Assembly: GCA_043753735.1 (NCBI GenBank)
Contig: JAYUWD010000207.1
Span: 1-45,007 of the forward strand
DNA from: Gemmatimonadaceae bacterium
GTDB lineage: Bacteria; Gemmatimonadota; Gemmatimonadetes; Gemmatimonadales; Gemmatimonadaceae
DNA: 45,007 bases
Direction: 5' to 3'
Shown piece after piece: positions 1 through 45,007 of this stretch. The notes beneath the pieces were generated by a model. It saw only the letters and a list, made by a program, of their open reading frames with translations. It was not told the origin of the DNA and searched no databases. The translations under genes and the position numbers were made by a program. The stretch's first letter is position 1, and the number at the start of each line of letters is the position of its first letter.

Positions 1-350
1 CGTCCGCTGCGTGAAAAGAGATCGACCCGGCGATCGGCCAGCAGTCGTCCGACGCCGCCGGTGTCCGACACCGTCAACTCCGACGCATCCGCGCGAAGCA
101 GTGAGCCCGAGGTAAGACCGCCATCAACCGTCGGCAGCACGATGAATGGACCCGCCGTCGAGTCCCACCCCGTCGCTGTCACGACCGGGCGCATACTATC
201 CGTCGGCGCAACCGGAATAGCGGTTGAGCTGCTGTCAGCGGAAGTTGCGGGCGCCCGGCGGTCACAGCTACTCAGGAGTGCCGCCGAGATAGCGAGCATT
301 ACGACAAGCGCCGCACAGGTGCGGCGACCATGCCTGAAGGATGGCGTCAC
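1..350 (-). CDS. Hypothetical lipoprotein (5' part; runs off window start)
   Basis: Not in ORF track. Manual translation from GTG 350 gives MTPSFRHGRRTCAALVVMLAISAALLSSCDRRAPAT... (basic N-region, hydrophobic stretch, LSSC lipobox), open to the window edge. Confidence 0.6.
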   Translation of the reverse strand, partial: MTPSFRHGRRTCAALVVMLAISAALLSSCDRRAPATSADSSSTAIPVAPTDSMRPVVTATGWDSTAGPFIVLPTVDGGLTSGSLLRADASELTVSDTGGVGRLLADRRVDLFSRSG

Positions 351-433
351 GAGATTGCGTTCGTTGCTGGACAGATGGGGGATCGACACAGACACTAATC
401 TGCTCCAGCCCACTTCCCTTTACGAGACTTTGG

Positions 434-1795
434 ATGACATCCACACGCCCGGCATCTCGCATCCTCAACGCGCTTGGCCTTCATCGGCGCGAACTGCGGG
501 CCTGGGCGATGTACGATTGGGCGGTCTCAGCCGCGCAAACCACCATCATGACCGCGGTCTTCCCGATCTTCTTCGTGAAAGTCGCCGCGGCCGGCCTGAC
601 CCCACCACAGGCCTCTCAGTGGTTTGCCAACGCCAGCACCATCGGTGCCGTCCTTATCGCGATCATGGCGCCACTGCTCGGCGCGCTGGCCGACTTCAAA
701 GCGGCGAAGAAGAAGTTTCTCGTCGGCTTCATGCTCGTCGGCGTAGCCGCAACGGCCGCGATGTTCTTCATCAGTCGCGGCGACGTGCTCTTCGCCGCCA
801 TTGTGTTTGTGCTCTCGCTCGGCGGCGCAGCGGGGAGCATGACATTTTACGAGTCGTTGCTGCCGCACATCGCCAGCGTGGACGAAATGGATCGCGTGTC
901 GACGGCCGGCTACGCGTTGGGCTATGTCGGCGGCGGATTGTTGCTGGCGCTCAACCTCGCGTGGATCTCCAATCCCGGCATGTTCGGACTGCCGTCTGGA
1001 GACGGGCTGACTGCGTCGCAGCAGACACTCCCCGCGCGCCTTGCCTTTGTATCTGTGGCGGTGTGGTGGATCGTCTTTTCCATCCCCGTGTTGCGTCGTG
1101 TGCCGGAACCTCCGCGCACACTCGAAAGCGACGAAACATCGACAGAAAATCCGTGGAAGGTCGCCGTCACGCGGCTCGGCGAAACTCTGCGCGAATTGCG
1201 CGGCTACAAACAGGCCGCGCTTGCAATGCTCGCGTTCACAATTTATAACGACGGCATTCAGACCATCATCAAGATGGCGAGTGTGTATGGCACCGAGATC
1301 GGCATCGGCCAATCGGACCTCATCACGGCTATTCTGCTGGTGCAGTTCATCGGCATTCCGTGCGCGTTCGGTTTTGGCATGCTTGCCGGAAAGATCGGCG
1401 CGAAAGTCTCGATCTTCATCGGCCTCGTGGTCTATGCCGGCATCTGCATTTTTGCGTACAACATGACGTCGGCACGTGAGTTCTACTTCCTCGCGGTGCT
1501 CGTCGGTTTGGTGCAGGGTGGCACACAGGCGCTCAGTCGCTCGCTCTTTGCAAACATGATTCCCAAGCACAAAAGCGGCGAGTTCTTCGGCTTCTACTCT
1601 GTCTTTGAAAAATTCGGTGGCATCCTCGGTCCGCTCGCCTTCTCCATCGCGATCGGACAGAGTGGCTCGAGCCGAGCCGCGATACTTTCGGTCATCGGGT
1701 TTTTCATCGTGGGCGGTGCGCTGCTCGCGTTCGTGAACGTGCCCGCCGGCGAACGTGCCGCGCGCGAAGCGGATGCAAAGGCACTGGCGGGCTAA
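434..1795 (+). CDS. MFS transporter, UMF1/Atg22-like family
   Basis: About 12 hydrophobic segments; N-terminal RAWAMYDWA and LQGGTQALSRS-type motifs typical of this family. ATG 434 preferred over 341. Confidence 0.85.
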   Translation: MTSTRPASRILNALGLHRRELRAWAMYDWAVSAAQTTIMTAVFPIFFVKVAAAGLTPPQASQWFANASTIGAVLIAIMAPLLGALADFKAAKKKFLVGFMLVGVAATAAMFFISRGDVLFAAIVFVLSLGGAAGSMTFYESLLPHIASVDEMDRVSTAGYALGYVGGGLLLALNLAWISNPGMFGLPSGDGLTASQQTLPARLAFVSVAVWWIVFSIPVLRRVPEPPRTLESDETSTENPWKVAVTRLGETLRELRGYKQAALAMLAFTIYNDGIQTIIKMASVYGTEIGIGQSDLITAILLVQFIGIPCAFGFGMLAGKIGAKVSIFIGLVVYAGICIFAYNMTSAREFYFLAVLVGLVQGGTQALSRSLFANMIPKHKSGEFFGFYSVFEKFGGILGPLAFSIAIGQSGSSRAAILSVIGFFIVGGALLAFVNVPAGERAAREADAKALAG

Positions 1796-2160
1796 CGAAC
1801 GACAAGTGTTTGATCCGGTGGCGGCAACACCGGCCCGCCCAGATCCCAGTGCCACGCTGCGCGCCGCTCTTCAGTACGCGGATCCCGCAATGCCTTGTAT
1901 TGAAGACGATCTTGGGGCATGCCAATTTGCGCACCGTACGCCAGCAATCGCTTGCGATCTGTGCTCACCATGTGCACCATCGGTCGTCCTTTCCACACGT
2001 GACGGTGCAGCCACATACCACCGTCCATCGCGTGAATCATTCCCTCACGTCGCCGCACAAACTCCCGCGCACCCGCCGCACGAGTGACGTCGCGCAGACG
2101 TGTCGTGCGACGCGCGACATCTCGATCATCGACAATTGCAGGAAGAGCGCGTTCGGTCAT
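1792..2160 (-). CDS. DUF4031-like small protein
   Basis: HMVSTD...LLAYGAQIGM...LQ...HWDL resembles the DUF4031 pattern. GAGGGG RBS in the 9-nt gap after the pilin stop. Confidence 0.55.
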   Translation of the reverse strand: MTERALPAIVDDRDVARRTTRLRDVTRAAGAREFVRRREGMIHAMDGGMWLHRHVWKGRPMVHMVSTDRKRLLAYGAQIGMPQDRLQYKALRDPRTEERRAAWHWDLGGPVLPPPDQTLVVR

Positions 2161-2169
2161 CCCCTCAGC

Positions 2170-2559
2170 TTATCGACACTTCACCTGCCCTTCAACACTC
2201 GCCGGTGCGATCGCGGCTGCGCCGCCATAGAACACCGCGCACGTAACCGTCGGCGCCTGTGGATGCACCGTTTGCGCAGACCAGCCGAGGGGCGTCGCTT
2301 CGACAATGGTCAAGTTCACCCCGGGGGACGGCTGAAAATTCACCGCGGCGAGTGTCGGCGTGTACTGCGAGTTGACGTAAAAAAAGTCCTCTTCCGACGA
2401 CGCCAGATTGTGCAGGTCGCTCTTCATCGCGCCGATCTGCGCACTCCCCTTGGTTGCGGAAAGCTTGGGAATGGCGATCGCGGCCATGATCCCCACGATC
2501 ACGACAACGATCAACAGCTCGATTAGCGTAAAGCCTCGGGTGGTTTGGGTAGAACGCAT
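2170..2559 (-). CDS. Type IV pilin-like protein (class III signal peptide)
   Basis: MRSTQTTRG|FTLIELLIVVVIVGIMAAIAIP prepilin cleavage/methylation motif with E5; two C-terminal Cys. Confidence 0.9.
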   Translation of the reverse strand: MRSTQTTRGFTLIELLIVVVIVGIMAAIAIPKLSATKGSAQIGAMKSDLHNLASSEEDFFYVNSQYTPTLAAVNFQPSPGVNLTIVEATPLGWSAQTVHPQAPTVTCAVFYGGAAAIAPASVEGQVKCR

Positions 2560-2652
2560 GCGCAGTCCTCGAAAGTCGGCCAAGACAGTGCGCGATGCTG
2601 AACTCGCGCTCGGTGGCGCCGCGTCGTGCGCGTCGCCTTCTCCGTCTCAGAA

Positions 2653-2668
2653 GGCAACCTCGGTGCCG
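2653..2668 (-). promoter_or_regulatory. sigma54 (-24/-12) promoter of pilin gene
   Basis: Minus strand CGGCACCGAGGTTGCC = GG-N10-GC, close to consensus TGGCACG-N4-TTGC, about 95 bp upstream of the pilin ATG. Confidence 0.7.
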
Positions 2669-2820
2669 CGATTGGCAGCTTCGCCTAAGTACATCAAAGC
2701 CATTGACTTAGCTGGTCGGTGCTGCCCGCCGAGCGCCCGCTGACCGCCGCACGACGTCAGACTCCGTGCAAAGTGCACGACTGCCGCCCGTGCGAATTGT
2801 CGGACGGAACGGCGAGCCAA

Positions 2821-5800
2821 TCAGGACTTGGCCGCCACCCAGTCATTGCCGATTCCCATCTCCACCAGCAACGGAACGTTGAGCTGTGCGGCCCCCTCCA
2901 TCTCGCGCTTGACCATCGCACGCAGCGTTCCTTCCTCTTCCGGCGGCAACTCAAAGATCAATTCGTCATGCACCGACAGGAGCATGCGCGCCGAAAACTT
3001 TTCGTCCGAAAGCGCTTGGTGAATCCGCAGCATCGCGACCTTGATCAGGTCGGCGGCGGAGCCCTGGATTGGAGCGTTCGCGGCCACGCGTTCGCCAAAA
3101 GCGCGGATGTTGTGATTGCGTTCCTTGAGCTCCGGGACGTAGCGGCGACGCTTGAACAACGTCTCCACATATCCTTGTGCCTTGGCTTCGACAACGCACT
3201 GTTCCAAAAAGGCTTTCACACCTGCAAAGCGCTCGAAATACGTGTCAATGAATGTCTTCGCTTCGGCGTTCGTGATCTTGAGTTGACGCGACAGGGCAAA
3301 GGCGCCCTGCCCGTAAATAGTGGCGAAATTGATTGTCTTGGCACGGGCGCGCATCTCGCTTGTAACGTCCGCGATATCGACGCCAAAAATGATCGCCGCC
3401 GTCTGTTTGTGGATATCGCCACCGGCCTTGAACGCAGATACAAAGGACGGATCGCCAGACAAGTGCGCCAGCAGACGCAACTCGATCTGCGAATAGTCGG
3501 CCGAAAGCAACTTCCAGCCCGGGCGCGGAATGAAACCGCGACGGATCTCTCGACCGAGCTCACGACGCACCGGAATGTTCTGCAAGTTCGGATCGGTCGA
3601 CGACAGACGACCGGTCGCCGCAACTGTCTGACCGTACGACGTATGCAATCGGTGATCGCGCGGATGCACCAGCCTTGGCAACGAATCGATGTACGTGCTC
3701 TCGAGCTTGGAGATCTCGCGATACTCCATCAACAACGTCGGCAACGTGTGTCCTTCGTCCGCCAGCTCCTGCAATACACTCGCATCCGTGCTTGGACCCG
3801 TCGCGGTCTTTTTCTTGATCGGTAGTCCGAGCTTCTCGAAAAGAATCACGCGCAGCTTGGGATTGGAGTTGATATTGAACTCCTCCTTGGCCTCTGCCCA
3901 GATCTCTTTCTCGACACGCTCACGCTCGGCGCGGAATCGTGTCTTGAGTGATTCAAACCACGCCAGATCAATCGCGATTCCCTGCCACTCCATGTCGGCC
4001 AACACATCGATCAACGGCACCTCGATATTGGCAAACAGCGCCTGCATACCCTGTTCAGCAATGCGCGGTTCGAAGATGGCGCGCAGTCGCATCGTCACAT
4101 CGACATCTTCGCACGAGTAGTCGCGCGCCGCATCGACCGGGACCACCGCGAACGGCAACTGCGAACGTCCCTTGCCGCACAGTGCTTCGTACGCCGTCAT
4201 CGTATGGCCAAGGAATTCGAGCGCCAGCAAATCGAGTCCGTGCGAACGACGCCCCGGATCGAGTATGTAGCTCGCAAGCATCGTGTCGAACTCGAGACCG
4301 GCCAGACGTACGCCGGCCGTGCGCAACACCAGCACATCGTACTTGGCGTTCTGCGCGATCTTTTTTACGGCCGCATCTTCGAGCATCGCGCGCAACGGCG
4401 CGACCTCTTCGCTTGCGAACGGGGGCAAATTCACCGGCTCCGACACTCCCGCGCTGATCCGACGTCCAGCAATCCCGGCATCGCCCGACAACAGAGCGAG
4501 GTTGCCATCGCCATTGTCGAGCCGATGTCTGAACGGCAAGTAGTACGCTTCGCCAGGCGCGACGGCGATCGACATGCCAACCAGGATCGCACGCATCGCA
4601 TCGATACCAAGTGGCGCACCGGGCTCGCACACCGTCTCGGTGTCGATCGCGATGTACGGCACCTCGCGGACACGCGCGAGCAGCGTATCGAGCGCAGTCA
4701 CCGTTTCGACCGTGATATACCGCGCATCGCTGAGCACCGGCACGCCGCTTTCGGCCACGCGCACGTCGGGCGCAGGAGGCCGACCAATGCCCAGGTATGT
4801 GTTCTGAATCTGCGCCGCGACCGCGATGTCATTTGATGCGGCATCGGACGCCCCTGCCAATGCATCTGTCCTTCGTGGCGCATACGATGCTTCAGGCAAG
4901 TCAAACAACGAGGCCGGCGTCGAAACAGCATTTGTTGCCTTCTGTGCCGACAACGCCGGACCCAGATCCTTGAGCATCGAGTTGAACTCGAGCTCGAGAA
5001 ACAGATGACGCAACGCCTGTATATCCGGCTTGCCAACCTGCAGCGCCCCAGGATCGAGGCTGATCGGCACGTCCTCCATGATCGTCACAAGCTTTTTCGA
5101 CAACAGTGCCACGTCATGATGTTCGAGCAACGCTTCGCGCGGCCGTTTTTTCGTGACTTCGCTGGCGTGCGCGAGAATTTCCTCGAGGGGGCCGAACTGT
5201 CCGATCAACTCCTGCGCGGTTTTTTCGCCGATCCCTCTCACACCTGGCACGTTGTCCGACGTGTCACCAACCAGCGCGAGGTAGTCAATGACACGTTCGG
5301 GAGGCACGCCGAGTCGGTCGTTCGCATTTTCCATCCCGACCCACGACTCTTCGACACTCGCCGGTCCACCGCGTCCCGGATTGAGCAACCAGACACCGGG
5401 ACGCACGAGCTGCTGAAAGTCCTTGTCACCCGAAACGACGACAACGTTGTATCCGGCTTCAACGCCAAGTCTGGCGAGTGTGCCGATGACGTCGTCGGCT
5501 TCGTACCCCGGCACGCTCAGCACCGGGACATCGTACGCTTTGAGCAGCTGCTCGATGCGCTGCAACCCCGTGTCAAAATCGGCCTGCAATTCGTCCGTCA
5601 ATTTTTCGCGCGTCGCCTTGTACTCCGGATACAGATCGACACGGAACGATGCGCCGGCGTCGTGCACCCAGCCGAGCAGTTCGGGTTTGTGTGTGGCCAG
5701 AAGTCGCTTGAGAAAATTTGCGACGCCCCATGCGGCAGATGTGTTCTCGCCGCGACTGGTGTTCAGCGGCCGCGAGAGCAGCGCGAAGAACGCGCGATAG

Positions 5801-5862
5801 ATCAGCGCATAGCCATCAACGAGGAAAAGTCTCGGTGCCGTCGGCTTGGTTACATCACTCAC
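2821..5862 (-). CDS. polA: DNA polymerase I
   Basis: 5'-3' exonuclease (LVDG..LIYRAFFA, YEADD, SGDKD), 3'-5' exonuclease (DTET), polymerase motifs (ADYSQIELR, RARAKTINFATIYG, VHDE). GTG 5862 overlaps the upstream stop (GTGA). Confidence 0.97.
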   Translation of the reverse strand: MSDVTKPTAPRLFLVDGYALIYRAFFALLSRPLNTSRGENTSAAWGVANFLKRLLATHKPELLGWVHDAGASFRVDLYPEYKATREKLTDELQADFDTGLQRIEQLLKAYDVPVLSVPGYEADDVIGTLARLGVEAGYNVVVVSGDKDFQQLVRPGVWLLNPGRGGPASVEESWVGMENANDRLGVPPERVIDYLALVGDTSDNVPGVRGIGEKTAQELIGQFGPLEEILAHASEVTKKRPREALLEHHDVALLSKKLVTIMEDVPISLDPGALQVGKPDIQALRHLFLELEFNSMLKDLGPALSAQKATNAVSTPASLFDLPEASYAPRRTDALAGASDAASNDIAVAAQIQNTYLGIGRPPAPDVRVAESGVPVLSDARYITVETVTALDTLLARVREVPYIAIDTETVCEPGAPLGIDAMRAILVGMSIAVAPGEAYYLPFRHRLDNGDGNLALLSGDAGIAGRRISAGVSEPVNLPPFASEEVAPLRAMLEDAAVKKIAQNAKYDVLVLRTAGVRLAGLEFDTMLASYILDPGRRSHGLDLLALEFLGHTMTAYEALCGKGRSQLPFAVVPVDAARDYSCEDVDVTMRLRAIFEPRIAEQGMQALFANIEVPLIDVLADMEWQGIAIDLAWFESLKTRFRAERERVEKEIWAEAKEEFNINSNPKLRVILFEKLGLPIKKKTATGPSTDASVLQELADEGHTLPTLLMEYREISKLESTYIDSLPRLVHPRDHRLHTSYGQTVAATGRLSSTDPNLQNIPVRRELGREIRRGFIPRPGWKLLSADYSQIELRLLAHLSGDPSFVSAFKAGGDIHKQTAAIIFGVDIADVTSEMRARAKTINFATIYGQGAFALSRQLKITNAEAKTFIDTYFERFAGVKAFLEQCVVEAKAQGYVETLFKRRRYVPELKERNHNIRAFGERVAANAPIQGSAADLIKVAMLRIHQALSDEKFSARMLLSVHDELIFELPPEEEGTLRAMVKREMEGAAQLNVPLLVEMGIGNDWVAAKS

Positions 5863-7415
5863 GGACGGCTGGCCATCCGGCGACGGATTGCGTTCTGAAG
5901 ATCGCCCATCTGCTGCGGATTCAGCCGCCAGCGGCCGAAGCCGGTTTGATCGATGAAGACAAGTTGCAAACGATACTCGCGGTATTCCCACACCTGTTGC
6001 CGAACGCGCGCGCTCGGATCGTTGGCGCCGGAATCATAGATGTTGTCAGGATCACCAAGTCCAACAAACGCGACGCCGCGATCGGAAAGCCATCCGTTCT
6101 GCCCGTCGTCGCGAAAACGTTGGTTGGCGGTGCGAATACGCACAAAGTAGTCGCGCAGTCCTTCGTGTTCGGCTGTTGCCGGCAGCGGATCGGTACTTTT
6201 GAGAAACTGCGCCCACAATTCCGCGCGCTGTGCCGGTGGTGCATCGCGCAGCGTTTTGATGCGGTCGGGGGTCGTGAAGTAGCGTAGATACGCCAGCATC
6301 TCATCGAACGACGAAATCGGCAGGTCATCACCAAGACTGACAAAAATGCGCGTCCGCGCCGTGTCCGCGCGTCCAGCCGAAGTCACCTCGAGCGTGGTGA
6401 TACCGATACCCATGCGCGCCACCGGAACGCCGAGTGTGAAATCGCGTGCACTGCCGCGCGCGGTCAGATCGACATCGCGTTCCCAGAGCTGCTGGTCCCC
6501 TTCGCCGATCAGACGCGCGTGCACTCGAGTCGGTGCTTCTGGACCCACCGCCTCGATGTAGACCGGGAGTATCGAATCGACGCCAAACGTCACCGTCGAA
6601 CGAGGCCGCGCGAGCAGTCTTGGCAGCGAATCGGCAGTGGTGCGAGGAATTATTTCATAGACCGGAACCAGTGACCCGATGGTACCCGACGCCAAACGCG
6701 GCACCAGAATCGAGACTTCTTCGGACGCGCCACGAATGCTGGATTCGTCCTTCACCGAGACCGAAAGCGTGTAGCGACCGGGCGGCAGACGAAGGAATTG
6801 CTGCCAGATCACACTTTCGTCGGTGCGCGACGTTTCGCGGAAAGTGGGGACGCGCACCGTTTCCTTCGCTTCGATCTGCCTGACGACCGACACCCCCTGA
6901 CGCAGCTCGAGCCGGACCGTGTAGTTGGCTGTGTAGCGATCGCCTTCGCGTCCAAAACCAAGTGCGCGCGATGGCAGCGACATCGCGACCAGCGTCAGCG
7001 TGCTGTCGGCGTTCGGGGAGCGAAGAAACGACACCGAGGCAACGAACGGAATCGTCCCTGCTCCGGCGAGCAACCCCATGCTCCGATAAAGTCGCTGCAT
7101 CTCAGAGCCAACCCCGACCCCGACCCCCGCCACCGTCGCCCCGCCACCGACGCCAGCGGGGCCGCCTGGACGCTGGCCGCGAGGGGGCGCCGGCTGATTG
7201 ACCGATTGTTTGCCGGAACAGGCCACAACCATTGCCGATGCGCCCAGCACAAGTGCCAGCACGCAACGGCGGCGTACCACTCGCCGCGGGACAGAACAAA
7301 CCGAGTGGTGAAAGCGCGTGGCGACTTCGGAATGCGACGTCGTCGACGGGAGCTCGCCAAGCCGAGGGGTCGGAGCCAACGGGGCCGCTGGCGGCATGGA
7401 ACGCTGCTGAGACAT
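5859..7415 (-). CDS. GWxTD domain-containing putative lipoprotein
   Basis: C-terminal W..F...DP.P...Y..R...AN..F...GWLSDRG....LGDPD...QVWEY...F.D..G.G pattern of the GWxTD domain; VVAC lipobox after a hydrophobic stretch. Start codon uncertain. Confidence 0.8.
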   Translation of the reverse strand: MSQQRSMPPAAPLAPTPRLGELPSTTSHSEVATRFHHSVCSVPRRVVRRRCVLALVLGASAMVVACSGKQSVNQPAPPRGQRPGGPAGVGGGATVAGVGVGVGSEMQRLYRSMGLLAGAGTIPFVASVSFLRSPNADSTLTLVAMSLPSRALGFGREGDRYTANYTVRLELRQGVSVVRQIEAKETVRVPTFRETSRTDESVIWQQFLRLPPGRYTLSVSVKDESSIRGASEEVSILVPRLASGTIGSLVPVYEIIPRTTADSLPRLLARPRSTVTFGVDSILPVYIEAVGPEAPTRVHARLIGEGDQQLWERDVDLTARGSARDFTLGVPVARMGIGITTLEVTSAGRADTARTRIFVSLGDDLPISSFDEMLAYLRYFTTPDRIKTLRDAPPAQRAELWAQFLKSTDPLPATAEHEGLRDYFVRIRTANQRFRDDGQNGWLSDRGVAFVGLGDPDNIYDSGANDPSARVRQQVWEYREYRLQLVFIDQTGFGRWRLNPQQMGDLQNAIRRRMASRP

Positions 7416-7591
7416 GCGGCGGGAGACTCCCGGCTGTGAAAGGGAACGCAAAGCGGTAGGAGATATAGTACCGTTGACGCCAATCGATGGTCCGATCTCA
7501 GCGGCTTGTCAGGAAACGATTTCGTGCCGTTGTTGGATTTTACAGCATGTTTGTCTTGCCCCTGACGCCCAACCGGCATTACGTTCGGCTC

Positions 7592-8521
7592 GTGCCCATT
7601 GAGACGATAGTCGGAACGACGCTGGCCGGCTACACGGTGCGCGGAAAGGTCGGCGAAGGGGGAACTTCGACCGTCTTTCGTGCGGACCACCCCCAGCATG
7701 GTACCGTTGCCCTGAAAGTGCTGCGCGAAAAGCTGCAGCACGACAAAACCGCTGTCGCGCGTTTTTTGCGCGAGGCGCAATTCGGCGCACGAGTACAACA
7801 CCCCAACATCATCCGTACCCTCGATTACGGGCAATCGGATGGCGATCGCTACTACCTCGCGATCGAATGGGCCTCAGGTGAGATCCTGGACAAGCATGCG
7901 GAACGCTCCGGTCCGCTCGCTGCCAAGGAAGTCGCCGAGATCATGACGCAGATTTGTGGCGCCGTGCAGGCTGCACATGATGCAGGGATCGTGCACCGCG
8001 ATCTGAAGCCGGAAAATGTCATGTACGATCCGGCCACCCACCACGTGAAGCTGCTCGATTTCGGCATCGCCGCCGACACCGATGCCGCGCCCGATCAGCG
8101 CCTCACGCGTGCCGGCTTTTTTGTCGGCACACTTATGTATGTCGCACCGGAAGCGCTTTCAGGGGAGCTCGTCGGCCCAGCCGCCGATCAGTATTCGTTG
8201 GCCACGATCGCCTATTTTCTGCTGACGGGAACGCTGCCGTATACTGGCAAATCGCCGCGCGAACTGTTTTCGCAGCTGCTCACGCAGCCGCCAACGGCGC
8301 TCAACAAGGCCAAGGCCGGACTCAGCTTCTCCGCTCAGGTCGAAGCCGTGATCATGAAGGCGCTTTCCAAACAGCCGGGCGAGCGATATGGCTCGGTGAG
8401 CGAATTCTCGAATGCGTTCGCCGCCGCTGCCCTTGCCGCACCCGCGCCGCCGGCTGCCGAACCAGAAAGCGCTGCAAAATCCGGGATCTTTGGCAAGGTG
8501 AAGGGACTGTTTGGCCGCTAA
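7592..8521 (+). CDS. Hanks-type Ser/Thr protein kinase (soluble, kinase domain only)
   Basis: GEGGTSTV, VALK, HRDLKPEN, DFG and GTLMYVAPE motifs. GTG 7592 lies 6 nt after a TTGCCC-N18-TACGTT promoter; ATG 7547 is an alternative start. Confidence 0.92.
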   Translation: MPIETIVGTTLAGYTVRGKVGEGGTSTVFRADHPQHGTVALKVLREKLQHDKTAVARFLREAQFGARVQHPNIIRTLDYGQSDGDRYYLAIEWASGEILDKHAERSGPLAAKEVAEIMTQICGAVQAAHDAGIVHRDLKPENVMYDPATHHVKLLDFGIAADTDAAPDQRLTRAGFFVGTLMYVAPEALSGELVGPAADQYSLATIAYFLLTGTLPYTGKSPRELFSQLLTQPPTALNKAKAGLSFSAQVEAVIMKALSKQPGERYGSVSEFSNAFAAAALAAPAPPAAEPESAAKSGIFGKVKGLFGR

Positions 8522-9080
8522 TACTGACCACGCCCGTCTTGTCGCCCTGCTGGCCGAACGATCGGCCAAGCGGGGCGATTTTGTACTTGCCTCAGGACGA
8601 CGCTCGACGCTGTACATCGACTGCCGGCTCACCACGATGAGCCCGGAAGGCCAGCTCCTGATTGGTCGGGCCGGGCTCGCCGCTGTTCGCGCCTCGGGCT
8701 GGGCGGTCGACGCGGTCGGAGGCCTTACGCTGGGCGCCGACCCCATCTCCTATGCCATCGCCCACGCCAGCGCGTTGGCTCAGGAGCGGGGCGACGGTGA
8801 ACTGGTTCGCGCGTTCACGGTGCGCAAGGAAGCCAAGCAGCACGGCACGGGCCGGCTCATCGAAGGGCCGTTCGTCAGCGGCGACCGAGTCGTCGTGGTC
8901 GAAGATGTGATCACGACCGGAGGCTCAGCGCTCAAGGCGGTCGAGGCCATCCGAGCCGCGGGGGGTGAAGTGCTTGGAGTGCTGGCGCTGGTGGATCGGG
9001 AGGAAGGGGGGAGGGAGGCGATCGAGGCGGTTGGGCTCGAGGTCATCGCGATGGTGCGGGCGGCGGAGCTTCCGGTGTAG
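8511..9080 (+). CDS. pyrE: Orotate phosphoribosyltransferase
   Basis: GDFVLASGRRS.LYID, RKEAKQHG, and PRPP-binding VVVEDVITTGGS. Confidence 0.95.
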   Translation: MAANTDHARLVALLAERSAKRGDFVLASGRRSTLYIDCRLTTMSPEGQLLIGRAGLAAVRASGWAVDAVGGLTLGADPISYAIAHASALAQERGDGELVRAFTVRKEAKQHGTGRLIEGPFVSGDRVVVVEDVITTGGSALKAVEAIRAAGGEVLGVLALVDREEGGREAIEAVGLEVIAMVRAAELPV

Positions 9081-9194
9081 CTGAAGTGTCGAGTTGGCAG
9101 TTCGGGTTTCCAGTCGCCAGTGCAAGCGCCCGCCCTTCGCGACGAGCCCCGCCCACCCCGACTTGTAACCCGCAACTCGAACTCACCGCTCAGC
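9080..9194. repeat. Imperfect inverted repeat built from degenerate 7-mers
   Basis: GAGTTGGCAGTTCGGGTTTCCAGTCG (9091-9116) is near-complementary to CGACTTGTAACCCGCAACTCGAACTC (9159-9184). Confidence 0.6.
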
Positions 9195-9243
9195 AGTGCG
9201 CAGTTCTCAGCCCCAACGCCGCGGTCGCTCTTGACCGCCTGCC

Positions 9244-11037
9244 ATGTTCGCTCGTCCTGTCAGGATACCCCCTGTCCGCCGAGCCCAAGTGTCCGTTTCC
9301 TACCGCACCCCCATCTCCTCCCAGCCCGCGCTCGTTGACGAGGAGCGCGCTAAGGATGTCGCAACCTTCCGGGTCGCGGCCCATCGTCGCTTCTGGAGCA
9401 CCATCTTCATCGCCGGCGTGCTCATTGCCGGGATGCGCCTGGGTTTGGCCGAAGTGTCGATTACCAGCATCATCGCGTTGTTCTGCGTTGCCATCGGTGC
9501 GAACTGGCTGCTCGCGCTTGTCGGGTCTCGTGCCGATTGGTATCGCTGGTGGTTGCGTCATGTCTTTGCTGTCTTCGACACCGTTCTGATCAGCAGCGTC
9601 GTCTATTTGTTCGGCTCGCCCGTGCTGGTGCTGATGTACATCCTGGCGATCGTACCCTACTCGTTCGACCGCGGGCCGGTACTCGGTTATGTCACGACCC
9701 TCGCGTCTGCGACGGGCTTTCTGGTCGCAAGCTGGGGTTATGCCTACGGACGACCTGCTGATGCGGCACCGTGGCCCCAGGTGCTGCTGGCGGCCGTGCT
9801 GCTGCTGGTCGTCGCGCAGCAGGTCATTCGGATGCCGTCTCGGCTGATCACACGCATTCGTCGTACACGAGAGCGCATGGCCCAGGTGGAGCGCGGCGAT
9901 CTGCACGCGCGTGCCGACGCGCGCCACGCCGATGAGTTGGGCTTTCTCGAGCGCAGCTACAATCGCATGCTCGATGATCTGACCATGCTCATTGAAACGA
10001 TGCAGCAGGAGTCGGACGAACTCGCCGCCGTTGCAGTGCAGCTGTACGGATCGGCAAGTGAGTTGCAGCGGCGCGCCGGCGACGTGGCCTCGGGTGCGCA
10101 CTCGTTGCGTGACGAAGTCGCAGAGCAGCGCGCGCGTGCGGGCACCGGCGTGCAGGCGGGCTACCAGGCGCGAGACACAGCCAACGCAACCCGCGTAAAA
10201 GCAGACGCCACGGCACACGACGCCCGCCTCGTCGATCACTCGGCGTCCGCAAGCCGCGAGGCAATCGAACGCGCGGCGCACACGTTGATTCGGGTTGGCG
10301 ACGATGTTGATGCTACCGCGGAACGGGTGCGACTCCTCGCGCCAGCATCGGAGCGTGTGGGTGATTTCGTGGCCACGGTTTCACGCATCGCACGTCAAAC
10401 CAATCTGCTTGCGCTCAACGCGGCAATTGAAGCGTCGCGAGCGGGGGAACACGGGCTTGGGTTTGCGGTTGTTGCCGACGAAATCCGGAAGCTCGCCGGT
10501 GAAAGTGCGCTGGCGGCAAAAAGGATCGCCACGACGGTGCTGCGTGTGCGCGACGACATCGGCGGTGCCGTGCAAGCGATGGATACGACCGCGCGTGAAG
10601 TCGCCGGCGCAGGAACCATTGCGCGCGATGCCACCGCGGCACTCGGTGCGATGGTGGATGGCATTTCGCGTATCGCGGAACAGAGCGGCGAGGTGGCCGC
10701 ACTCGCGCAATCGCAGGCGCAGTTTTCGTTGAACGTTGCTGGCGTGTTCGAAGCCTTCGATGGTTCTGCCGAACGCGCCTCGCAGGCGGCGGTGAAAGCC
10801 GCCGAAGGCGCAGCCGCGCAACGAATGAGCATCGATGAACTGTCGCGCAGTGCTGCACAGCTTTCCCAGACGGCGGCGCGGATGCGAGCATTGGTGTTGC
10901 GGCACACGGCGGAGCATATGGTGGTGCGTCCTGACGACGATGCATCATCCAGCCGCGCGGGTTCAACGACGACGGCAAATGCGGGGACGCAGCGCCGATC
11001 GACTGCGGCTGCATCGACTCCGCGCGCCGCCGCATGA
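9244..11037 (+). CDS. Methyl-accepting chemotaxis protein (multi-TM sensor, HAMP, MA domain)
   Basis: [37 protein letters not shown] hairpin tip; HAMP ([13 protein letters not shown]); 5-6 N-terminal TM helices. Start may be GTG 9289. Confidence 0.93.
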
Positions 11038-11116
11038 CACGGCACCGTTTATCGACGTGCCGCGGCGTGCCATGACACGCCGACGCGTGCACGTATTCGC
11101 ACACCGGGAATTCAGG

Positions 11117-12040
11117 TCAGCTGGTCGTCGGGTGCCGCAGGGTGCTCCACTGTGGCGTCACCGTGAACGGTTCAAAGCGCTGTAGTGCATCGCGATACGG
11201 CAGCACAAGATCATGACGCATCCGATCGAGCATACCTTCACCGTCATATGCGCGCCGGAATTCTACGGCCGAACATTGCAGCAATGATTGCACATGACGC
11301 GAAAAACTTTGTGGCGATGAATACTCGAGATGATAGGCGATGTGCGTGATGCTGAGCCCAGGATTCTCGAACAAGCGCGCGGCGCGCACGAGACGCGCCA
11401 TGGCAAGGTAGCGCTTGGGTGCGGGCAGTCGGGCACGAAAGAAGCGACTCATGAAGGTGCTGGGGAGCACGCCCATGCCTCGTGCGAGCTGTCGCACCGT
11501 GGTGACTGATGGTGGCGACATGAAGAGCGCTTCGATGAAGCGTTGACAGTCTTGCGGCAGGTTGGGGAGGTCAGCGCTGATACGCGTGATCGCCATGCGC
11601 TCGATACTTTCGCCACGCTCGCTCGCCACCAGTTGCCGGAGCTCGCGCCACCCTTTCGGATCACGGACGTCGACGAGCGCACGCACGCCGTGTTGTCCGA
11701 GTGCGAGCAGCGATTGTGTCGTGCGCGGTTCGGTCGTGGTAAGCAGTGCGACGGCGGGTATGCGTGGAAACTCCCGCACCATGCGCGCGACCTGTGTGGC
11801 GTGCTGGGTCTGGTACCGCGCGACCGAGACGAGTACCGCGGCGACCCGTTGTGTGCGCAGATCGACGAGCAGCTCGTCGAGACTTTCGCGATGCAGTGTT
11901 TTGTAGCATCCCTCTCCCGCGGCATCGACACGCTGACGTTCAGCCGGCGTCAAAAAGGTGGCTACCGCACCATCGGCGCGGAGCGGGGCGAGGCCGGTTG
12001 CGTGCGCGACCGTGTTGTGTGGAACGACATTGGAACTCAT
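11117..12040 (-). CDS. AraC-family transcriptional regulator with receiver-like N-terminus
   Basis: C-terminal tandem HTH (TVRQLARGMGV.PSTF..RF; SITHIAYHLEYSSPQSFSRH). ATG 12040 has a GAGG RBS; the longer ORF-track call runs through rnpB. Confidence 0.85.
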   Translation of the reverse strand: MSSNVVPHNTVAHATGLAPLRADGAVATFLTPAERQRVDAAGEGCYKTLHRESLDELLVDLRTQRVAAVLVSVARYQTQHATQVARMVREFPRIPAVALLTTTEPRTTQSLLALGQHGVRALVDVRDPKGWRELRQLVASERGESIERMAITRISADLPNLPQDCQRFIEALFMSPPSVTTVRQLARGMGVLPSTFMSRFFRARLPAPKRYLAMARLVRAARLFENPGLSITHIAYHLEYSSPQSFSRHVQSLLQCSAVEFRRAYDGEGMLDRMRHDLVLPYRDALQRFEPFTVTPQWSTLRHPTTS

Positions 12041-12219
12041 GGCGCCTCGCGCGTTTAGTGGACATGCAGTCCTGCTCGTGAGGTCCGGATTGATGTTGGC
12101 GAGTCTAGGCTGTGACGTCAGCGTACTGTCACTGCTTCGCGACAGCTTGATTGACCGTGCGCGCTTTTTCTGGCGTTCACGATGATGACGCGTGCAATAC
12201 AGCGCGCTATGTTGTGAGT

Positions 12220-12636
12220 ACGGGTAGGTCGTCGGCCGGACGGTCGCGACGAGGAAGGCGCAAGCTGGAATCGCCGAGGAAAGTCCGGGCTCCACAGGGC
12301 AGGTTGCCAGGTAACGCCTGGGCACATGCGGCGTGAGCTTCATGTGACGGACAGTGCAACAGAAAGCAGACCGCCGTTGCGAAAGCAGTGGTAAGGGTGA
12401 AACGGTGGGGTAAGAGCCCACCGCGTCAGTGGCAACATTGGCGGCGAGGCAAACCCCAGCCGGAGCAAGGCCAAATAAGCGGTGAGAGACGGCCCGTCTC
12501 GAAAGGGCGTCGCAAGACGTCGAGCCGCGGGTAGGCTGCTGGAGCGTTCGGGTGACTGAACGCCGAGAGGAATGACCGTCCGTTGCATGCAAATGCATCG
12601 ACAGAACCCGGCTTACAGGCCGGCGATCGCCCCGTA
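12220..12636 (+). ncRNA. rnpB: RNase P RNA (bacterial type A)
   Basis: Universal motifs GAGGAAAGTCCGGGCT, AGTGCAACAGAAA, GGTGAAACGG, GGCAAACCCC, GAGCAAG, ACAGAACCCGGCTTA. P1: GGTCGTCGGCC (12227) pairs with GGCCGGCGATC (12618). TATGTT -10 at 12208. Confidence 0.97.
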
Positions 12637-12744
12637 CACTTTGGTCCAATGTTCCGTGGGAACGGCAGCAGTATTTGGGGGTGCATGTTCAATTCGATGT
12701 TCCGTCGCAGCTCGTGCCGTTTTAGTCCCGGTCTGAACAGCTCG

Positions 12745-13686
12745 ATGCGTCGGCATGGCGAGGGTGCGCGAACCGTGGCGTTGGCGATCGTGACGGCGGC
12801 CGCTGTGAGTGCGTGTGGACGCACTGCAGCGCCATCGCCGGTTGCGGCCGCTGCACCGGTGCCAGTCGCGCCCGCCGCCGTGGCGCCATTGCCACCGCGC
12901 TTGGAGTTGGCCAGCATCGTCGTCGAACGGCGCTACGATGTGCGCTCGAGCGCGCGCATCGAGCGCGACAGTGCGGGACGCAAGGACGAACAGCGGGTCG
13001 AAAGCCAAGGTGTCGTCACCTGGTCGCTCCAACGCTCCGCTGACGGGTCCCTTCGTGGCAGCGGACGTGTCGATTCTTTTGTCGTGCGCATCGAAGGCGC
13101 GGGCGCGTCTCCGCCCGTCAGTCAGGCAGCAGCGGCCACCAAGTTGCCGCCAGCGGCGCGCATGGGTGCGACCGTGGCGTTCGATGCCATACTGGACGCC
13201 ATCAGTGTGCGAGTCGTGACCCGACCACCACTCGCCAACGAATGTGATCGCCCTGAGGCAGCCGCCACGGCGCTGGTTCGCGACCTGCTTGTGCGTATAC
13301 CAGCTACGGTTGCCAGCGGCGACCGTTGGCGCGACAGCACCGTCAGCATCATCTGTCGCGTGGGAATTGCAATCACTGTCCGTTCGCAACACGAGTACCT
13401 GCTCGAACGCATCGAAAAATCGGCATCGACAGCAACGCTGGTCATCACGCGCGTCACCAACACGCGCCTGGAAGGCAAGTTGGGTTCAGCTTGGCGCGCC
13501 CTCGAGCTCGCGGGCAGCGGAACCGAAACAGACAACGCCCGTGTCGACGTGACCACGGGCGCCCTGTTGCTGCTGGATGGACAAGGAACGCTGACGTTAC
13601 AATTGACCGACCGTAGCCGACCCAACACACCGCGCACACAACGGATCACGCAACAGCTGACGACACACGCTGAAGTGAAGCCGTGA
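12745..13686 (+). CDS. Hypothetical lipoprotein (beta-strand rich)
   Basis: MRRHGEGARTVALAIVTAAAVSAC lipobox, Pro/Ala linker, alternating-pattern beta strands, two further Cys. Confidence 0.7.
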   Translation: MRRHGEGARTVALAIVTAAAVSACGRTAAPSPVAAAAPVPVAPAAVAPLPPRLELASIVVERRYDVRSSARIERDSAGRKDEQRVESQGVVTWSLQRSADGSLRGSGRVDSFVVRIEGAGASPPVSQAAAATKLPPAARMGATVAFDAILDAISVRVVTRPPLANECDRPEAAATALVRDLLVRIPATVASGDRWRDSTVSIICRVGIAITVRSQHEYLLERIEKSASTATLVITRVTNTRLEGKLGSAWRALELAGSGTETDNARVDVTTGALLLLDGQGTLTLQLTDRSRPNTPRTQRITQQLTTHAEVKP

Positions 13687-13712
13687 TGGGGCAGCCGGAC
13701 GGGTGACCAACC

Positions 13713-14825
13713 TCAGTCCATCAGGCGAAGTGGCATAACCAGGCAGAGATACTTGGAAGGATCATCCCACCCTTCCGGCTCGATGGTCGCGGCACGTTCC
13801 GGTGCTTTGAAGGTCAGGCGAATCTGCTCGGTCGGCATGTAGCGCAAGATTTCGAGCAGGTACGTCGCATTGAAACCGATGTCGAGCTGATCGCCGGTGT
13901 ATTGCACCGGCAGTTCGTCTTGTGCTTCGCCCAGGTCGGGGGTGGTCACACTGAACTTCAGCATGCCGGAGTTGAAGGACATCTTGATGCGATGGGTCTG
14001 ATCTGACGCAATGACGCTCATCCGTTTGAGCGCACTTGTGAGCGCGGCTTTGTCGGCCAGACAATAGCGATCGTTGTCCTTCGGAATCACCTGTTCGTAG
14101 TTGGGATACGGCCCTTCGACGAGGCGTGTGTACACCGACGTGAACGGCGAACGGAAACCGAGATGATTGTCGCCGCGTGCGATCTCGAGTTCTTCTTCGG
14201 CCGGAAAGAGGCGCTTGATCTGCTCCAGCGCTTTTGGTGGCACGATGAGATCACTGGACGGTGCGGTGCTGCCCTCGACGGGAACTTCCATTTTTGCGAG
14301 ACGATGCCCGTTGGTGGCAACCATGCGCATCTTGTCGTCGCGCAATTCCCAGAGCACCCCGTTGAGAATGGGACGCGATTCCTCGGTGCTGACGGCGAAT
14401 GCGGTGTGGTGAATGAGCTTCTGCAATTCCCCGGATTTCACGCGCCATGCATCCTGAAAACGAACGCTCGGAAAGGTCGGAAATTCGTCGCGCGGAAGTC
14501 CCAGCAGTTTGAATTTCGCGCGGCCACATTCGAGCGTAATGCGCTGCTCACCGCTGGCGGCGATCTTCACCGGCGAGGGCGGCAACTCGCGCACGATTTC
14601 GCTGAGCTTCTTGGCTGGGATCGTGATTGCGCCGGCGGTTTCGACATCGGCGACAACCTCGGTGCTGACCGCGATGTCAAGGTCCGTGGCGGACAGGCGA
14701 ATGCCCCGCTCCGTCGTTTCGACGAGCAGGTTGGCGAGCACCGGCAGTGTGGTCTTGGCCGGTACAGCTGGCGTGACCGCCTGGAGCCCTTCGAGGAGTT
14801 TCTCGCGCGAGATTGTGAAGCGCAT
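13713..14825 (-). CDS. dnaN: DNA polymerase III beta sliding clamp
   Basis: SATDL, VATNGHRL, GPYPNYEQVIP, IGFNATYL and terminal VMPLRL; 370 aa; downstream of dnaA. Confidence 0.98.
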   Translation of the reverse strand: MRFTISREKLLEGLQAVTPAVPAKTTLPVLANLLVETTERGIRLSATDLDIAVSTEVVADVETAGAITIPAKKLSEIVRELPPSPVKIAASGEQRITLECGRAKFKLLGLPRDEFPTFPSVRFQDAWRVKSGELQKLIHHTAFAVSTEESRPILNGVLWELRDDKMRMVATNGHRLAKMEVPVEGSTAPSSDLIVPPKALEQIKRLFPAEEELEIARGDNHLGFRSPFTSVYTRLVEGPYPNYEQVIPKDNDRYCLADKAALTSALKRMSVIASDQTHRIKMSFNSGMLKFSVTTPDLGEAQDELPVQYTGDQLDIGFNATYLLEILRYMPTEQIRLTFKAPERAATIEPEGWDDPSKYLCLVMPLRLMD

Positions 14826-15058
14826 GCGGGTGTTTTTGCCCGTTCTGTGGAGTGACTGCTGTTAGAAGTACTCTTAGATAAAAAACAGGTAGTAGCAGTA
14901 GGGCGTGTGGAATTGTCTACAAGCGCTGCAACCTACGTCCAGCGAAGCACTTTCGCCACGCCTCCTGATGTGCATTCGATGTCGAGCGTTGTCGGTATTC
15001 ACCGCGCATCCACTTGGCGCGTGTTGCAAACTGTGGACTGCTGTGGAATCTCGGGGAC
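14826..15058. other. Putative replication origin oriC (unwinding site)
   Basis: Minus strand TTGTAGACA-ATTCCACA-CGCC-CTACTGCTACTA-CCTG-TTTTTTATCTAAGA: tandem DnaA boxes (14906-14922), GC spacer, DnaA-trios (14890-14901), AT-rich tract (14862-14885). Further degenerate TGTGGA boxes at 14846, 15032 and 15042. Confidence 0.85.
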
Positions 15059-16477
15059 TCAGGTGCCCAGTTGTCCGGTTGTCCTCAGTGTTTCCAACAT
15101 CCCTCGAACCTTCAGTACGCGATCGGCAAAACCGGGCTCACCGGCCATGTCCTCGGCAACGCGATCGAGGGAATGAATGACCGTCGAGTGGTCGCGTCCA
15201 CCGAACGCGTTGCCGATTTCGACCAGCTGCAGCGCCAACAGCTCGCGACAGAGGTACATCGCGACCTGGCGAGGCCCTGTGAGCTGTTTGGTGCGGGTTT
15301 TGGAACGTAGTCCGTCTGGCGTGACGCCCCACTCGCGCGATACCACCTGCTGAATGGTGGCGACGGTGATCGAGGTAGGAGGGATTTCCGGGAATTCAGA
15401 GCTCGAGGCGCCACGCAGTTTGTCGCGCAGCGCTTCTCGTGCAAGTTCGACGGAGATATCGCGGTGCTTGAGGGACGCGTAGGCGAGCAGCTTGATGATC
15501 GAACCTTCGAGCTCGCGCACCGACGACTTCACATGCTGTGCGATGAACTCGATGACTTCGTCGGGAATGGTGAGTTCGAGGTGATCGAGACTCGCCTTCT
15601 TTTTCAGGATGGCGATGCGGTGTTCAAGGTCGGGGGCATCGATATTCGCCACCATTCCCCATTCAAACCGGGAGACAAGGCGCGATTCGAGCCCCGGGAT
15701 CTCCTTGGGCGGCCGATCTGACGTAAGCACGATCTGGCGACCGGCTTCGTAGATAGCGTTGAAGGTGTGGAAGAATTCTTCCTGCGTCGATTCCTTGCCT
15801 TTCAGGAATTGGACGTCGTCGACCAGCAGGAGATCAATTTCCCGAAAGCGACGGCGGAAATCCCCCATCTGCCCGGTTTGAATCGCCGATACGAACTCGT
15901 TGGTGAACTGCTCGGTCCCGACGTAGGCCAGTCGGAGCGAGGGTGTTCGAAGGAGCAGCTCGTGCGCGATGCCCTGCATGAGGTGCGTTTTGCCCAACCC
16001 CGTTTCGCCGTAGATGAACAGCGGGTTGTACACTTTGCCGGGCGCCTGCGCTGCGGCTTGTGCTGCGGCTGCGGCGACGTCGTTCGATCTGCCGATCACA
16101 AACTGGTCAAAGGTGTATCTCGGGTTTAGTGGCGTCGAGATACGCCATTGCTGTTGCTTTGGTGTCGGAGGCTGTGGTGCGGCTGGGGGAGCGACGAACA
16201 TGTCCATCTGCACGCGTCCCACACGTTCCTCGTGCACTTTGAAGCGAACTTTGAGCGGATGGCCGAGTGCGACCGGTGCGAAGCTGGCGAGCAGATCGGC
16301 GTGTTTGGACTCGTTCCAATCTGCCGAAAACTGGTCGGGCGAGCCGACCATGAGCGTGCCCCCTTCGACGGCCAGCGCTTCGGTGGGCTCCAACCAGGTG
16401 CGATATGTCTGCTCCGGCAGCACTTGGCGCGCACGCTGGCGCAGGCGGTCCCAGAGTTCGGCTGGAGAGAGGGACAT
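15059..16477 (-). CDS. dnaA: Chromosomal replication initiator DnaA
   Basis: YNPLFIYGETGLGKTHL (Walker A), LLLVDDVQF (Walker B), QEEFFHTFN, RLVSRF, VRELEG, GGRDHSTVIH. Confidence 0.99.
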   Translation of the reverse strand: MSLSPAELWDRLRQRARQVLPEQTYRTWLEPTEALAVEGGTLMVGSPDQFSADWNESKHADLLASFAPVALGHPLKVRFKVHEERVGRVQMDMFVAPPAAPQPPTPKQQQWRISTPLNPRYTFDQFVIGRSNDVAAAAAQAAAQAPGKVYNPLFIYGETGLGKTHLMQGIAHELLLRTPSLRLAYVGTEQFTNEFVSAIQTGQMGDFRRRFREIDLLLVDDVQFLKGKESTQEEFFHTFNAIYEAGRQIVLTSDRPPKEIPGLESRLVSRFEWGMVANIDAPDLEHRIAILKKKASLDHLELTIPDEVIEFIAQHVKSSVRELEGSIIKLLAYASLKHRDISVELAREALRDKLRGASSSEFPEIPPTSITVATIQQVVSREWGVTPDGLRSKTRTKQLTGPRQVAMYLCRELLALQLVEIGNAFGGRDHSTVIHSLDRVAEDMAGEPGFADRVLKVRGMLETLRTTGQLGT

Positions 16478-16574
16478 TCAGGGAGGCGGAGAGGACGAAA
16501 ACGGGCATGGGCGGCGCCGAAGGCACGGCCGAGTGAGCGGGCTGACCGAACCGCTGAGCACACCGCGGGGGGCG

Positions 16575-16604
16575 AAGCTACCGCCCCGGATGTGGATAAG
16601 TCAA
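16575..16604 (-). promoter_or_regulatory. dnaA sigma70 promoter overlapped by a perfect DnaA box
   Basis: TTGACT-N18-TAGCTT on the minus strand; TTATCCACA (16591-16599) overlaps the -35/spacer, the classic autorepression layout. Confidence 0.8.
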
Positions 16605-16655
16605 TTGCGTGACGTGCGTTGGGTTCGTGAGTGGAGGCAAGAGAGGGCTTTGGAC

Positions 16656-16685
16656 TTGACCGAAAGCCATAGCCGAGCATAGGTT
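16656..16685 (+). promoter_or_regulatory. sigma70 promoter of rpmH operon
   Basis: TTGACC-N18-TAGGTT about 107 bp upstream of rpmH. Confidence 0.6.
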
Positions 16686-16792
16686 ACGAGGCTGCACCTT
16701 TCGCCATTTCTACGCTCGATTCAAGCCTGCCGCATTTGGTATCCTTGCAGCGACTGCGAGAACCTGTTCGGCTGTAACCGCACGAGATTCCT

Positions 16793-16957
16793 ATGGGTAA
16801 GCCCACATATCATCCCCGCAACACCAAGCGTCTCCGCAAGCACGGCTTCCGGACGCGCATGGAAGACAAGTGGGGCCGCGCTGTACTGAGCCGTCGCCGC
16901 CGGAAGGGGCGCAAGCGTTTGACCGTTCAGATCCCGTCCAAGTACGCGGGCGTCTGA
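16793..16957 (+). CDS. rpmH: 50S ribosomal protein L34
   Basis: Not in ORF track (54 aa). [54 protein letters not shown]; divergent from dnaA. Confidence 0.97.
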
Positions 16958-16985
16958 TTCTCGTTCGTTCCCGCGTGCGCAGCGA

Positions 16986-17417
16986 TTGACGCGCGGGTCC
17001 GAACTCGAGTTGGTTCGACACCAAGGGAAGCGGGTGCGCACGGCCTCGATGGATGTGCGCGCCGTCGCTTCCCTTCGTTTGTTCGCCCGGGTCGGATTCG
17101 TGATTCCCCGCTACAAACATTCGGCGGTCGATCGGAACCGACTCAAACGACGGTTGCGAGAACTGGTGCGTCTGGAGCTTTTGCCAACGCTGCGTCCCAT
17201 GGACGTGGTGCTGCGGGTGGCTCCAGTCGCGTACATACGCACGTTCGAGCTGCTTCGCGCTGAACTACTGATAGCAGCTCGACAGTTGGAAAAAGTTGTC
17301 TTGCCAACCGCGGTTGTCACCGAACGCGAGGGACGGAGTGTCTCGTCGGCTGGCCAGCTGGAGATTGCGAAGCCGCAAACGCTGCCCACTGACACCGCGT
17401 CCCCGAGCGCGCCGTAG
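16986..17417 (+). CDS. rnpA: Ribonuclease P protein component (true start probably upstream)
   Basis: RVGFVIPR...[13 protein letters not shown] (RNR motif); lies between rpmH and yidD. Confidence 0.93.
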
Positions 17418-17689
17418 TGCAGAAACAAACGAAGAACGTGTCCCAGACACCTTCAGCGATGCGTCTGATTGTGCGCGCACCCAGGACGTTGTTGATCCTG
17501 GCAGTTCGTGGGTACCAGCTGACACTCTCGCCCATCCTGGGCGGCGCTTGCCGCTATTATCCTTCTTGTTCCGCGTACGCGATCGAGGCGCTCGAGCGTC
17601 ATGGTGCGTTGCGCGGCGGATGGTTGGCGCTTCGTCGTATTGGGCGCTGTCATCCTTTCCGGCCCGGGGGCTTCGACCCGGTCCCTTGA
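17417..17689 (+). CDS. yidD: Membrane protein insertion efficiency factor
   Basis: YQ..LSP...[14 protein letters not shown]...HG...[15 protein letters not shown]. Confidence 0.96.
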
Positions 17690-17740
17690 GCGCGCGGTTG
17701 TCGCGCGATCGAGCCGCCCTCGGCGTACCTCTCTCGACTT

Positions 17741-19429
17741 ATGGAACCACGCCGTATTGCACTCGCCGTCGTCCTGATGGCGGCCGTTATCCTTCTGACC
17801 AACGTTCTGTTTCCGACGCCGAAAACGCCGGTCTCAAACAGCGTGGTTGCAACGGATTCGCTGGTACGCACCGACAGCGCAGCCAATCGACGCGACGCTG
17901 CCGCGCCACCGATTACGTCTTCGCCCGCCGCCGGCGCATCGGCTGCGGCGACCGGACGCGACTCTGGTATCGCGCAGTTGCCGGTGGACACTGCAGCGGT
18001 GAAGACCGCGCACACCGTCTACCGTACAACCAATCGTGGCGCCGCTCTGATCGGTGCTGAGCTGAGTCTCTTCCCGACGCTCAAGAATCGCGGTCGCACG
18101 AAGGAAGGCGTGGTCGAACTGGCCAGCCCGAACGATCAGTTGATCTCCTTCCGCCTGGTGTTGCCGGGCGACACGGTGCGGCTGGACAAGCAGATCTTCC
18201 GCACCACACGGAGCGAAGAGAACGGGCGTTCGGTGGTTCGCTACGATGCCACGATTGCACAGCGAGCCGTGTCGATCACGTATTCGTTCCTCCCGGATAG
18301 CTACCGCGTGAACATCGCGGCGAAGGTGGAAGGGGCGCCGGCCAACAGTTTTCTGCTGGTCGACATGCCGCCGGGTTTCCGTTCGTCGGAAGCCGACACC
18401 GTCGAAGATGCGTCACACCTCGCTTACGCGTACAAGCCGGAGACGCAGAACGCGAAGGGTGTCACCTTCAACTCGCTCGATCCGGGTGAGCGCAAGATTG
18501 CTGCTGGCCCGATCATGTGGGTTGTGGCAAAGAGCAAATACTTTCTCGTCGGTTTGCTCACCCCCGTTGGAAAGCCGGCGTTTGCAGAAGTCGATCTCAC
18601 CGGCGGTGTCCGTACCGGCAAGATCGCGACGCGTTCGCAGGCCACTGTGATCGCGCCGCTCAAGACCGGAGAAGTCTCCTTTGAACTGTATGCCGGTCCA
18701 CAGGAATTCTCGCGATTGGTGGCCGTGGGACGCGACTTTGAAACGTCGAACCCGTATGGCGGCTGGTTGCAAGGTGTCGTGCAGCCGTTCGCGACGATGG
18801 TCATCCGAATGCTGCTGTGGATGAAGGCGACGCTGGGATTATCGTATGGCTGGATTCTGGTGATCTTCGGCATCACCGTACGCATTCTGCTCTGGCCGCT
18901 CAATCAGCGCGCGATGCGCAGCTCGATGGCGATGCAGCGTATTCAGCCGGAATTGCAGGCGATCCAGACCAAGCACAAGGGCGATCCGCAAAAGCTGCAG
19001 GCGGCCATGATGGTCGTGTACAAGGAGCATGGCATGAGTCCGTTCAGCTCGTTGTCCGGTTGTTTGCCGATGCTAATTCCGCTGCCTGTGTTCTTCGCCC
19101 TCTTTTTCGTGTTCCAGAACACGATCGAATTCCGGGGCGTGTCTTTCCTGTGGCTGCCGGATATTTCGATCAAGGACCCGTTCTATGTGCTGCCGATTCT
19201 CGTCGCGATCACCGCGATCGGATTGTCGTACATCGGCATGAAGGGCGTGAAGGCGAACGAGCAGCAGAAGATCCTGATGTACATGATGCCGGCGATGATG
19301 CTGTTCATCTTTTTGAACATGGCGTCCGGCTTGAACCTGTACTATCTCGTCCAGAACCTGGCGTCGTTGCCGCAGCAGTGGATCATTGCGCACGAGCGAG
19401 GAAAGGCGACACCGGTGGTGCGAGGGTAG
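17741..19429 (+). CDS. yidC: Membrane protein insertase YidC
   Basis: N-terminal TM, large periplasmic domain (YAGP), then [26 protein letters not shown]...DPFYVLP, SGLNLYY. Confidence 0.96.
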
Positions 19430-19437
19430 GCGTAGTA

Positions 19438-20931
19438 ATGCCTGAGACAACAGCCAACGAGCCCACTGACGCGCTGCCGGCCATGCCGCGCAGCGCGTTG
19501 CTGCTTGCGGGCGGCGACGAAACGATCGTTGCGGTCGCGACGGCGGAAGGGCGCGGAGCGCTGGCAACATTGCGAGTGAGTGGTGCCAAGGCGCGGGCCG
19601 TGGCCAGCGCGCTGGGCGTTGGTGAACTAGCGCCGCGTGTGGCGAGGCGTGTATCGCTCAAGCATCCGGTCGATGGTGTGCGGCTCGACGATGCGATCGC
19701 AACCTTCTTTCCTGGACCGCAGTCCTACACCGGCGAGGATGTGCTCGAGCTGTCGACGCACGGTGGTCGGGTGGTTCCGACGTCAGTGTTTGCGGCATGT
19801 GTTGCCGCCGGGGCGCGTCCAGCATTTGCGGGCGAGTTCACTCGACGTGCGGTAATCAACGGTCGCATGGACTTGTTGCAGGCCGAAGCGGTCGCCGATC
19901 TGATCGATGCACGGACTGGTGCCATGCAACATCAGGCGCTGGCACAACTCGACGGCGGATTGTCGCGACGATTTGCCGCGTTGCGCGACGATGTGCTGCA
20001 GCTGGAAGCCCTGCTCGCGTACGATATCGATTTCCCCGACGAAGACGACGGGCCCATTGCACCGGCACGTATTGTCGAAGCGGCAACCGCGCTGATTGCC
20101 GCACTCGATGCGCTACTGCAAACGGCACCGCGCGCCGCGCTGCTCCGTGATGGCGCACTCGTGGTCATTGCGGGGCCGCCAAACGCCGGGAAGTCGTCGC
20201 TCTTCAACGCGCTGCTCGGTGAATCCCGCGCGCTCGTCACCCCGATCGCCGGCACCACGCGCGATGCGATCGAAGCGCTGCTCGATCGCAAGCCCATGCC
20301 GCTGCGCCTCGTCGATACAGCAGGGCTGCGAGAGACAACGGAGCTGATCGAACGACTGGGTATCGAGGTCAGTGAGCGGTATCTGGCCAGCGCACAGCTG
20401 GTGCTTGCGTGCGGTGACTCCGACGCAGCTGTGCATGCAACAATCGCTGCAGTGCGTGGCAAGACAAACGCGCTGGCGGTGCCAGTACGGACAAAGCAGG
20501 ATCTCGAGAACGGTGACTTGCCCCAAGCACTAAGCGCGGGCCAAACATCGACCGATCCCTCCGAACACAAGGAGGCCGAGTGCGCACCGGAGGTCGCGGC
20601 ATCCACCGTTCATGTCAGCGCCGAAACGGGGCACGGACTTGCGGCACTGCTCGCTCGGCTCGATGACCTGATGCGGAATGACTCTACGCATCGCACCGGC
20701 ATTCAGTCAGAAAGCGTGATGGTCACACGCGAACGTCATCGTGCCGGTGTAGCCGAAGCTCGCGACGAGATCGCGCAATTTCTCGATGTGTGGCAGAGTG
20801 GCGCACTGCCGGCAACCGTCGCTGCTGTACATCTGCAGTCGGCGCGTGACGCGCTGCGCATGGTGACTGGCACGATCAATACCGACGATGTGCTGGATCG
20901 CGTCTTCAGGGACTTTTGTATCGGGAAGTAG
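19438..20931 (+). CDS. mnmE: tRNA modification GTPase MnmE (TrmE)
   Basis: [19 protein letters not shown]...[38 protein letters not shown]-terminal FCIGK. Start at ATG 19438 (or 19483). Confidence 0.97.
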
Positions 20932-21091
20932 CGGCGAAGCACGATACGGCAACAGCAGCTGATTGACGCGGATGAATGCGGAAACGGCGCGGCTTCACGC
21001 AAATACTCAAATCACAGCAATGCCGTTGCGGTATGCGTGATAGTCAGTTGTTTTTTTATTGTTGTATTCGCGAAAACAGGCCGCTGCGCCG

Positions 21092-22051
21092 CTACCCGAC
21101 GATCGTCAGTCTCGGCGCTTCAAACGGCAGCGGAAGTGCCGCCATCGCGAGTTCGAGCGCGCTTGCCCGCACCGCCCAGGCCATGCCGCGCGCATCGACT
21201 GCGGGCTGCACCATGCGCGCACCCAGAAAGTATCCGGCGCGTTCCGGCATTACGACACGTTCGATGGTCCGCGCGTCATCGCTCATACCGCCCGAGAGAT
21301 ATCGCAAGCGGAGTCCGAGTCCCGCGCGCTCGAGATCGATATTGGCGGCGCGCTGCAGGATCGGCTCGAGCTCGCGGATGCGCGCATACTGCTTGCGGGC
21401 GAAGCCGAAATACTCCCACTGCGCGTGGCCTTGGCTTACAGCGCGCGAGACTTGCACGGCGAGTCCTTCATTGACCAGCAGTTCACGCAGTGATGCGCGG
21501 CGCCCCGTCTCCCAGTAGGAGTAGTAGCCTTCCTCTCCTTCGATCAGCGAGCGCATTTCGCTGCGGCTGGAAGGCGACGTATACCGAATGACGTGAGTGA
21601 GTTCGTGTGCGAGCCAGAGTGGGATCAGCTCGGGGTCGAGCCCCAACCCCTGCGTTTCCGTGTTGGCGACACCAGTGAAATGTTCGAGGCAAATGAACGC
21701 GACGCCACGCCCACCGAGGACGAGCTCACCCGCATTGGCCGCCCCGACGCCGACCATCAACACCACGTCGTACGGTACGTCGGGTTCGAGCAGCTCCTGC
21801 ACCTTGCGCTCGGCCTGGGCCGCCAGCGCGACGACGTCCACGCGACCAAGCAGTGCGAGCAGATCATCGCGATTGGCGTTGACCGTGGCGCGAATCACTT
21901 CGTCGAAGTGGGGCCCTGACGGCTCGAGAACATAGTTGTCCCAGTACGCTGCGAGGAGCGCGCGATGGCGCTCGAAATACTCGCGATAAGCCGCGTCGCG
22001 ATCGGCGGCTTTGAGAACGGCGAGAAAATCAGGAAGGAGATTGATCAACAT
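21092..22051 (-). CDS. DUF2268-like putative Zn-dependent metalloprotease
   Basis: LAHELTH (HExxH), downstream NEGLA third ligand, and RAGYFLG motif. Confidence 0.7.
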   Translation of the reverse strand: MLINLLPDFLAVLKAADRDAAYREYFERHRALLAAYWDNYVLEPSGPHFDEVIRATVNANRDDLLALLGRVDVVALAAQAERKVQELLEPDVPYDVVLMVGVGAANAGELVLGGRGVAFICLEHFTGVANTETQGLGLDPELIPLWLAHELTHVIRYTSPSSRSEMRSLIEGEEGYYSYWETGRRASLRELLVNEGLAVQVSRAVSQGHAQWEYFGFARKQYARIRELEPILQRAANIDLERAGLGLRLRYLSGGMSDDARTIERVVMPERAGYFLGARMVQPAVDARGMAWAVRASALELAMAALPLPFEAPRLTIVG

Positions 22052-22106
22052 CAACGACCCCGACGCGGGAAGCCGGCGCGATCACACTCGCCGAACACGA
22101 CGCGGG

Positions 22107-22135
22107 ATTATAGCCCCCGCACGGTGAGGTAACAA
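22107..22135 (-). promoter_or_regulatory. sigma70 promoter of DUF2268-like gene
   Basis: TTGTTA-N17-TATAAT on the minus strand. Confidence 0.6.
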
Positions 22136-22239
22136 GACGGGAGTGAAGTGACAATCGTGGATAACTCTCCAGACGGTTCAACTCTGCGCGGGTTGGTGAC
22201 GACACTCGCTAGTCGAGCCCCCCTGAGTAACGCGAAAAC

Positions 22240-22893
22240 ATGACAACACTAAATCTGATCGAACTCACCTGCCCGGTCTGCGAGAATGCGTTTCGTTCCC
22301 AGACTGTGGTTGCGACCAACGCCTTCGGCGGCAAGCGCACGGATTTTCACGAACGCGCCGCGGGAATGCAGCCGCTGCCGTATTTCGTGCACATGTGTAG
22401 GCACTGCGGATACGCTGGCGTGGAACGTGATTTCAGCGAGCAGATCGACCTCAATGATCAAATCCGCGATCGCGTGTGGAGCGACCTTGCGACCGCGCTT
22501 CTGCGCGAGCTTCCTTCCGGATCGCTCAAGTACGATCACGCCGCGAAGGTGGCGGAGTGGCAAGGGAACGATCCGCGCTATGTCGCGGACCTCTACCTGC
22601 GTGCCGCGTGGTGTTGTGTCGACGAACGGGACATCGAAGCCGAACGCTATTTTCGTCGCAAGGCGGCGGCACGTTTTGCCGAAGCACTCGAGCAGTTCGA
22701 TGGCGTTGCCATCGAAGAGCGCGCGGTCATCACCTATCTCATCGGTGAGCTGTGGCGACGGATCGGCAACGATGATCGGGCACTTGAATGGTTTGACAAG
22801 GTGCCAGACGAAGTGACCGAACCTGTTGCGCAGGCCTGGGTACTCGAAGTGGCGCAACAGCAGCGCGAATCGCCGCGCGAATGGTTTGGCTGA
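22240..22893 (+). CDS. DUF2225-like protein (Zn ribbon + TPR-like helices)
   Basis: LTCPVC...MCRHCGYA zinc-ligand pairs; LRAAW and YLIGEL.RRIG...A..WF helical repeats. Confidence 0.75.
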   Translation: MTTLNLIELTCPVCENAFRSQTVVATNAFGGKRTDFHERAAGMQPLPYFVHMCRHCGYAGVERDFSEQIDLNDQIRDRVWSDLATALLRELPSGSLKYDHAAKVAEWQGNDPRYVADLYLRAAWCCVDERDIEAERYFRRKAAARFAEALEQFDGVAIEERAVITYLIGELWRRIGNDDRALEWFDKVPDEVTEPVAQAWVLEVAQQQRESPREWFG

Positions 22894-22906
22894 TCTGACT
22901 CGTTTT

Positions 22907-22958
22907 TGAATCGCGTAACGCGCTGAACACTTCGGTGAACAGCGCGTTGCGCGTTTCA
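22907..22958. terminator. Hairpin between convergent genes (possible bidirectional terminator)
   Basis: CGCGTAACGCGCTG-AA-CAC-TTCG-GTG-AA-CAGCGCGTTGCGCG with a cUUCGg tetraloop. Confidence 0.6.
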
Positions 22959-22978
22959 GTCGACAATCGGTAGAGTAA

Positions 22979-23632
22979 TCAGCGTGTCCCGAACAACCGA
23001 TCGCCGGCGTCGCCGAGTCCGGGGAGAATGTATCCCTGCGCATTGAGCTCACGATCCAGACACGCGGCCAGGATTGGAACATCGGGATGTTCGGTGCTGA
23101 ATCGGCGCACACCTTCGGGTGCGGCAACGAGACAGAGAAAACGAATGCGCGTCGCACCGGCACGTTTGAGTGAATTGACCGCCGCTGACGCGCTGCCTCC
23201 AGTTGCCAGCATCGGGTCGAGGAGCAGAAAATCACGCTCGCTCACATCACCAGGCACTTTGAAGTAGTAGTCGACCGGTTGGAGCGTGCCGTGATCGCGA
23301 TAGAGTCCGATGTGTCCCACACGCGCCGAAGGCATCAGCCGCAGAATCCCTTCGACCATCCCAAGTCCAGCTCGCAGGATCGGGACGAGTGTGAGCTTCT
23401 TGCCACGCACCGCCCATCCCGTGGTATGTTCGAGCGGCGTGTCGACCGGTGCTGGATCAAGCACCAGATCACGTGTCGCTTCGTAGGCCATGAGCATCGC
23501 GATTTCGTCGACCAACTCCTTGAACTGTTTGGTGGGCGTCGTGCGGTCGCGCAACAACGTCAGTTTGTGGCGAACCAGCGGATGACTCACCACGCTCAGC
23601 GTGGGAAAAGAAACGGCCAGGTCGGCAGACAT
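22979..23632 (-). CDS. upp: Uracil phosphoribosyltransferase
   Basis: [50 protein letters not shown]. Confidence 0.98.
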
Positions 23633-23880
23633 CGTTGTGCGGACAGAAGGAGAATACAAGGTGAACATCAACTCCAGCATCAACGGTAGCGTGCACCCCG
23701 CCTCCGAGTAGCTGTGTGACGGATGATTTGCCGCGCAACGACTTCCCCGATCACCGCTTTGGTGCGGTGAAGTGCAAGGCGCGGGCTGCACGTTATTGGC
23801 GCCCGACTTTCCGCCCACGGCTGAGTCGCCTGACGCGGCGCGCACACGCGAGGATCCAAAGCGGACGTTAGCTTGCGAGA

Positions 23881-24462
23881 ATGCAAAGGATCTGCGTCTA
23901 CTGCGCCTCCAACGATGGCGCGAAGCCCGAATATCTCGAGTCGGCAAGAACCATGGGACGACTCCTTGCCGAGCGCGGCATTGCGGTGGCCTACGGTGGC
24001 GGGCGTGTCGGACTCATGGGCGCCTTGGCCGATGCGGCGCTGGCGGCCGGCGGGGAAGTCATCGGCGTGATGCCTCACGCGTTGGTGCAGCGAGAAGTCG
24101 CGCACCATGGGCTCACGGCACTCCACGTTGTCGACTCGATGCATGAGCGAAAGGCGATGCTCGCCGAAATGGCCGACGCATTCGTCGCGCTTCCAGGCGG
24201 ACTTGGCACTCTCGAAGAGCTTTTTGAAACGTGGACCTGGGCGCAGCTCGGTGTGCATGCCAAGCCCGTCGCGCTACTCGACGTCGCGGCGTATTGGAGT
24301 CCGCTAGTCGATTTCATGGCGCACGTGGAACGCGAAGGATTTCTCCGAGGCACGCCGCATGAGTGGTTGGTGGTCGAATCCGAGCCGGCCGCGTTGCTCG
24401 ATCGCCTGATCACGTTTCAACCGCCGGCTGCGCGTCGGTGGTTGCGACTCGGCGATACCTGA
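23881..24462 (+). CDS. LOG-family nucleotide phosphoribohydrolase (TIGR00730-type)
   Basis: [26 protein letters not shown]. Confidence 0.93.
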
Positions 24463-24511
24463 TCGCCCCGCCCGCTCCAACCCTCGTGTCTACATCGCGG
24501 AGCACGGACTG

Positions 24512-27424
24512 ATGCTCGCGACCACCGCCGAGTTGGAGACGGTCGGCGCCGCGACTGCCCGTCGTGGCGGGATGGTGGTGCCATCCATTGCGCTTGTCGG
24601 GCTGGCGACGACGGTGCCCACGATCTGGTCATGGGTGAGGGAAGCACCGGCGCTCCGGCAACCGATTGAGGGCTTTGCGTTGAATCGGCCGGTGAGTGTC
24701 GTGCTGATGTGGCTTGCGGTCGCCGCACTGATCGCGACATGGAGCGGCAATCGTCGGTTCGCACGGGTCTTGGCAGCGGCGACGATCTTGGGGAGTGTCG
24801 GGGGCGCCGTGGCCGGATTGATCGTACCACCGACGTCAGTGACCATTGCCCTGATGGTGGCGGCGATGTTCTTCGCCTGCGGAGTGGCAGTTTCGCTGAT
24901 TGCGCACGATGCGCCGCCGCATCGGGCGTTGGTCATTGCGGGATCGATCGGCGCGACGCTGTTCACGACATCAGCCGTACTGGTTGTCGCGTCGTTGGGT
25001 GAGATGCTGCAAACCGATCTTGCGCGACGACTCGCGCAGGCGTCACTCGGTACGTTGGTTGGCGTCATAGCCCTGAGTACGGCGTTGCTGCGATATGTGG
25101 CAGCGCACGAGGCGGTCGGTGTCGCGCCACCCAGATGGATGGCGGTTGCCGTGGGCGTGGCGGGAACGGTGATGATGGTGGTGTTTTGGCAGACATTGGC
25201 TGCGCGCGAAACGGCGGAGACCGAAGCCCGCGCGCGTATGGTTTCGGATGCCGTGCAGCGTGCCGCAAGGCGGCAGTTTCTCGTCGCCAATCGGGCCGTG
25301 GCTCGTGCCGGGTTGTACGCCGAAACAACCCTGCCAGACGCACCACTTTGGAGCACGATGATCGAACGGTTGACCATGGAGACCGTCGGGATCGAGCGCA
25401 TTCTCTGGTTGGACTCGACTGGAACGACGCTGCGCGTGACCACTGACGCCGCCGTGCCGCCAGCAGCGGTCAAGTCCATGCAACGGTGGGCTCGCGAGCT
25501 TGTACAGAGGACCGTGGCTGAAACGGCTACCACGCCAACCGGTGTTCGCGCCGATGTTTTCGTGGACGTGCACGCCGTCGAACCGGTCGGCCTCCTGCTG
25601 CTGCATCCGGTGCGCACAGCGTCGCGGGGAATTGGAGTGATTGCTGGCTTCGTCTCCGTACCGGCGCTGCTGCGGGAGTCCGTTGCGGATCGCAGCAGCG
25701 GCCTGATCGTCCGCGCGTTCATCAAAGATTCGCTCGTGGCCGGCCCTCCGCGCTCGAAGATTGCGCCCGTTTACCAGAGCGATATGCGCCTTGGCGAGCG
25801 TCGCATCGATTTCACGTTGACGCCCGCCGCTGCGCCAGTTCACTCAAATTACCCCGACTTGGTGCTGCTGCTGGGTCTTGCGGTCGCCGGGCTGGTGTCG
25901 GCGACATTGTGGCTTGCGCGCCGAAGCTGGGAGCTGGCGAGTGCGAAGGGCATGGCGCGCATGCAACGCGCAATCGAACGCTCAACTGATGGCGTGTGGG
26001 AGTTGGATCTGCTGCAAGGGCACGCACACCGGAGCGGAGCACTTGTCCGCTCACTCGGATACGATTCGGTGGTTGTAAATGGATCCAGCAAGGCGTGGAA
26101 TGCGCTCATTCACACGGAAGACCTTGCGCTATTTTCGGAGACTTTCGACGCGCATGTGCGCGGCGAAACAGAAGTGTTCGAGTGTGAGTACCGGGTGCGC
26201 GCCGGCGACGGGAGTTGGCACACGATTGTCGATCGCGGTCGCGTCATCGAGCGCACGATCGACGGCCGGGCGGCGCGGGTGCTCGGGATCTCGGCGGACA
26301 TCACGGAACGCGCGCGTGCTGAGGCAGACCGGGAGCGAAGTGATCGTCGTTTCCGCGCAATGTTTGACAGTGCGATTCAGTTGCAGCTGTTGCTGGGACT
26401 CGATGGCGTCATTCTCGAAGTGAATCGAGCCGCGGCGGAGTTCTCGGGGATCTCCGCCGACGAGATGCAAGGAACGCAGTTTTCGAAGCTGGGATGGTGG
26501 AATGTGGGAGAAACCACGCCCGCCCGGGTGGAGGAACGTTTTGGTCGCGCGCGCTCGGGCGAGGCGACGCGCTTTGAGGTGCCGGTCACAACGGCGGGTG
26601 GACGGGCGGCGACGATCGATATTTCACTGCGTCCGATCCGAGATACGAACGACGCAGTGATTCAGGTGCTGGTGGAAGGTCACGATCTCACGGAACGCAA
26701 ACGTGCCGAAGAATCGTTGCGGCAGATCGGTGCACTGACCACGATGGGGCAGTTGGCGGCGCGAGTCGCACACGAAATCAACAATCCGCTGGCCGGTATT
26801 CAGAACGCGTTCTTGCTTGTGCGCAGCGGCATTTCCCCCGAACATCCGCACTTCCGATTCGTCGGCGCAATCGAGCGTGAGATCGCGCGCATCGCGGCCG
26901 TGACGCGTCAATTGTACGAGACCTATCGTCCGGATCAGTCGTTGGACTCAAAGTCGTCGGTGATTCTGGCCATCAGCGATGCAGTCAGTTTTCTCGAGCA
27001 GGTGAACCTTACGCGGAATATTCGCATCGTGACGAATGTGCTGCGCGCTCCGTCGCTGGTGCCCGTTCCTGACGCGCTTTTGCGCCAAACGTTATATAAT
27101 CTTGTACAGAACGCGCTCGATGCGTCGCCCCCCAACGCCACTATCGAAGTTTCGGCGGCGCAGGAGGGAGAATGGTGCGTGATCAGAGTTTGCGATGAGG
27201 GCCCCGGCATTCCGGAGCGCATCCGTGAGCGTATCTTCGAACCATTCTTCAGCACGAAGGATCGTACCATGAAGACCGGCGGAATGGGCATCGGCCTCGC
27301 GCTGGTTCGGCAATCCGTGCTGGCCGTGGGCGGTACGGTGATTGTGAAAGACCGCCCCGAAGGCGGGACCGTGTTTGAAGTTCGCCTTCCCATGAAACCG
27401 ATCGATACGGGAGTTCTGCAATGA
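24512..27424 (+). CDS. Membrane sensor histidine kinase with two PAS/PAC domains
   Basis: Multiple TMs and an extracytoplasmic domain; PAS/PAC ends DITER and DLTERK; H-box VAHEINNPL, N-box NLVQNALDA, G1 DEGPGI, F-box IFEPFFSTK, G2 GMGIGL. Confidence 0.95.
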   Translation: MLATTAELETVGAATARRGGMVVPSIALVGLATTVPTIWSWVREAPALRQPIEGFALNRPVSVVLMWLAVAALIATWSGNRRFARVLAAATILGSVGGAVAGLIVPPTSVTIALMVAAMFFACGVAVSLIAHDAPPHRALVIAGSIGATLFTTSAVLVVASLGEMLQTDLARRLAQASLGTLVGVIALSTALLRYVAAHEAVGVAPPRWMAVAVGVAGTVMMVVFWQTLAARETAETEARARMVSDAVQRAARRQFLVANRAVARAGLYAETTLPDAPLWSTMIERLTMETVGIERILWLDSTGTTLRVTTDAAVPPAAVKSMQRWARELVQRTVAETATTPTGVRADVFVDVHAVEPVGLLLLHPVRTASRGIGVIAGFVSVPALLRESVADRSSGLIVRAFIKDSLVAGPPRSKIAPVYQSDMRLGERRIDFTLTPAAAPVHSNYPDLVLLLGLAVAGLVSATLWLARRSWELASAKGMARMQRAIERSTDGVWELDLLQGHAHRSGALVRSLGYDSVVVNGSSKAWNALIHTEDLALFSETFDAHVRGETEVFECEYRVRAGDGSWHTIVDRGRVIERTIDGRAARVLGISADITERARAEADRERSDRRFRAMFDSAIQLQLLLGLDGVILEVNRAAAEFSGISADEMQGTQFSKLGWWNVGETTPARVEERFGRARSGEATRFEVPVTTAGGRAATIDISLRPIRDTNDAVIQVLVEGHDLTERKRAEESLRQIGALTTMGQLAARVAHEINNPLAGIQNAFLLVRSGISPEHPHFRFVGAIEREIARIAAVTRQLYETYRPDQSLDSKSSVILAISDAVSFLEQVNLTRNIRIVTNVLRAPSLVPVPDALLRQTLYNLVQNALDASPPNATIEVSAAQEGEWCVIRVCDEGPGIPERIRERIFEPFFSTKDRTMKTGGMGIGLALVRQSVLAVGGTVIVKDRPEGGTVFEVRLPMKPIDTGVLQ

Positions 27425-28152
27425 AAAGCCGTGGTCGAATTCTCATCGCTGACGACGAGCCGACGTTTCTGAACTCGACCGCCGAGTTGCTGCGACGTGA
27501 GGGATACGACGTTGAAACAGTCGAAGATGCACCATCGGCGGTGAAAGCCATCACCGGTGCGTCGTTCGATTTGTTGATCACAGACCTGGAGATGCCCGGG
27601 AATGCCGATCTCGATCTGGTACAGCAGATCGCGAACATCAGCGGCGGTTTGCCGATCATCATCATCACCGGTTTTCCGTCGGTACGATCGGCGGTTGCGT
27701 GCATCGAGCTGCCAGTGACGGCGTACCTCGTGAAGCCGGTCGATTTCACAACCTTGCTGGCGCGCGTGTCCGGCGCAATTGCGCGATTTCGCTCGTATCA
27801 GGCCATGCAGGACGCGGAGGGTCGCCTGCGGGATTATCGTCGCAAACTCGAAATGCAGCCGACAGCTTCGGGTACCGATGCGAAGACGGGCATCGACATG
27901 TTTCTCGCAATGACACTGCGCAACGTGATGGGCTCACTCTCCGATCTCGAGCACTTGGGCCAAGCACTGGCCGGCAAAGCGGACGAGACGCCGCAGCATC
28001 CGTGTCAGCTGATCAACTGTCCACGAGGCGCGCAGTTACAGCAGGCCGTCGACGACACGATCGCCGTGCTCGAAGAGACGAAAGGCACATTCAAGTCGAA
28101 GACACTCGGTGATTTGCGTCATCGTCTCGAGCTGGTAACGAAGCATGTCTGA
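27421..28152 (+). CDS. Response regulator with atypical C-terminal output domain
   Basis: ILIADDE, LLITDLEMP, IIITG, YLVKP receiver; ATGA overlap with the kinase gene. Confidence 0.9.
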   Translation: MKSRGRILIADDEPTFLNSTAELLRREGYDVETVEDAPSAVKAITGASFDLLITDLEMPGNADLDLVQQIANISGGLPIIIITGFPSVRSAVACIELPVTAYLVKPVDFTTLLARVSGAIARFRSYQAMQDAEGRLRDYRRKLEMQPTASGTDAKTGIDMFLAMTLRNVMGSLSDLEHLGQALAGKADETPQHPCQLINCPRGAQLQQAVDDTIAVLEETKGTFKSKTLGDLRHRLELVTKHV

Positions 28153-28519
28153 CTTCTCACGTACCGCGGAGATCTTGCTGATCATGTGTCGCAGGCCACG
28201 CCGTCCCGGTGGATAAGTGTCTGACTTTCCCACATTCCGTGACGTGCGTCTCAATCGTTAGAAATACCCACTTGCGAACTTTTAGAAGCCCTAGATACTT
28301 TAATCCTGTATAGTTGAGTGACGGCGTTTCTCAAGTTACGTGTTTTTCTTGTCGTAACCTGGTAGCGCTAGTAGGAAAACATACGGACCGTTTGATCGGT
28401 CCACCTTGACGTCCAGGGCAAAAGGCCCCGGCAGTTGAAGGCGCGAAGAATCGCTCATCTTAAGAGCGGTTCACGCGCCTTTTTTGTTTTTCAACGTGTA
28501 CCCACACAGGATCACGGAC

Positions 28520-30079
28520 ATGAGCCACGCCGCATTGTACCAGCCGAGTAGCGCCTCTCGCGTCCGTCCCGACGTCGGGCAGGCAGCAGCGGGAAGCATG
28601 CGTCCATCCCGGTTGCGCGATCGACAAATCCACATTGCGCCGGTAAATGATCGTGTCGCCCACTCGGCGATCAAGCGTATTTTGATCGTCACGGACGATC
28701 AGGAAACACTTGGTACGCTGCGGCAAGCGCTGGAGGCTTCAGGGCGCGAAGTGCTGCATGCATCCCGCATGGCTGGGCTGATCCAACAGCTGGCCCGCGC
28801 CGAGGTGGATTTCGTGATCGCCGATCACCAGCTCCCTGACGGGGACGGACTCGATCTGCTCGACGCGCTGCAGCGCGAATTTCCGTCTACACTGACGGCG
28901 CTGCTCACCAATCCCGATTTGCCGAATTCACCGCGACAGGCATTTGGCCATGGCGCATTCGACTATCTCGCGAAGCCTGTTCGCACCGACGACGCGTTGG
29001 CGTTTCTGCGCCGCGCCGATTCAACTCGGACCCTTCGCCTCGCGGCACCAGAACAGGTTCAAGACGTAACTTCAGATTTCCACGGGATGCTTGGCACCAC
29101 GACGGTGATGCAGGAATGCTTCCGCATGATTTCCCGCGTGGGGCGCACCGATGTCACTACGCTGGTGACGGGTGAAAGCGGCACCGGCAAGGAATTGGTG
29201 GCGCGCGCGCTGCACGAAGAGAGCAGCCGTCGTCATCGTCCCTTCATTGCCCTCAACTGCTCCGCGTTGCCGTCCGAGTTGGTCGAGAGTGAGCTGTTCG
29301 GTCACACGCGTGGATCGTTCACCGGCGCGGTGAAGGATCACGCCGGACTTTTCGAGTCAGCAAATGGCGGCACACTCTTTCTCGACGAGATCGGCGACTT
29401 GGGGCCGCTCGCGCAGGCAAAGGTGTTGCGCGCGCTGGAAAGCGGTGAGGTGATGCGTGTCGGCGGTACGAAGTGTACCCACGTGGACGTGCGTGTGATC
29501 GCTGCGACCAATCGCCCACTCGATGAGATGGTCGCCCAGGGCAAGTTCCGCGAGGATCTGCTCTATCGTTTGAAGGTCATTCCAATCGCGTTGTCGCCGC
29601 TTCGCGAACGCAAAGCCGACATAACGTTGCTCACCACGCATTTTCTTCAGCTCTTCGCCAAGCGTTACGGAATGCCCATGCGCCAGCTCGATGATGACGC
29701 GCAAGCGCTAGTGATGGCGTACGACTGGCCGGGTAACGTTCGCGAGCTGCGCAATGTTATTGAGGGGGCGCTCATCATGGCCGATGGCCCGTCGATTTCG
29801 GCGTCCGATCTGCCCGCCAGTCTCTCCGCTCGTCCAGCTTCGACGCTGATTCCGGTGGCGATGTTGCAGCAGTCTGCAGATCTCCCATTTGTTGAAGCAC
29901 GGGAACGTGCACTTCGTGAATTCGATCGGTTGTTCCTGAGCGCGGCGCTGGCGCGAAATGGCGGCAACATCGCCAGAACCGCACGCGCACTTGGCTTGCA
30001 TCGTCAGTCATTGCAGAAACTTCTCGCGCGCCGCGACTTGCGGCAGTCGGGAGAACTGCGCCGCGATTCCGTCGACTGA
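28520..30079 (+). CDS. NtrC-family sigma54-dependent response regulator
   Basis: Receiver + AAA+ (GESGTGKE, ESELFGHTRGSFTGA, LFLDEIG, FREDLLYRL, WPGNVREL) + Fis HTH. Start uncertain (28520 or later). Confidence 0.95.
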   Translation: MSHAALYQPSSASRVRPDVGQAAAGSMRPSRLRDRQIHIAPVNDRVAHSAIKRILIVTDDQETLGTLRQALEASGREVLHASRMAGLIQQLARAEVDFVIADHQLPDGDGLDLLDALQREFPSTLTALLTNPDLPNSPRQAFGHGAFDYLAKPVRTDDALAFLRRADSTRTLRLAAPEQVQDVTSDFHGMLGTTTVMQECFRMISRVGRTDVTTLVTGESGTGKELVARALHEESSRRHRPFIALNCSALPSELVESELFGHTRGSFTGAVKDHAGLFESANGGTLFLDEIGDLGPLAQAKVLRALESGEVMRVGGTKCTHVDVRVIAATNRPLDEMVAQGKFREDLLYRLKVIPIALSPLRERKADITLLTTHFLQLFAKRYGMPMRQLDDDAQALVMAYDWPGNVRELRNVIEGALIMADGPSISASDLPASLSARPASTLIPVAMLQQSADLPFVEARERALREFDRLFLSAALARNGGNIARTARALGLHRQSLQKLLARRDLRQSGELRRDSVD

Positions 30080-30162
30080 TCGAAGGCTTGCGTTTGTTGG
30101 TTGGGAAGTGTCTGTAGTGTCGTCCACCGCATTTCATTGGTACGTTCCGCCGCGATTCGAAA

Positions 30163-30193
30163 GCTGACGGAAGCCTGCAAACTTTCCGTCAGC
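30163..30193. repeat. Perfect 10-bp inverted repeat (terminator or operator)
   Basis: GCTGACGGAA-N11-TTCCGTCAGC between the NtrC-like gene and arsR. Confidence 0.55.
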
Positions 30194-30259
30194 CAATTGT
30201 GCGGTGACGTTCGTTACGCGAGAGGAACTGCGTATGGGAAAAGTTATCGGAGGGGTCAA

Positions 30260-30574
30260 ATGACGACTGAAGTACTCGGCATGGTTGCCGAACGTTTTAA
30301 GGCGCTGTCGGAACCGGCACGCCTCCAGCTTTTGCACGCCATGCAGACGCGTGAGCTTTCCGTCAACGAGCTCGTTGAAGAAACCAGGCTCGGCCAGGCA
30401 AATGTGTCCAAGCACTTGCAAGTCTTGCACGGACTCGGCTTCGTCAAGCGACGGAAGAAAGGACTATTTGTTTTTTACGCCCTCTCGGATCACAGCGTAC
30501 TCAAGCTATGTGATCTGATGTGTGGCCGAATCGAGGCGCAGTTCGAGGCACAGAAGCGACTGCTGAGTGCTTGA
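30260..30574 (+). CDS. ArsR/SmtB-family transcriptional regulator
   Basis: FKALSEPARLQLL, ELSVNEL, QANVSKHL..L...GFV.RRK.G..VFY; GGAGGGG RBS. Confidence 0.9.
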   Translation: MTTEVLGMVAERFKALSEPARLQLLHAMQTRELSVNELVEETRLGQANVSKHLQVLHGLGFVKRRKKGLFVFYALSDHSVLKLCDLMCGRIEAQFEAQKRLLSA

Positions 30575-30605
30575 CGCATCGCCTCTACCTTTATGAGGAG
30601 GCGAA

Positions 30606-32003
30606 GTGCAAATCGAATTCAGCGGTGCTGCGCGTGAAGTCACGGGATCCTGCCACATTCTGCGCGTCGGATCGCGCACCGTACTACTCGATTGCGGCAT
30701 GTTTCAAGGCAGCCGTGCGGAAAGCCGCGTAAAAAATGCGAAGCTTCCGTTGCCTATCGACAAGATCGACGGGATCATCCTGTCGCACGCCCACATCGAT
30801 CATGCGGGGCGGCTGCCGCTGCTCGTCAATCGTGGATACAACCGGACCATTTGGGCGACGGCCGCGACGCGCGATCTCTGCGCCGTGATGCTCGCCGACT
30901 CGGCGCATATCCAGGAAAAAGACGCCGAGTTTCTGGAACGGCATGGTCGTGCGCACGCCGATCCGCTGTACACGATGCCCGACGCCACAAAGACGCAGGA
31001 ATGCATGATCGGCGTCCCCTACCACAAATGGTTTGAGGTCACCGATGGTGTGCGCGCGCATTTCACCGATGCTGGACACATACTCGGCTCTGCATCGGTG
31101 GTGATCGAAGCCCGCGAGGGCGGTGATACACGGCGCATTGTGTTCTCCGGGGACATTGGTCGCGCGGGACTACCGATCATTCGTGATCCGGAAGCGCCGA
31201 CTGGCGGAGCCGATGTGATTCTGTGCGAATCGACATATGGCAATCGCGATCACGAATCGGTGGAAGGCGCGCGCGAGCAGCTGGCGCGCATTGTTCGCGA
31301 GACGATAGCGCGTGGGGGACGCATTCTCATTCCGGCATTCGCGGTCGGACGCACGCAGGAGTTGGTGTACGATCTGCACACCCTCGTGCGCGAAGGAAAG
31401 ATCCCGAGCATCCCGGTGATTGTGGACTCACCGCTCGCGATCAACGCGACCGAAGTGTTTCGCATGCATCCGGAAGTGTACGACAATAGCGAAGAGCTGG
31501 TGCGCAACACGCCTAATCTTTTTGAATTTCCCCTCGTCCGCTACACCCGCGAAGTGAACGATTCGAAGGCGTTGAACTCCGCGCTTGGTCCGATCATCAT
31601 CATTGCCGCTTCGGGTATGGCGGAGTCCGGACGCATTCTGCATCACTTGAAGTACGGAGCCGCCGATCCGCGGAATACGATTTTGATCGTCGGCTTTCAG
31701 GCCGAACACACCCTAGGCCGCCGCATTGTGGAGAAGCGCTCGGTCATCAAGGTGTTTGGCGAAGAAGTGGAGCTGAACGCGCAGGTTGAAGTTTTGAATG
31801 GCTACAGTGCACACGGGGATCGCACGGAGCTGCGCCATTGGCTTGACGCCGTGCGGGATGGTGGCTCCCAAGACGGTCGCGCGAAGCCAAAGGTCCATTT
31901 GGTTCATGGTGAGCGTGAAGCGCAGGATGCGTTCGCAACGTCGCTGGCCAGTGCCGGGTATTCTGTCGATGCGCCCGCATCCGGAGAGGTGCGAACGATC
32001 TGA
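30606..32003 (+). CDS. Metallo-beta-lactamase/beta-CASP ribonuclease (Ysh1/TTHA0252-like)
   Basis: GAAREVTGS, DCG, SHAHIDH, AGHILGSA, SGD, ESTYG.R.H, PAFAVGRTQE, SGM..GRI.HHL, YSAHGD, VHGE. Confidence 0.93.
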   Translation: MQIEFSGAAREVTGSCHILRVGSRTVLLDCGMFQGSRAESRVKNAKLPLPIDKIDGIILSHAHIDHAGRLPLLVNRGYNRTIWATAATRDLCAVMLADSAHIQEKDAEFLERHGRAHADPLYTMPDATKTQECMIGVPYHKWFEVTDGVRAHFTDAGHILGSASVVIEAREGGDTRRIVFSGDIGRAGLPIIRDPEAPTGGADVILCESTYGNRDHESVEGAREQLARIVRETIARGGRILIPAFAVGRTQELVYDLHTLVREGKIPSIPVIVDSPLAINATEVFRMHPEVYDNSEELVRNTPNLFEFPLVRYTREVNDSKALNSALGPIIIIAASGMAESGRILHHLKYGAADPRNTILIVGFQAEHTLGRRIVEKRSVIKVFGEEVELNAQVEVLNGYSAHGDRTELRHWLDAVRDGGSQDGRAKPKVHLVHGEREAQDAFATSLASAGYSVDAPASGEVRTI

Positions 32004-32089
32004 CTTGGGCATGCGGAGACGCTGATGACGGTGCGTATGCACTCGCGGCAGGCGCGCGCCAAGTGTGTAGACGCTAAGTTTGCGATATC

Positions 32090-32740
32090 ATGTCTCGTCG
32101 AGCTTCGCGCGTCGCGGTACGCGCGCTCGCCATCTTGTTGGCCGGATGGATCCTGGTACTCGCGTCCATCGTCGCCTGGTCGACGCTCGAGTCCGATGGT
32201 CACGCTGACGCCATCGTCGTTCTTGGCGCGGCGCAGTACAGTGGTCGACCGTCGCGCGTGCTCAGCGCGCGCCTGGACCATGCGCTCGAGTTGTGGCAAC
32301 GCGCACGCGCCTCGCGCCTCGTGCTCACGGGGGGACAGCGCGCGGGCGACCTGCTCAGCGAAGCGGCAGCCGGCCGGCGATATGTGATGCGACGCGGTGT
32401 GCCCGCGCAGGCCATTCTACTGGAAGCGCACGGACGGACATCGTTGGCCTCCATGCATGGCGCGTCGGTGCTGTTGCACACACAGCGCGAGTTGATGTCG
32501 ACGCGACCAACCGTGCTGTTGGTGAGCGATCCTTTTCACATGCTTCGCCTCGATCTGCTCGCGCGATTGCATGGACTCGTCCCGATGCCATCGCCAACGC
32601 GCACAAGTCCGATTTCAGCGAATATGCCAGTGGCCATCGAATACATCCTGCGGGAATCGTTCGCTCTGCCGGCCGATATCGCGCTCTTGCTCTGGTTGCA
32701 TATCACCGGACACAGCGAGTCACCCAACGCCGACGGATGA
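32090..32740 (+). CDS. YdcF/ElyC-like (DUF218) protein
   Basis: N-terminal TM, DAIVVLGAA, LTGG...SEA, LVSDPFHMLR, RE. Confidence 0.88.
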   Translation: MSRRASRVAVRALAILLAGWILVLASIVAWSTLESDGHADAIVVLGAAQYSGRPSRVLSARLDHALELWQRARASRLVLTGGQRAGDLLSEAAAGRRYVMRRGVPAQAILLEAHGRTSLASMHGASVLLHTQRELMSTRPTVLLVSDPFHMLRLDLLARLHGLVPMPSPTRTSPISANMPVAIEYILRESFALPADIALLLWLHITGHSESPNADG

Positions 32741-32769
32741 TTCCGCGTCGGTGCATAGATCAATCGCGA

Positions 32770-34602
32770 CTACTTCTCTCTTGCGGCTCCCGCCTTGACC
32801 AGTCGCGGCTTGCTGTTCCCGGGGCTCACTTCATACAGCGGCCCATCCAACATGTCGTTCACGAGTGGGATCTGCACGGTTGGTCCGGCGCGCAATGAAC
32901 CCGCGAGACGAAACGGATCCGCGTTGGCGATGGCGATGGTGTACCCCAAATCGGCGAGCGATGCTGCCGTCACGCGACTGAGAGGCATGCCGCCGGTCAC
33001 GGCGTAACCCTGCATCAGCTCACGACCGAAAACCGAATTGCGCCAGTGAGCGTCGCGCGTGCCAGCGCCACCCTGATTCTCGACCGGCACGACGCTGCCT
33101 GAAAAGATGGTGCCGCCGATGGCTGGGAATTCCACACGCGCGCGGTCGCCAATGAAAAATGGATCGCTGGTACCGGCGCCGGTGAGAAGCGTACGACGAT
33201 AACTCCATAGTGTGCCGATACCGAGTACGTGCCCCATTTCGTGCAGGACGACGTCATCGATGGTGCCGCTGGTGAGGAGCCCCGGCACGTCGGCCTCGTC
33301 GAACTCCATCACGCCAACGATGGTAAGGCGCGAGGCCGTGTTGACGTAGCATGGACCGGCCTGTGCCAAAATTTTCCCCGCGCCATCGATGGGTCCGATG
33401 CGCGCGAAGACGACAAGGTCGCTGACGATCTCGTTCATGGCCGGGGTCCAGTCGGCGCAGGCGCTGTCAGGCGCCGTAACGCGCACGTCATGCACATGTC
33501 CAACGATGATGGTACGCCACTTGGCCGCCGCCTTCGTGAACGCCTCACGCTGACGCTGCGTACCACCAGTGCCGATGAAGCGGATATCGATATTGAACGC
33601 CGACGACGTGGCGGTCGCGGCAAACGCGACGGACTTGCCCGGAACAAGCGAACTGGTCGCGACCAGCGTCTGCGCTGTCCCACTTCCGAGCGTCCAGCTG
33701 CTGACAAAGGCGACGCCGGTGGCCGGATCCGTCTGCGACGTGCCGCCGGTGACCGTGCCGGAGTTGAGACCCGGCGTGAATGTCACGGGCACATTGCCGA
33801 CCGGATTGTTGTACTGGTCGACGACGCGCACGCCCGGGGGCATGTTGATCGATGCACCGGTGACTCCCTGCTGGTTATCCCCACCCGCTTTGACAAGATC
33901 GGCCGGTGCTGCTGGTAATGCGGTGGCTGAGAACGCTGCCTGCAACGAGCCTGTGACCGTTGCGCGGGCAAACTGTTGACCGGAGCTGATACCTAATTTC
34001 CAGGAAGTCGCCGTGGCGACGCCCTGTGTGTTGGTGGTTTGCTGCGCGCCGTCGATCGTGCCGCCGTCCGAGGTGCTGAAAGTGACGGGTACGTTGGGGA
34101 TCGGATTGGCGTAGCTGTCTTCGACACGCGCCGACGGCGCCACGGAAACTGGGCTGTTCACGACAGCCTGTTGGGCGTCGGCGCTGAGGCGAACGACTCG
34201 CGCCACGGGCCCCGGCGCGGCGTCGACGGTAAAGGTGACCGGCGCGCTAATCCCTTCGGCTGTGGCCTGGAGCGTTTGAACTCCGGCCGTCGTGCCGAGC
34301 GTCCATCCGCCGGAGGTGGCGTCGCCAAAGTTGGTGGTTCGAATGGAATCGTTGACCACTTTGCCGCTACCCGCCGTCACACGCCAGCGCACCAGAACGT
34401 TTTTCATCGAGTTGCCTTTGCCGTCGAGCACTTTGACGGTAGGAACCGTGCCGACGATCGTCGCAACGGTGGCCGTCGAGGACTGACTCGTCGTCGCAGC
34501 GGCGGTAGTCGGAACCGGAGGGTCCCCAGTGCAGGCCGAAAGCACAAGCACACCGACGGCGAACGCACGAAGACCGGAGCGGCGAACAGAAGTGTTGGAC
34601 AT
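32770..34602 (-). CDS. Lipoprotein with three Ig-like repeats and leishmanolysin-like (M8-type) metallopeptidase
   Basis: LSAC lipobox; three V.V.D..GNP..NV.V.F-type repeats; HEMGHVLG...GGAGTRDAHW...ELM...LSRVT...LADLGY. Confidence 0.85.
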   Translation of the reverse strand: MSNTSVRRSGLRAFAVGVLVLSACTGDPPVPTTAAATTSQSSTATVATIVGTVPTVKVLDGKGNSMKNVLVRWRVTAGSGKVVNDSIRTTNFGDATSGGWTLGTTAGVQTLQATAEGISAPVTFTVDAAPGPVARVVRLSADAQQAVVNSPVSVAPSARVEDSYANPIPNVPVTFSTSDGGTIDGAQQTTNTQGVATATSWKLGISSGQQFARATVTGSLQAAFSATALPAAPADLVKAGGDNQQGVTGASINMPPGVRVVDQYNNPVGNVPVTFTPGLNSGTVTGGTSQTDPATGVAFVSSWTLGSGTAQTLVATSSLVPGKSVAFAATATSSAFNIDIRFIGTGGTQRQREAFTKAAAKWRTIIVGHVHDVRVTAPDSACADWTPAMNEIVSDLVVFARIGPIDGAGKILAQAGPCYVNTASRLTIVGVMEFDEADVPGLLTSGTIDDVVLHEMGHVLGIGTLWSYRRTLLTGAGTSDPFFIGDRARVEFPAIGGTIFSGSVVPVENQGGAGTRDAHWRNSVFGRELMQGYAVTGGMPLSRVTAASLADLGYTIAIANADPFRLAGSLRAGPTVQIPLVNDMLDGPLYEVSPGNSKPRLVKAGAAREK

Positions 34603-34740
34603 GACCGGAGCGTCAGAGGGATTGGTGCGGACTTCGAGTGGCGCGATCTTCGCCGCTGCGGAGCGGTGCAGACAAGAACGGAAGGGCGGGATTTCGCCAC
34701 GGGGTTACGGCGTTCGTGACACCCCTACCAATATTGGGAC

Positions 34741-36075
34741 ATGCGCATTCCTGTTGAGAGTTACCGCCTCCCGAACGGCCTGCACGTGGTGCTCTCAGAG
34801 GATCACACAGCGCCGATCGTCGCGGTCAATCTGTGGTACCATGTTGGCTCTGCAAACGAGCGGCTTGACCGCACGGGCTTTGCCCATCTGTTCGAACATA
34901 TGCTCTTCCAGGGCTCGGCAAACGTTGCGGCCAACGAACACTTCGAGCTTGTGCAGCGGGCCGGGGGCACGCTGAACGGTTCCACCTGGCTCGACCGAAC
35001 AAACTATTACGAGACGGTACCGTCCAGCCAGCTCGCGATCGCACTCTGGCTCGAAGCGGATCGCATGGGGCGGATGCTGCCAGCGTTGACGCAGGTGAAG
35101 CTCGATACGCAACGTGATGTAGTGAAGAACGAGCGGCGTTGGTCGGTGGATAACCAACCGTATGGCACTTGGTGGGAACGGTTGCCGGCGTTGTGCTTCC
35201 CTGAAGGACATCCGTTCCATCATTCGCTGATCGGGTCGATGGAACATCTGTCCGACGCCTCACTCGACGACGTCGCCGATTTCTTCCGGACGTTCTACAC
35301 CCCCGATAACGCAGTGCTCACGATTGCCGGTGATTTTGAGCACAGTGATACGGTGCGACTGGTGTCGGAATATTTTGGCGGAATTGCCCGCGGCGGCGAT
35401 CGTCCGCCACTGCGAGATATGTCGGTAACACCAGTTTTCGGGACCACCCTACGGCAAGTGGTCGAAGATGCGGTGGCGTTGCCACGATTGCTCGTGGCTT
35501 GCCGCACTCCAGTTTTTGGTACCGATGGCTACTACGCGGCGAGTCTTGCCGCAGCGGTACTCGGTCTGCGCACGGGAAGCCGTCTCGAACAGTCGCTGGT
35601 GCGTGGACAGCGTGTGGCGTCGAATGCGACCGCGTTCACCTACGACCTCGCGAAAGGCAGCGACCTGCTGGTGGTTGACGTAACCGCGCACCCCGATGTG
35701 ACGACAGACACGCTCGAACGCGCGGTGCTTGCCGAATTCGATCGCATTCACAGCTTCGGTGTGACCGAAGCGGAAGTTGCGCGCGCGCGTGCGCTCATCG
35801 AAACGAGTTTTGTCACGAGTCTGCAATCCGCAGCCGAGCGCGCGGATCAGCTGTCGCGATTTGCGACGTACTTCGGTGATGCGACGTTGGCCAATGAACA
35901 GGTGTCGCGCTATCAGGCGACGACTGCGGCGGATGTGAGTGCGCTCGCTCGCGACCGACTCGGCCCCAACAATCGCGCGCTGCTGTTGTTTGTACCTGCT
36001 CCGGCGTCGAGCGACGCGGAAAGTGGCACCGCCGGGGCATCGAACGACGATGCGATGCTCGAGGTGGGCGCATGA
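34741..36075 (+). CDS. M16 family zinc peptidase, catalytic subunit
   Basis: LPNGL, VGSANE, TGFAHLFEHM (HxxEH), NGST..DRTNY, VKNERR. Confidence 0.93.
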   Translation: MRIPVESYRLPNGLHVVLSEDHTAPIVAVNLWYHVGSANERLDRTGFAHLFEHMLFQGSANVAANEHFELVQRAGGTLNGSTWLDRTNYYETVPSSQLAIALWLEADRMGRMLPALTQVKLDTQRDVVKNERRWSVDNQPYGTWWERLPALCFPEGHPFHHSLIGSMEHLSDASLDDVADFFRTFYTPDNAVLTIAGDFEHSDTVRLVSEYFGGIARGGDRPPLRDMSVTPVFGTTLRQVVEDAVALPRLLVACRTPVFGTDGYYAASLAAAVLGLRTGSRLEQSLVRGQRVASNATAFTYDLAKGSDLLVVDVTAHPDVTTDTLERAVLAEFDRIHSFGVTEAEVARARALIETSFVTSLQSAAERADQLSRFATYFGDATLANEQVSRYQATTAADVSALARDRLGPNNRALLLFVPAPASSDAESGTAGASNDDAMLEVGA

Positions 36076-37541
36076 GTGCCGACACGAGTGAAGCAATGCG
36101 CAACGCCGCGCCGCCGCGACCCACGGCTGCGCCCCCTCGTCCGTATCATTTCCCGCTGTTCGAGACGCGCATTCTCGCCAACGGGTTGCGTGTGATCGTG
36201 TCGCCGGTGTCGGCGTATCCGGTGGTGACGATTCTCGCAGTGGTCGAAGCCGGAGCGACGCGCGATCCACGCGAAGCGGAAGGGCTCGCACAGATGACGA
36301 CGCGCGCGCTGGCTGAGGGCACGCGGAACATGAACGCACTCGAGTTGGCCGAACGGCTCGAGACATTGGGTACGACACTCGACACCGGTGCCGATTGGGA
36401 TTCCGCGATCGTGCAACTCACGTCGCTGGCATCGCGTGTCGAAGATGCGATTGCCGTGCTGGCGGAAGTGTTGCGCTTCCCGGCATTCCCCGACGATGAA
36501 CTCGATCGGTTGCGCGCCGAACGTCTGGCCGATCTCGCGCAACTGCGCGCAGAACCGCGGGGTCTCGCCGATGTGTTCTTTTCGCGTTTGTTGTACGTGT
36601 CCGACTCCCGCTTTGCGAGGCTCGCGGGGGGCGACGAGCAGAGTATCGGGCAGACCACCCGCGAACGCATTCAGTCGTATCACAGCGAGTACTATCGTCC
36701 GAACTCGACCGCACTGATGGTGGTGGGTGATATCTCGGTCGACGACGCCGTGCGTCATGCGACAAAGTATTTTGGCGAATGGACAGGGAGCGCGCCCAAT
36801 GTCACAGAGCCGCTCGACGTTGCGCGTTATCAGGAGCCGCGGGTGCATATCATCGACAAGTCGGATGCGCCGCAGTCGGAGTTGCGCGTTGGGCATGTCG
36901 CCGTGCCGCGTTTGCATGAGGACTATTTTCCTCTTGTCGTGATGAACGCAATTCTGGGTGGACTTTTTTCGTCACGACTGAATCTCAATCTTCGCGAGGT
37001 GCACGCGTACACGTACGGCGCACACTCCGCATTCGATTGGCGTCGCGCCGCGAGTCCGTTCGAGATTTCAACGGCGGTGGAGACCGCAGTCACTGCGGAT
37101 GCCCTGACGGAGATTCAGGTCGAGTTCACGCGCATTCGCGAAGCACCGGTAACGGACGCCGAGCTATCGCTCGCAACCGACTATCTGGTGGGCGTCTTTC
37201 CGATTCGATTCGAGACAACCGCAGAAGTGGCAGGCGGACTCGCGAACGTGGAAATCTTCCGTCTGCCGACCAATTATTTCGACAACTATCGGGACCGTGT
37301 ACGCGCGGTGACAGCGGCCGATGTCCTGCGCGTCGCGCAGCATCATCTCGACCCGAGTCGGTTGCAGGTGGTCGTTGTCGGAGATGCTTCGGTCATTCGG
37401 GATCCGCTCGCTGCGCTCGGACTTGGCCCAGTCACCGTGTACGATCCCGCGGACGCCGATGCGCCAACGGGCGGCATGCCGCATGTCGATGCGCCAATCG
37501 TTGTTCTGACACAAACGTCGGCTTCCATTTCTGTTTCCTGA
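36072..37541 (+). CDS. M16 family peptidase, non-catalytic subunit
   Basis: M16 fold motifs but HxxEH replaced by QMTTR; ILGG.FSSRL..NLRE...YTY (R/Y pair); ATGA overlap. Confidence 0.9.
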   Translation: MSADTSEAMRNAAPPRPTAAPPRPYHFPLFETRILANGLRVIVSPVSAYPVVTILAVVEAGATRDPREAEGLAQMTTRALAEGTRNMNALELAERLETLGTTLDTGADWDSAIVQLTSLASRVEDAIAVLAEVLRFPAFPDDELDRLRAERLADLAQLRAEPRGLADVFFSRLLYVSDSRFARLAGGDEQSIGQTTRERIQSYHSEYYRPNSTALMVVGDISVDDAVRHATKYFGEWTGSAPNVTEPLDVARYQEPRVHIIDKSDAPQSELRVGHVAVPRLHEDYFPLVVMNAILGGLFSSRLNLNLREVHAYTYGAHSAFDWRRAASPFEISTAVETAVTADALTEIQVEFTRIREAPVTDAELSLATDYLVGVFPIRFETTAEVAGGLANVEIFRLPTNYFDNYRDRVRAVTAADVLRVAQHHLDPSRLQVVVVGDASVIRDPLAALGLGPVTVYDPADADAPTGGMPHVDAPIVVLTQTSASISVS

Positions 37542-37555
37542 CTCTCTCCCGTCCC

Positions 37556-38248
37556 GTGCCGCAGCCCAAGTCGCCCAAGTCGCCGTTGTACGAAGTCCGT
37601 CGTTCGCGCATCCAGGGACGCGGTGCATTTGCCATCCGCCCGATCCGCAAAGGTCAGGTCGTCGACGAATACATCGGCGAGCCGATCACACATGAAGAGG
37701 CCGACCGTCGCTACGACGACAGCGAAGGACGTCATCACACCTTTCTCTTCATTCTCGACGACGACACCGTGCTCGATGCGCGCAAGCAGGGCAGCGATGC
37801 GCGCTATATCAATCATTCGTGCGATCCGAACTGCGAAACGGAAATCGACGACGGCCACATCTGGATCAAGGCGATCAAGCCGATCAAGGCTGAAACGGAG
37901 CTCGTCTACGACTACCGTTTTGACTGGCAGGACGAGTACGAGCCCGACGACGTACGCTATTACGCCTGCCGCTGCGGGTCGGCCAACTGTCGCGGGACAA
38001 TCCTTCGGGTACCGGTCTATCTGAGGCCGACCGTGCGGAAGTGGCTGGCGGGGGAAGACGTGGCCAAGCCACGCAAGCCGAAAACGGCGGCGGCAAAAAA
38101 AGCTGCTGCCGCGAAAAAAGGCGCGAAAAAGGCCGGAAAAAAAGTGGTGAAGAAAGCGACCAAGGTGGCAAAAAAGACGTCTACCAAGACGACCAGAAAG
38201 GCCCCGACAAAGCGCGTGAAGAAAGCGACGAAGCGGGCCCGAGCGTGA
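37556..38248 (+). CDS. SET-domain lysine methyltransferase with post-SET and histone-H1-like tail
   Basis: IQGRGAFA, EYIGE, ARYINHSCDPNC, ELVYDY, post-SET CRCGSANCRG, then a 60-aa Lys/Ala-rich tail. GTG 37556. Confidence 0.92.
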   Translation: MPQPKSPKSPLYEVRRSRIQGRGAFAIRPIRKGQVVDEYIGEPITHEEADRRYDDSEGRHHTFLFILDDDTVLDARKQGSDARYINHSCDPNCETEIDDGHIWIKAIKPIKAETELVYDYRFDWQDEYEPDDVRYYACRCGSANCRGTILRVPVYLRPTVRKWLAGEDVAKPRKPKTAAAKKAAAAKKGAKKAGKKVVKKATKVAKKTSTKTTRKAPTKRVKKATKRARA

Positions 38249-38793
38249 ACGACAGTCCCGGGCAGCTTTCGAGCACCCGCGTCTACACCGGCCGCATCAT
38301 TTCACTCGACGTAGACGAGGTCCGCTTCCCGGACGGATCGACGGGCTCGCTGGAAATGATCCGTCACCCGGGCGCGAGCGCGATTGTCCCACTGCTCAAC
38401 CCGGAGGCCGACGATCCGGAGGTGTTGCTCATCAGACAGTACCGCTACGCCGCTGATGGCTACCTGTATGAAGTGCCGGCCGGCCGCTTGGACGCGGGGG
38501 AATCCCCGCTGGAATGCGCCAAGCGTGAATTGCGGGAGGAAACCGGGTACAGCGCGACGACCGTCGAACCGCTGTTCACGATGTTCACCACTCCGGGCTT
38601 TACCGACGAGAAGATCCATCTCTTTCTCGCCACTGGGTTGATGGCCGGCGAAAGTGCTCGCGAGGCGGACGAATTCATGGAGCTCGTGCCAACCAAGCTT
38701 TCGCGCGCGCTGTCCATGATAGAGCAGGGGGAAATCCAGGATGCCAAAACGGCGCTGGCTCTGCTTTACGCCGCTGGGTTCCGGCTGAACTGA
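38245..38793 (+). CDS. Nudix hydrolase, ADP-ribose pyrophosphatase-like
   Basis: RQYRY...EVPAGRLD.GE...CAKRELREETG Nudix box, TPGF.DE, IQDAKT; GTGA overlap with the SET gene stop. Confidence 0.92.
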   Translation: MNDSPGQLSSTRVYTGRIISLDVDEVRFPDGSTGSLEMIRHPGASAIVPLLNPEADDPEVLLIRQYRYAADGYLYEVPAGRLDAGESPLECAKRELREETGYSATTVEPLFTMFTTPGFTDEKIHLFLATGLMAGESAREADEFMELVPTKLSRALSMIEQGEIQDAKTALALLYAAGFRLN

Positions 38794-39029
38794 AAATCGG
38801 TGCGGGTGTGGGCGGGCAGCTGCGTGCCGTTCCGCCGGTGTCCTGCCTTTTTGTCCGCACCGCTGTCTGAGGGGCACATTTAAGATATCTTGTGTCCTCG
38901 GCGGGTGTCCTCAATTGGGGAATCGTACGCATTGAAATCGCCGATGGGCAACAGTGGTGATATGAGACACATCCGGCTAACGCTCTGCAGCGTATGAATT
39001 TAGCCGGAAATGTTCCCGCGGGTTCCAAG

Positions 39030-39045
39030 CGGCACGGTGCGTGCA
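39030..39045 (+). promoter_or_regulatory. sigma54 (-24/-12) promoter upstream of ECF sigma gene
   Basis: CGGCACGGTGCGTGCA = GG-N10-GC with GGCACG intact; about 105 bp before ATG 39150. Confidence 0.6.
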
Positions 39046-39149
39046 TTACACCATGACGCGGAGGTGAAGGCATGCCGGACAGCCCGGATCGCCAACTGGA
39101 ACCGCCGCGAACCATCAGGTTCGCGTCACCGCAGTAGGAGGGCTTCGAA

Positions 39150-39791
39150 ATGGCCGAACTGGCTCGTACGCACAAGACCAACCAGACTCTCGCACTCCCG
39201 GTTCGCGAACAGCTGCGCACCTTGGACGACGGTCAAGTCGTGTCGGCCTTCCTCGCGGGAGAGGAACGGGCGTTCGAGGAGCTCGTGGACCGGTATCAAG
39301 GCCGTCTGCTGAACTTCGTGTACCGCACGATTGGAGATCGGGACCGCGCCGAAGACTTGGTGCAGGAAGTGTTCATCCGCGTCTATCGCCACATCGGACG
39401 CTTTGACCGATCCAAGAAGTTCTCGACCTGGATTTACACGATCGCATCGAATCTTGGCAAAAACGAGCTTCGGAACCGCTCGCGGAACCCGCTGGTGCTC
39501 TTTCAGGCTATCAGAGCCAAGTTCGAGGACGAGGACCGGCCGCTCCAGTTCGAGGACGTGCATACGCGTCCGGATGACCTGTTTCGTAAGCGTCACCTGC
39601 GGGAGATGGTGGAGCAGTCCGTAGGCAAGCTTCCGACGCATCACCGAGAGGTGTTTGTGCTTCGTGAGCTGGAAGGCAAGTCGTACGAGGAAATCGCCGA
39701 AATCACTGGCGTGAACCTTGGCACAGTAAAGTCGCGCCTCAACCGCGCGCGCACTGCCTTTGCGGAGATCATCGCGCCGCTGGTTCGGTAA
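39150..39791 (+). CDS. ECF-type RNA polymerase sigma factor
   Basis: AEDLVQEVF, FSTWIY.IA.N, LRE.EG.SYEEIA, GTVKSRLNRAR; AGGAGG RBS. Confidence 0.96.
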   Translation: MAELARTHKTNQTLALPVREQLRTLDDGQVVSAFLAGEERAFEELVDRYQGRLLNFVYRTIGDRDRAEDLVQEVFIRVYRHIGRFDRSKKFSTWIYTIASNLGKNELRNRSRNPLVLFQAIRAKFEDEDRPLQFEDVHTRPDDLFRKRHLREMVEQSVGKLPTHHREVFVLRELEGKSYEEIAEITGVNLGTVKSRLNRARTAFAEIIAPLVR

Positions 39792-39818
39792 GGGACTGTA
39801 AATTAACGTTCGGTAGAT

Positions 39819-39850
39819 CTGGCAACGTTCGTCTTGGCGAACGTTGCCGG
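39819..39850. repeat. Perfect 11-bp inverted repeat between sigma and anti-sigma genes
   Basis: GGCAACGTTCG-TCTTGG-CGAACGTTGCC. Confidence 0.6.
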
Positions 39851-39922
39851 AACTGGCGTGATACGGCAGGGTATGTTGCTCAGCGTCCGACTTTGGGCGA
39901 GCAATTCCCCGACCCGTCCCCG

Positions 39923-40531
39923 ATGGAATGCAGACGTTTTCGCCAGCATCACTTGGCCTACCTCGACGATACACTGTCGGGTGACATGACGACCGAGGCG
40001 CAGCAGCACATTCTCACATGCAATACATGCGCTGCGCACGACACGCTGGTTCGGCGCTCGCTGATGCTCGCTCGCAGCATGCCGACCATCGAGCCTTCAA
40101 CAGAATTTCAGCGTAAACTCCGCGATCGTCTGGCGGTATGTCGCAACGAAGTAGGTAGTGACGGGAGGTCAAATTTTGGACGCGACCGTGCGTTCCTGTC
40201 GATCTTTCCGACGCAGCGAAGCCTTGCAGCAACCCCCAGATTTGCGCTGTCGAAATCGTTTCGCTCTCCCCGCGCCTTCGCTGCTGTTGCGGCAGGTGCC
40301 GTACTGGGTACCATGGTCTGGCGCGGTCTGTCGGCTGGAGTGACCCCAGTGATTTCCATGCAACCGGTCGTGGCATCACAGCCCGTCTCCACTCAGCCGA
40401 CACCCATGTTTTCGCCAGCGCTCATCAGCGTGATGTCGACAGGAAATCCAGTGTGGCCTGCAGCGATGATGATCGAAGAGGCGCCAACGCAATTTGTGAG
40501 TGCGGATTTTCGGCTGGTGGCAGATCGATAG
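39923..40531 (+). CDS. Zinc-binding (zf-HC2/ZAS) anti-sigma factor
   Basis: MEC...YLD..L....HILTCNTC (HxxxCxxC), one TM segment, follows the ECF sigma. Confidence 0.88.
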   Translation: MECRRFRQHHLAYLDDTLSGDMTTEAQQHILTCNTCAAHDTLVRRSLMLARSMPTIEPSTEFQRKLRDRLAVCRNEVGSDGRSNFGRDRAFLSIFPTQRSLAATPRFALSKSFRSPRAFAAVAAGAVLGTMVWRGLSAGVTPVISMQPVVASQPVSTQPTPMFSPALISVMSTGNPVWPAAMMIEEAPTQFVSADFRLVADR

Positions 40532-40577
40532 GGAATGGTCGATCGTGGATAGGGGTTGGCGATAGGGGATAGAGTAT
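40523..40577 (+). repeat. Degenerate 7-nt tandem repeat
   Basis: gatcgat agggaat ggtcgat cgtggat aggggtt ggcgat aggggat agagtat. Confidence 0.5.
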
Positions 40578-40586
40578 CTTTCGGCC

Positions 40587-41774
40587 ATGCCTCCCCGTTC
40601 TGTCGCAACTTCGCCGTCAACAGCTCGCGAAGCGTCGCCGCTGAGAGTGGTGCAAGCCGCGATTCAATCGCGGACATTCGCACCCGTCTACTACCTCTAC
40701 GGCGACGATGATTTTCTGAAGGACTCGGCCGTTCGCGAGCTCCTTGAGGCCGCGATCGATCCGTCCACTCGCGATTTCAACTGCGAGATCCGTCGGGGCA
40801 GCGAGCTCGACGCCGAAACGGTCAGCAGTCTGCTGGCGACGCCGCCAATGCTTTCGGAGCGCCGAGCGGTTGTCATCAAGGACGTGACGCTGCTCAAGAA
40901 AGCTGCTCGGCAACAGCTCGATGCATACCTAAAGCGCCCCGCAGGTGACACGCTGTTGCTGTTGGTCAGCCTCGCCGGCACAAAGGCTGACGCGGCGCTG
41001 ACGGCGTCTGCTACCGTGCTCGACTTCGAACCACTGTCACCTGAGCGCGTGCGCAAGTGGATTGCGCACCAGGCGACGACGGCACTGTCGATGACTGTCA
41101 CTGAAGACGCGGCGGCGTTGCTGCAGCAGTCGGTGGGCAACGATTTGAATCTGCTGGCCGCTGAGCTGGACAAGTGTGCGAGCTACGTGCTCGGTGCCGT
41201 CGATGCGCGTGAGCGTGTCACGACTGAACGCGTCGCGGCCGACCGCGTTGCGGGTGACGGGGAAGGGATTGCCGATGAGGCAACGCTGAGCATCGATGCC
41301 GACGCAGTGGCGGCGGTGGTTGGCGTGCGACGCGGTGAGACCGCCGTCGATCTCCTTGACGCGATCGCGGCCCAGGATGCGGCGCGTGCGGTGACGTTGG
41401 TTGGACACGTCCTCAACCAACCCAAAGAGAGTGGCGTTCACGTGGTGATTATGCTGAGCACGCAGGCTTTTGCGCTTGCGTTTGGCCGTTCGCGCCGGGA
41501 CGCCGGGATCCCGACCAATCGTCTGCCGGGAGAATTCTTTGCATTTCTGAAGGAGACTGGCGGCAACACTGGCCGGCCATGGGCAGAAGCGGCGTCGGCG
41601 TGGACCAAGGTGATCGATCGGTGGAGCGCGAATTCGTGTGAACGCGCGCTTGAACTGTTGCTCAAGGCCGATATCGCGCTCAAGGAAACAACGGTGTCAA
41701 ATCCAGAACAGATCCTGATGTCGCTGGTGCTGGCGCTCTGCACACTCGGTCCGCGCGGGCGCAAGGCCGCATGA
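40587..41774 (+). CDS. holA: DNA polymerase III delta subunit
   Basis: PVYYLYGDD.FL, FN, TPPM.SERR.V.IK, VGNDL..L..ELDK, AD..LK. Confidence 0.88.
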   Translation: MPPRSVATSPSTAREASPLRVVQAAIQSRTFAPVYYLYGDDDFLKDSAVRELLEAAIDPSTRDFNCEIRRGSELDAETVSSLLATPPMLSERRAVVIKDVTLLKKAARQQLDAYLKRPAGDTLLLLVSLAGTKADAALTASATVLDFEPLSPERVRKWIAHQATTALSMTVTEDAAALLQQSVGNDLNLLAAELDKCASYVLGAVDARERVTTERVAADRVAGDGEGIADEATLSIDADAVAAVVGVRRGETAVDLLDAIAAQDAARAVTLVGHVLNQPKESGVHVVIMLSTQAFALAFGRSRRDAGIPTNRLPGEFFAFLKETGGNTGRPWAEAASAWTKVIDRWSANSCERALELLLKADIALKETTVSNPEQILMSLVLALCTLGPRGRKAA

Positions 41775-42775
41775 GGCGTGCAACAGTGGGCGCCTTTTCA
41801 TCGCGCACAGCTGCCGCGACTGCAGCTGTCGCGGTGATACTGTTGACGCTGACGCCGAGGAATGTTTTGTCGGCGCAAAGTGGAGCGACTAGTGCATCTC
41901 CGCCATCGACGATCAGCGGACCGACCGCAGGTGCGTCGGCTCGCGCGGCAATCGATCGGGCGCGCGCGCTGGCGGAGGCGGGCAAGAACCGTGAGGCGAA
42001 AGCGCTGCTCGATACACTGGTCAACACATCCCTGAACGAGCCGGGCGATCTGGCTGACGGCCTGTACTGGCGCGCAGTACTCGGCGAGCGCGCCGCAGAT
42101 GCCGAACGCGACTGGAAACGGATGGTGATGGATGTGCCGCTGTCACCGCGCGTGCCGACGGCGCTGCTTCGACTTGGCGAACTGGAGATGGTGCGAGGAC
42201 ATCCATCTGGCGCGCGCGCGTATCTGGAGCGTTTGCTGCGCGACTACAATTTCGCAGGCGAGCGACCGAAGGCGTTGCTCTGGGTGGTCCGCAGTTATTT
42301 CGACGAACGCGATGTCGTGCGCGGATGTCGTACGTTGATTGCGCTGCGTGAAGCCGATGTACCGGATGGCGAGCTGCGCCTGCAGGCGAGTGAGTTGCAA
42401 CTGCGGTGTCGGAACCAGGGGGTGGGAGTTGCGAGAGCTGGCACAGCGACGGCCACTGAAAAGACTGACGTGAAGGGCGTGGAAAGGAATGTGACAACGT
42501 CGGACGATGTTGCGGTCGCGTCGACCAAGAAGGGGGCGCGCGGAAACGATGAAGCTCGCTACGGTGTGCAGATTGCCGCGTATGACACGCGCGATCAGGC
42601 CAATGCTGCGGTGCAACGCATGAACAAGCGTGGACTGTCGGCGCACGTCGATGGTGATGCAAAGCCGTATCGTGTGCGTATTGGTCGGTACCTCACCCGC
42701 AAGGAAGCCGAGTTGGCGCTGGCGCGTTTGAAGAAGCAGGGGCAAAAGGGGTTCGTGACGGTGTTGACCCCGTGA
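41771..42775 (+). CDS. Secreted TPR-like + SPOR domain protein
   Basis: Signal peptide; TPR-like helices (ALLRLGEL...AR.YL.RL..DY); C-terminal YGVQIAAY...YRVRIG.Y.TR.EA...L SPOR domain. Confidence 0.85.
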   Translation: MRRATVGAFSSRTAAATAAVAVILLTLTPRNVLSAQSGATSASPPSTISGPTAGASARAAIDRARALAEAGKNREAKALLDTLVNTSLNEPGDLADGLYWRAVLGERAADAERDWKRMVMDVPLSPRVPTALLRLGELEMVRGHPSGARAYLERLLRDYNFAGERPKALLWVVRSYFDERDVVRGCRTLIALREADVPDGELRLQASELQLRCRNQGVGVARAGTATATEKTDVKGVERNVTTSDDVAVASTKKGARGNDEARYGVQIAAYDTRDQANAAVQRMNKRGLSAHVDGDAKPYRVRIGRYLTRKEAELALARLKKQGQKGFVTVLTP

Positions 42776-45007
42776 GTGGTGCGGTTACACCGCTGATGCA
42801 GCAGTACCGCGAGATCAAGGCGCGTCATCAGGATGCGATCTTGTTTTTCCGGATGGGTGAGTTTTACGAGATGTTTTACGACGACGCGGAAAAAGCGTCG
42901 CGTGTATTGGGGTTGACGCTGACCTCGCGCAACAATGGCGGGGCGAGCGAAGTGCCGTTGGCCGGCATTCCGGTAAAAGCAGCCGCAGAGTATTTGCGTC
43001 GACTGGTGGGGCAGGGCCATCGCGTTGCGGTGTGCGAGCAGGTTGAAGATCCCAAGCTGGCCAAGGGGATCGTGCGCCGCGAAGTGGTCGAGACGATCAC
43101 CCCCGGTGCCGTGTTCGCTGACGACATGCTCGACGGCGCGCGCGCCAACTATGTCTGCGCAGTCGCCACCGGACGCGAAACATCGCGCGATGGCGAACGC
43201 GCGCAGATCGGCATTGCGGCGGCTGATCTTTCCACGGGGGAGCTGCGTCTCGCCCTCGCCTCGGTCATGGATGCGCCCGCGTTGCTGGCTCGTCTCGCGC
43301 CGCGTGAAATGCTGGTCGTGCGCGGTACCGATGATGCAATGCGCGCGCTCGTCGACTCGGCGTGTGAAGGCGCGTTGGTGAACGAACGCGATGGATGGGA
43401 ATTCGATTCGCAACTCGCTGCCGACGAACTGGCGCGACAGTTCGATGTGCGTGGACTCGATGGCTTTGGTTTGGGCGCTGCAGATGGGGCGGCGATCGGT
43501 GCGGCGGGCGCGCTGCTGCGCTACCTGCGGGAATTGCAGCCCGGGGGATTGCCGCACCTCGCCCGTCCGGTGGTCGAACGTCCCGGTGGCGTGATGCCGT
43601 TGGATGAAATGACGCGGCGCAACCTGGAACTCGTCGAATCGCTGCGCGGTGGCGAGCTCGCAGGAACGTTGCTTTCGGTGCTGGACCGGACGGTGACTCC
43701 AATGGGGCAGCGCCTGCTTCGTCAATGGTTGCTCGCGCCGTTGCTCGAGCGAAGCGCAATCGAGCAGCGACTCGATGCGGTGACGGTGCTGGTGCGGGAC
43801 GCCGTTGGGCGCGCATCGCTGCGTGAAGCACTCGACGGGGTGCGCGATGTCGAACGACTGGCGAGCAAGGCCGCTGCAGGGCGCGCGACGCCACGTGAAC
43901 TTCGTGCCCTCGGCGATTCGCTGGCACGGTTGCCCGGCGTGGCGAAGGCGGCGCACGCGGTGCTCGATCACGCGGCGCAAGGCAATGCCAATGGCGGCGC
44001 ACTTGGTGCGTTGTTGCGCGATTGGGACGACGGAGCAGACTGCGCCGCGCGCATCACACAAACACTCGTGGTCCGTCCGCCATTCGCGATCGGCGAAGAA
44101 GACACGATCGCGCCCGGTGTCGACGCTGAACTCGATGCATTGCGTGCACTGCGCGACGGCGGGAAGGATGCGATTGCGCAGATCCAGAACAACGAACGCG
44201 CGCGTACTGGAATTCATTCGCTCAAGGTCGGCTTCAACCGCGTCTTTGGATACTACCTCGAGATTTCGAATGCGAACAAGCATCTCGTTCCCGACGACTA
44301 TCAACGGAGACAAACGCTGACCGGCGCTGAACGCTTCGTCACGCCGGCGCTCAAGGAGTACGAGGAGCGGGTGCTGACGGCGGGCGAGCGCATCGAATCG
44401 TACGAGCGGGAGCTCTTTGAAGCGCTGCGCCGTGAAGCAGGTGCGGCGATCGGGCGCTGGCAGGCCGTAGCGCGTCGTGTTGCCACGATCGACGTGTTGA
44501 GTGCATTTGCCGAAGTTTCGGAGCGCGAGCAGTACGCGCGCCCGGAATTGCACGACGGCTACGATCTGGAAATCATCGGTGGTCGGCATCCGGTGGTGGA
44601 GCGCATGATGGCGCGCGAAAAGTTCATTCCGAACGATCTCCTGCTCACGCAGGACGCGCAGCTGATCGTGCTCACGGGTCCCAACATGGCCGGCAAGAGC
44701 ACGATACTGCGACAGATCGGATTGATTCAGCTACTCGCGCAGGTGGGGACGTACGTGCCCGCGCGTCGCGCAAGACTGCCGATCATCGATCGCCTGTTCA
44801 CACGCGTTGGGGCGAGCGACAACCTCGTACGCGGCCAAAGTACGTTCATGGTCGAGATGAGCGAGACCAGTGCCATTCTGCACAGTGCAACCAAACACTC
44901 ACTCGTGCTGCTCGACGAAATCGGTCGTGGTACAAGCACGTACGATGGTGTGTCCATCGCGTGGAGTGTGAGTGAACATCTGCACGATGCCATTGGGTGC
45001 AAGACAG
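42772..45007 (+). CDS. mutS: DNA mismatch repair protein MutS (runs off window end)
   Basis: Not in ORF track (no stop in window). TPLMQQY..IK....ILFFRMGEFYEMF, AGIP, CEQ.E, GRHPVVE, in-frame TGPNMAGKST, GQSTFMVEM, LLDEIGRGTST. Confidence 0.98.
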   Translation, partial: MSGAVTPLMQQYREIKARHQDAILFFRMGEFYEMFYDDAEKASRVLGLTLTSRNNGGASEVPLAGIPVKAAAEYLRRLVGQGHRVAVCEQVEDPKLAKGIVRREVVETITPGAVFADDMLDGARANYVCAVATGRETSRDGERAQIGIAAADLSTGELRLALASVMDAPALLARLAPREMLVVRGTDDAMRALVDSACEGALVNERDGWEFDSQLAADELARQFDVRGLDGFGLGAADGAAIGAAGALLRYLRELQPGGLPHLARPVVERPGGVMPLDEMTRRNLELVESLRGGELAGTLLSVLDRTVTPMGQRLLRQWLLAPLLERSAIEQRLDAVTVLVRDAVGRASLREALDGVRDVERLASKAAAGRATPRELRALGDSLARLPGVAKAAHAVLDHAAQGNANGGALGALLRDWDDGADCAARITQTLVVRPPFAIGEEDTIAPGVDAELDALRALRDGGKDAIAQIQNNERARTGIHSLKVGFNRVFGYYLEISNANKHLVPDDYQRRQTLTGAERFVTPALKEYEERVLTAGERIESYERELFEALRREAGAAIGRWQAVARRVATIDVLSAFAEVSEREQYARPELHDGYDLEIIGGRHPVVERMMAREKFIPNDLLLTQDAQLIVLTGPNMAGKSTILRQIGLIQLLAQVGTYVPARRARLPIIDRLFTRVGASDNLVRGQSTFMVEMSETSAILHSATKHSLVLLDEIGRGTSTYDGVSIAWSVSEHLHDAIGCKT

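What the first reader, a model, noticed from the sequence alone, without database searches (positions are those of the whole stretch)
37556..38248. SET-domain lysine methyltransferase fused to its own histone-H1-like tail
Seen: a complete SET domain (NHSC, ELxYDY) with a Zn-binding post-SET (CxCx4C), followed by KPRKPKTAAAKKAAAAKKGAKKAGKKVVKKATKVAKKTSTKTTRKAPTKRVKKATKRARA, a 60-aa tail with over 20 Lys and no acidic residues. No secretion signal is visible. Established: AKK/PKK-rich tails condense DNA in histone H1, chlamydial Hc1/Hc2 and mycobacterial HupB, and a chlamydial SET protein has been reported to methylate histone-like proteins. Inference: a writer and a histone-like substrate or DNA anchor in one polypeptide, i.e. 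a candidate bacterial chromatin-methylation system (automethylation tuning DNA binding, or tethering the enzyme to the nucleoid).
Basis: partly seen in the sequence, partly recalled or inferred. Interest (0 to 1): 0.75.

Follow-up and report, generated by a model that had tools for sequence, protein, structure and literature searches.

The report
SET methyltransferase with two-part basic tail
A bacterium (likely Gemmatimonas) encodes a small enzyme of the histone lysine-methyltransferase type whose basic tail has a highly conserved proline-x-lysine-proline root and a freely varying lysine-rich end; the end likely tethers the enzyme to DNA and the root lysine may be a self-methylation site, and the genus also encodes an all-lysine/alanine histone-H1-like protein that would be a natural target.

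Summary
In detail: a 230-aa ORF (37556-38248, +) with an intact MLL/SET1-like SET and post-SET domain and a 60-aa tail (22 Lys, 5 Arg, no Asp/Glu). It is a resident gene at a fixed locus in the genus, not a one-off fusion. The tail has two parts. Its root (P172-x-K174-P175; K174 in 120 of 121 homologues) is conserved and predicted ordered. The rest varies from 10 to 71 aa among genus orthologues and keeps only its charge. Basic extensions at either end recur across this bacterial SET clade. Lysine-rich segments are rare in this genome (13 ORFs) and include a SWIB protein, an HTH protein and a stand-alone H1-like protein found in 29 of 30 genus genomes. Best reading: a cytoplasmic lysine methyltransferase, likely tethered to nucleic acid by the polycation, possibly self-methylating at K174, acting on H1-like tails in trans. 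No activity, substrate or localisation is shown. Tail automethylation has a precedent (chlamydial NUE), and this scan noted tailed SETs on other DNA. New variant of a known kind; interest 0.5.

The parts
37556..38248 (+). SET-domain protein-lysine methyltransferase gene, 230 aa (P0001)
   Evidence: the start agrees with homologues beginning MPQPK/MPKPK
37616..37915 (+). SET domain (aa 21-120): GxG, Y39, NHSC (37811-37822), ELVYDY (37898-37915) with Y118 and Y120; aa 38-135 net charge -16
   Evidence: fold match to MLL1 SET Z 18.3, rmsd 2.1 over 140 aa
37967..37990 (+). post-SET CxCx4C (C138, C140, C145), predicted Zn site with C89
   Evidence: all four Cys invariant in 140 aligned sequences
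38015..38047 (+). lineage-specific helix (aa 154-164) after the post-SET
   Evidence: predicted at pLDDT 97; Y155, L156, W163, L164 invariant in 121 of 121; strong matches in only 2 of 64 genera sampled
38066..38080 (+). tail root KPRKP; K174 (38075-38077) is the candidate self-methylation or docking lysine
   Evidence: K174 120/121, P172 118/121, P175 119/121; K174 in 21 of 22 genus loci that cover it; block pLDDT 92 and 94 in two models
38081..38245 (+). variable Lys/Ala/Thr polycation, predicted partly helical then disordered
   Evidence: pLDDT 87, 66, then about 50
34741..37541 (+). context: two M16 peptidase genes upstream, same strand
   Evidence: synteny
38245..38793 (+). context: NUDIX hydrolase (best NCBIfam model NudE, below cut-off) whose GTG overlaps the SET stop by 4 nt
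39150..40531 (+). context: ECF sigma factor and zf-HC2 anti-sigma-like gene
   Evidence: sigma synteny

Best explanation
This is a SET/post-SET protein, predicted to be an active cytoplasmic lysine methyltransferase, whose variable basic tail likely holds it on nucleic acid while the conserved root lysine K174 possibly folds back as a self-methylation or regulatory site, and whose likely targets are lysine-repeat nucleoid proteins encoded elsewhere in the genome. Shown: intact motifs, MLL-like fold, acidic core with basic flanks, conserved root, variable distal tail, fixed locus, and a genus-wide stand-alone H1-like protein and SWIB protein with lysine-rich tails. Inferred: (1) SAM-dependent mono- or dimethylation (Tyr at the F/Y-switch position Y118; rule recalled); (2) the distal tail binds DNA electrostatically, as lysine-repeat tails do in HupB, Ku and actinobacterial TopA; (3) K174 docks on the domain and is methylated in cis, as with NUE K209/K210 or the Clr4 autoregulatory loop; (4) the acidic groove takes basic K/A-repeat substrates, first of all the 97-aa H1-like protein.
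For: Catalytic residues are invariant or nearly so in 140 sequences; fold matches MLL1/MLL3 SET. A close orthologue (67% or more over the SET region) is in 22 of 24 genus genomes besides the window's own, always beside the M16 peptidase genes and, where the contig reaches, NUDIX and sigma: a resident gene. Charge is kept while sequence is not: core net median -4, flanks +15 to +40 in 121 homologues; 64 of 121 also have >=5 K in an N-terminal extension; 150 of 167 clade members are net positive after the post-SET. Strict K-rich tails need 26 changes on a 167-row tree and occur at either end, which fits a position-independent tether. K174 is the only fixed tail lysine and lies in a segment with block pLDDT 92-94. 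The genome's few K-rich ORFs include a SWIB protein and a Cro/C1 HTH protein. A stand-alone 89-123-aa protein with 35-49 K is found at one locus in 29 of 30 genus genomes. In 8 of 14 betaproteobacterial-type loci tested, the related SET gene is divergent from a type IA topoisomerase. Literature: HupB's tail is needed for nucleoid binding (PMC5676037, passages); lysine repeats in TopA, Ku, HupB (PMC7398561, passages); NUE automethylates C-terminal K209/K210 and this raises its activity (PMC2904774, passages); cpnSET binds Hc1/Hc2 and methylates Hc1 (as reviewed in PMC3980110, parts 1-2 of 5).
Against: No activity, substrate, binding or localisation was measured. The local neighbours (peptidases, NUDIX, sigma) are not chromatin genes, and the H1-like and SWIB genes lie on other contigs. 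The H1-like gene has its own neighbour resembling a class I SAM methyltransferase in 29 of 30 loci (below cut-off), a rival writer. SWIB proteins carry K-rich tails also in genomes with no SET match (for example G178, G096), so such tails do not need this enzyme. Four of 21 orthologues have only 10-17 aa of tail and one (L023) lacks the P-x-K-P root. A second, tail-less SET paralogue exists in the same genome. High pLDDT does not say where K174 sits; no coordinates were available. NUE did not methylate Hc1.
Confidence: 0.45

Rival explanations
1. The enzyme is cytoplasmic but its targets are not chromatin: the tail binds RNA, ribosomes or polyphosphate, and the substrates are translation or metabolic proteins.
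For: A polycation does not discriminate between polyanions (established). K/R-rich low-complexity regions are also typical of RNA-binding and ribosomal proteins (PMC6821194, passages). The K-rich set of this genome includes an ORF that I recognise as ribosomal S12 (recalled, not scanned), which also holds a PKKP motif. The locus has no chromatin genes.
Against: The tail's xAKK repeats resemble the H1-like and SWIB tails of the same genome. Related SETs pair with topoisomerase genes. P[RK]KP occurs 14 times in about 2,950 rough gene calls, so the S12 match is not distinctive.
Confidence: 0.22
2. One reading: the whole tail is the enzyme's own histone-like substrate, and its multiple automethylation tunes DNA binding of the protein, which itself acts as a nucleoid protein.
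For: 22 lysines lie in cis to an acidic SET groove. C-terminal automethylation is known for NUE. Two orthologue tails match Pfam HC2 weakly (28.4 and 25.6 bits, cut-off 40).
Against: No distal lysine is positionally conserved and tails shrink to 10-17 aa in 4 of 21 orthologues. Methylation keeps the lysine's charge (established), so it would tune binding weakly. A dedicated H1-like protein exists separately.
Confidence: 0.13
3. The distal tail is near-neutral repeat expansion with only a general preference for positive charge, and the P-x-K-P root is a structural cap; neither is regulatory.
For: Length is highly variable (10-75 aa). Many clade members end within 20 aa of the post-SET (43 of 80 loci). 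The paralogue has no tail.
Against: Acidic residues are excluded (median D/E fraction 0) and Lys is at 37% against 2.5% background, in a genome where such segments are rare. A short His-Arg motif is kept inside the flanks of 54 of 122 homologues.
Confidence: 0.13
4. It is a secreted nucleomodulin acting on histones of a eukaryotic partner (alga, protist), and the tail is a nuclear localisation signal.
For: Most characterised bacterial SETs are such effectors (PMC3980110). The closest solved structures are eukaryotic H3K4 enzymes. A T6SS sheath gene is present in 3 of 5 genomes checked.
Against: No SctV match over the cut-off in 5 of 5 genomes (the single hits are probably flagellar FlhA, inferred) and no VirB4 in 5 of 5. 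A one-contig genome without T6SS VipB (G132) keeps the orthologue. Fixed locus and genus-wide retention. The LegAS4 model scores 38 against 550.
Confidence: 0.07

Closest known systems
Chlamydial SET protein (NUE/CT737; cpnSET) with Hc1/Hc2 and SWIB (PMC2904774, PMC3980110, PMC6426960)
   Same: Small bacterial SET protein; automethylation on lysines of a basic C-terminal stretch is shown for NUE; the genome also has H1-like proteins and a SWIB protein.
   Different: NUE is a type III-secreted effector with a short basic stretch. Here the tail is 60 aa, no injectisome gene passed the cut-off, the host is likely free-living (recalled for Gemmatimonas), and a helix plus P-x-K-P root is inserted.
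Eukaryotic MLL/SET1 (KMT2) SET plus post-SET catalytic domains
   Same: Best sequence (E 1e-26) and fold matches (Z 18.3, about 40% identity); same motifs; Tyr at the F/Y-switch position.
   Different: No reader domains or other fused domains; C-terminal helix and tail not aligned to these structures; substrate unknown.
Lysine-repeat tails of HupB, Ku and actinobacterial TopA (PMC5676037, PMC7398561)
   Same: Acid-free K/A repeats appended to a globular domain; likely a DNA tether.
   Different: Here the host domain is a lysine methyltransferase; repeats are degenerate (no PAKK or KAAK) and length varies sevenfold within a genus.
Clr4/Suv39h autoregulatory loop (PMC7700585, abstract only)
   Same: Model for one internal lysine that blocks the active site until automethylated.
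   Different: Docking of K174 in the active site is not shown; it lies C-terminal to the post-SET in an unrelated segment.

Membership tests
SET-domain lysine methyltransferases (PF00856) | Score above the family cut-off | tested here: met
   85.2 bits vs 22.4
SET-domain lysine methyltransferases (PF00856) | GxG, NHxC and ELxYDY motifs with catalytic Tyr | tested here: met
   G21/G23, N86-C89, E115-Y120; invariant or >=90% in 140 sequences
SET-domain lysine methyltransferases (PF00856) | SET fold and Cys post-SET | tested here: met
   Predicted model (mean pLDDT 87.5) matches MLL1 at Z 18.3, rmsd 2.1 over 140 aa
SET-domain lysine methyltransferases (PF00856) | SAM-dependent lysine methylation | not testable with these tools
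   Needs an assay
Histone H1-like Hc2 (PF07382) / histone H1 | Match to the HC2 or linker-histone profile above cut-off | tested here: not met
   No hit for P0001 at E 0.01; two orthologues score 28.4 and 25.6, cut-off 40
Lysine-repeat DNA-binding tails (HupB/Ku/TopA type) | Acid-free K/A-rich low-complexity terminal segment | tested here: met
   22 K, 15 A, 0 D/E in 60 aa; AKK four times, no exact PAKK/KAAK
Lysine-repeat DNA-binding tails (HupB/Ku/TopA type) | Tail-dependent DNA binding | not testable with these tools
   Needs EMSA or localisation
Secreted SET nucleomodulins (NUE, RomA/LegAS4, BtSET) | Type III or type IV effector system in the genome | tested here: not met
   SctV over cut-off 0 of 5, VirB4 0 of 5 genomes; Dot/Icm not searched; T6SS VipB 3 of 5; own genome is 76% complete
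Secreted SET nucleomodulins (NUE, RomA/LegAS4, BtSET) | LegAS4/AnkI family score | tested here: not met
   38.4 bits vs 550
Automethylation-regulated SETs (Clr4, NUE) | A fixed lysine outside the SET domain that enters the active site | tested here: inconclusive
   K174 conserved and predicted ordered; its position relative to the active site could not be read

The most novel reading that the evidence does not exclude
Gemmatimonas runs a self-contained bacterial chromatin-methylation circuit: a SET writer tethered to the nucleoid by its own H1-like tail, held off by an invariant tail lysine (K174) in its active site until automethylation frees it, then methylating a genus-wide stand-alone H1-like protein and the tail of a SWIB protein; a mobile His-Arg motif found at either terminus of orthologues is a second docking element.
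Probability: 0.17. Interest if true: 0.82.

Novelty: new variant of a known kind. Interest (0 to 1): 0.5.

Why it matters
What SET enzymes do in free-living bacteria is open: nearly all characterised ones are host-directed effectors, and the one report of a bacterial histone-like substrate (Hc1) is disputed. Here a candidate writer, a single candidate self-site (K174), natural tail-length variants (10-71 aa), a tail-less paralogue as control and a candidate substrate conserved across a genus with cultured members (recalled) make the question directly testable. The architecture itself is not surprising, since basic extensions are common in this clade.

Tried and rejected
Complex prediction of the SET core (aa 8-165, with SAH and Zn) against the tail root (aa 167-198): no verdict, score 0.29 against a mark of 0.32, controls not folded, no contacts given; not used as evidence. 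RNA runs: no RNA holder listed; not evidence. VIA second look: rows cover mostly aa 1-151, so the helix and tail were barely tested. His-Arg motif docking: a model of an orthologue carrying it gave block pLDDT 49 there, so there is no sign of docking. The motif and KPRKP were sought in all six frames of the genome: only chance-level hits outside this gene; P[RK]KP in rough gene calls points to no substrate class (that caller dropped the SET ORF itself). Promoter and terminator scan was at chance level. Cluster look-up of 10 tailed representatives gave no usable taxonomy. 'The tail is just genome-wide compositional bias' was rejected. 'The tail is a frameshift or read-through artefact' was rejected. 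Literature: 'Gemmatimonas' + 'SET domain' gave 0 papers; searches listed no paper on tailed SETs of free-living bacteria, judged from listings and abstracts' openings; subscription journals are mostly not held, Murata 2007 and Aravind 2011 were seen only as cited, and no supplements were read. The Asgard preprint and the chromatin-evolution preprint were read as passages and did not bear on the tail.

Full report
Observation. The ORF at 37556-38248 (+) gives 230 aa with one Pfam domain, SET at aa 21-120. This is far from chance: Lys is 2.5% in long ORFs of the genome (P 5e-20), and only 13 of 31,429 six-frame ORFs hold a comparable window. The window is a whole contig of a 76%-complete genome. 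Named homologues are labelled Gemmatimonas or Gemmatimonadaceae, the nearest named locus at 91%, so the genus name is inferred.

The enzyme part. Best solved relatives are MLL/SET1 catalytic domains by sequence (E 1e-26) and by fold (model pLDDT 87.5; Z 18.3, rmsd 2.1 over 140 aa). G23, Y39, N86, H87, C89, E115, Y120 and the three post-SET Cys are invariant in 140 aligned sequences, and Y118 nearly so. Residues 38-135 carry a net charge of -16 and the tail +27. An acidic groove for basic substrates is inferred. Tyr at position 118 suggests mono- or dimethylation (recalled rule).

Distribution and locus. All 24 genus genomes had a SET match. Of the 23 genus loci with a close orthologue (own included), all lie beside the M16 peptidase genes, and the 21 complete ones also beside NUDIX and sigma; two genomes (G003, G019; 91-92% complete) showed only the short paralogue as best hit. 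The SET stop lies at or near the NUDIX start in 26 of 26 loci. A PF00856 match was found in 37 of 38 genomes of the family and 15 of 97 of the largest other family sampled in the same order, there with weak scores (tallies include one unpublished genome, G184, whose sequence I left out of the tail analysis). The form with the extra helix and P-x-K-P root gave strong matches in only 2 of 64 genera sampled. The genome also holds a tail-less paralogue ending RGTILGKKR.

The tail has two parts. After the post-SET come 25 conserved residues with a predicted helix, then [KLR]-P-x-K-P. K174 is present in 120 of 121 homologues, P172 in 118 and P175 in 119; the next best lysine positions reach 84 and 76. 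These 121 were ranked with the tail in the query, but the genome-drawn set agrees: K174 in 21 of 22 loci that cover it. Two AlphaFold models give this segment block pLDDT 92 and 94 as coil, which suggests that it packs on the domain; where it packs could not be read. Beyond it, only composition is kept: 18-75 aa in the 121 homologues (median 45) and 10-71 aa in 21 complete genus loci, four of them 10-17 aa. 64 of 121 also have at least 5 Lys in an N-terminal extension. A short motif (HPHVAERHA and variants) lies in the C-flank of 42 and the N-flank of 12 of 122 homologues, never both, and is missing from the window's protein (three N-termini were mis-parsed; kin are not independent).

The wider clade. 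Among 149 representatives at 50% clustering, 131 could be parsed: 24 have a strict K-rich C-tail, 20 another basic tail (a few are mis-parsed fusions), 56 end within 20 aa, 31 are other, and 4 have a K-rich N-tail (biased upward by the query). Among the best 80 of 600 named loci, strict C-tails occur in 6 of 33 Gemmatimonadota and 3 of 47 others (Corallococcus, two proteobacteria), N-tails in 2 Burkholderiales, and 43 of 80 are short. On a tree of 167 SET cores (rows without parsable motifs or with long fusions left out; 141 columns, 73 of 164 forks open), 37 tailed rows need 26 changes against a shuffled mean of 33.6 (0 of 200 as low): some clustering by kin, but many gains or losses. 150 of 167 rows are net positive after the post-SET. 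So the 'fusion' is the long end of a family-wide habit.

Candidate partners. The genome's K-rich set includes a 97-aa protein made almost wholly of xAKK repeats, a SWIB protein with a K-rich N-tail, and a Cro/C1 HTH protein with a K-rich C-tail. The H1-like protein was found in 29 of 30 genus genomes: 89-123 aa, 35-49 Lys, always beside a zinc dehydrogenase gene and in 29 of 30 loci beside a SAM-methyltransferase-like gene. It matches no Pfam or NCBIfam family. SWIB is in 37 of 38 family genomes but also in 60 of 97 genomes of the other family, with K-rich tails where no SET was found; tails therefore do not imply a SET writer. Following a lead from earlier scan notes, I scanned 45 of 144 flanking ORFs from the named loci; 8 of 14 betaproteobacterial-type loci have a type IA topoisomerase divergent from the SET gene, and none of the other 31 ORFs was a chromatin protein.

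Secretion. No SctV over cut-off and no VirB4 in 5 genomes; T6SS VipB in 3 of 5, absent from a one-contig genome that keeps the orthologue. A host-directed role is unlikely but not excluded.

Comparison with what is known. NUE automethylates K209/K210 in its basic C-terminus, which raises activity, but did not methylate Hc1 (PMC2904774, passages); cpnSET was reported to bind Hc1/Hc2 and methylate Hc1 (PMC3980110, parts 1-2). SET, SWIB and topoisomerase co-occurrence was proposed as a chlamydial chromatin set (PMC6426960, passages). Lysine-repeat tails act as DNA tethers and are modified (PMC5676037, PMC7398561, PMC6821194, PMC5931751; passages). Clr4 is the model for autoinhibition relieved by automethylation (PMC7700585, abstract). 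No paper held joins Gemmatimonas and SET domains. Earlier notes of this scan describe tailed SETs and SET plus lysine-rich minigenes in other genomes; these are unchecked AI notes.

Verdict. The protein is a member of the SET family; the tail works like, but is not a member of, the H1/Hc2 families. The tether-plus-trans-substrate model with a candidate self-site at K174 is the best reading (0.45). Every functional step is inferred. New variant of a known kind; interest 0.5, for the testable K174 and the genus-wide candidate substrate.

Noticed in passing
G000:C462:13257-13550 (+); L063:1758-2051: Stand-alone 97-aa protein with 41 Lys and no acidic residue, made of xAKK repeats; no Pfam or NCBIfam match; found at the same locus in 29 of 30 genus genomes. 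Likely an unannotated H1/Hc2-like nucleoid protein.
   Followed up: yes
L063:2574-3437 (-): Gene convergent on the H1-like gene in 29 of 30 loci, with weak matches to class I SAM methyltransferase models (TehB, daptide MTase; below cut-off) and no Pfam match. A possible alternative writer for the H1-like protein.
   Followed up: partly
homologues such as P0063, P0053; L005, L006, L008: His-Arg motif (HPHVAERHA, HPHAAARHA, HVPARHA) sits in either the C-tail (42) or the N-extension (12) of 122 homologues, never both; similar H-x3-RH strings occur in more distant Gemmatimonadaceae SETs. Function unexplained.
   Followed up: partly
G000:C452:924-1352 (-); L062: Stand-alone SWIB/MDM2 protein with a 56-aa K/A/P-rich N-tail; SWIB found in 105 of 201 phylum genomes.
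   Followed up: yes
G000:C442:6012-6335 (-); L064: 107-aa Cro/C1-type HTH protein with an H1-like K/A C-tail.
   Followed up: partly
G000:C446:1284-1721, C262:13495-13773, C91:6497-6796: Three further SET-domain matches in the same genome: one close tail-less paralogue and two divergent ones.
   Followed up: partly
L149, L158, L159, L164, L167, L168, L169, L172: Related SET genes in betaproteobacterial-type records are divergent from a type IA topoisomerase gene.
   Followed up: partly
window 38198-38212: The tail contains RKAPT, a motif that an earlier scan note reported in a basic-tailed neighbour of another SET; seen in only 4 of 121 homologues here (read by eye).
   Followed up: partly
G000:C371:10841-11269 (+): ORF recognised from memory as ribosomal protein S12, with a Lys/Ala/Gly C-terminal extension.
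   Followed up: no
window 32770-34602 (-): 610-aa lipoprotein-like ORF with three Big_1 Ig-like repeats and a leishmanolysin-type (M8) metallopeptidase domain.
   Followed up: no
P0123, P0184: Representatives that appear to hold two SET domains in tandem.
   Followed up: no
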